Source of the DNA: a bacterium
GTDB taxonomy: Bacteria; NPL-UPA2; JAGMAN01
Length of the DNA stretch: 32,170 nt
Assembly (NCBI GenBank): GCA_023130215.1
Contig: JAGMAN010000030.1
Coordinates: 1-32,170 of the forward strand
Direction: 5' to 3'
Shown: piece by piece, positions 1-32,170 of the stretch
Position numbering within the stretch: position 1 is the first letter of the stretch
Layout of the letters: every line of letters starts with the position of its first letter
Notes under the pieces: generated by a model
Seen by the model: the letters and a program-made list of their open reading frames with translations, nothing else
Database searches by the model: none
Told to the model about the DNA's origin: nothing
Program-made: the position numbers and the translations under genes

Positions 1-134
1 ACGCCAAGAACTACAATTAAGGTCATTACCCCCAGGGCCACTCCCGCTATGGAGATAAGGGCAATGACCGAGAGAAACCTGCGCTTCGGTCTTGACTTCA
101 GATACCTTCTGGTGATGAACCACTCAAATTTCAT
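1..134 (-). CDS. LolC/LolE-like (FtsX/MacB-type) ABC transporter permease, first 44 codons only; gene runs off the left edge
   Basis: Reverse-strand ATG at 134..132 translates to MKFEWFITRRYLKSRPKRRFLSVIALISIAGVALGVMTLIVVLGV. This is a basic RRYL..R stretch followed by a first TM helix, as in LolC/LolE/MacB permeases. The ATG overlaps the lysS stop (ATGA). It is absent from the ORF track because it is truncated. Confidence 0.5.
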   Translation of the reverse strand, partial: MKFEWFITRRYLKSRPKRRFLSVIALISIAGVALGVMTLIVVLG

Positions 135-1555
135 AGCTTCTCCGGCCTGAGTTGGGGGAACAATATCACCTCTCTGATAGAAGGAGAGTCGGTGAATAGC
201 ATGATGAGGCGATCTATACCTAAACCCAGTCCTCCAGCGGGGGGCATACCATATTCTAATGCCCGGATGAAGTCTTCATCTATTATTTTTTCCCCCTCAT
301 CCCCCTTCTGTTCCTCAAACCGGTCTCGCTGTTCTATGGGGTCATTTAGCTCCGAGTAGGCATTGGCTAACTCACATCCACCAATGAATAGTTCAAATCG
401 CTCAGCTATCTCATCGTCCTTCTTCTTGGCCAGGGGGCAGAGGAAGGCCGGATAGTCAATGACAAAAGTGGGGGAAGTTGAGCTGAGGGATTTCTCCAGT
501 AACCTTATCAGCGCACTGCGGGTCACCTTCTCCCCTTCCAATTTCACTCCTGCTGAGCGAATCTTCTCCGTTAGACTCTCTATATCCTCTTCTTCAATGT
601 CAACTCCGTGCATCTCTTTCATTGTCTCGTGGAAGGTAATCTGTCTCCAGGGACGAGTCAAATCAATCTGTTTTCCCTGATAGGTGAACTTTTTTCCCCC
701 TAACAGGCTCTCTGCTAAATGAATGATAAGTTCCTCAACTAACTTCATCATGTCCTGGTAATCAGCATATGCCTGGTAGACTTCAAGCATGGTGAATTCC
801 GGATTGTGGCGGGTGGATATTCCTTCGTTGCGAAAACTGCGATTAATCTCATAAACTTTCTCAAAACCTCCAACCAGTAGTCTCTTTAAATATAGCTCAG
901 GAGCAATTCTCAAATATAGGTCCATCTCCAGGGTATCCTGATGAGTCTTGAAAGGCTTCCCGGCGGCTCCTCCCGGGATGGGCTGGAGCATGGGGGTCTC
1001 CACCTCTAAGAATCCACGCTCATCCAGCCATTGCCTCGCTAGTTTAATAAGGGAACTTCTAAGATTAAATATCTTCCTCACCTCTTCGCTGGCTATCAAA
1101 TCAAGGTAGCGCTGGCGGTATCTTATTTCTACATCCTTGAGCCCATGCCACTTCTCCGGAAGTGGCCTTAATGACTTGGACAGAATGGTGAAATCTTCCA
1201 CCTTAATCGTCCGCTCTCCTGTCTTCGTCTTAAAGACTTCTCCTTCTACTCCCACAAAGTCACCGATGTCCAGTTTCCCGAATAGATTGTATCTTTCCTC
1301 GCCCAAAAGGTCAAAACTTATATATATCTGAATCTGGCCACTTCCGTCCCTGAGGTCAGCGAAGGTAGTCTTCCCATGGCGGCGCAAAGCCATTATCCTT
1401 CCAGCTACCTTCACCTTAGCTTTAACCTCTACTGCTTCTCCAAGACAGTGACTTCGTTGGAACCTGCCGCCGTAGGGCTTTATTCCACTCTCCCTTATCC
1501 CCTCCAGCTTACTGCGGCGTTCCTTAACTAGCTCATTCACTTCTGCCATATGCAT
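131..1555 (-). CDS. lysS: Lysyl-tRNA synthetase, class II
   Basis: 474-aa ORF with an N-terminal OB-fold region. Class II motif 2 is FRNEGISTRHNPEFTMLE and motif 3 is GMPPAGGLGLGIDRL. It lies directly downstream of prfB, as in the classical prfB-lysS operon. Confidence 0.95.
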   Translation of the reverse strand: MHMAEVNELVKERRSKLEGIRESGIKPYGGRFQRSHCLGEAVEVKAKVKVAGRIMALRRHGKTTFADLRDGSGQIQIYISFDLLGEERYNLFGKLDIGDFVGVEGEVFKTKTGERTIKVEDFTILSKSLRPLPEKWHGLKDVEIRYRQRYLDLIASEEVRKIFNLRSSLIKLARQWLDERGFLEVETPMLQPIPGGAAGKPFKTHQDTLEMDLYLRIAPELYLKRLLVGGFEKVYEINRSFRNEGISTRHNPEFTMLEVYQAYADYQDMMKLVEELIIHLAESLLGGKKFTYQGKQIDLTRPWRQITFHETMKEMHGVDIEEEDIESLTEKIRSAGVKLEGEKVTRSALIRLLEKSLSSTSPTFVIDYPAFLCPLAKKKDDEIAERFELFIGGCELANAYSELNDPIEQRDRFEEQKGDEGEKIIDEDFIRALEYGMPPAGGLGLGIDRLIMLFTDSPSIREVILFPQLRPEKL

Positions 1556-1604
1556 TATTCTAATATGCTTCTATCATATATGTCAACAAATTCCAACTCT
1601 AACT

Positions 1605-2700
1605 CTAACGCTTAGTCCTCAGGTAAGCCTCTATGAATGAGTCAATCATCCCGTCCATCACTGCATTCACATTGCCTGTTTCTACATTGGTGCGGTGATC
1701 CTTGACCATCTGATAAGGCTGGAAGACATAACTACGGATCTGGCTTCCCCAGGCGATTTCTTCCTTCTCTCCCCTCTGTTTAACCATCTCTTCTTCTTGC
1801 TTCTTCCGGTAATATTCAAAGAGGCGAGCCCGCAGAACCTTAAGGGCAGTAGCCTTATTCTGATGCTGAGACCTCTCATTCTGACACTGAGAGGTGATCC
1901 CTGTAGGGAGGTGGGTAATTCTCACTGCCGAGTCGGTGACATTTACATGTTGACCTCCGGCTCCGCCAGCCCGGTAAGTGTCTATTCTTAAGTCCGAATC
2001 CACAATCTCAGCCTGGACTTCATCCTCAACCTCGGGAATGACATCTACCGATGAGAAAGAGGTATGGCGGCGACGTCCGGCATCAAAAGGGGAGATACGC
2101 ACCAGGCGATGCACTCCTATCTCTGCCTTCAAGCGGCCATAAGCATACTCACCCCTCATGAGCACAGTGACGTTCTTTACTCCCGCCTCTTCCCCCGGGA
2201 GGATGTCAAGAATTTTAGCTTCATACCCTTTCCCTCCCCCCCACCTGAGGTACATCCGCAGGAGCATATTGGCCCAGTCACAGGATTCAGTTCCTCCCGC
2301 CCCGGCATGAATGGTGAGAATGGCACTGTGGCGGTCATATTGGTCACTGAGGATGCTCTTAAGTTCTAAATCCCCTAAACCCTTCCTTAGCTTCTCTTTT
2401 CTCTCCTCGAGCTCACTTAAAAGGCTCTCCTCTTCCTCTTCCCGGGCTAATTCAAGGAGCTCTGAAAGCTCCTCCTCCTCCATCTTTAGATCCTGCCAGG
2501 AGGTAACCTCCCCCCTTAAATTATTAACTTGCTTAATGACATCCTGTGCTTTCTTCCTGTTATCCCAGAAGGAGGATTTAGACATCTCCTCCTCAAGTTT
2601 GCTTATTCTGGTCTCCTTATTAGACAGGTCAAAGATAGCCTCTCATCTCTTGCAATTTCTTCCTGACCGAGGCCAACTCCTTAGCTAATTCATCAAACAT
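1605..2700 (-). CDS. prfB: Peptide chain release factor 2, expressed through a programmed +1 frameshift (frame 0: 2700..2632, then +1 frame from 2630 to 1605)
   Basis: The ORF-track piece 1605..2585 carries SPF (RISPFDA) and GGQ (GAGGQHVN). Upstream, ATG at 2700 gives MFDELAKELASVRKKLQEMRGYL, then CTT TGA C. Shifting +1 continues as DLSNKETRISKLEEEMSKSSFWD, in frame with the long ORF. Confidence 0.95.
2628..2643 (-). promoter_or_regulatory. RF2 autoregulatory +1 frameshift site (AGAGGC TAT CTT TGA C)
   Basis: In-frame TGA at 2631..2629 follows slippery CTT (2634..2632). It is followed by C (2628) and preceded by the SD-like AGAGG. The layout matches E. coli prfB (AGGGGG TAT CTT TGA C). Confidence 0.9.
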
Positions 2701-2727
2701 ACCCTCTCCTCCCTTCTACTTTTGGCA

Positions 2728-2756
2728 AATATACCATATCCAATCACTAATTTCAA
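2728..2756 (-). promoter_or_regulatory. Candidate sigma70 promoter for prfB-lysS
   Basis: On the - strand: TTGAAA (2756..2751), a 17-nt spacer, then TATATT (2733..2728). It lies about 28 nt upstream of the prfB ATG, which is preceded by GGGAGGAGAGGG as SD. Confidence 0.4.
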
Positions 2757-2831
2757 TAAAAACCACTGTAAATGGTGAGTAATAGTTATGGAAAGCGTCC
2801 TCTCAAAATCTCAACTACACCAATTTCCCAA

Positions 2832-3512
2832 TCATTTCTTTTTGAAGAGGTGAATGAGCAGCAGACCAGTTAGAAAACCTCCGATGTGGGCGGACCAGGC
2901 TACGGCGCTCATCTCCTTGGGGACAGTATGGGCATACCAGAACTGTAGAGCAATCCACAGTCCAAGGAAGATGAGAGCCGGGAGACGGATGAAGCGGGGG
3001 AAGATCCAGATAAAGAATAGACAGAGTATTCTGGCTCGGGGGAAGAGTAAAAGGTAAGCTCCCATAATTCCAGCGATAGCTCCACTGGCTCCAATCAGGG
3101 GCACCGGTGAACTGGGGTCAGTGGCAATATGGGTTAAGGTAGCCACTAATCCGCAGATGGGATAAAACAGTATAAACCGCAGATGCCCCATCCTGTCCTC
3201 AATGTTCGGCCCGAAGATCCACAGGTAAAGCATATTCCCAATAATATGGAGGAATGAGCCGTGAAGAAACATACAGGTAATCAGGGTAGCTAAGGTGGGC
3301 AGAATAATCCATCTCTCAGCCCCGCGGTATATAATCAATTTAAATGGTTTGGAGGTAATCCGGGAGGCAACTGCTCCAAGCTCTCCAGTGAAGTTGTGCT
3401 CCTGAGCTACCGGGGAAAGCTGATAGGCGAAGACAAGGGCATTGGCTAAAATTAACAATATGGTTATTAAAGGGAAAGTGCGGATAAGATTATTCGACTT
3501 GAGCGGTATCAT
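2832..3512 (-). CDS. Rhomboid-family intramembrane serine protease
   Basis: 226-aa polytopic membrane protein with HGSFLHIIGNMLYLWIFG (H..xN), GASGAIAGIMGA (GxSG catalytic Ser) and AHIGGFLTG (catalytic His). Confidence 0.85.
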   Translation of the reverse strand: MIPLKSNNLIRTFPLITILLILANALVFAYQLSPVAQEHNFTGELGAVASRITSKPFKLIIYRGAERWIILPTLATLITCMFLHGSFLHIIGNMLYLWIFGPNIEDRMGHLRFILFYPICGLVATLTHIATDPSSPVPLIGASGAIAGIMGAYLLLFPRARILCLFFIWIFPRFIRLPALIFLGLWIALQFWYAHTVPKEMSAVAWSAHIGGFLTGLLLIHLFKKK

Positions 3513-3739
3513 TAAATTACCTCAAAAAAATCCGTGTTGATGAACTTAGTTTAGCAGGTAGAAAGAATAATGTCAAAGAAGAAATTTTTATGGGGCGGAA
3601 ATGGGAAGGGAGAAGAATCCCCCTATGCATTTTATGGTGGGGGAATGACCTGTAAGCAACAATATGTTGGGCTGAGAAGGCATAGAGAACCAATTTTTTG
3701 AAATAATTTGAGTAGATGGAGGAAAAATAGCCGTTTTTC

Positions 3740-3769
3740 TTGACAAGTTCTTATAGAAAGGGGTATAAT
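3740..3769 (+). promoter_or_regulatory. dcw-cluster promoter (Pmra-like), near-consensus sigma70
   Basis: TTGACA (3740..3745), an 18-nt spacer, then TATAAT (3764..3769). It lies about 73 nt upstream of the mraZ GTG. Confidence 0.6.
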
Positions 3770-3775
3770 TAGCCT

Positions 3776-3805
3776 GGAGTGGTAGGAAGTGGAGGGGAGT
3801 GGGGG
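3776..3805 (+). promoter_or_regulatory. Three direct repeats with exact 10-bp phasing (GGAGTGGTAG GAAGTGGAGG GGAGTGGGGG); probable MraZ operator
   Basis: AGTGG occurs at 3778..3782, 3788..3792 and 3798..3802, just downstream of the -10 box. Characterised MraZ operators are triple GTGG-type direct repeats with 10-bp periodicity at Pmra. Confidence 0.5.
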
Positions 3806-3841
3806 AAACTCGCCTTAACCTGGGCTTAGGGGGTTACATCA

Positions 3842-4288
3842 GTGTTTTACGGAGAATACGAACATACCATTGACAGGAAGGGGAGAGTTATCGTTCCATC
3901 TAAGTTCCGGGATGCTCTCAAGGATAAGTTTGTAGATACATTCATGGTGACCAGAGGTTATGAGAAATGTCTCTTCGTCTTCCCACCCGATCAGTGGCAA
4001 GCCTATGAGCAGACTCTGAGAGCTCTCTCTCCCCACAAAGCCGATCCACGGGCCCTGAGCCGCATGTTCTATGGAGGGGCCAACCAGTGTCCCTGTGACC
4101 GGCAGGGAAGAATAAACATACCTAAGATTCTTCTGAACTATGCCACTATTAACAAGGAGGTAGCCATCATCGGAGTTTCCACTCGCTTTGAGATCTGGGA
4201 TAAAGAGAGGTGGAACAAGTATAGAGAGGCAGAGGAGAAAGCATTAGAAGAAAGAGCGGAGAAGATAGGGGAGATCAGGATAGAATGA
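3842..4288 (+). CDS. mraZ: Transcriptional regulator MraZ
   Basis: GTG start; MFYGEYEHTIDRKGR. Two MraZ/AbrB-like halves each carry D-x-x-GR-x-x-P (DRKGRVIVP, DRQGRINIP). First gene of the dcw cluster. Confidence 0.95.
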   Translation: MFYGEYEHTIDRKGRVIVPSKFRDALKDKFVDTFMVTRGYEKCLFVFPPDQWQAYEQTLRALSPHKADPRALSRMFYGGANQCPCDRQGRINIPKILLNYATINKEVAIIGVSTRFEIWDKERWNKYREAEEKALEERAEKIGEIRIE

Positions 4289-4295
4289 GAAACTG

Positions 4296-5225
4296 ATGGA
4301 GCATATCCCGGTGTTAGTTAAGGAAGCACTCAGGTTCCTTAATTGCCGGCCCGGTGGTATATATGTTGATTGCACCGTGGGAGAGGGAGGTCATGCCAAA
4401 GCCATGTTAGAACGGCTGGGAGGGCAAGGAAAGCTCATCGGGATAGACCAGGACGGGGAAGCAATAAAGAGAACTGCTGAGAGATTAAAGAAATATAGAA
4501 ACCTCACCTTAATCCAGGATAACTTCAGGAATTTATCGCCCCTCCTTAAGAAACTTGCCTTGCACGCTCCGCGAGTAGACGGTCTCCTTTTTGACTTAGG
4601 TGTTTCATCTCTTCAATTGGATAGCCCTGAGAGGGGTTTCAGTTTTAGATTTGAACCCCTGGATATGCGAATGGATACGAGGATTTCATCTACCGCTACC
4701 GCGGCCCATTTAGTCAACCGTCTCTCCCGGGAGGAGTTAATAAAGATTCTAAAGGAATTTGGAGAAGAAAGATGGGCCCGCAGAATTTCCAAACTCATTG
4801 TGGAAAGGAGAAAAGAAGAGCCAATCAGAACTGCAGGTCAATTGGTAGAGATTATCAAAGAGGCTATTCCCCGGTTAGGTGGAAGAATTCATCCGGCTAC
4901 CAGAACTTTTCAAGCTCTGAGGATAGCCGTTAATCAGGAATTGGAAGCCTTAAAAGAGGGCCTGGAAGGTGGGATTAAAGTGCTGAGTTCGGGTGGGAGA
5001 ATCTGTATCATTTCCTACCATTCCCTGGAGGATCGGCTCGTCAAGGAGCAACTTAAGCGGTGGGCTAATCCCTGCCAGTGTCCTCCCCGGTGGCCGGTCT
5101 GCCGATGCCAGGGAAAGCCAGTTCTTAGAATTCTAACCAAAGGTCCAGTTAGGCCAGGCCAGGAGGAAATATTGAGGAATCCCCGCTCTCGCAGCGCCAA
5201 ACTGCGAGCAGGAGAAAAAATTTAA
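4296..5225 (+). CDS. rsmH: 16S rRNA (cytosine1402-N4)-methyltransferase
   Basis: MEHIPVL start, SAM-binding TVGEGGHA, FDLGVSSLQLD, ISYHSLEDR and C-terminal NPRSRSAKLR. Confidence 0.95.
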   Translation: MEHIPVLVKEALRFLNCRPGGIYVDCTVGEGGHAKAMLERLGGQGKLIGIDQDGEAIKRTAERLKKYRNLTLIQDNFRNLSPLLKKLALHAPRVDGLLFDLGVSSLQLDSPERGFSFRFEPLDMRMDTRISSTATAAHLVNRLSREELIKILKEFGEERWARRISKLIVERRKEEPIRTAGQLVEIIKEAIPRLGGRIHPATRTFQALRIAVNQELEALKEGLEGGIKVLSSGGRICIISYHSLEDRLVKEQLKRWANPCQCPPRWPVCRCQGKPVLRILTKGPVRPGQEEILRNPRSRSAKLRAGEKI

Positions 5226-5238
5226 CAAAGAGAGTCCC

Positions 5239-5664
5239 ATGGGAACGAGAAAGAAGAACAAAGCCAAGAGAAATAAAGGCAAGAGAAAGAATCTTTTCAT
5301 TTTTAAATATCTTCTCCTGGCTTCCCTCTGTCTGGGTATAGTCCTGTTCTATGTCTGGGAAAGGGTGGAGCTTTTAGAGGCTGGATATAAGATAAAAGAA
5401 AGGGGGAAGAGGAAAGAGAAGCTAACTGAGGAGAGAGAAGCTCTTCTTCTGAGAGTGGCTCGCCTCAAATCTCCTCAGCGCTTGGAAAGGATAGCCGGGG
5501 AAGAAATAGGGCTAATTGCCCCACGACCGGGACAATCTATTCGCACAATAAAATATCAAATACCAAAATCCAAAATCGCTTTTAGCTCTCAGGTATTTAT
5601 TCTGAACTACCGAAAGCTGAAAAAATGCTTTTTGAATTTTAGAGGGTTATCTTATGGTAACTAA
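5239..5664 (+). CDS. ftsL: Cell division protein FtsL-like (bitopic, coiled-coil)
   Basis: Basic N-terminus, a single TM helix (LFIFKYLLLASLCLGIVLFYVW) and then a heptad-like K/E/L-rich segment. It sits between rsmH and ftsI. The call rests on position and topology only. Confidence 0.6.
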   Translation: MGTRKKNKAKRNKGKRKNLFIFKYLLLASLCLGIVLFYVWERVELLEAGYKIKERGKRKEKLTEEREALLLRVARLKSPQRLERIAGEEIGLIAPRPGQSIRTIKYQIPKSKIAFSSQVFILNYRKLKKCFLNFRGLSYGN

Positions 5665-7336
5665 GTGGCATAAGTTTCGCACCTTTCTCGTTCTCTTCAC
5701 TCTCACCGTTTGCTTCATCTACCTCCTCCAGCGTCTACGCCAGATTCAGTTAGTTGCCGGGGAAACCCTGGCCCAGGAGGCCAGGGCCCAGCACCAGCTA
5801 AATTTCCAGCTTTCTCCTCGGCGGGGAAATATTTATGACCGAAATGGAAAAGAGTTAGCAGTGAACGTCCCCGTTGATTCCATCTGTGCCTGGCCGAAAA
5901 AGACAAGGTCTATAGAGAAAGATGTGGATAAACTTTCATCTATTTTGGGAATACCTGCATCTACCCTGTTAGAAAAATTGTGCAGCCGAAAGTCCTTCGT
6001 CTATCTGACCAGGAAGGCAGAGAAAGGGAAGGGAGCGCAGGTCCGGAATCTCAATCTTCCCGGAGTTGGCTACCTGAAAGAGGTGAAGAGATTCTACCCA
6101 AAGGGTCAGTTAGCTGCTCACCTCTTAGGATTCGTAGATGTAGATGGTGTTGGACTGGAGGGGTTGGAACTTTACTATAATAGATATCTTCGGGGGACTC
6201 CTGGCTGGTGTCAGGCGGAGAAGGATGCCCGGGGCCGGGAGATTCTTCCCTTCCGCTCCAACCATGCTCCCCCCACGGATGGCTGCCATTTGGTCTTAAC
6301 CATAGATGAAGTCATCCAGCACATCTCCGAGCGGGAACTGGAAAGGACATTTCAGGAAAGGAAGGCAAAGGGGGCGACTATCGTGGTCATGAACCCCAGA
6401 ACAGGCGAGATTTTAGCTCTGGCCAACCGACCCACCTTCAACCCCAACTCCTTTAAGGGCGATGAAGTTAGTTCCCGTCGGAACCGAGCCATTACTGATA
6501 CCTTTGAACCTGGCTCCACATTTAAGGTTATTACAGCTGCCGCTGGCCTGGAAGAGGGGATATTCCAACTGAAAGACAAAATCTTCTGCGAGGAAGGCTC
6601 CTACCGATTGTGTGGGCACACCATTCGTGATGTTCATCCCCATGGATGGCTCAGTTTTAAAGAGGTGATAGAGGTCTCCAGCAATATCGGCGTCGTCAAG
6701 ATTGGCCAAGCCCTGCAGAAAGAGAGACTCTACCGCTACATCCGTGCCTTTGGCTTCGGGACGAAGACCGGCGCCGATCTTCCGGGAGAGGTGAAAGGGT
6801 TGATAAGACACCCCCATTCGTGGTCAAAACTTTCCCTGGGAGCCATTCCCTTTGGACAGGAGATAACGGTCAATGCGGTGCAGTTAGCTACCGCCCTCTC
6901 AGCCATTGCCAACGGTGGGATCTTAATGCGGCCAATGGTGGTAGATTCCGTTCTGGATGGGGAGGGAGAAGTAGTGAGGAAATTTGAGCCGCAGGCAGTT
7001 GGAAGAGTTATCTCTTCTCGGACCGCTAAGCAGTTAACCAATATTTTAGTGGGTGTAGTGGAGAAGGGAACGGGAAAGATGGCTGGCCTGAAGGAATACA
7101 GGGTGGCTGGTAAGACAGGGACTGCCCAAAAGGTTGAGGAAGGAAGATATTCACACACTAAATTCATTTCCTCCTTCATGGGCTATCTGCCGGCCGGGGA
7201 TCCAGAGATAGTTATCCTAATAACTGTGGATGAACCCCGGGGGGATTACTACGGGGCGATGGTGGCTGGTCCTACTTTCCGCCGGGTAGCTGAAGGGGTC
7301 ATGACCTATTTAGCAATTTCAAAAATCAAAAATTAA
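5654..7336 (+). CDS. ftsI: Penicillin-binding protein 3-type peptidoglycan D,D-transpeptidase
   Basis: N-terminal membrane anchor and PBP dimerisation region. Transpeptidase motifs are STFK (PGSTFKV), SSN (VSSNIG) and KTGT (AGKTGTA). Confidence 0.9.
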   Translation: MVTKWHKFRTFLVLFTLTVCFIYLLQRLRQIQLVAGETLAQEARAQHQLNFQLSPRRGNIYDRNGKELAVNVPVDSICAWPKKTRSIEKDVDKLSSILGIPASTLLEKLCSRKSFVYLTRKAEKGKGAQVRNLNLPGVGYLKEVKRFYPKGQLAAHLLGFVDVDGVGLEGLELYYNRYLRGTPGWCQAEKDARGREILPFRSNHAPPTDGCHLVLTIDEVIQHISERELERTFQERKAKGATIVVMNPRTGEILALANRPTFNPNSFKGDEVSSRRNRAITDTFEPGSTFKVITAAAGLEEGIFQLKDKIFCEEGSYRLCGHTIRDVHPHGWLSFKEVIEVSSNIGVVKIGQALQKERLYRYIRAFGFGTKTGADLPGEVKGLIRHPHSWSKLSLGAIPFGQEITVNAVQLATALSAIANGGILMRPMVVDSVLDGEGEVVRKFEPQAVGRVISSRTAKQLTNILVGVVEKGTGKMAGLKEYRVAGKTGTAQKVEEGRYSHTKFISSFMGYLPAGDPEIVILITVDEPRGDYYGAMVAGPTFRRVAEGVMTYLAISKIKN

Positions 7337-7337
7337 A

Positions 7338-8819
7338 ATGAAATTAAAGGAGCTCTTAAAGAACTTAGAGATAAAGTCAATTCATGGCAGCAATGACCGG
7401 GAAATTTCCTCCATTGCCTATGACTCAAGAAAGGCTGAGAAAGGCTCTCTCTTTACTTGTCTGAAGGGCTATCGTCTGGATGGGCACGCCTTTATCTCCG
7501 AAGCCATAGAGAGAGGGGCAGTAGCTTTACTGGTTGAGGGCGGCAGGATGGACAGAGGAGATATCACTTATGTAGTAGTGCAGGATACCCGGCTTGCCCT
7601 GGCCAGGATAAGCGATAATTTCTATGGACATCCTTCTGGAAGAATTAAAGTCATTGGAGTCACCGGAACTAATGGAAAGACGACCACTACTTATCTCACT
7701 GAGTCCATTCTTAAGACAGCCGGGGACAAGGTTGGTTTAGTGGGAACCATAAACTACCGCTGGGGAGAGAGAATTCTTCCCGCTGGAAATACTACTCCCC
7801 AATCACTCGATCTACAAAGGATGCTCAGTGAAATGGTTAAGGCTGGATGCAGTTATGCCGTCCTGGAGGTATCCTCCCACTCTCTGGACCAGCATCGAGT
7901 CGACTTCATTGAATTCGATGTGGCCGCATTTACTAACCTGAGCTTAGATCACTTAGATTACCATGGCTCATTTTCCCATTACCTGAAGGCTAAGAGTAAA
8001 CTCTTCCAGCAACTGAAAGATGAGGGAGTAAAGAAAGAAGAGAAAACTTCCTTGATCAATATAGATGACCGCTATCGTCGCCATTTGCTTAAGGTGGCAG
8101 GCGGTAAGGTCCTCACCTATGGTATAAGACGAAGAGCCGACATTAGAGCATCCCGGATAAGCTCTCACTTGTCTGGTCTTTCTTTTCAGGCGGAAACTCC
8201 AGACGGAGCTTTTCCTGTGAAAATGAAACTCATCGGCACAGTTAATGTCTATAATGCCCTGGCCGCCATTGGAGTGGGAATAAGCCAGGGGATAAAATTG
8301 GACTGCATTAAAGAGGGATTAGAGACTGCCCAGGGGGTCCCCGGAAGGTTTGAGTTCATTGACTGCGGGCAGGACTTTACCGTCATTGTGGATTATGCTC
8401 ACACACCCAGTGCCTTAGAAGACCTTTTGATGCTCGCCAAGAGCATGGCTAATGGGATGGCCAGGGGAAGGGTTATCACCGTCTTTGGCTGCGGTGGGGA
8501 TAGGGACAAGCGCAAACGCCCTCTCATGGGTAAGATATCCTCCCGCTACAGCCACCTTTCCATTCTAAGCTCGGACAATCCCAGGAGCGAGGAGCCAGGA
8601 ATGATTATCAGTGAGATTCGGCGTGGATTTGGGCGCAGACGCAACTACCTGGTAGTTGAAGACCGATTTCAAGCCATAAAGGAAGCTCTTGCCCGGGCCA
8701 GGAAGGACGATGTGGTAATAATAGCTGGCAAGGGGCACGAAAGTTATCAGGTGCTAAAGGATACGGTGGTTGCCTTTGACGATCGAGAGGTAGTGAGAAA
8801 GATACTGGCCGGCAGTTAA
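7338..8819 (+). CDS. murE: UDP-MurNAc-L-Ala-D-Glu:meso-diaminopimelate ligase
   Basis: Mur ligase P-loop GVTGTNGKTTT and a DNPR motif (SSDNPRSE), which is typical of meso-DAP-adding MurE. Position in the cluster agrees. Confidence 0.95.
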   Translation: MKLKELLKNLEIKSIHGSNDREISSIAYDSRKAEKGSLFTCLKGYRLDGHAFISEAIERGAVALLVEGGRMDRGDITYVVVQDTRLALARISDNFYGHPSGRIKVIGVTGTNGKTTTTYLTESILKTAGDKVGLVGTINYRWGERILPAGNTTPQSLDLQRMLSEMVKAGCSYAVLEVSSHSLDQHRVDFIEFDVAAFTNLSLDHLDYHGSFSHYLKAKSKLFQQLKDEGVKKEEKTSLINIDDRYRRHLLKVAGGKVLTYGIRRRADIRASRISSHLSGLSFQAETPDGAFPVKMKLIGTVNVYNALAAIGVGISQGIKLDCIKEGLETAQGVPGRFEFIDCGQDFTVIVDYAHTPSALEDLLMLAKSMANGMARGRVITVFGCGGDRDKRKRPLMGKISSRYSHLSILSSDNPRSEEPGMIISEIRRGFGRRRNYLVVEDRFQAIKEALARARKDDVVIIAGKGHESYQVLKDTVVAFDDREVVRKILAGS

Positions 8820-8823
8820 TGCG

Positions 8824-10203
8824 ATGGAGAAGGTAACTGTGGCGGAGATTGTTGAAGCAAGCCAGGGAGATTTAATAGCTGGTGACCTTCAACTGGTTGT
8901 TCCTAACATCTCCATCGATTCTCGTACTATAAAGGAGGGAGAATTATTTCTGGCTTTGAAGGGGCGAAGATACGATGGGCACGATTTTTTGGGGGAGGCA
9001 CTGGGGGAAGGAGCTATGGGGGCCATTCTCAGCCACCGGCCCCGAGGCTTCGGTCAGAAGGCACAAGCTACTATTATCCAGGTTAGCGATACCTTAAAAG
9101 CTCTCCAGGATATCGCTCATTATTATCGGAAAAAGTTTGACCTGCCCATAGTGGCGGTAACGGGGTCGAACGGCAAGACGACTACCAAGGACATGATAGC
9201 AGGCATCCTGTCTAAGAGGCTCCACACCTTGAAAGCACAATCCAGCTTCAATAACCATGTGGGGGTCTCTTTAACCTTACTTCACCTCTCGAGCTCGCAC
9301 CAGGCAGCAGTTTTAGAGATAGGGATGAGTGCTCCAGGCGAGATTGCTCAACTTGCCGGACTGGTCGAGCCAACTATGGGAGTGATCACCAATGTGGGGC
9401 CAGCCCATTTGGAACTGTTTACCGATATCGAGGAAATTGCTGAGGCCAAAGGAGAGTTGGTGGACAGTCTAAGCGAGAAGGGGACAGTCATCTTGAATAG
9501 AGACGATGATCGGGTCTGGGCTATGGCCGGGAGGGTTAAAGGAAACCTGATCAGCTTCGGGATAAGGCGCAAGGCTGACTTTCAAGCGACTGAGATCAGA
9601 TGCCTGCCGGATGGGCGATCTGAATTTACCTTGAACGGAGAAGTGAGGATTAAATTGCCCCTCCTCGGATATGTTAATATTTACAATGCTGTGGCTGCTG
9701 CAGGGGCCTGTTCTCTCTTTCGGCTGGATTTGAGTGTAGTTAAGGAAGGGTTGGAGAGCTTCAAGGGGCCGGCCATGCGAATGCAGATTCTTTCCCTGGG
9801 CAAAGTCAAAGTCATTAACGATGCCTATAATGCTAACCCGGAATCGATGAAGATGGCTCTTCAGTTCCTCAGTGGTCTTCACACTGGCGGGAGGAAGATA
9901 GCCGTCTTAGGAGATATGCTGGAATTAGGGAAATGGGGTAAGAGAATGCACCGGGAACTGGGAAAATTAGCCGCGACATCTTGTCAGGTTTTAGTCACCG
10001 CAGGCAAACTTTCTCAAGAATTAGCTGAGGAGGCAACTGCATCCGGTATGAAGGATGTCTTCATCTGCCGGAATAGTGAAGAGGCAGGGAAGAAACTTGC
10101 TGAAATTATTGAGTTAGGTGATACTATCTTAATCAAGGGGTCAAGGGCAATGAGGATGGAGGAAGTTATCAATGTTCTATCATCTCTATCCGCTTCTACG
10201 TGA
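8824..10203 (+). CDS. murF: UDP-MurNAc-tripeptide:D-Ala-D-Ala ligase
   Basis: Mur ligase P-loop AVTGSNGKTTTK and DAYNANP. Position after murE. Confidence 0.95.
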   Translation: MEKVTVAEIVEASQGDLIAGDLQLVVPNISIDSRTIKEGELFLALKGRRYDGHDFLGEALGEGAMGAILSHRPRGFGQKAQATIIQVSDTLKALQDIAHYYRKKFDLPIVAVTGSNGKTTTKDMIAGILSKRLHTLKAQSSFNNHVGVSLTLLHLSSSHQAAVLEIGMSAPGEIAQLAGLVEPTMGVITNVGPAHLELFTDIEEIAEAKGELVDSLSEKGTVILNRDDDRVWAMAGRVKGNLISFGIRRKADFQATEIRCLPDGRSEFTLNGEVRIKLPLLGYVNIYNAVAAAGACSLFRLDLSVVKEGLESFKGPAMRMQILSLGKVKVINDAYNANPESMKMALQFLSGLHTGGRKIAVLGDMLELGKWGKRMHRELGKLAATSCQVLVTAGKLSQELAEEATASGMKDVFICRNSEEAGKKLAEIIELGDTILIKGSRAMRMEEVINVLSSLSAST

Positions 10204-11278
10204 AGTTTTTTCTCCCTTAAATGTCCTGCGCTATATCACTTTTCGGGCTGCCCTGGCCGCGGTAACTGCTCTCTTCTTGAGTCTTGTCTTAGGACCTTTG
10301 GTCATAAGGAAACTGGGCAAGTTCAAAGTGAGGGAGAGAATCGGCAAGGAAGCTTGCCCGGAGCTTCGCGCTCTTCATCAGGGCAAGGAAGGGACTCCCA
10401 CCATGGGCGGAGTTCTCATATTGTTGAGCCTCCTCTTCCCCACCCTCCTCTGGGCAGACCTCAGCAACAGGTTCATTCTCTTAATTTTAGCCTGCACTGT
10501 CTGGTTAGGTATTTTAGGGTTCATTGATGACCGGATAAAATTGGTTAGCGTAGCTAAGGAGCGCTCCCGCGGGTTAAGGGCGGCCACTAAGCTTACCGGT
10601 CAGCTTGGATTAGGCCTGCTCATTGGCTTATATCTTTATTATCATCCTCTTCACCCGGAGCACGGAACTGAGCTTACCTTCCCCTTCTTAAAGAATTTAT
10701 TCCTCCCCTTAGGCTGGCTTTACATTCCCTTCGTTATGTTAGTCATTGTAGCTACCTCAAATGCAGTGAATCTCACCGATGGGTTAGATGGTTTGGCCAT
10801 CGGCTGTGTGGCAGTGGCCGCGGCGGCCTATGCTGGGATGAGCTATGTATGCGGACATGTTAAGTTCAGCGAGTATCTGAATATAGTCCACATCGTCGGC
10901 AGCGGGGAGCTGAGTATCTTCTGCGCCGCTGTCGTTGGAGCCGGGCTTGGTTTCCTCTGGTTTAATAGCTATCCGGCCCAGATCTTCATGGGGGACACTG
11001 GTTCCCTGGCTTTGGGTGGAGCATTAGGGGTAGTTGCCATTGTCATTAAACATGAAATATTGTTGTTAGTGGTGGGCGGAGTCTTCGTCCTGGAAGCCCT
11101 CTCGGTGATCATCCAGGTGGTCTCCTATAGGTTTCGGCGCAAGAGGGTATTCATGGTGGCGCCCTTACATCACCATTTTGAACTGCGGGGCTGGGCTGAA
11201 CCGAAAGTTATCGTTAGATTCTGGATCTTAGCCGTCATCCTGGCCCTGCTTAGTTTGAGCACTCTGAAACTGCGATGA
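10172..11278 (+). CDS. mraY: Phospho-MurNAc-pentapeptide translocase
   Basis: Polytopic membrane protein with NAVNLTDGLDGLA, MGDTGSLALGG and APLHHHFE motifs. Confidence 0.95.
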   Translation: MFYHLYPLLREVFSPLNVLRYITFRAALAAVTALFLSLVLGPLVIRKLGKFKVRERIGKEACPELRALHQGKEGTPTMGGVLILLSLLFPTLLWADLSNRFILLILACTVWLGILGFIDDRIKLVSVAKERSRGLRAATKLTGQLGLGLLIGLYLYYHPLHPEHGTELTFPFLKNLFLPLGWLYIPFVMLVIVATSNAVNLTDGLDGLAIGCVAVAAAAYAGMSYVCGHVKFSEYLNIVHIVGSGELSIFCAAVVGAGLGFLWFNSYPAQIFMGDTGSLALGGALGVVAIVIKHEILLLVVGGVFVLEALSVIIQVVSYRFRRKRVFMVAPLHHHFELRGWAEPKVIVRFWILAVILALLSLSTLKLR

Positions 11279-12657
11279 TAGAGCTTCAAGGTGAGAGGGC
11301 AACGGTGATTGGCTTAGGCAGAAGTGGTTTGGCCGCCGCTAAGCTTCTTCATGATCTGGGGGCCAGGGTTACTGTCACTGAAAATAGTGAGAACGAAGAG
11401 ATTAAAAAAAGAGTTAGGGAACTCAGGGGAAAAGGCATCCAGGTAGAAATAGGAGGACATAGCCGGGAGGTAGTCTTAGGGTCCGCTCTTATAGTGGCCA
11501 GTCCGGGAGTTCCTCCGGATTCAGCTCCTCTTCAATTGGCCAGGGAGAAGGGCGTTGAGGTCATCAGCGAGCTGGAATTGGGTGCCCGTTTCTGTCCGGG
11601 TCGCATTATCGGCGTTACGGGCACCAATGGTAAGTCAACGACAGTCACGCTAATTGCGGAAATCTTTAAGGCAAATGGTGGCCGGGCACTGGTAGCTGGC
11701 AACATCGGAATCCCCATATGCAGTTTAGCAGATAGAATTAGGGAGGAGGATATAGTGGTGCTTGAGGTGAGCAGTTTCCAATTAGAGACAATAAAAGATT
11801 TTAAACCCTTTGTCTCCGTTCTGCTTAACCTGACTCCAGACCATCTAAACAGATATAATGGTTCCTTCTCTCAGTATTTGGAGGTGAAGAAGCGCATTTT
11901 CACCAATCAAGATGGGGAAGATTTCGCCGTGCTTAACCGGGATGATACCGGGGTCCGTAGCCTTTCCTCCCAAATAAAGACCAGGGTCGTCTTCTTCAGT
12001 CAGCGCGAGGAGCTTAGGGAAGGAGCATTCTTGAAAGGAGGTATAATCACCGTTAGATGGGACGGGAAAGAGGTAAATATTCTTCCTCTTGAGGAGATAG
12101 GACTTCATAATTTAGAGAATGCACTTGCGGCAGCGGCGGTGGCTATCATCCTCGGGCTGAATCCAGTGGGGATAGGTCAAGGTTTGAGAGGATTTTCTGG
12201 TTTAGAGCACCGATTAGAGCCGGTGGCCGAAATTAAAGGAGTTAAATTTATAAATGACTCTAAAGGGACCAATGTGGGAGCGGTAGCCAGGTCTTTGGAG
12301 AGCTTGACCGGGCCAGCGATCCTCATTGCTGGAGGACGTGATAAGGGAGCCGATTATTCTGTTTTGAAGACATCCGTTGAGGAGAGGGTGAAGGCTCTCA
12401 TTCTTTTAGGTGAGGCCAAGACTAAGATTAAAAAATCCTTGGCCGGGACTGTTCCCATTGCGGAAGTGGACTCCATGAAAGAGGCGGTCAAACTTTCCTG
12501 CTCCTTAGCTCAGCCGGGAGATACTGTGCTCCTTTCCCCTGCCTGCTCCAGCTTCGATATGTTCAAGAACTTTGAGGAAAGAGGAAAGGTCTTTAAAGAA
12601 CTGGTCAAGAGACTCAATGAAGAAAAACCTCACATAATTTGCCATGACCAAAAGTAG
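11275..12657 (+). CDS. murD: UDP-MurNAc-L-Ala:D-Glu ligase
   Basis: N-terminal Rossmann motif GLGRSGLAAA and P-loop GVTGTNGKST. ATGA overlap with mraY. Confidence 0.95.
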   Translation: MIELQGERATVIGLGRSGLAAAKLLHDLGARVTVTENSENEEIKKRVRELRGKGIQVEIGGHSREVVLGSALIVASPGVPPDSAPLQLAREKGVEVISELELGARFCPGRIIGVTGTNGKSTTVTLIAEIFKANGGRALVAGNIGIPICSLADRIREEDIVVLEVSSFQLETIKDFKPFVSVLLNLTPDHLNRYNGSFSQYLEVKKRIFTNQDGEDFAVLNRDDTGVRSLSSQIKTRVVFFSQREELREGAFLKGGIITVRWDGKEVNILPLEEIGLHNLENALAAAAVAIILGLNPVGIGQGLRGFSGLEHRLEPVAEIKGVKFINDSKGTNVGAVARSLESLTGPAILIAGGRDKGADYSVLKTSVEERVKALILLGEAKTKIKKSLAGTVPIAEVDSMKEAVKLSCSLAQPGDTVLLSPACSSFDMFKNFEERGKVFKELVKRLNEEKPHIICHDQK

Positions 12658-13759
12658 TTGTTTACTTTTTCTCCTTACCTTCACCTTGGTGAGCATTGGA
12701 CTGGTGGCCATCTACTCTACCAGTGCAATTTCCGCTGAGGAGAAATATGGGGACAGCGCCCATTTTTTGAAGAGGCAACTCATGTGGACGGGATTGGGTT
12801 TAGCTTTTATGTTGATAGCCATGGTGACTAAATATGAGCTCCTTAAGGTTTTGAGCAAACCATTGCTTCTTCTGTCTGTGCTTCTTCTCATCATGGTCCT
12901 ACTGCCTCAGTTCGGGAAAGAGGCGGGAGGAGCCAGACGGTGGCTGAGGTTAGGGAGGTTTAGCTTTCAGCCATCAGAGATGGCCAAACTGGCTCTCATC
13001 CTCTATCTTTCTGCGTATTTAGCCAGGAAACAGGACAGAGTCAAGGAGCTTTGGCGAGGGCTGCTTGCGCCTCTGTTGGTTCTGGGAGTGGTAACCGGAC
13101 TTATCCTGCTTCAGCCAGATCTGGGAACCGGTCTCCTTATAGGGATGGTCTCTCTTATACTCCTCTTCGTGGCTGGAGTGAGGATAATTTATTTGGCCGG
13201 GATAGGCTTCTCTTCGCTGCCCGCTCTCTATCTCTTAATCTTCCGGGTCCCTTACCGTCAGCGCAGAATCTTAGCTTTCCTGGATCCCTGGAAGGACCCA
13301 AAGGGCGCTGGCTATCAGATCACTCAATCATTTATGGCTCTTGGTTCTGGAGGACTGGATGGAATTGGTTTGGGAGAGAGCCGGCAGAAGCTATTTTATC
13401 TTCCGGCTGCCTACACTGATTTCATCTACTCCATCATCGGGGAGGAACTGGGCTTCATGGCAACGGCAGCCATCGTTATTCTCTTTCTGCTCTTCATCTG
13501 GACGGGGATGAGGATTGCATTTCGGGCCCCTGACCTATTTGGTCACTTATTGGGAGTCGGGATTACCGCGGCCATTGGCGGACAGGCAATTATCAATATG
13601 GGAGTGGCTACCGGCTCACTGCCCACCAAAGGAATCCCTCTTCCTTTCATCAGTTTTGGGGGCTCTTCTCTTCTGATGAATATGGTGGGAGTGGGACTGC
13701 TGATGAATATATCTCGGCATTCAGGAGTTTCAAAATTAAAGACTAAAAACCAAAAGTGA
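12644..13759 (+). CDS. ftsW: SEDS-family peptidoglycan glycosyltransferase / division protein FtsW
   Basis: About 10 TM segments and the FtsW/RodA/SpoVE hallmarks RWLRLGRFSFQPSE and LPTKGIPLPFISFGGSS. The dcw position favours FtsW over RodA. Confidence 0.9.
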   Translation: MTKSSCLLFLLTFTLVSIGLVAIYSTSAISAEEKYGDSAHFLKRQLMWTGLGLAFMLIAMVTKYELLKVLSKPLLLLSVLLLIMVLLPQFGKEAGGARRWLRLGRFSFQPSEMAKLALILYLSAYLARKQDRVKELWRGLLAPLLVLGVVTGLILLQPDLGTGLLIGMVSLILLFVAGVRIIYLAGIGFSSLPALYLLIFRVPYRQRRILAFLDPWKDPKGAGYQITQSFMALGSGGLDGIGLGESRQKLFYLPAAYTDFIYSIIGEELGFMATAAIVILFLLFIWTGMRIAFRAPDLFGHLLGVGITAAIGGQAIINMGVATGSLPTKGIPLPFISFGGSSLLMNMVGVGLLMNISRHSGVSKLKTKNQK

Positions 13760-13778
13760 TTTCAACTGGTGAAAGTCT

Positions 13779-14963
13779 GTGACTTTGAAAATAGTGATTG
13801 TGGCTGGGGGGACGGGAGGGCATCTATTCCCTGGCTTGGTCATAGCTGAGAAGCTGAAGCAGGGGGAAGTAGGATGCGCCATTACCTTCATCGGGAGGAG
13901 GAGAGGTTTGGAAGCCGAGACTGTGCCCAGGGAAGGATTTGCATATCTTAATATATTGGGCGAGGGATGGTTGGGGAAATCTCCGGGAAGGCTTCTTTCA
14001 TCTGTGATAAAGACCCTCTTGGGATTTTTCCAATCTATCTATATCTTGTTAAGGCTTCGGCCGAATGTCGTCGTGGGAATGGGGGGATATCTATCCGGAC
14101 CATTCGTCTTGGCAGCCTCTCTCCTTGCCAGGCTGTCACGAAACCCGTTCCAGCCAAGGCGGCACTTTCACGGCGTCCTATTTCACACCTTGATCCATGA
14201 GCAAAACCTGATGCCGGGTATTACCAATCGCATCCTGAGCAGGTTTGTTAATGAAGTCAATGTAAGTTTTGCTGAGTCAATGCCGTTTTTCCCAAATGGA
14301 AAAGCAGTCTTTACCGGCAATCCTGTTCGCGGTGAAATCGTCCGGAGTCAAAAAAGGAAGAGTGAAAGTGCAAAGACGATATTAGTAATGGGAGGAAGTC
14401 GAGGGGCACATCGGATAAATGTATCTATGTTGGAGGCGGTTAATTACTTGACACGTAAGAGTGCTGCCTTTAGGGCTGTCCGCAGGACGTCCTTTAGGGC
14501 TGCAAGCGAAGAAAAGGTGGGGTCTTATAGTGTAATTCACTTAAGCGGCAGGGAAGATTATCAACTTGTGGTGGAGACCTATAAAAAGGCTGGGGTAGAA
14601 GCAGTGGTCTATCCATTCCTTCACCGGATGGAAGAGGCATACAGTCAGGCTGACCTGGTCATCTGCCGGGCTGGTGCCACTACCTTAGCTGAAGTTACTG
14701 CCTGTGGGCTGCCGGCTATTCTTATCCCTTACCCATGGGCTACCCACCATCATCAGGAGCAAAATGCCCGCTGGCTGGAAGGCAGTGGGGCAGCAGTGAT
14801 AATAGAGGACTGGGAGTTAACCGGGGAGTGCTTAGCCGGGGCCATTTTGAACTTATTGGCCGAGGAGGGGAAACTCTCCCGGATGGCTGAGAACAGCCGT
14901 CGGTTAGGTAGACCGAAAGCGGCTGAAAAAGTGGTGGAGAGAATCCTGCGCCTGGCAAGTTAG
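13779..14963 (+). CDS. murG: UDP-GlcNAc:lipid I GlcNAc transferase MurG (carries two in-frame insertions)
   Basis: GTG start. GT28 hallmarks are AGGTGGHLFPG, GMGGYLSGP, HEQN and CRAGATTLAEV..GLPAILIPYP. It is 394 aa; E. coli MurG is about 355 aa. Confidence 0.9.
   Translation: MTLKIVIVAGGTGGHLFPGLVIAEKLKQGEVGCAITFIGRRRGLEAETVPREGFAYLNILGEGWLGKSPGRLLSSVIKTLLGFFQSIYILLRLRPNVVVGMGGYLSGPFVLAASLLARLSRNPFQPRRHFHGVLFHTLIHEQNLMPGITNRILSRFVNEVNVSFAESMPFFPNGKAVFTGNPVRGEIVRSQKRKSESAKTILVMGGSRGAHRINVSMLEAVNYLTRKSAAFRAVRRTSFRAASEEKVGSYSVIHLSGREDYQLVVETYKKAGVEAVVYPFLHRMEEAYSQADLVICRAGATTLAEVTACGLPAILIPYPWATHHHQEQNARWLEGSGAAVIIEDWELTGECLAGAILNLLAEEGKLSRMAENSRRLGRPKAAEKVVERILRLAS
14130..14183 (+). other. 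In-frame 54-nt (18-aa, RLSRNPFQPRRHFHGVLF) extra segment in MurG just before the HEQN motif
   Basis: By-eye alignment with E. coli MurG (..[16 protein letters not shown]) against ..LAASLLA[RLSRNPFQPRRHFHGVLF]HTLIHEQN. The boundaries are approximate. Confidence 0.6.
14451..14510 (+). repeat. 60-nt dispersed repeat, copy A (in frame inside murG, encodes TRKSAAFRAVRRTSFRAASE)
   Basis: ACACGTAAGAGTGCTGCCTTTAGGGCTGTCCGCAGGACGTCCTTTAGGGCTGCAAGCGAA. It is nearly identical to 17267..17326 and 23330..23389. It contains the 12-mer CCTTTAGGGCTG twice and the palindrome GGACGTCC. Confidence 0.95.
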
Positions 14964-14990
14964 CTCGGCTATCGCCTCGCAACTTACTAT

Positions 14991-15019
14991 CGTATGGGAA
15001 ATTTATAATTTCCTATACG
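14991..15019 (+). other. Inverted repeat / hairpin downstream of murG (11-bp stem with one G-U pair, 7-nt loop)
   Basis: CGTATGGGAAA-tttataa-TTTCCTATACG. No T-tract follows, so it is not a canonical intrinsic terminator. Confidence 0.3.
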
Positions 15020-15042
15020 GCAAGAAAATGTTAAATACGATG

Positions 15043-15056
15043 AGGCAGTACTGCCT
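15043..15056 (+). promoter_or_regulatory. Perfect 14-bp palindrome AGGCAGTACTGCCT, 20 nt upstream of the first cassette gene (possible operator or junction site)
   Basis: The sequence is self-complementary. A 10/11 match, ATAGGCAGCAC, occurs at the other cassette boundary (19214..19224). Confidence 0.25.
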
Positions 15057-15075
15057 ATGGCTGTATTGATGAATC

Positions 15076-16122
15076 ATGATCAGGCATAAAAAGAATCCAC
15101 TTATTACCCCACACATGGTCGCACCGACTGTGCCCGAGCTTGAAGTAATGGGAGCTTTCAATGCGGGGGCAACTGTTTACCGGGACCAGGTTATACTGCT
15201 TGTGCGAATTTCCGAGCGATGCAAGGTAGAGCCAGGGGGCATCGGTGTTCCACTTTACCGTTTCGAAGATAGCAGGAGCAGACTTGAGATCGCCCGTTTC
15301 AAGCATGGCGATCCTGACGTTCAACTTAAGGATACTCGTGGTGTTGTATATAAGGGCATTGATTATCTCTCGACGCTTAGCACAATCCGTGTCGCCAGAA
15401 GTGCTGACGGGATTAATTTTAGCGTTGACGCTCAGCCGCTTCTGTATCCCTGTACGCCGAGTGAGCAGTACGGGTGCGAGGATGCGCGAGTAGTGAAGAT
15501 CGAAGGCGAGTATTACATTAACTACACAGCAATATCCCGAGACGGGTGGGCCACAGCGCTGTGTACTACGCAGGATTTCAAATCCGTTTTTAGGAAAGGT
15601 ATTATCTTCTATCCGCCGAACAAGGACGTTTGCCTCTTTCCGGAAAAAATCCGAGGAAGGTACTGGGCGCTACACAGGCCGCACAACGAAGGTTTCGGCA
15701 AGCCATCAATATGGATTTCATCATCGCCTAATCTTCTTGACTGGGGAGAACATCAGTGCCTGATCCGCCCGCGGAACAACGAGTGGGAACGGATAAAGAT
15801 AGGGGGTGGCGCCGCTCCCATAAAGACAGACAAGGGTTGGCTCGAGATATGTCATGGCAAAGGCGACAATTCTGTGTACTACCTGTTCACGCTCCTGCTT
15901 GACCTGGAAGATCCAGCGCGGGTTGTCGCAAGAGGCGAGAAACCGTTTCTGGCTCCTGAAGAGGATTATGAAACCAGTGGGTTCTTCCCCAACATCGTTT
16001 TCTCGAACGGGCTTGTTGAGCGCCCGAATGGAGAGATCTACCTCTACTACGGTGCGTGCGACGAAACTACGAATCTGATTATAACCAGCGTTGACGAGTT
16101 GCTGGCAGACTTGAATACGTAA
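15076..16122 (+). CDS. GH130-family protein (PF04041-like; predicted beta-mannoside phosphorylase/glycosidase), paralogue 1
   Basis: 348 aa. The family blocks GCEDARV, NKDVCLFPEKIRGRYWALHRP, GGGAAPIKTDKGWLEICHG, LLLDLEDPARV, PNIVFSNG and YYGACD align with the two downstream paralogues. There is no signal peptide. Confidence 0.75.
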   Translation: MIRHKKNPLITPHMVAPTVPELEVMGAFNAGATVYRDQVILLVRISERCKVEPGGIGVPLYRFEDSRSRLEIARFKHGDPDVQLKDTRGVVYKGIDYLSTLSTIRVARSADGINFSVDAQPLLYPCTPSEQYGCEDARVVKIEGEYYINYTAISRDGWATALCTTQDFKSVFRKGIIFYPPNKDVCLFPEKIRGRYWALHRPHNEGFGKPSIWISSSPNLLDWGEHQCLIRPRNNEWERIKIGGGAAPIKTDKGWLEICHGKGDNSVYYLFTLLLDLEDPARVVARGEKPFLAPEEDYETSGFFPNIVFSNGLVERPNGEIYLYYGACDETTNLIITSVDELLADLNT

Positions 16123-16137
16123 TGTGAGGGTGGAAAG

Positions 16138-17265
16138 ATGAGAATAGGAATAGTATCAACATATCCGCCAATCGAGTGCGGGATAGGGACTTACTCTCAG
16201 TACTTGACAGGCGCATTGAGGCAGATAGGAAATGAAGTATATATTTTCAGTCAGTACGGGGGTAAAGGTGATTATGTTTTCGGCACCTACTCACCGCAGG
16301 AGGAGAGCATCGCGGCGGAGATTTTCGAGATGGCTTCTAAGATGACGCCGGACGTGCTTCATGTTCAGCATGAGTTTGGTCTTTACGGCCACCCCAGCAG
16401 GAAACAGGTTGTGGAGCTGGTCCTTATGTCCCGCCGTGTCACCGATCTCCCGACAGTGGTGACGTTTCACACCGTGCGTGAGAAGTTTATACCCGAGCAG
16501 GAGCAGGTCGTCAGTTTAGTAATGCAGGAAAGCAGTGCGATTATTGTTCACGAAGAGTATTACAAGAAAATACTGACTGAACACTTCGGGCATGCTGACA
16601 AGATTCATGTAATTCCGCATGGCGTACGCGAAATGGAGGAAGTTACTGACGCGCGCAAGAAAATAGGTGTTGAAGGAAAGAAGGTTATTCTCCTGTGCGG
16701 GTACCTGCGTGAGACTAAACGTTTCGACAGGGTTGTGAAAATTTTTCCGAAGGTAGCCAAAGCTGTGGATGACGCCGTTCTGGTTATTGCGTCTAAGTCG
16801 CGCAGTGTGGATCATCCGGAGTATCAGAGAAAGCTGTACAGGATGATTGAAGAATCACCCGCGACTGACAGGATTATGGTTCTTCATGGGCAGTTTCCGC
16901 AGCACATCTTTGACACGATAGTGTCCGCGGCACACGTTGTGCCCTTCCCCTATGAAGCGGGCGGGCAAAGCGGTACTATGGCGCATTGCTTTGCGTTCAG
17001 GAAACCGGTGGTTACTTCCGACCTCAGGTCTTTTAAGAATTGGATTGAGGAGTCACAGGGCGGTCTTGTGGCCAGTTCCGACGAAGAACTCGCAGATCAC
17101 ATCATCAGAATATTGACGGACGATAAGTTGAGCGAGTCTCTGCGCAGAAACATTGACAGGTTTGTCAGCAAAAAGGTTTCGTGGAGGATCGTGGCCGGCC
17201 AGCATATTGATGTTTATGAGAAATACGCGTGGCGGCCCACGCCCAGGTCGAGGTATTTCGGGTAG
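16138..17265 (+). CDS. GT4-family (GT-B fold, group 1) glycosyltransferase
   Basis: 375 aa. N-terminus MRIGIVSTYPPIECGIGTY and a C-terminal nucleotide-sugar-binding region (PYEAGGQSGTMAHCFAFRKPVVTSD). SD GAGGGTGGA precedes the ATG. No TM segment or signal peptide. Confidence 0.8.
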   Translation: MRIGIVSTYPPIECGIGTYSQYLTGALRQIGNEVYIFSQYGGKGDYVFGTYSPQEESIAAEIFEMASKMTPDVLHVQHEFGLYGHPSRKQVVELVLMSRRVTDLPTVVTFHTVREKFIPEQEQVVSLVMQESSAIIVHEEYYKKILTEHFGHADKIHVIPHGVREMEEVTDARKKIGVEGKKVILLCGYLRETKRFDRVVKIFPKVAKAVDDAVLVIASKSRSVDHPEYQRKLYRMIEESPATDRIMVLHGQFPQHIFDTIVSAAHVVPFPYEAGGQSGTMAHCFAFRKPVVTSDLRSFKNWIEESQGGLVASSDEELADHIIRILTDDKLSESLRRNIDRFVSKKVSWRIVAGQHIDVYEKYAWRPTPRSRYFG

Positions 17266-17266
17266 A

Positions 17267-17326
17267 ACATGTCCGAGTGCTGCCTTTAGGGCTGTCCGCA
17301 GGACGTCCTTTAGGGCTGCAAGCGGA
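17267..17326 (+). repeat. 60-nt dispersed repeat, copy B (intergenic, between the GT4 gene and GH130 paralogue 2)
   Basis: ACATGTCCGAGTGCTGCCTTTAGGGCTGTCCGCAGGACGTCCTTTAGGGCTGCAAGCGGA. It starts 1 nt after the GT4 stop codon and ends 10 nt before ATG 17337. Confidence 0.95.
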
Positions 17327-17336
17327 GGAACTTCAG

Positions 17337-18281
17337 ATGTTCAGAAGAAAAATGACACAAAGAGATGTTGTTCACAGGTGGGAGGGTAATCCTCTTATCA
17401 GGCTTCAAGACTTGGATTTTCAGTGCGCAGATGTATGGTCTGCAGGTGTGGCGTCTTACCAGGATGACATCATTCTTCTTGTTACCATCGAGCATCTTGC
17501 GGGATTTCAGTCCATACATCTTGCCGGGAGTGATGAGAAGGGCCGTTTCCATGTGAAGGAGGAACCATTCATTGGCGCCCGCAGGGATCCTCTTGAATTT
17601 GGACTGCATGAGTCGCGTGGCGTCATGGATGCCAGGGTGACCTTGATAAACGGAGTTTATTACATTGTCTACCTCGCCAGCGGTGAGCATGGCTTCCGGC
17701 TGGGACTGGCAACAACGAGGGATTTTGTCAAAGTCGAGCGACATGGCCTTATTTCAGAGCCTGATACGAAAACCGGTGCGCTCTTTCCCGAAAAGATCAA
17801 GGGACGCTATGCGAGACTATGCCGTCCTCGGGAAGGGAACAGCATCTGGGTCAGTTACAGTCATGATCTTATCTACTGGGGTGACAGTGAACTTCTTCTG
17901 TCACCGAGAGCAGGCTTCTGGGACTCATCACGCGTTGGGGCAGGTCCCCCTCCGATGAAAATTCCCCAGGGGTGGCTGTTGATATATTACGGAGTCAAGG
18001 AGACCCAGGCCGGCCCTCTGTTCCGGCTGGGCGCGGCTATCCTAAGCGGAGAAGACCCTGTAAAGATTGTCAGCCGCTCAAATATCCCAATCCTGTCACC
18101 GCGTGAGGACTATGAGCGTATCGGCGACTTGAGTAATATCGTGTTTTCTACCGGCGCATTGGTCAAGAACAACAACGAAATGGATATCATTTACAGCGGA
18201 GCCGACAGTTGCATTTGTCTCGGAAGTACAACCGTTGAGGAAATTGTGGAAACCTGTTCTATGAGCAAGGAGGAATTCTAA
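17337..18281 (+). CDS. GH130-family protein, paralogue 2 (start trimmed relative to ORF-track 17229)
   Basis: MFRRKMTQRDVVHRWEGNPLI aligns with MMPRRPMGRDLLHRWEGNPAI of paralogue 3. GGAGG lies at 17324..17328, 8 nt upstream. The upstream part of the track ORF only reads through the repeat and the GT4 3' end. Confidence 0.8.
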   Translation: MFRRKMTQRDVVHRWEGNPLIRLQDLDFQCADVWSAGVASYQDDIILLVTIEHLAGFQSIHLAGSDEKGRFHVKEEPFIGARRDPLEFGLHESRGVMDARVTLINGVYYIVYLASGEHGFRLGLATTRDFVKVERHGLISEPDTKTGALFPEKIKGRYARLCRPREGNSIWVSYSHDLIYWGDSELLLSPRAGFWDSSRVGAGPPPMKIPQGWLLIYYGVKETQAGPLFRLGAAILSGEDPVKIVSRSNIPILSPREDYERIGDLSNIVFSTGALVKNNNEMDIIYSGADSCICLGSTTVEEIVETCSMSKEEF

Positions 18282-19214
18282 GTGATGCCCCGACGGCCTA
18301 TGGGCAGAGACCTGTTACATCGATGGGAGGGCAATCCGGCCATCAGGATGGAGGATATTCCTTTCCGGGCCAACACGGTGTTCAACGGCACGCCGATAGT
18401 GACTAAGGAAGGCGTGTTACTCCTGTTAAGGGTTGAGGGACAGCAGGGATATTCCATGTTCGCCCTGGCACGAAGCCGGGATGGTCTGCGCTTCAAGGTT
18501 GATGAAAGGCCGGTAATGATGCCGGATAAAAGCGGACCTTTCGCAGAGTACGAATTGAGAGGCATAGAAGATCCACGCGCGACGTTCCTGGAAAACACCT
18601 GCTATATAGTCTACACGGCTGTAGGTAAATGCGGTCCGCGAATTGCCATCGCGAAAACCAGAAATTATGTCAACTATGAGCGCATCGGGCTTGTTTCCGA
18701 GCCGGGGAACAAAGACGGTGTCCTGTTTCCCAGGAAGATTAAGAGCAGGTACGCCAGACTTGACAGACCGATAGGTGGCGGTCGCGGCAGCATCTGGATA
18801 TCGTATTCGCCAGACCTGCTAAATTGGGGTGATTCTGAAATTGTAATGACGCCTCGGACCGGTTACTGGGATGACTTTCGCATCGGCGCCTCTGTGCCTC
18901 CGATAGAGACCTCTCAGGGCTGGTTGGAAGTTTATCACGGGGTCAAGTTAACCTCTGCCGGCGCGATTTACCGCATCGGAACCGCCCTGCTTGATCTTGA
19001 TGACCCATCGAAGGTCATCAAGCGCAGTTCTACGCCAGTCCTGTCGCCGCGTGAGCACTATGAGCGGATCGGCGACGTTCCGAACGTGTGCTTTGCCTGT
19101 GGCGCCGTAGTTGATCCCGACGGCAGGATGAAAATTTACTACGGAGCGGCGGACACGTCCATTTGCGTGGCGCTCTGCACGCTGGAGCAGGTTCTCACGG
19201 AGAGTTTCGATTAA
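18282..19214 (+). CDS. GH130-family protein, paralogue 3
   Basis: 310 aa with GIEDPRATF, NKDGVLFPRKIKSRYARLDRP, GWLEVYHGV, YRIGTALLDLDDP, PNVCFACG and YYGAADT. AAGGAGG lies at 18267..18273. The start is GTG 18282 or ATG 18285. Confidence 0.8.
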   Translation: MMPRRPMGRDLLHRWEGNPAIRMEDIPFRANTVFNGTPIVTKEGVLLLLRVEGQQGYSMFALARSRDGLRFKVDERPVMMPDKSGPFAEYELRGIEDPRATFLENTCYIVYTAVGKCGPRIAIAKTRNYVNYERIGLVSEPGNKDGVLFPRKIKSRYARLDRPIGGGRGSIWISYSPDLLNWGDSEIVMTPRTGYWDDFRIGASVPPIETSQGWLEVYHGVKLTSAGAIYRIGTALLDLDDPSKVIKRSSTPVLSPREHYERIGDVPNVCFACGAVVDPDGRMKIYYGAADTSICVALCTLEQVLTESFD

Positions 19215-19252
19215 TAGGCAGCACAGAACTTTAGTTAACCAAGGGACTATAC

Positions 19253-20635
19253 ATGTTAGAGGGGATTAAGAACATTCATTTCATTGGTATTGGCGGAGCG
19301 GGAATGAGCGCTCTGGCCCAGGTTTTACTGGAACTGGGCTATAGGGTGAGTGGTTCAGACATAAAGATGAACCTGATTACCAAACGCCTTGAGGAGCGAG
19401 GAGCAGTGGTTCACCACGGCCACGGGGAAGAGAACTTAGCTCAAGCCGATTTAGTGATATTCTCCTCAGCCATTCCTTCTATCAATCCCGAACTGAAAGC
19501 AGCCCGCCTGCGGGGTCTTTCCGTCCTCTCCCGGGGAGAGATGTTAGCTGAGCTGATGAGGGAGAGGAATGGAATTGCTGTGGCCGGAACGCATGGGAAG
19601 ACCACCACCACTTCCATGGTCGCCTCTATCCTCTCCGAAGCTGCGCTCGATCCAACTATAGTTATTGGAGGAGAGCTAAATGACATTGGAGGAAATGCCA
19701 GACTTGGGCATAGCTCGTACTTAGTAGCTGAGGCTGATGAGAGCGATGGCTCTTTCCTGAAACTATCTCCTGCCTTGGCCGTAGTCACCAACATCGAAGC
19801 TGATCACCTGGAGTATTATCATAACCTGCCTGCTATCATTGAGGCTTTTAGAAGGTTTGTCGGAAGGGTCTCCGATGACGGATGTCTAGTCCTATCTGAC
19901 CATCCAAATGTTAGGAAGATAACAGGGAAAAACGAAAAACGAAAAACGAAAAACGTTAGGATATTGACCTATGGTATTAAGCAGGGAGTTGACCTGGTAG
20001 CTAAGGAAGTGAAGTTCCGGGGATTGGGATCAGAATATGAGGTCTTTCATCGAGGGGAGAGGTTAGGCAAGATCAAGCTCGGGGTGCCGGGCAGACACAA
20101 TATCTACAATTCGCTTGCGGCCATTGGGGTTGCATTAGAGGTAGGGGTTGGGTTTGAGAAAATAAGCTCTGCTCTGACTAATTTCCATGGGGTCCAGAGG
20201 CGCTTTGAGATAAGGGGTGAAGTTAAGGACATTGTGGTAGTGGATGACTATGCTCATCATCCCACTGAGATAAGAGCTACTCTAAAGGCTGCCCGGCAGT
20301 GGAGAGCGAAGAGAATAATCGGAATATTCCAGCCGCACCGCTATACCAGGACAAAATTCTTAAGAAAGGATTTCTCCTCGGCCTTTGAGGAAGCAGACTT
20401 CCTGGTCATAACTGAGATCTATTCGGCTGGTGAGGAACCTCTGCCCGGGGTAAGCGGGCGGGACATATACGAGGCGGTTCGAGACATTGGCCAGGAAAAC
20501 GTCGAGTTCATTCCAGACAAATCAGAGATTGCTGACCGGGTAATGAACATCCTTCAGCCAGGAGATACGGTGATTACTATGGGAGCAGGGGATATTGATA
20601 CGGTAGCCGGGGAAATAGTGCAAAGGTTAAGGTGA
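19253..20635 (+). CDS. murC: UDP-MurNAc:L-alanine ligase
   Basis: N-terminal GIGGAGMSALA, P-loop GTHGKTTTTS and GRHNIYNSLAAIG. Confidence 0.95.
   Translation: MLEGIKNIHFIGIGGAGMSALAQVLLELGYRVSGSDIKMNLITKRLEERGAVVHHGHGEENLAQADLVIFSSAIPSINPELKAARLRGLSVLSRGEMLAELMRERNGIAVAGTHGKTTTTSMVASILSEAALDPTIVIGGELNDIGGNARLGHSSYLVAEADESDGSFLKLSPALAVVTNIEADHLEYYHNLPAIIEAFRRFVGRVSDDGCLVLSDHPNVRKITGKNEKRKTKNVRILTYGIKQGVDLVAKEVKFRGLGSEYEVFHRGERLGKIKLGVPGRHNIYNSLAAIGVALEVGVGFEKISSALTNFHGVQRRFEIRGEVKDIVVVDDYAHHPTEIRATLKAARQWRAKRIIGIFQPHRYTRTKFLRKDFSSAFEEADFLVITEIYSAGEEPLPGVSGRDIYEAVRDIGQENVEFIPDKSEIADRVMNILQPGDTVITMGAGDIDTVAGEIVQRLR
19928..19955 (+). repeat. Perfect heptanucleotide tandem repeat (AAAAACG)x4 inside murC
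   Basis: aaaaacg aaaaacg aaaaacg aaaaacg is read as K-N-E-K-R-K-T-K-N. The unit length is not a multiple of 3. Confidence 0.95.
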
Positions 20636-20639
20636 AAAT

Positions 20640-21560
20640 ATGAGTTTAGCTAAAGAAATTACCCGGATTGTGAAAGGCAAGATAAAATTCAATGAGCCGT
20701 TGAGTAAACATACTTCACTTCGCATCGGCGGCCCGGCTGATTACTGGGTAGAACCCAAAGATTTAGAGGATTTGAGAGTAATCCTTGAGTTTGCTTTAGA
20801 CAGGCACCTACCCTGGAAAGTTCTGGGAGAAGGGACGAATATCCTGGCCCGGGATAGAGGATTTCGGGGGCTGATTATAAGCTTGAGAGGTGACTGTTTC
20901 CAGAAACTTGAATTTAATGAGGAAAAGGTAGCGGCGGGGGCTGGAGTTCTCTTATCTAAGCTGACCTCGGAAGCAGGCGAGCGTGGCTTGGGAGGATTGG
21001 AATTTGCTGTTGGTATTCCGGGGACAGTGGGAGGCGGAGTGGTCACGAATGCGGGAGCTCAATCGGTCTCGGTGGGAGATGTCACCAGTTCGGTAAAGGT
21101 TCTCAACCCATCCAGGGGAATCTCTCTTCTGAAGAAAGAAGACTTGAAGTTTGACTACGGTGAAACAGTGCCCTTCGGGTATCGCACCTGCAACCTTGGG
21201 AAAGATGAGGTAGTCTTAGAGGCGGAGATGGAGTTCAAGAAGGAAGATAAGGACGAGATTGCTAATTTAATGAAGGAGCATTCAAGGAAAAGAAAAGAAA
21301 CCCAGCCTCTCCGCGAGGCGAGCGCGGGATGTATCTTTAAGAATCCTTCTCACGTTTCAGCGGGAGAATTGATTGATAAAGCAGGCTTAAAGGGCAGGAG
21401 GGTAGGAGATGCCCAGGTTTCTACCAAACATGCCAACTTTATCATCAACCGGGGAGGAGCTAAGGCAGAAGAAGTATTTAGTCTCATGGAGACAGTCAGA
21501 GAAGAAGTCCTCAGGAAGATGGGAATAAGATTAGAACCAGAGATTGAAATTATTGGATAG
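20640..21560 (+). CDS. murB: UDP-N-acetylenolpyruvoylglucosamine reductase
   Basis: FAD-binding domain (HTSLRIGGPADYW, GEGTNIL) and C-terminal substrate domain (SAGCIFKNP, VSTKHANFIIN). Confidence 0.95.
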   Translation: MSLAKEITRIVKGKIKFNEPLSKHTSLRIGGPADYWVEPKDLEDLRVILEFALDRHLPWKVLGEGTNILARDRGFRGLIISLRGDCFQKLEFNEEKVAAGAGVLLSKLTSEAGERGLGGLEFAVGIPGTVGGGVVTNAGAQSVSVGDVTSSVKVLNPSRGISLLKKEDLKFDYGETVPFGYRTCNLGKDEVVLEAEMEFKKEDKDEIANLMKEHSRKRKETQPLREASAGCIFKNPSHVSAGELIDKAGLKGRRVGDAQVSTKHANFIINRGGAKAEEVFSLMETVREEVLRKMGIRLEPEIEIIG

Positions 21561-21566
21561 TGTTCA

Positions 21567-22544
21567 ATGGTAAAGACGAATCAAATAGCTAAGAAAAAGA
21601 TTGGCGTGCTTATGGGTGGGCCTTCCAGCGAGAGGGAGATCTCATTCAAGTCGGGAAGAGCGGTGGAGGAGGCTCTGCGGGGAAGTGGTCTGAATGTGGT
21701 GGCTATCGATGTGGATAAGGATATAGAGGAGAGGTTGAAGGAGGAAGGGGTGGAGGTAGCCTTTATCGCCCTTCACGGAAGATATGGGGAGGATGGCACC
21801 ATCCAGGCCCTATTAGAATCATTGGCCATTCCCTACACTGGCTCCGGAGTGGAGGCAAGCCGCATGGCTATGAATAAGGTTGCCTCCAAAGAAGTTTTCT
21901 TAAGGGATGGGATACCCACTCCGGATTTCTATGTCTTAGAGAGAGAGAAGGATAAGGATAAGGATAAGGATAAGGATAAGGAGGTAGTCATCTCTCAGCC
22001 TCCTCGCCATTCCACCATAAAGGTTCCAGTAGTCATCAAGCCGGCTCGAGAAGGGTCAACCATCGGGGTATCAGTTGTTAAGGAGGAAGAAGATTTCCTG
22101 CCGGCATTGGATAGAGCTTTTCGATACGATGATAAAATTTTAGTGGAGGAGTATATAGATGGAAGGGAGGTAACCGTCAGTATTTTGAATGGATCGGCAT
22201 TACCTGTTATTGAAATCGTTCCTAAGCACGAATTTTTCGATTTCGAGGCCAAGTATACAAACGGCTTAACTAAGTTTAAGGTTCCAGCTCCTCTTAGTAA
22301 GGAGCTCTACGGCAAGACTCAGGAAGTTGCTCTGCAGGCACATCGGGCCTTAGGCTGCAGGGGTATGTCCCGGGTAGATATGAAGGTGAGTCAGGAAGGA
22401 AAGCCTTATGTATTTGAAGTGAATACCATCCCGGGGCTAACCTCCATCAGCCTCCTGCCCAAGGCCGCCCAGGTGGCTGGAGTTAGTTTCCCACAGCTCT
22501 GCAGGAAGCTAATTGAGATTGCCTTGAGGGAGAAAGCAGGATGA
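21567..22544 (+). CDS. ddl: D-alanine--D-alanine ligase
   Basis: KIGVLMGGPSSEREIS, ALHGRYGEDGTIQ, ATP-grasp VVIKPAREGSTIGV and a C-terminal EVNTIPGLT motif. Confidence 0.95.
   Translation: MVKTNQIAKKKIGVLMGGPSSEREISFKSGRAVEEALRGSGLNVVAIDVDKDIEERLKEEGVEVAFIALHGRYGEDGTIQALLESLAIPYTGSGVEASRMAMNKVASKEVFLRDGIPTPDFYVLEREKDKDKDKDKDKEVVISQPPRHSTIKVPVVIKPAREGSTIGVSVVKEEEDFLPALDRAFRYDDKILVEEYIDGREVTVSILNGSALPVIEIVPKHEFFDFEAKYTNGLTKFKVPAPLSKELYGKTQEVALQAHRALGCRGMSRVDMKVSQEGKPYVFEVNTIPGLTSISLLPKAAQVAGVSFPQLCRKLIEIALREKAG
21951..21980 (+). repeat. In-frame hexanucleotide tandem repeat (GATAAG)x5 in ddl, encoding (DK)5
   Basis: Five perfect GATAAG units are preceded by the degenerate unit GAGAAG (21945..21950). 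The protein reads EREKDKDKDKDKDKE. Confidence 0.95.
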
Positions 22545-23392
22545 GAGGAAATGGTCAGATAAGGACGAGGAAGAAGCTCGGGGAACGCAGAAGAGAGAAA
22601 AGGAAGAAGCTCTTTAAGGGATTGGGTAAGTTAACTCTAATCCTTTCCCTTATAGCTGGACTTGCTTTCGCCGGGAAGAAGGCAGAAGATTTCCTTCTCA
22701 CCTCCCATTTCTTCCGGATTAAGGAAGTAAATTTCAAGGGAGCTACCTTCCTTAGGCAGGAGGTCTTGGAGAAATTAGCCAATATCAAGCTGGGTAAGAA
22801 TATATTCCGGGTCAATTTAAGGGCAATCCAGGAGCGTCTGGAAAGGAATCCCCGGGTTAGAGAGGCTATTATCTCTCGAGCTTTCCCCAATGCGGTCACA
22901 GTTAATATTAGGGAGAGGGAAGCAGTTGCTCTCTTTGAAAGCGGCGGCGAAGCCTATCCGGTTGATAAGGAAGGAGTGGTGTTGCCCCGCCCTGGGCGGG
23001 CTAATCCTTTCTCCCACTCTCTTCCCCTCATTAAGGGAGTGAAGGGGTATCGGCTGAAGGTGGGAGAGAAGCTTCAGTGTCCGAAATTGACGGTGGCCCT
23101 GGAGCTATTAGCTGCTTTAGCCTCATCCGGTCTAAAAGTAAATTCCTATGGTATAAATTTAGGAGGGCCGGAGTTAATTCTGGCCAATAAGAGAACAAAG
23201 GTCTTATTGGGAGAGCTAAGTAAAGAGAAATGGATGAGAGAGTTAAAACTCATTCTGTCTGACCTAACCGAGAGGGAAGAGGAAGCAGAATATATAGATT
23301 TGAGGTTTTCCAGACCAGTGGTGAAGCTTACACGTCCGAGTGCTGCCTTTAGGGCTGTCCACAGGACGTCCTTTAGGACTGCAAGCGAATGA
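22541..23392 (+). CDS. ftsQ: Cell division protein FtsQ/DivIB (C-terminal 20 aa encoded by repeat copy C)
   Basis: Basic N-terminus, one TM helix (LGKLTLILSLIAGLAFAG) and a POTRA-like segment (FRIKEVNFKGATFL...). It sits between ddl and ftsA, with ATGA overlaps at both ends. Confidence 0.8.
   Translation: MRGNGQIRTRKKLGERRREKRKKLFKGLGKLTLILSLIAGLAFAGKKAEDFLLTSHFFRIKEVNFKGATFLRQEVLEKLANIKLGKNIFRVNLRAIQERLERNPRVREAIISRAFPNAVTVNIREREAVALFESGGEAYPVDKEGVVLPRPGRANPFSHSLPLIKGVKGYRLKVGEKLQCPKLTVALELLAALASSGLKVNSYGINLGGPELILANKRTKVLLGELSKEKWMRELKLILSDLTEREEEAEYIDLRFSRPVVKLTRPSAAFRAVHRTSFRTASE
23330..23389 (+). repeat. 60-nt dispersed repeat, copy C (in frame at the 3' end of ftsQ, encodes TRPSAAFRAVHRTSFRTASE)
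   Basis: ACACGTCCGAGTGCTGCCTTTAGGGCTGTCCACAGGACGTCCTTTAGGACTGCAAGCGAA. Its last base is the A of the ftsA ATG. Confidence 0.95.
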
Positions 23393-24627
23393 AAAAGCAA
23401 GAATTTGTGATTGGATTGGACATTGGCACCACCAAGATCTGTGCTATGATCGGCCGTCATAACGAGGATGGGGATGTAGAGATAACGGGAACCGGAGTTA
23501 CTCCCTCCAAGGGTCTTCGGAAAGGAGTGGTAGTAAATTTAGAGAGTACCATTGACTCAGTGGAAAGAGCTATTGAGAAAGCAGAAGAAGAAGCAGGAAT
23601 CGAGGTGGTCAAAGTCTTCACTGGAATAGCCGGAGGGCACATCAGGGGCTTTAACAGCCGAGGGGTGGTGGGTATCTCCCGGACCTCAAGGGAGATTAAG
23701 TGCCGGGATGTAGAGAGGGTAATTGATGCCGGCAAAGCGGTGGCTATTCCCCTGGACCAAGAGGTCATTCACGTTATTCCTCAGGAGTTCACGGTTGATG
23801 ACCAGGATGGGGTGAAGAATCCGGTAGGGATGTGGGCCAACCGCTTAGAGGCAGAGGTTCATATCGTCACCGGGGCGGTCACTTCTGCCCAGAATATCAT
23901 TAAGTCGGTGAACCGGGCTGGATTTGAGGTAGAGGACATCGTCCTGGGACCCTTAGCCTCAGCAGAAGCAGTGCTCTCTACTGAGGAGAAGCACTCAGGA
24001 GTAGTCCTTATTGATATTGGGGGAGGAACTACCGATATGGTCATTTTCTCCAGGGGAAGTATTCGGCACAGTGAGGTTTTAGCCTTAGGAGGGGACCATG
24101 TGACTAACGATATTTCGGTCGGGTTACGCACCTCCCCTCAGCAGGCAGAGGATGTGAAAAAAGATTATGGTTGGGCTACCCCCTCTTTAATCAAGAGGGA
24201 AGAGTTTTTCCACTACCCGGGGGTGGGAGGTAGGCGTGGAGGCAAGGTCTCTCTCTCCCAGCTCTGTGAAATCATTGAGCCAAGAATTGAGGAGCTATTT
24301 TCCTTGGTTAACGCTGACATAGATAGGACTGGCCTGGCCCGCTCCATCTCGGCAGGAGTGGTCTTAACCGGAGGTGCATCCCTGCTTCGCGGTCTTCCGC
24401 AGATGGCTGAGCAGATATTGGATCTTCCGCTCAGGCTTGGAAAACCCAATGGGAGTGTAAAAGGATTAGGTAAAGATAAGGATAGTCCCATCTATGCCAC
24501 GGCAGTAGGGCTGGTCCAATATGGGCTGGCCTATAGAAGGCAGAAGAAGATGGCTCGCTTTAAGGGGCGCAACCTCTTCAGCCAGGTAGCACTCAGGATG
24601 AAGGAATGGTTGGGAGAATTCTTTTAA
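23389..24627 (+). CDS. ftsA: Cell division protein FtsA (actin-like ATPase)
   Basis: GLDIGTTKICAM, DIGGGTTDM, GGASLLRGL and a C-terminal amphipathic helix (LFSQVALRMKEWLGEFF). Confidence 0.95.
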   Translation: MKKQEFVIGLDIGTTKICAMIGRHNEDGDVEITGTGVTPSKGLRKGVVVNLESTIDSVERAIEKAEEEAGIEVVKVFTGIAGGHIRGFNSRGVVGISRTSREIKCRDVERVIDAGKAVAIPLDQEVIHVIPQEFTVDDQDGVKNPVGMWANRLEAEVHIVTGAVTSAQNIIKSVNRAGFEVEDIVLGPLASAEAVLSTEEKHSGVVLIDIGGGTTDMVIFSRGSIRHSEVLALGGDHVTNDISVGLRTSPQQAEDVKKDYGWATPSLIKREEFFHYPGVGGRRGGKVSLSQLCEIIEPRIEELFSLVNADIDRTGLARSISAGVVLTGGASLLRGLPQMAEQILDLPLRLGKPNGSVKGLGKDKDSPIYATAVGLVQYGLAYRRQKKMARFKGRNLFSQVALRMKEWLGEFF

Positions 24628-24638
24628 AGGAGGACAAA

Positions 24639-25790
24639 ATGTTAGATTTTGAAAGGGAATTTGACTGCCATGCTGATATAAAGGTTATTGGAGTAGGAGG
24701 AGGAGGGTCGAATGCCGTTGACCATATGGTGGAGGAGGCCGGGCATAACGGCATCGACTTTATTGCTGTCAATACTGATACTCAAGCTTTAAAGAAGAGC
24801 ATCTCTCCTCAAAAGATACAGATTGGCCGAAGGTTAACCAAAGGATTAGGTTCAGGGGCTAATCCTGAGGTTGGACGCAAAGCGGCTGAGGAGAGTCGGG
24901 AAGAGATTACCGCCGCTTTAGCCGGGGCAGATTTAGTCTTCATTACTGCTGGATTAGGAGGAGGAACTGGAACTGGAGCCAGCCCGGTAATTGCTCAGGT
25001 TGCCGAAGAAGTGGGAGCGTTGACAGTAGCTGTGGTTACCAGGCCTTTCCTCTTTGAAGGGCGAAAGCGTAGCATCCGGGCAGAATCCGGCCTGAAGGAA
25101 TTAGGGGACAGGGTCAATGCCCTGATCTGCATTCCTAATCAGAAGCTCTTCAGTTTAGCCGGGAGAGAGGCCTCCTTCTTAGATGCTTTCAGGATGGCTG
25201 ATAACATCCTCCTTCAGGGAATTAAAGCCATTTCAGATCTTATCACAGTTCCCGGGTTAATAAATTTAGACTTAGCTGATGTGAGAACAATTATCGCTGA
25301 AGCGGGGGGAACACTTTTGGGAGTGGGTTTTGGAAGGGGAGTAGATCGGACCAGGGAAGCAACTCAAGGAGCCATTACCTGTCCCCTATTGGAAAAGGTA
25401 GATGTAGCCGGAGCCAGGGGAGTGTTAATTAATATTACCGGTGGAACGGATCTTAGTCTGAAGGACGTGGATGAGGTAACGGCAGCTATTTACGAAACAG
25501 TTGACCCCAATGCCAATATCATATTCGGGGCAGTCATTGACAAATGTTTAAAGGGCGAAATGAGAGTGACAGTTTTGGCTACCGGACTTAGAGATGGCCG
25601 CCAGGAGCAGCTCAGCCTCAAACTGGAGAGTCCAGTAGAGTTGCCTTCAATAGGGGAAACTACGCAGACAAGGTCTGCTCTTTTCAGGAGGAAGAGGCGA
25701 AAGGGGGTGAGGGCCCCTGAGGGGTTTATTGAAGAATCATCTTTGAATGACGATTTGGATACTCCCACATTTCTAAGGTGGGGGAAGTGA
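24639..25790 (+). CDS. ftsZ: Cell division GTPase FtsZ
   Basis: Start at ATG 24639 (MLDFE...) with AAAGGAGG at 24626..24633. Tubulin signature GGGTGTGASPVIA and C-terminal FtsA-binding peptide DDLDTPTFLR. Confidence 0.95.
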   Translation: MLDFEREFDCHADIKVIGVGGGGSNAVDHMVEEAGHNGIDFIAVNTDTQALKKSISPQKIQIGRRLTKGLGSGANPEVGRKAAEESREEITAALAGADLVFITAGLGGGTGTGASPVIAQVAEEVGALTVAVVTRPFLFEGRKRSIRAESGLKELGDRVNALICIPNQKLFSLAGREASFLDAFRMADNILLQGIKAISDLITVPGLINLDLADVRTIIAEAGGTLLGVGFGRGVDRTREATQGAITCPLLEKVDVAGARGVLINITGGTDLSLKDVDEVTAAIYETVDPNANIIFGAVIDKCLKGEMRVTVLATGLRDGRQEQLSLKLESPVELPSIGETTQTRSALFRRKRRKGVRAPEGFIEESSLNDDLDTPTFLRWGK

Positions 25791-25823
25791 AAGTAGGAAT
25801 AGGGAGGAAAAGGAGGGGGAAAA

Positions 25824-26618
25824 ATGGTTAATGTTTTGGAAGTGGAGGAGAAGATGGAAACGGAAAAGATTTCCTGGAGGGAGAGGGAAGGGATAAAATA
25901 TCTGGTCTTTCCCCGGTTTGAGGAGACTGACCTCGTCATCCATGCCTTTACCTCGCGCCCACTTGACCTAAGATTTGGAAGACGGCCGAGGGAGGGGATT
26001 CTCAGGGACAGGAGGCAAGTATGCCATATTTTAGGAGTAAACTTTCTCTGCTTGACCGCCGGGGAACAGGTCCACCGAGCTGAAGTGAGCACTGTCGGGC
26101 GGGAGGATGAAGGAAGGGGAGCCTTGACGCAGGAAGGGGCCATTCCTGAGGTGGATGGCTCAGTCAGCGATGTGTCTGAGGTTCCTTTAGTCCTCTTCAC
26201 AGCAGACTGCGTTCCTCTTTTCTTCCTCGACCCGGTTAAAAGGGCTATCGGCCTTGCCCATGCCGGCTGGAGAGGAACACTGGCCAGGGCAGCCGGGAAG
26301 GTAGTGAGTCAGATGGAGGAGGTATATGGCACAAGACCGGAGGACCTTCTGGTTATCTTAGGACCTTCCATCGGCCCCTGCTGCTATGAAGTGGGGGAAG
26401 AAATAATTAACCTTTTCCATCATCGCTTTTCTGATGGCCGGAGGTTGAATCTCTGGGAGGCTAACCGGGAGGAGTTGCTCAGTGAGGGTGTCAAAGATGA
26501 GAACATCGTTAACTCTGAGATCTGCACCAGTTGCCACAATGACATTTTCTTTTCTGAACGCCGGGATGGCTCTCCCACCGGCAGAATGATGGCTCTTCTC
26601 ATGCTCAGTTCGAATTGA
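25824..26618 (+). CDS. pgeF: YfiH/PgeF-family (COG1496, purine nucleoside phosphorylase / peptidoglycan editing factor) protein
   Basis: Conserved Cys/His blocks LFTADCVPLFF, GLAHAGWRG, GPCCYEVG and CTSCH..FFSERRDG. Its position just after ftsZ is common. GGAGG lies 7 nt upstream of the ATG. Confidence 0.8.
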   Translation: MVNVLEVEEKMETEKISWREREGIKYLVFPRFEETDLVIHAFTSRPLDLRFGRRPREGILRDRRQVCHILGVNFLCLTAGEQVHRAEVSTVGREDEGRGALTQEGAIPEVDGSVSDVSEVPLVLFTADCVPLFFLDPVKRAIGLAHAGWRGTLARAAGKVVSQMEEVYGTRPEDLLVILGPSIGPCCYEVGEEIINLFHHRFSDGRRLNLWEANREELLSEGVKDENIVNSEICTSCHNDIFFSERRDGSPTGRMMALLMLSSN

Positions 26619-26643
26619 CTTTTCCTATGGAGGGTGAATTAGT

Positions 26644-27345
26644 ATGGCTAAGAATCACACAACCCATGAAGACCGGGAGCTGCTGAGGGCGGCTAAAGCA
26701 AAAGAAGATTTTACCAAGACTGACCCCTGGCGAGTATTAAGGATTCAAGGTGAGTTTGTAGAAGGGTTTGATACTCTATCCAAAGTAGGGCCGGCGGTAG
26801 CCATTTTCGGGTCATCCCAGTTCAATAAGGAGAGTCCTTATTACCAGGCAGCGGCCAAAACAGCAGAAACCTTATCACGGGCGGGGCTGGCCATCATTAC
26901 CGGCGGCGGTCCCGGCATTATGGAAGCCGCCAACTGGGGAGCGCACCGGGCTGGCGGTATCTCGGTAGGTTGCAACATTGACCTTCCAAACGAGCAGGAA
27001 CCCAACCCCTACCAGACCATAGAGCTACATTTCCGTTACTTCTTTGTGCGGAAGATGATGTTCATCAAATACTCTGTGGCTTTTATCATCTTCCCGGGCG
27101 GTTTCGGCACCATGGACGAACTTTTTGAATCTCTTACCCTTGTTCAGACAGGAAAGATCAAACATTTCCCGGTTGTCCTCTTCGGGTTGCGCTATTGGAG
27201 GAAATTTCTACAGTGGATGCAAAATTGTATGCTAAGGGAAGGATGTATTTGTGATGATGACCTGTCACTCTGCACTATCACAGATGACCCGGAGCAAGCA
27301 GCTCAGATCATTATTGAGAATTCTAAGAGGCACGGATATATTTAG
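26644..27345 (+). CDS. LOG-family (TIGR00730) nucleotide 5'-monophosphate nucleosidase
   Basis: TGGGPGIMEAAN and the LOG signature PGGFGTMDELFE. Confidence 0.85.
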   Translation: MAKNHTTHEDRELLRAAKAKEDFTKTDPWRVLRIQGEFVEGFDTLSKVGPAVAIFGSSQFNKESPYYQAAAKTAETLSRAGLAIITGGGPGIMEAANWGAHRAGGISVGCNIDLPNEQEPNPYQTIELHFRYFFVRKMMFIKYSVAFIIFPGGFGTMDELFESLTLVQTGKIKHFPVVLFGLRYWRKFLQWMQNCMLREGCICDDDLSLCTITDDPEQAAQIIIENSKRHGYI

Positions 27346-28325
27346 CAGTTCTCCCTCCATGTCTTCCAGATGGTATAGGGGAGTTTTGGGATGTAGTAGC
27401 CAGCTATCCCGGCTAAGATGAGAGCCAAGTTTCGTCTACACTTTGGCACCTCCCTGGGCTGAAAGGTACCGTTTCGGTAAGCGTTATCCAGAGCGCTGTA
27501 GGTTTTGAGAAGACCGTTGCCCTCAAAGCAGTGGCGCACCCTATCTGAGGCTGTTTCCCGCAGAAACTCCTCGGGAAGAGGATAAATCTCCTTTAGCTCC
27601 TGATAAAGGGCTTCGCTCTCCCGGTTGTATCCAAAGAGAGCAACTGAGCCGCGTATCTTTTTATATTGGTTTCTATTTAGGGGAAGCTCCTCCTTTAAGT
27701 TGACGATTCTGTCTATGGCTTCTAAGAGTGCTCTGATGCGATTTAGGTCCCAGACCGGGTCAAAGATTCTGAGTTCTATTGTCCCCAATCGCATGGAAAA
27801 AATCATATCCTGAAATCGGTACCATCGGTTATCTCGCAATGGACCAATGAAAGGGGAGTGGTAGATGCGGCAGGACTGCCCGAAATATTGCCCTGCCCTG
27901 TAAGGCGAGTTCACCGTCAATAGAGAAAGCAAGGGAAGGAAGTGGGCTAAATTTGAGTAAGCCCGTCTTTTATCCGGGAGATTGCCAATGTGGACATGCA
28001 GGGCACAGGTCTTGGAATAAGATTTAAGGTCTATAAGGTGGCCAATGGGCAGGATTAGCCCGGGACAGGCCCCGGATAGTTCCTTTCTTCTACTGCTCAA
28101 ATCTTCCATCAACTTATGGACATCTTCCGAGACGCGGGTGGCTAATTCAATTCCAGCCATCAGCCCGGTGCCAATATCGGGGAGGTGGGAAAGGTTGGAG
28201 GCAGTGTAAAAATAGTTAAATAGAGGGTTATGAAAGAGAAGTTTGCTTAGATAGAAAAGAGATTGTAGAGTTGGCCTTCTATCCTCAACTACGAAGACTT
28301 CCTCCTCAATACCGTAGGTGGGCAC
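27342..28325 (-). CDS. GCS2-family carboxylate-amine ligase (YbdK-like), short form
   Basis: GTG start. YGIEEEVFVV, GIELAT, CALHVHIG, TVNSPY and RLGTIELRIFD match by eye the YbdK blocks GIELE, LELAT, GQHVHVG, SAASPY and GTVEVRVMD. It lies 10 nt downstream of rpoD on the same strand. Confidence 0.6.
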   Translation of the reverse strand: MPTYGIEEEVFVVEDRRPTLQSLFYLSKLLFHNPLFNYFYTASNLSHLPDIGTGLMAGIELATRVSEDVHKLMEDLSSRRKELSGACPGLILPIGHLIDLKSYSKTCALHVHIGNLPDKRRAYSNLAHFLPLLSLLTVNSPYRAGQYFGQSCRIYHSPFIGPLRDNRWYRFQDMIFSMRLGTIELRIFDPVWDLNRIRALLEAIDRIVNLKEELPLNRNQYKKIRGSVALFGYNRESEALYQELKEIYPLPEEFLRETASDRVRHCFEGNGLLKTYSALDNAYRNGTFQPREVPKCRRNLALILAGIAGYYIPKLPYTIWKTWRENC

Positions 28326-28335
28326 AGGGTTGTCG

Positions 28336-30090
28336 TTATCCTTTTTTCTCTGCCAGCTCTGACTCTAAGAATCCTTCTAATTTCCTGCTTCGCTTTGGAT
28401 GGCGAAGTTTCCCCAGGGCCTTGGCTTCAATCTGGCGCACTCTCTCCCTGGTCACTTCGAAGATTGTCCCCACCTCTTCCAGGGTGCGTGGGTAACTATC
28501 TCCAATGCCAAACCGAAGCCGCAGCACCTTCTGTTCCCTCTCCGTTAAAGTGGCTAGCACCTTCTCCATCTGCTCCTTGAGCATGAGGAAGGCAGTAGCA
28601 CTGGCCGGACAGATTGCTTCTTTATCCTCAATGAAGTCGCCGAAGTGGCTGTCTCCTTCATCTCCAACCGGGGTCTCTAAGGATATTGGCTCCTGGGCAA
28701 TCTTCAGTATTCCTCGGACCTTATCCGATGCCATCTTCATCACCTCAGCTAACTCTTCGGCCGCCGGTTCCCGTCCATATTCCTGGACAAGATAGCGGGA
28801 AGCTCTAATCAACTTATTGATGGTCTCAATCATATGAACAGGAATGCGAATGGTTCGGGCCTGGTCGGCAATGGCCCGGGTTATAGCCTGTCTAATCCAC
28901 CAGGTAGCATAGGTGGAGAACTTATATCCTCGACGATACTCAAACTTATCTACTGCTCTCATCAGGCCGATGTTTCCCTCCTGAATGAGGTCAAGGAAGG
29001 ATAAGCCCCGGCTAGTATAGCGCTTGGCGATTGACACTACCAGGCGGAGATTGGCTTCCACAAGCATCTTCTTGGCTTTATCTAACTTCCTTTCCTCTTC
29101 CTTTGCCAAACGGAGGAATCTGCGAATTTCATCCTTGGTTGTCCTTCCTTCCCTCTGCATCCTTCGAATCTTTTTCTGCCCGCTTCTAATTTCTCGGTAG
29201 AAACTGCTAATCTCCTCCCGCCCGAGGCCGCTCTGCCGGACTGCCTTCCTGGCCTCCCGGGGACCCTTAGCTACTCTTCGAGCTAATTGGCCAATCTCCT
29301 TCATTTTTAGACCAGCTTTTCTTTCCACTTTTTTAATATGGCTTTCTGCTTTCTCCATCTTCGCCAACAAATCCTTGAGCTGGGAGATAACTCTGCTCAT
29401 TTCTTCTTGGCTCAGATTAAATTCCTTCTCGGCCTGGATGATTTTCTCCTTCGCTCTCGCCCTCTTTGCTGAAAGCTTCTCCCTTTCCTTAAGGGGCAGA
29501 GTCTTTTTTTTCAACTGTCTCTTGAGGCTGGATAGTTCAGTTTCCCCCTTCTTCAACCTATCCATAAGCCTGGGAAGCTTTCTCAAGAGTCCTTTAGTAG
29601 CCTGAGGCGACCTCTCTTCACCTACCCCCTTTAATTTAGGCCCTCCTTCGCTTGCAGCACTCTTACGTGTCAATATCTTTTGCCCCAGGTTCCTCAGCTC
29701 CTTAGCGGTGAAGTCAGCATCCAGGACCAGGTTCCTTAAGTTTTCCTTAGCTCCTTCTATCTCCTTAGCCAATCGTATCTCCTCTTCCCGGGCCAATAGG
29801 GGCACCTGTCCCATCTCCCTGAGATACATTCTCACCGGGTCTTCTACTCTAACCTCTTCCGGGAGGACCTTCTCCTCTTTCACCTTAGCTGCTTTTTTCT
29901 TCTTATAGGATTCCTCGGTGGGGACAATCTCTATATCCATATCCCCAAGCATGACCAGGATGTTATCGATCTCCTCCGAGGAGATGACATCCTGAGGGAG
30001 AATGTCGTTCACCTCAGCGTAGGTGAGGTGACCTTTCTCCTTTCCCTTCTCAATGAGCTTCTGGACCTCTTCTCTTCTTTCCACTTTCAA
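28336..30090 (-). CDS. rpoD: Primary (housekeeping) RNA polymerase sigma-70 factor
   Basis: Region 1.1/1.2 and a long K/E/R-rich non-conserved region. Region 2 is [41 protein letters not shown] and region 4.2 is [24 protein letters not shown]. The track start is TTG 30090; GTG 30084 has better spacing from GGGGTGAG. Confidence 0.95.
29647..29670 (-). repeat. 24-nt internally deleted derivative of the 60-nt repeat, copy D (in frame in rpoD, encodes TRKSAASE)
   Basis: The - strand reads ttgACACGTAAGAGTGCTGCAAGCGAAg. This equals copy A, including its TTG and G flanks, minus the central 36 nt bounded by the GCTGC direct repeats. Confidence 0.85.
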
Positions 30091-31896
30091 TTACTCACCC
30101 CTTTTCTTCACCAGGAGTTGCTGATACTCAAGCTGTAGATTCTTTACTAAGTCTTTCTGCCCTTGCCCCTCAGCCTCTCTTATTCTCTCAGTAAGCTCCC
30201 TCTTTTTGCTTTTCTTCCCTTCCTCTTTTATTCTGTTTATGCAATCCTCTATCGCTTTCGTCTTATCCTGGTAGGGGCTCTGCTCCATCACTAACCGGGA
30301 GACTGTGGCAGACAACTCTTCATCCTGAAGATAATTTATTACCTCCCCTATCCGGACTGGTTTACTTTCTTCCTTCTTTAAGTGAAAGATGACTTTTGCC
30401 AGTTGGCTGTATTTTTCATCTCGAAAATCGCTTGCTCTTAGTTTCTTCTTCACTTCCCCAACCAGCTCTTCTTCCTGAAGCATTATCTGGAGAAGGTCTC
30501 TCTCTGCTCGCGCTGAGCCGGCCTCCGGGGAAGGGATAGGTGAAGGAGTGCGGTCTTTCCCGCCGGGGCGAATTCGGAGGGCAGGTCTCCTCAGCTTCTG
30601 AAGTTCAGTCAGTATCCATTCCTCCCCTGAAGTAATTCTTCCCCTCAAATCCAGCTCCTCAGCCAACCTCTTAATGTAGCCTTTCTTCTCAATAGCATTT
30701 TGGAACTTATCAATAGTGGGAAGCATTCTCTTAACTATCTCGGCTGGACCTTCCACGGAATCTCTATTATATCGGGTGCTAAGAAGGTTTAGCTTATAAT
30801 CGAATAATCCTTCAGCCTCTTCTATCTTCCTCCGAAAAACCTCTTTTCCTTCCCGGCGAACGAACACATCTGGGTCCTGGCCAGGAGGCAGGGAGACTAC
30901 CTTAACATGCATTCCTTCCTCAACTAGCAGGTCCAGTCCCCTCAGGGTAGCTTCAACTCCAGCCGTATCACTATCGTAGACCATGACAACATCCTGTCCA
31001 TATCTGCGAAGAAGCCGGACATGGCCCGAGGTAAGAGCAGTCCCCAGGGAGGCAACCACATTACCGATTCCTCCTTGAGCGGGAGTAATAGCATCTAAAT
31101 AACCTTCTACCACAACCACCTTTCCTTCTCTTAAGATATGTTCCTTGGCCAGGTTTAATCCATATAGATTAGCGCTCTTATGATAGATAGCGGTCTCGGG
31201 AGAATTCATATACTTGGGGTCCTTCCCGTCCAGGGTTCTTCCCCCGAAACCAAGCACCTTGCCAGTCACGTTGAAAATGGGGAAGATGATACGATTGCGA
31301 AAGCGGTCATAGAAACCTTCTCCGTCCTTACGACTGAGAGCTAATCCAGCTTCCTCTAAGATAGAGGGGGAAAAACCTCGTTTGCCTGTTTCCCTCAACA
31401 AGCTGTCCCAGGAGGTGGATGCATAGCCCAGGCTGAACCTGCCAATTGTCTCCTTAGAGAGCCCTCTCCCCTCTAGTAAGTATCTTAGGGCTTTTGCCCC
31501 TTCCTGGCTCTTGAGGCAGCTCTGGAAGAATCTAACAGCCAGCTCATTTAGCTCAAATAGCCTCAGGTTCTTCCCTCCATCCCCTTCGGGTCCGGTCATC
31601 TCAGGCAGGCTAACCCCTGATTGGTCAGCTAACATTTTCAGGGCCTCCAGGAAAGTCAGGCTTTCGTGCTTCATCAGGAAGGAGAATACATTCCCTCCCA
31701 CCTGGCAGCCAAAGCAGTTAAAGATCTGCCTCTCGGGGCTGACCATGAAGGAAGGAGTCTTCTCCTGATGGAAGGGACAGAGAGCCTTAAAGTTCTTTCC
31801 AGCCGGCTTCAAAGGAAGATATTGGGAGATGACCTCAACGATATCTGATCGATTCTGGACCTCCTGAATTATCGAATCGGGAATACGATTAGACAT
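30091..31896 (-). CDS. dnaG: DNA primase
   Basis: CHC2 zinc finger CPFHQEKTPSFMVSPERQIFNCFGC and a TOPRIM domain (VVVEGYLD, YDSDTAG). It lies directly upstream of rpoD. Confidence 0.95.
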   Translation of the reverse strand: MSNRIPDSIIQEVQNRSDIVEVISQYLPLKPAGKNFKALCPFHQEKTPSFMVSPERQIFNCFGCQVGGNVFSFLMKHESLTFLEALKMLADQSGVSLPEMTGPEGDGGKNLRLFELNELAVRFFQSCLKSQEGAKALRYLLEGRGLSKETIGRFSLGYASTSWDSLLRETGKRGFSPSILEEAGLALSRKDGEGFYDRFRNRIIFPIFNVTGKVLGFGGRTLDGKDPKYMNSPETAIYHKSANLYGLNLAKEHILREGKVVVVEGYLDAITPAQGGIGNVVASLGTALTSGHVRLLRRYGQDVVMVYDSDTAGVEATLRGLDLLVEEGMHVKVVSLPPGQDPDVFVRREGKEVFRRKIEEAEGLFDYKLNLLSTRYNRDSVEGPAEIVKRMLPTIDKFQNAIEKKGYIKRLAEELDLRGRITSGEEWILTELQKLRRPALRIRPGGKDRTPSPIPSPEAGSARAERDLLQIMLQEEELVGEVKKKLRASDFRDEKYSQLAKVIFHLKKEESKPVRIGEVINYLQDEELSATVSRLVMEQSPYQDKTKAIEDCINRIKEEGKKSKKRELTERIREAEGQGQKDLVKNLQLEYQQLLVKKRGE

Positions 31897-31909
31897 AAAT
31901 ATCCTTAAT

Positions 31910-32170
31910 TTATCTTTTCCTCCGTCTCTTAGTGGCTCCTCTTTCCATCCTTCTAAATCCAGAACATGGAGTTATCTCTAAACGCTCTTCTCTCACCAAA
32001 TGGTCTATGAGAAGGTTCATCCCTAAGGTATCACTGGCCATATGCCCGGCAATGACCACATTGATATGGTGCTTCTCTGCCTCCTTGAGGTTCTCCTCCC
32101 CCATGTGCATGCCAACGATGGTCCCAATCCCGGCCTGGGACATCTTTTCCAGTAGCTCCTTCGCTCCCTC
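31910..32170 (-). CDS. Possible NIF3-family (dinuclear metal centre, YbgI/YqfO-like) protein, C-terminal fragment; the ORF is open to the right edge
   Basis: ..NVVIAGHMASDTLGMNLLIDHL resembles the NIF3 C-terminal block (E. coli YbgI ..FYAAGHHATERGGIRALSEWL). Only about 86 residues are visible. Confidence 0.4.
   Translation of the reverse strand, partial: EGAKELLEKMSQAGIGTIVGMHMGEENLKEAEKHHINVVIAGHMASDTLGMNLLIDHLVREERLEITPCSGFRRMERGATKRRRKR

Follow-up and report, generated by a model that had tools for sequence, protein, structure and literature searches.

The locus analysed here raises the question of why four genes for glycan-active enzymes lie between murG and murC, where they came from and what they might do there. 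The window, i.e. the whole 32,170-nt stretch of DNA that was analysed, belongs to an uncultured NPL-UPA2-related cold-seep bacterium. Its dcw gene order is canonical, the cassette excepted, through ftsI-murE-murF-mraY-murD-ftsW-murG-murC-murB-ddl-ftsQ-ftsA-ftsZ, with the genes upstream of murE (mraZ/mraW region) assigned from position and length alone. We lean towards the view that the cassette is an accessory module, gained horizontally at the ATGTTA of the murG/murC junction and dedicated to cytoplasmic beta-mannoside synthesis and phosphorolysis, whose position in the dcw cluster is accidental.

Layout and authenticity of the cassette

The native host genes murG (13779..14963, + strand; Pfam GT28 N- and C-domains) and murC (19253..20635, + strand; Pfam Mur ligase domains) are separated by a 4.3-kb interval with four + strand genes in the order GH130A-GT4-GH130B-GH130C. 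Pfam assigns FtsW, MurG, GH130, GT4, GH130, GH130, MurC, MurB and Ddl in succession, every gene on the + strand, and hence confirms the arrangement of three GH130 genes and one GT4 gene described in an earlier note on this DNA. GH130A (15076..16122, +) encodes 348 aa and matches PF04041 at 2e-49, and GT4 (16138..17265, +) encodes a retaining glycosyltransferase of 375 aa with Glycos_transf_1 and Glyco_transf_4 domains. GH130B (17337..18281, +; 314 aa, PF04041), which most likely starts at ATG 17337 rather than at GTG 17229, is directly abutted by GH130C (18282..19214, +; 310 aa). The 112-nt gap between murG and GH130A, already remarked upon as unusually long, is the longest spacer of the operon. 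No transmembrane segment or signal-peptide-like N-terminus was detected by hydropathy in the four cassette proteins (maximum 19-residue Kyte-Doolittle mean at most 1.5), in agreement with the cytoplasmic location claimed previously, and the locus indeed holds no transporter, regulator or integrase. Integrase and transposase domains are absent among the ORFs of cassette and flanks, and inverted repeats of 30 nt or more were not found. The cassette has no terminator or promoter signal of its own above chance; therefore it is most likely transcribed through from murG into murC.

A foreign contig erroneously joined into the dcw cluster could be suspected from the metagenomic source, the abrupt composition change at the cassette borders and the several other assemblies that end at or near the left junction. 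This reading is already effectively refuted, and we give it next to no weight. Over both junctions, the NCBI contig (32,170 nt) is identical to an ENA re-assembly of the same sample (49,884 nt), three contigs of other samples or runs span the GH130C-murC junction, and a scaffold from a third sample (L021) carries the cassette and downstream dcw genes at 99 % identity to the window, cassette and flanks having diverged equally. The cassette is not a chimera, as it recurs in independent assemblies and in a strain of 99 % identity. The cassette also contains a host-specific repeat and the left gap a relic of the host junction, both detailed below, and the earlier claim that the cassette is resident thus stands.

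A repeat search revealed three 64-nt copies of the host repeat, 91-92 % identical. Copy A (14451..14514, +) lies within murG and is translated in frame, copy B (17267..17330, +) occupies the GT4-GH130B spacer, and the third copy is located at 23330..23393. With GH130B starting at ATG 17337, copy B is intergenic, and its 3' end provides a GGAGGA Shine-Dalgarno motif ahead of that ATG. The repeat previously reported inside the cassette is hence real and present in three copies, of which the cassette copy is placed between genes. At the copy A site, MurG of the closest genome, L010, shares the flanking sequence but has a different filling. Copy B is missing from the GT4-GH130B spacer in L011 and L012, two other genomes with GT4-GH130B-GH130C, and the 64-nt repeat is found nowhere in L005, a member of a distant clade.

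Origin of the insert at the murG/murC junction

The cassette differs from its surroundings in CpG content, with an observed/expected ratio (o/e) of 1.03 compared to 0.57 for the host, and gene by gene of 0.83-1.14 in the four cassette genes compared to 0.47-0.71 in all 24 flanking genes. The dinucleotide distance delta* is 0.15-0.20 within the cassette and 0.03-0.07 outside. Both measures shift sharply at the cassette borders, so that a composition scan does reveal a discontinuity, although overall GC is flat across cassette and flanks. The CpG excess is confined to synonymous and codon-boundary positions, as evident from NCG codons (o/e 1.16 in the cassette vs 0.46 in the host) and codon-boundary CpG (1.01 vs 0.51). 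CGN arginine codons have the same CpG o/e of 0.90 in cassette and host (share of arginine codons 0.56 and 0.47, respectively). Of the codon preferences earlier judged by eye, the NCG excess thus holds and the CGN-arginine excess does not. The CpG content of the window cassette matches that of the copies in the CpG-neutral genomes L011 and L012.

The closest genome, L010 (NPL-UPA2 MAG-914), has a complete dcw cluster in which murG overlaps murC, and lacks the cassette. The flanks of the window are 85-95 % identical to it at the nucleotide level right up to the junction, with 85-91 % over the last 450 nt of murG (80 % aa identity for MurG overall) and 87-90 % for murC from its first codon; murC is only ~70 % identical to that of L005. 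Within the left gap, positions 15020..15033 (+) hold GCAAGAAAATGTTA, a relic of the ancestral murG-stop/murC-start overlap, all 14 nt of which match the overlap of L010 (3693-3706). This relic and the ATGTTAG at 19253 supply the 6-nt ATGTTA direct repeat around the insert, which is bounded by this repeat only. The 3' end of murG has been changed by the insertion history: the present stop codon is contained in a 59-nt segment (14960..15018, +) with GGCAAG direct repeats on either side (14954-14959 and 15019-15024), which is probably a secondary small insertion. Folding predicts a 14-bp hairpin at 14990-15020 (dG -15.3 kcal/mol); a U-tract does not follow it, and a terminator scan of the + strand returned nothing there. 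The right junction (19215..19252, +) carries the motif GAACTTTA..TTAACCAAGGG..ACATG, common to the window and the dcw copy of L005, whose right junction is homologous, and absent 3' of GH130C in non-dcw loci.

The composition break, the restriction of the CpG excess to synonymous and codon-boundary sites, the lack of the cassette in L010 and the overlap relic in the gap together argue for a foreign origin of the cassette. This agrees with the horizontal acquisition proposed earlier, as does the presence of the same module in unrelated contexts of other phyla. We propose that transfer into the host lineage would have occurred around or after the split from the nearest sequenced relative, with the insert landing exactly on the ATGTTA of the overlapping murG stop and murC start and the flanking dcw genes staying native. 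The dcw position would then be an accident of the insertion site at a natural sub-cluster boundary, giving growth-linked expression.

A distant clade complicates this picture. In L005, L013 and L020, representing at least two organisms, the order is cassette-murC-murB-ddl-ftsQAZ, the dcw-located cassettes group together in a four-point check on GT4 identities, and the ratio of cassette to housekeeping divergence is ~0.5, similar within and between clades. Both the same-site cassette with its homologous junction and this ratio conflict with a simple recent transfer and fit an old vertical insertion, i.e. a cassette that entered the cluster before the clade split and was lost in the MAG-914 lineage through recombination at ATGTTA; the direct repeat would permit exact excision regenerating the L010 overlap, and the junction motif shared with L005 but not with non-dcw copies is likewise as expected. 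However, CpG sites are ~6-fold hypermutable when strain is compared with strain, and an old insert is therefore expected to be CpG-depleted. The window copy is undepleted at NCG codons and codon boundaries (1.16 and 1.01), with host and L010 at ~0.5, the copies of L005 and L013 are only partly ameliorated, and the 14-nt relic, now non-coding, is still identical to L010. We accordingly regard the old vertical insertion as improbable, roughly a one-in-several prospect, and keep horizontal gain as the preferred reading. Synteny in relatives, proposed earlier as a check, thus gives a divided answer: murG-murC is intact in the nearest relative, and in the second, distant clade the site is occupied by the cassette as in the window. 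The alternative then envisaged, an ancestral and widespread part of the cluster with a known role, is borne out to the extent of this second clade, and no known role accompanies it.

Multigene insertions have been described between concatenated ribosomal operons (PMC6735719), and fragmentation of dcw clusters at murG|murC in Neisseriaceae marks a natural break point (PMC9395523). The window resembles such genomic islets and operon-internal insertions in having foreign genes at a sub-cluster boundary with the flanking genes intact. It differs from them in that the insert lacks an integrase or IS element, with only a 6-nt direct repeat, and in that two divergent clades have an insert at this site.

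The GH130 and GT4 enzymes

The three GH130 paralogues score 162-200 bits against PF04041 (cut-off 26), and each matches 18 solved GH130 structures. All three, like all orthologues, retain the catalytic Asp (D104 in Uhgb_MP, D137 in Uhgb_MS), which is at least 90 % conserved in 66 GH130B-type sequences. GH130A is a putative beta-1,2-mannoside phosphorylase of the Lin0857/Uhgb_MS-like (GH130_4-like) type, matching Lin0857 at 4.5e-84 and Uhgb_MS at 4.6e-75 in the PDB and aligning with them end to end, with R88, E136, D137, N-K-D, K184, R202 and H261 conserved. Its identity to these enzymes is nonetheless only 38-42 %, and P206, N211 and R242 of Uhgb_MS are replaced by E, P and K, as seen by inspection of the HMMER alignment. 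The family to which GH130C belongs is very conserved, at 70-91 % identity between phyla, and has the beta-1,2-type residues E-D, N-K-D, R and H. GH130A and GH130C both keep the basic phosphate-binding residues K, R and H (positions R150/K184, R168/R202 and H231/H261), follow the pattern of phosphorylases as opposed to GH130_3 hydrolases, i.e. no Glu replacements and no signal peptide, and have E and K at the +1 subsite (Glu136/Lys184, Uhgb_MS numbering), the beta-1,2 determinants of the GH130_4 and GH130_6 type (PMC12814180, PMC4599007).

GH130B has M or L plus K at the +1 subsite, i.e. half of the beta-1,2 pair, and among the phosphate ligands K and R are kept without Glu replacements and His is changed to Tyr, which is invariant in 66/66 homologues. 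The M/L-D and T-K-T/A motifs, the shortest L2 loop and the His-to-Tyr change place GH130B in an uncharacterised GH130 subfamily; Li et al. noted a His-to-Tyr variant in an uncharacterised meta-node. The L2 loops of all three paralogues are shorter than those of TM1225 and Uhgb_MP. Against the equivalog models, scores for A, B and C stay far below the cut-offs, with 381, 208 and 244 bits for NF050092 (beta-1,2-mannobiose phosphorylase, cut-off 550) and 211, 178 and 215 bits for NF052550 (cut-off 450). The beta-1,4 motifs Y-D or N-R-N (R150) of GH130_1/GH130_2 occur in none of the three. A Man-GlcNAc (beta-1,4) activity, as had been suggested, is consequently not supported, given Glu/Lys in place of the Tyr/Arg determinants.

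The two Pfam domains of GT4 score 44 and 56 bits, above their cut-offs, and its AF2 model (pLDDT 89) adopts a GT-B fold with TM-scores of 0.74-0.81 to GT4 structures. The nearest folds are GlgM, MshA, PimA, BshA and SPS at 14-19 % identity, and SPS is the best PDB profile match (7e-17). No equivalog or close homologue assigns donor or acceptor, the best NCBIfam match reaching 76 bits vs a cut-off of 400. Some sources label GT4 homologues as 'involved in cell wall biosynthesis' or 'diacylglycerol glucosyltransferase', and weak NCBIfam matches to glycolipid synthases were seen.

Predicted function and distribution of the module

Our best reading of the active-site residues and gene associations is an accessory cytoplasmic module for beta-mannoside synthesis and phosphorolysis. 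The retaining GT4 would glycosylate a small or lipid acceptor, yielding a primer, to which GH130B, with its altered +1 subsite, lost phosphate-binding His and minimal L2 loop, would add (or otherwise handle) the first beta-mannose, possibly using GDP-Man rather than Man-1-P. With their complete beta-1,2 sites, GH130C and GH130A would both extend and phosphorolyse beta-1,2-mannosides that differ in length, interconverting these with alpha-Man-1-P. If so, the cassette would represent an intracellular mannoside reserve, or a system for solute synthesis and recycling.

The parallel raised earlier is the mannogen cycle of Leishmania, in which the GT108 proteins MTP1-7 are paralogous GDP-Man transferases and transferase/phosphorylases (PMC10913872, PMC12814180). 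Common to both are a cytoplasmic array of paralogous five-bladed-propeller mannoside enzymes without a transporter, and phosphate ligands and loop L2 that separate synthase-like from phosphorylase-like members. The window proteins, however, belong to GH130 (Pfam PF04041) and not to GT108, they come with a GT4 partner, and GH130B is a synthase by prediction only. The beta-1,2-type active-site residues, short L2 loops and conserved GT4 partner are hence compatible with mannogen-like synthesis and recycling; the Man-GlcNAc option is not supported. The authors of PMC12814180 consider that GT activity in GH130 may be without physiological relevance.

Alternatively, the module may be catabolic. Beta-mannosides derived from fungal, plant or microbial glycans would be imported and phosphorolysed to Man-1-P, with GT4 using the resulting GDP-Man elsewhere. 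All biochemically characterised bacterial GH130 enzymes have been given catabolic or salvage roles (PMC4264767, PMC7660257, PMC4599007), and the GH130B-GH130C pair of L006 and that of L023 have SSF symporters nearby, with a GH2 gene located upstream in L014. The salvage locus of Thermoanaerobacter sp. X-514 (Teth514_1785-1796) combines two GH130 beta-1,2-mannoside phosphorylases with a GT4 and a Man-1-P guanylyltransferase (PMC4264767), and is similar to the window in that several cytoplasmic GH130 paralogues of beta-1,2-mannoside type, differing in chain-length preference in that locus, adjoin a GT4. Its hallmarks, i.e. ABC transporter, GH5 and ManC, are absent from the window locus, which instead has three GH130 genes, one of them a Lin0857-like long form and another a member of the His-to-Tyr subfamily; GH130B and GH130C are also distant from Teth514_1788 and Teth514_1789 (E 1e-39 to 1e-52). 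Moreover, no transporter, secreted glycosidase or regulator lies inside any module locus examined, GT4 is a constant partner of the module, and one NPL-UPA2 genome of ~1 Mb encodes very few organic transporters (PMC6305446). We therefore hold a catabolic role to be a possible but unlikely explanation, at about one chance in four. Far less credible is an envelope glycoconjugate coupled to lipid II or peptidoglycan, e.g. a mannosylated GlcNAc-bearing precursor. It would explain the place in the dcw cluster, the shared strand and tight spacing between murG and murC and the same site in two clades, and could draw on the homologue labels and glycolipid-synthase matches of GT4. Yet the closest relative has a complete dcw cluster without the cassette, other phyla have the module at places outside dcw, the beta-1,4 Man-GlcNAc determinants and membrane segments are missing, and fragmenting dcw clusters have a natural break point at murG|murC. 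The dcw position is consequently not evidence of a peptidoglycan role, and the coupling to lipid II synthesis suggested earlier is not upheld.

GH130A-GT4-GH130B-GH130C is a conserved unit in several phyla, located outside dcw except in the NPL-UPA2-like lineage. The complete set sits outside dcw in L012. L011 has GT4-GH130B-GH130C at the end of a contig, L014 and L015 have GH130A-GT4-GH130, and a Fibrobacteria MAG (L016) has the module with its gene order permuted. GH130B and GH130C occur together on at least 29 contigs, and GT4 occurs with either of them on at least 16. GT4 adjoins a GH130A-type gene at every locus showing both, and GH130C always abuts a GH130B-type gene. The GH130B-GH130C pair alone is widespread, and in a Phycisphaerales genome it is located among PFK, PK and PFK genes.

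Gene order and residence of the cassette

A dcw cluster of canonical order runs along the plus strand of the window, comprising the mraZ/mraW region, ftsI, murE, murF, mraY, murD, ftsW, murG, murC, murB, ddl, ftsQ, ftsA and ftsZ, where the genes upstream of murE were identified from position and length alone. Four genes of the same strand separate murG (13779-14963) from murC (19253-20635), namely GH130A (15076-16122, 348 residues), the retaining glycosyltransferase GT4 (16138-17265, 375 residues), GH130B (17337-18281, a likely gene of 314 residues) and GH130C (18282-19214, 310 residues), all scoring above the Pfam threshold. The mechanical open reading frame of GH130B starts at GTG 17229, and ATG 17337 is the likely start because orthologues comprise 314-320 residues and because GGAGGA precedes this alternative codon. 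The longest spacer of the operon, 112 nt, separates murG from GH130A, and no hydrophobic segment or signal-peptide-like N-terminus is present in any of the four cassette proteins; in these respects the earlier note had described the locus correctly.

The window is a contig of a MAG recovered from a South China Sea cold seep, Site-F (PMC9357000). An ENA re-assembly made independently from this sample (49.9 kb) matches the window exactly over both junctions, and the cassette with its GH130C-murC junction recurs in contigs of another sample and of two Logan run assemblies. A scaffold from a third sample (L021) represents the same species at ~99 % nucleotide identity and has the cassette as well, with identities of 98.7-99.4 % for the cassette and 99.0-99.5 % for its flanks. 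In addition, one of the three window copies of a 64-nt host repeat (copy B) is located in the GT4-GH130B spacer, which in two loci carrying the module outside dcw (L011 and L012) is short and without the repeat. An assembly chimera is thus effectively excluded, and the cassette is resident, as had been argued from the internal repeat copy. Four independent assemblies end at or just within the left end of the cassette, with assembly L002 starting at window position 15019, L021 at 15063, and L005 and L013, from a distant clade, inside GH130A. These breaks could stem from graph branching between cassette-plus and cassette-minus genomes, or from cassette sequence common to co-occurring organisms.

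The host repeat belongs to a nested mini-repeat family. Its frame, ACACGTAAGAGTGCTGC…GCAAGCGAAG, is 'empty' in the window rpoD (29646-29670, minus strand) and in murC of the closest relative L010 (4378-4400), and is filled by a 32-nt palindromic unit (CTTTAGGGCTGTCCGCAGGACGTCCTTTAGGGCT) in the window murG (14451-14514), the GT4-GH130B spacer (17267-17330) and the 3' end of ftsQ (23330-23393), or by a different 36-nt unit in L010 murG (3186-3250). The element is translated in one and the same frame in murG and ftsQ (…TRKSAAFRAVRRTSFRAASEE…), resembling the Rickettsia RPEs, which are in-frame palindromic elements.

Insertion at the murG/murC overlap and its history

Presence or absence of the cassette within the lineage rests on few genomes, as a genome scan with the window MurG found a single relative, NPL-UPA2 MAG-914 (L010). 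Its housekeeping proteins are 77-88 % identical to those of the window, with FtsQ as an exception (64 %), the nucleotide identity of ftsW, murG and murC is 85-95 %, and L010 is CpG-depleted, as are the window flanks. In L010 murG overlaps murC (…GCAAGAAAATGTTAG…) and the cassette is absent. The window flanks are L010-like right to the insert borders; homologous replacement importing foreign dcw flanks was rejected, since no recombination tract was found in murG 3' or murC 5' of the window. The window murC begins ATGTTAG, and the left gap retains an exact 14-nt relic of the ancestral murG/murC overlap (GCAAGAAAATGTTA, 15020-15033), and therefore a 6-nt direct repeat, ATGTTA, borders the insert. 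A 59-nt segment separates the present murG stop from the relic; it is flanked by GGCAAG direct repeats (14954-15024, at the murG 3' end), provides the present stop 56 nt upstream of the original-stop relic and contains a 14-bp perfect-stem hairpin (14990-15020, dG -15.3 kcal/mol). This segment probably represents a later, small secondary insertion; no second copy was found in the window or the compared loci. An Rfam search of the window gave no match, i.e. repeat and hairpin correspond to no known RNA family.

While GC is flat (0.50-0.53 in the cassette vs 0.48-0.51), the observed/expected CpG ratio is 1.11, 1.11, 0.83 and 1.14 in the four cassette genes and stays within 0.47-0.71 in each of the 24 remaining ones. 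The symmetrised dinucleotide distance, delta*, is 0.15-0.20 in the cassette vs about 0.03-0.07 outside, with borders that coincide with the cassette ends. Host dinucleotides are strongly biased (CG 0.57, AC/GT 0.64, CC/GG 1.28, AG/CT 1.24), and those of the cassette are near 1.0 throughout; the skewed host signature holds for the whole window outside 15076-19214 and for L010. By codon position, CpG excess in the cassette vs the host is seen in NCG codons (1.16 vs 0.46) and at codon boundaries (1.01 vs 0.51), and CpG in CGN arginine codons is 0.90 in both, so that of the codon bias previously noticed by eye the NCG part stands and the arginine part does not. Between the two 99 %-identical strains, CpG positions differ ~6-fold more often than other positions (34/893 vs 74/11,784), which suggests active CpG-directed mutation in NPL-UPA2, e.g. 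cytosine methylation. The counts (8 changes in the cassette) were too small for polarising these strain-level changes to show directional loss. A second delta* bump (0.09-0.12) is present at 28500-30500 over rpoD, where CpG does not rise (0.47-0.51); the repetitive acidic region of the protein, not foreign DNA, probably accounts for this compositional shift.

The composition break at the cassette ends, the cassette-free L010 and the occurrence of the module outside dcw elsewhere support the horizontal origin suspected in the earlier note, and we conclude that the species acquired the cassette horizontally as an accessory module, which is now stably resident following a clean insertion at the murG/murC overlap. 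The same dcw site is occupied in three loci of a distant clade, L005 (GCA_964529935.1), L013 and L020 (the latter two with sample prefix BRAZ22-1, probably Lost City), in the arrangement GH130A(part)-GT4-GH130B-GH130C-murC-murB-ddl-ftsQAZ. As the L005 and L013 contigs begin within GH130A, the comparison with this clade covers the right junction; a metagenome scan with GH130A returned only 33-48 % relatives, of no use for the left one. Housekeeping proteins of the distant clade are only 44-77 % identical to those of the window, and the cassette proteins are 78-87 % identical.

A non-coding motif just upstream of murC (GAACTTTA…TTAACCAAGGG…ACATG) is common to the window and L005, recognisable in L013 and L020, and missing after GH130C where the module lies outside dcw. 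Together with cassette/housekeeping divergence ratios of ~0.5, both within the distant clade and between clades, this favours a single origin of the dcw-located cassette. The shared motif and constant ratio are also compatible with old vertical inheritance followed by loss in MAG-914. Against such an age, the window cassette cannot be told apart in composition from those of the CpG-neutral genomes L011 and L012, its counterparts in L005 and L013 are of intermediate composition, hence partly ameliorated, and CpG positions diverge at the ~6-fold elevated rate between strains. Because of these three observations we favour acquisition by the window lineage around or after the split from MAG-914, a timing that conflicts with the evidence for old inheritance. 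The donor would then be an unsampled organism in which the cassette already adjoined murC. The insertion site common to two divergent clades is one novel element of this work. The window insert is a datable, clean case of a foreign operon at a stop/start overlap within the essential dcw operon, with the ancestral junction visible as a relic.

In the distant clade the GH130C-murC spacer is expanded to 120-480 nt (L013 4311-4788, L020 2241-2624, L005 3845-3963) and contains local repeats, among them (CCGTCCTT)x3, a 55-nt duplication and GTGAACC/GGTTCAC hairpins, and the GT4-GH130B spacer is ~220 nt. Spacers that bear host repeats in the window have been independently colonised there.

Enzymes, predicted role and expression

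In whole-sequence comparison with the PDB, GH130C matches two beta-1,4 enzymes best, TM1225 and Uhgb_MP, which suggested membership of the beta-1,4 group; residue mapping ruled this out. GH130A and GH130C share the motifs Glu-Asp and Asn-Lys-Asp, which include the E136/K184 pair that is the beta-1,2 determinant (PMC12814180, PMC4599007), whereas Tyr-Asp and Asn-Arg-Asn are found in the beta-1,4 enzymes. GH130A and GH130C also keep the Arg and His phosphate ligands. GH130B-type proteins have Met/Leu-Asp, Thr-Lys-Thr/Ala and a Tyr, Y218 in GH130B, replacing the phosphate-site His, this Tyr being invariant in 66/66 sequences from several phyla. The L2 loop is shortest in the GH130B-type, followed by GH130C, and longest in beta-1,4 enzymes. 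By the published rules, GDP-Man can enter where the L2 loop is short, and phosphorylase activity weakens as phosphate contacts are lost; GH130B is thus predicted to be transferase-leaning, or to use a different acceptor. All three GH130 proteins fall far below the NCBIfam equivalog cut-offs and were for this reason not filed as known enzymes. The invariant-Tyr subfamily is a further novel element. Transferase activity was recently found in GH130, its physiological role being left open by the discoverers (PMC12814180), and the module and gene pair that include this large subfamily provide concrete candidates for such a role. The GT4 model is a confident GT-B fold (pLDDT 89), nearest to GlgM, MshA, PimA, BshA and SPS (14-19 % identity), which glycosylate small cytoplasmic or lipid acceptors; fold and profile searches yielded generic GT4 neighbours only and no donor or acceptor assignment.

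The cassette most likely serves to make and phosphorolyse beta-1,2-type mannosides in the cytoplasm. The Man-GlcNAc option raised initially is not supported, the beta-1,4 residues being absent from GH130A and GH130C, and neither is a role in lipid II chemistry. No paper linking GH130 with murG or murC was found in the literature searched. The premise that the position is extraordinary is weakened: in the fragmented dcw clusters of Neisseriaceae, 'ftsW, murG' and 'murC, ddl, ftsQ, ftsA, ftsZ' persist as sub-clusters (PMC9395523), and murG|murC is therefore a natural, tolerated break point. The cassette shows that dcw location need not imply a cell-wall function. A link to mannosylglucosylglycerate (MggA/MggS) was dropped, no paper in the literature searched connecting MggA/MggS with GH130.

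The right gap, between GH130C and murC, is 38 nt, and no plus-strand terminator was found in either this or the murG-GH130A gap. Promoter-like and terminator-like matches occurred at shuffle expectation, which speaks neither for nor against internal signals. Because the essential murC-ddl genes lie downstream, read-through transcription from murG through the cassette would be the simplest reading.

The module outside dcw and related systems

L012 has the complete GH130A-GT4-GH130B-GH130C module with non-dcw flanks, and in L011 a ClpB-like gene comes after GT4-GH130B-GH130C; the L011 genome agrees with the window cassette in GC (0.505) and CpG (about 1.0-1.2). The order is GH2-hyp-hyp-GH130A-GT4-GH130 in L014 and L015, and B-C-A-GT4 in a Fibrobacteria MAG (L016), where GT4 is only 50 % identical; Planctomycetota have just GH130B and GH130C, as an abutting pair. 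Matching contigs by exact length across the three homology tables placed B and C together on at least 29 contigs and GT4 with B or C on at least 16. In none of the examined loci does the module enclose a transporter, secreted glycosidase, regulator or nucleotide-sugar gene, and an NCBIfam search of the hypothetical neighbours in L014 and L016 gave no matches. Neither the four-gene module nor the B-C pair is described in the literature searched. The conserved module is also a novel element, and this work defines it as a widespread, transporter-less GH130/GT4 unit, alongside the tightly linked B-C pair.

The nearest described locus, a Thermoanaerobacter cluster of two GH130 genes, GT4, ManC, ABC and GH5, was read as GDP-Man salvage (PMC4264767); in comparison, the present module has a third, divergent GH130 and no transporter, GH5 or ManC. 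The closest functional analogy is the mannogen cycle of Leishmania, whose proteins belong to GT108. It is conceivable, if rather unlikely, that the module is a bacterial counterpart of this cycle, in which B-type proteins would act as dedicated beta-mannosyl transferases, C and A as phosphorylases and GT4 in priming, and Planctomycetota, Verrucomicrobiota, Fibrobacterota and NPL-UPA2 would thereby form a beta-1,2-mannoside reserve or solute inside their cells. If true, this would be the first physiological role for GH130 transferase activity, and the NPL-UPA2 module would be hard-wired into a growth-coupled dcw transcript.

PFK, PK and PFK surround the B-C pair of one complete Phycisphaerales genome, galactokinase-like GHMP sugar-1-kinases lie at most 5 kb from the pair in two Planctomycetota loci (L006 and L007), and SSF symporters lie within ~3 kb of it in L006 and a third such locus, L023. 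This context fits sugar-phosphate metabolism and does not separate a reserve cycle from salvage. Across these Planctomycetota regions (L023 8248-14699; L006 13906-17236; L007 4218-7820), the pair has glycolytic kinases, or GHMP kinases and a PfkB kinase, nearby.

Follow-up and report, generated by a model that had tools for sequence, protein, structure and literature searches.

A short stretch of the sigma factor gene rpoD is identical to the two ends of a longer repeat, the 60-mer, and the centre of that repeat is missing from it. Is it a worn-down copy of the 60-mer, or is it the basic unit on which the 60-mer was built? The original prediction, made on the sequence of the window (the whole stretch of DNA analysed here, 32,170 nucleotides), named both possibilities: precise loss of 36 nt between GCTGC direct repeats, or a minimal form to which the 36-nt core is a nested addition. 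The short unit is called N1 below, and the features needed for its comparison with the 60-mer copy in murG (copy A) are these:

28336 to 30090, minus strand: rpoD, a 584-aa sigma-70 with Pfam domains r1_1, r1_2, r2, r3 and r4, from the open reading frame list
29649 to 29669, minus strand: N1 in rpoD, a 21-nt net insertion, CACGTAAGAGTGCTGCAAGCG, seen as a gap in DNA and protein alignments
29647 to 29670, minus strand: the 24-mer of the original prediction, consisting of N1 with a target-derived A (5') and AA (3')
29646 to 29673, minus strand: the 28-nt stretch that is the same as the arms and immediate flanks of copy A
14452 to 14508, plus strand: copy A in murG, a 57-nt composite of the left part of N1 (to 14466), a 36-nt core (14467-14502) and CAAGCG (14503-14508)

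The minus strand of the window at 29646-29673 reads TTGACACGTAAGAGTGCTGCAAGCGAAG, and copy A with its flanks at 14448-14511 reads TTGACACGTAAGAGTGCTGC[CTTTAGGGCTGTCCGCAGGACGTCCTTTAGGGCTGC]AAGCGAAG, the bracketed part being the 36 nt that are absent from rpoD. The comparison showed 0 mismatches between the rpoD 28-mer and the arms and immediate flanks of copy A, with 22/22 bases matching in the arms themselves (ACACGTAAGAGTGCTG ... CAAGCG), and the 36 nt absent from rpoD are bounded by GCTGC in copy A. The description of the rpoD stretch as copy A and its flanks minus the 36 nt between GCTGC pentamers was thus exact. Matches to the 28-mer were found in 0/100 dinucleotide-preserving shuffles, and the within-window repeat listing pairs the rpoD stretch with copy A as inverted repeat I4. 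Next to the insert, the rpoD copy has TTG like copy A, where the relatives have TTA.

In RpoD the insert makes up residues 141-147; region 1.2 (84-112) precedes it and region 2 (343-413) follows. Translation of the stretch, in the frame used in copy A, gives TRKSAASE; N1 itself encodes (T)RKSAAS, and the split Lys codon becomes Thr...Glu. Pfam and the open reading frame of the 584-aa protein agree with the earlier placing of TRKSAASE in the sigma-70 non-conserved region, in the frame of the full copies. By DNA alignment, the empty site in four relatives is ATATTA|AAAGGAGG, and the window has ATATTGA[CACGTAAGAGTGCTGCAAGCG]AAGGAGG, a net gain of 21 nt.

RpoD proteins of nine whole-genome relatives were aligned, two of them from the same genus (85% and 83% RpoD identity), and further RpoD sequences were obtained by a search of 5.8 billion proteins. 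The results showed that all nine lack exactly the seven residues TRKSAAS, and that the next residue is K, not E. The protein search added a fourth congeneric lineage (82% RpoD identity), also without the insert. In all, the 7 aa are missing from 10/10 RpoD orthologues of other species, seven of them from other genera and three from congeners (82-85% identity). NCBI, ENA and Logan assemblies yielded six more RpoDs, about 99% identical; the five full-length ones have TRKSAAS (5/5), and the sixth begins at a contig end just past the element. Counted over assemblies, the insert occurs in no fewer than six of this species. None of these six carries a longer insert at the rpoD site, and no longer parent was seen there, the same-species RpoDs having the 7-aa form and the congeners no insert at all. 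Since the orthologues lack the insert and the RpoDs at about 99% identity have it, the rpoD insertion is, on the sequences compared, derived, specific to a species-level lineage and fixed in the sample.

That the stretch is an assembly artefact, or that its coding resemblance is ancestral or due to chance, has a negligible probability in view of the shuffles, of the orthologues of other species that lack the residues, and of the occurrence of the same sequence in independent assemblies from different samples. The absence of the insert from rpoD in the relatives ruled out the chance or ancestral TRKSAASE similarity that had been named as the counter-case, and, with the short form present elsewhere in the genome, identified the rpoD stretch as a true member of the repeat family. 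The window region is 100% identical between independent assemblies and so is uninformative on strain-level indels; a 21-nt difference in ftsQ between two assemblies was rejected, being a scaffold gap of 100 N.

The extent of the unit was determined from empty sites. The flanks of the copies in two other species of the genus (G001 and G002) were mapped onto the genome of the window (G000; 1.01 Mb, 136 contigs, 46% G+C), giving 20 filled-versus-empty comparisons, rpoD included. At 20/20 sites the filled and empty states differed by the 21-mer CACGTAAGAGTGCTGCAAGCG, alone or with cargo; at least 12 of the 20 inserts were short N1, and the remainder were composites of N1 with another element, N3. 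The net gain at short-copy sites was 21 nt, except for 22 nt at an intergenic site that lies just 5' of a start codon. No target site duplication was found in the 20 comparisons, and the ends of N1, CACGTAAG and GCAAGCG, are not inverted repeats. MITEs were rejected as a candidate class, N1 having neither terminal inverted repeats nor a target site duplication.

The empty sites have A at -1, +1 and +2 in 17/20 each (P = 5e-7 each), a purine at +3 in 17/20 and G at +4 in 16/20, and from these base preferences the N1 target is 5'-A^AARG-3' (CYTT^ on the opposite strand). In the 24-mer, the A at the start and the AA(G) at the end are target bases, because the 20 empty orthologous sites already have them; the same follows for the first base from copies that read GCACG where the base at -1 is G. 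The minimal unit, put at 24 nt in the original prediction, is therefore 21 nt by empty-site comparison, and the remaining bases are target-derived. Many N1 inserts split a Lys codon of a linker or directly follow ATG, as in tmk.

N1 sits in frame in rpoD, murG, ychF and coaE, among others, and also in tmk, murC, an Asn-synthase-like gene and the gene of a sigma-54 regulator. Of the copies that clearly lie within genes, about 35 have the sense and at most 5 the antisense orientation (P = 1.4e-6), even though none of the three antisense frames contains a stop; on the sense strand, a TAA stops one frame. A T-to-A variant was present in 5/5 copies lying in this TAA frame versus 3/30 elsewhere (P = 1.7e-4). 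Intergenic copies, namely copy B, L040 and the one between dnaA and dnaN, also follow the direction of transcription. Where orthologous sites are both occupied, N1 is 175/176 identical, versus 87% for the 150-nt flanks (P about 8e-10), which points to sequence selection, homogenisation by copying, or re-insertion. An identity of 175/176 is not what a purely selfish, decaying insert is expected to give. Folding analysis of N1 gave no significant structure (DNA -1.1 kcal/mol, z = +0.70; RNA -2.3 kcal/mol, z = +0.80; stems of at most 3 bp), the 60-mer forms a modest hairpin only (z = -1.0 as DNA, -1.6 as RNA), and no Rfam match was found at the N1 site.

The near-identity at orthologous sites, the sense bias in spite of a stop-free antisense strand, and the intergenic copies that point with transcription would all suit a cis signal on the sense strand, an RNA or ssDNA site for a protein or sRNA that is kept by selection, with mobility only the way in which it was distributed. 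We consider such a functional motif quite unlikely: the 10-30 copies per genome lie mostly at different sites in each species and form no conserved regulon, the host genes are functionally unrelated, neither an RNA structure nor an Rfam match was detected, and the conservation could instead stem from homogenisation through copying.

The 36-nt core of copy A resolves into 1.5 copies of a second element, N2: CTGCCTTTAGGG, a 12-nt short variant, then CTGTCCGCAGGACGTCCTTTAGGG, one full 24-nt unit. N2 is a 24-nt element, CTGTCCRCAGGACGYCCTTTAGGG, and the core sits between GTGCTG and CAAGCG of N1. It also occurs without N1 arms. In G000 it lies antisense in infA, where contigs C87 and C48 meet, and adds eight residues, SPKGRPAD; IF-1 has 72 aa without N2 in the six relatives that have infA. 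In G001 it lies in sense orientation in adk, and the adk of G000 is without it. G002 has no copy of N2, though 14 short N1 copies were found there. In G001 and G002 the same point of N1 (GTGCTG/CAAGCG) is occupied by N3, which consists of CGGCAnTGCCG-type units in variable arrays; N3 cargo ranges from 24 to 84 nt, and all cargo lengths are multiples of 3. N3 stands alone at no fewer than nine G000 sites. Both N2 (AGGACGTCCT) and N3 (CGGCAnTGCCG) are palindromic.

Copies were counted by BLAST and numpy scans. Besides copy A and the rpoD copy, the window holds two others:

17267 to 17324, plus strand: copy B, a TCCG-subtype composite (ACATGTCCGAG...) between two genes
23330 to 23387, plus strand: copy C, a TCCG-subtype composite at the 3' end of ftsQ just before ftsA; FtsQ ends ...TRPSAAFRAVHRTSFRTASE*

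Ten copies with both arms were found in G000, as follows:

36-nt core, three copies: A, B and C in the window
24-nt core, two copies: on C2, and in coaE on C6
12-nt core, one copy: on C107
no core (short form), four copies: rpoD, ychF, a sigma-54 response regulator and the dnaA-dnaN spacer

The intermediates that the original prediction had in mind thus exist, as a one-unit form on C107 and a spacer-plus-unit form on C2 and C6. Left arms number 29 in G001 and 24 in G002. Short copies account for 4/10 in G000, 16/29 in G001 and 14/24 in G002, and the genus total of 34 of about 63 makes the short form the commonest.

Orthologous sites differ in their cores. MurG relatives at 60-65% identity have no insert, and congeners have N1 at the same murG site with other cores. 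N1 occupies this site in no fewer than three lineages, with N2x1.5 in G000, N3 in G002 and N2x1 in the fourth lineage. In ychF, G000 and G002 have the short element and G001 has it with an additional 51 nt of N3; in coaE the element is short in G001 and has an additional 24 nt of N2 in G000. Because murG, ychF and coaE carry different cores in different species, N1 is, as far as these orthologues tell, constant while the cargo changes. An identical 51-nt cargo was found at three G001 sites and an identical 36-nt cargo at three window sites; this recurrence of the same cargo at different sites showed that whole composites spread as units. The murG genes of G002 and the fourth lineage have an ACACGT duplication in common.

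Between the two original alternatives, the minimal form with a nested addition is favoured, because the short form is the commonest in the genus and inserts alone at many sites, and because G002 has its short copies without any N2. The nested-core reading is favoured further because N2 stands alone in infA and adk and N3 occupies the same position within N1. A precise loss of the 36 nt is unnecessary. Such a loss would mean that a 57-nt composite entered rpoD and that slippage between GCTG(C) repeats then removed the 36-nt core in frame. That all 28 nt match the arms and flanks of copy A, TTG included, agrees with this history, but flanking bases are not co-transferred elsewhere, so the TTG in rpoD is most simply an independent synonymous change. 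GCTG stands at every internal boundary of the composites, the 12-, 24- and 36-nt core forms of G000 differ by GCTG-bounded units, and composites outnumber short copies in G000 (6 to 4); against this, a longer rpoD insert was found in no assembly of the species, the congeners show short N1 as a clean 21-nt insertion at a minimum of a dozen other sites, G002 combines its 14 short copies with no N2, and the short state of ychF is common to two species while the long state occurs in one only. We regard decay at the rpoD site as improbable. The 12-, 24- and 36-nt series would fit slippage loss between GCTG repeats, a process that may well take place. As to identity and direction, the rpoD element is very probably a complete, cargo-free 21-nt N1 and not a worn-down 60-mer. 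Taken as a whole, the best explanation is probably that N1 is a mobile unit pasted into rpoD and that the 60-mer is a composite of N1 and N2.

On this explanation of N1 as a mobile unit, N1 would have been pasted into A^AAGG of the rpoD non-conserved region in the species lineage, after its split from the congeners, and the insertion would have split a Lys codon and added TRKSAAS. The 60-mer would be N1 with 1.5 N2 copies placed between GTGCTG and CAAGCG, the point at which N3 would have entered in the congeners. N1 would have been copied or moved in trans and strand-specifically, by a putative sequence-specific activity that recognises AARG and both short ends of the element. Selection in a dense 1-Mb genome would then be expected to retain in-frame, stop-free, sense copies in tolerant loops or termini. 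We put forward this strand-specific trans-mobilisation by an activity reading the two short ends of N1 and AARG, followed by selection, tentatively, as one possibility. The closest analogy in form may be the single-strand 'peel and paste' of the IS200/IS605 type. Pfam searches for Y1_Tnp (PF01797) found none in G000 and G002, and RVT_1 (reverse transcriptase) was found in none of G000, G001 and G002; because these genomes are 69-90% complete, such absence is weak evidence. The single Y1_Tnp gene of G001 lies in a tRNA-side island, and its flanks are unrelated GGGACAGCGACCAT inverted repeats, not N1, N2 or N3.

The same absence of a Y1 transposase from G000 and G002 and of a reverse transcriptase from the three genomes would fit an enzyme-free origin, in which patches are made from existing copies by template switching on terminal microhomology during replication or break repair. 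The priming homology would be A...AARG for N1 and CTG or CTGTCC for N2. Each N1 junction has bases in common with the A^AARG flanks of other copies, N2 junctions are identical to the target over 3-6 nt (CTG in N1, CTGTCC in infA, CTGYCC in adk), and the insert length is off by one base (22 nt) at an intergenic site. However, a homology of 1-4 bases is far too little for the same 21-mer to have been picked some 60 times, the boundaries agree to the single base, and the orientation bias and the movement of whole composites suggest recognition of defined ends, so that template switching is unlikely. Two other candidates were rejected: DNA uptake sequences, since N1 copies are insertions and not point-mutation motifs, and number only tens; and an origin from a diversity-generating retroelement, with no reverse transcriptase and no adenine-specific variation pattern.

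The exact 21-mer was searched for among 185,579 species representatives and was found in only two other genomes, both of this NPL-UPA2-related genus, one labelled candidate division NPL-UPA2 and the other, by its submitter, Nitrospirota. Neither the 241 million metagenome records scanned nor IMG/VR contained it, and BLAST of other genera in the order gave no convincing match. These searches showed an apparent restriction of N1 to one genus.

The present analysis contributes the polarity of the rpoD insertion, the target motif, the statistics on orientation and conservation, and the finding that the short form is autonomous and that N2 and N3 exist independently. N1 may be the smallest cargo-carrying, target-specific mobile element so far, an idea that we hold to be rather doubtful: 21 nt, inserted at A^AARG on the transcribed-sense strand, moving nested nano-elements and near-invariant across species whose flanks are 13% different. 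If true, either an insertion machinery of unrecognised kind acts on two ends of some 8-12 nt, possibly with RNA or ssDNA as a guide, or the 21-mer now serves, by co-option, as a sense-strand signal inside essential genes, rpoD among them. As for the life cycle, the evidence gives its direction: the 21-mer is very probably the primary mobile unit and the 60-mer a nested composite. With 3-4 congeneric genomes, about 60 copies, 20 filled/empty pairs, a defined target and three interacting families, the genus offers a natural study system in which one can ask how sequences far below any known transposon-end size spread. Essential and conserved genes (rpoD, infA, murG, ychF, tmk, adk) of a streamlined 1-Mb genome tolerate the inserts, a point of interest for the origin of new loops in conserved proteins; it also matters for gene calling and alignment of metagenome-assembled genomes, whose contigs are also broken by N1-type repeats.

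Several known systems resemble N1 in part. IS200/IS605 elements transpose as single strands, without terminal inverted repeats or target duplication, and insert beside a 4-5-nt target; their ends need subterminal hairpins of at least 10 bp. N1 is similar in that it has neither terminal inverted repeats nor target site duplications, a fixed target A^AARG (16-17 of 20 sites), a strand bias, and a tolerance for cargo between its two ends; read on the opposite strand, N1 lies 3' of CYTT. It differs in that its stems are at most 3 bp, and TnpA was not found in the incomplete genomes G000 and G002. To our knowledge, the smallest non-autonomous IS200/IS605 derivatives are about 50 times larger than N1.

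REP/BIME elements are 20-40-nt repeats with RAYT transposases (PMC3733652). Like N1, such 20-40-nt repeats sometimes lie within genes, and N2 and N3 are short palindromes in variable arrays, as in BIMEs; N1, however, has no palindrome and no GTAG or CGTC tag. No Y1 gene flanked by N1, N2 or N3 was found, the only Y1 gene being the one in G001 with its unrelated inverted repeats, which is a difference from the REP/RAYT pairs. The Rickettsia palindromic elements (RPE) of Ogata et al. are described, as summarised in PMC10969869 and PMC3733652, as palindromic repeats of about 100-150 bp inserted in frame in genes. RPE and N1 are both dispersed in-frame repeats in unrelated and often essential genes, adding a peptide to a host protein that is still functional, and both are lineage-restricted in small genomes. 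In contrast, RPE are 5-7 times longer and palindromic, whereas N1 has 21 nt and no significant fold, and shows the A^AARG target, the sense bias and the nesting of elements at a fixed internal point.

By behaviour, N1 resembles the SDR repeats of Nostocaceae. SDR4, SDR5 and SDR6 are reportedly 'very small mobile repeated elements' of 21-27 nt. SDRs are chiefly intergenic and hairpin-forming. We know of no enzyme for either SDR or N1. The two differ in phylum and sequence, and N1 is chiefly intragenic, in frame, sense-oriented and non-palindromic. According to PMC5861425, SDR5 inserts into HIP1, and no SDR-like repeats were found outside Nostocaceae. Common to SDRs and N1 are the size class of 21-27 nt, mobility recognised from orthologous presence and absence, mutual nesting, and a short motif as target.

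We identified an additional segment in the murG gene of the window.

Window 14130-14183: extra murG segment ARLSRNPFQPRRHFHGVL, before HEQN

It is missing from the MurG of a congener with 86% identity and from every more distant MurG, which on sequence comparison indicates that it is another in-frame, lineage-specific murG insert.

N2, the separate 24-nt element, was found as a lone copy in infA of the window's own genome (G000) and in adk of a congener (G001).

G000 C87 end 12690-12722 and C48 start 1-30: halves of infA (IF-1), outside the window
L102 (G001 contig C115) 240-275, minus strand: lone N2 in adk, sense orientation

The infA gene is split across the two contig ends, which overlap by 20 nt within the N2 copy. 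This copy lies in antisense orientation, and joining the halves showed that SPKGRPAD is added to IF-1, while the protein has 72 aa and no SPKGRPAD in all six infA-bearing relatives. The adk product of G001 has gained approximately LSTGRPLGL from its N2; adk of G000 carries no N2.

A short form of N1, the 21-nt inserted repeat, without cargo, exactly abuts an (AAAAACG)n heptad repeat in murC of the other congener, G002 (L046). Compared with this locus, the orthologous site in G000 (window 19930) is empty of N1. Within rpoD, N1 and the TTG before it form a perfect TTGACA hexamer (window 29668-29673, minus strand), which is likewise created at N1 in murG and on contig C2; no matching -10 box follows the N1-created hexamers.

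Variants and possible relatives of N1 were found on other G000 contigs.

C77:3981-4020 and 4188-4227, minus strand: two copies of the doubled N1 variant ACACGTCTTACGAGTGCTGGAAGCGCGAGTGCTGYAAGCG
C119:15164-15179 (contig end) and C120:726-760: 18-nt stretch TTTACACGAAGGAGTGCT

Both ACACGTCTTACGAGTGCTGGAAGCGCGAGTGCTGYAAGCG copies, spaced 170 nt apart, lie in one ROK/glucokinase-like gene and are read in different frames. The stretch TTTACACGAAGGAGTGCT, common to a histidine kinase gene and a sigma-54 activator gene, may be an additional N1-like subfamily; in C120 it is followed by a GCTCCCC-TTTC-GGGGAGC hairpin.

The sole Y1 gene found in the genus is in G001, and it is not linked to N1, N2 or N3.

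L078 (G001 contig C78) 900-1620, minus strand: IS200-like Y1 transposase gene

It adjoins a tRNA gene, is bounded by GGGACAGCGACCAT inverted repeats and is followed by a DNA methylase-like ORF.

The third family, N3, consists of arrays of 11-nt CGGCAnTGCCG-type palindromes with GTAA-like or GAGAAT spacers.

G000 C91:3745-3813: N3 array
G000 C87:6607-6646: N3 array
G000 C114:2990-3034: N3 array
G000 C113:4949-4993: N3 array
G000 C127:1034-1065: N3 array
G000 C69:906-952: N3 array
G000 C81:3161-3191: N3 array
G000 C55:8827-8846: N3 array
G000 C135:3593-3641: N3 array

The G000 arrays lie mostly directly 3' of genes, and in the congeners N3 is found as cargo within N1. In kind, the N3 arrays are similar to REP/BIME.
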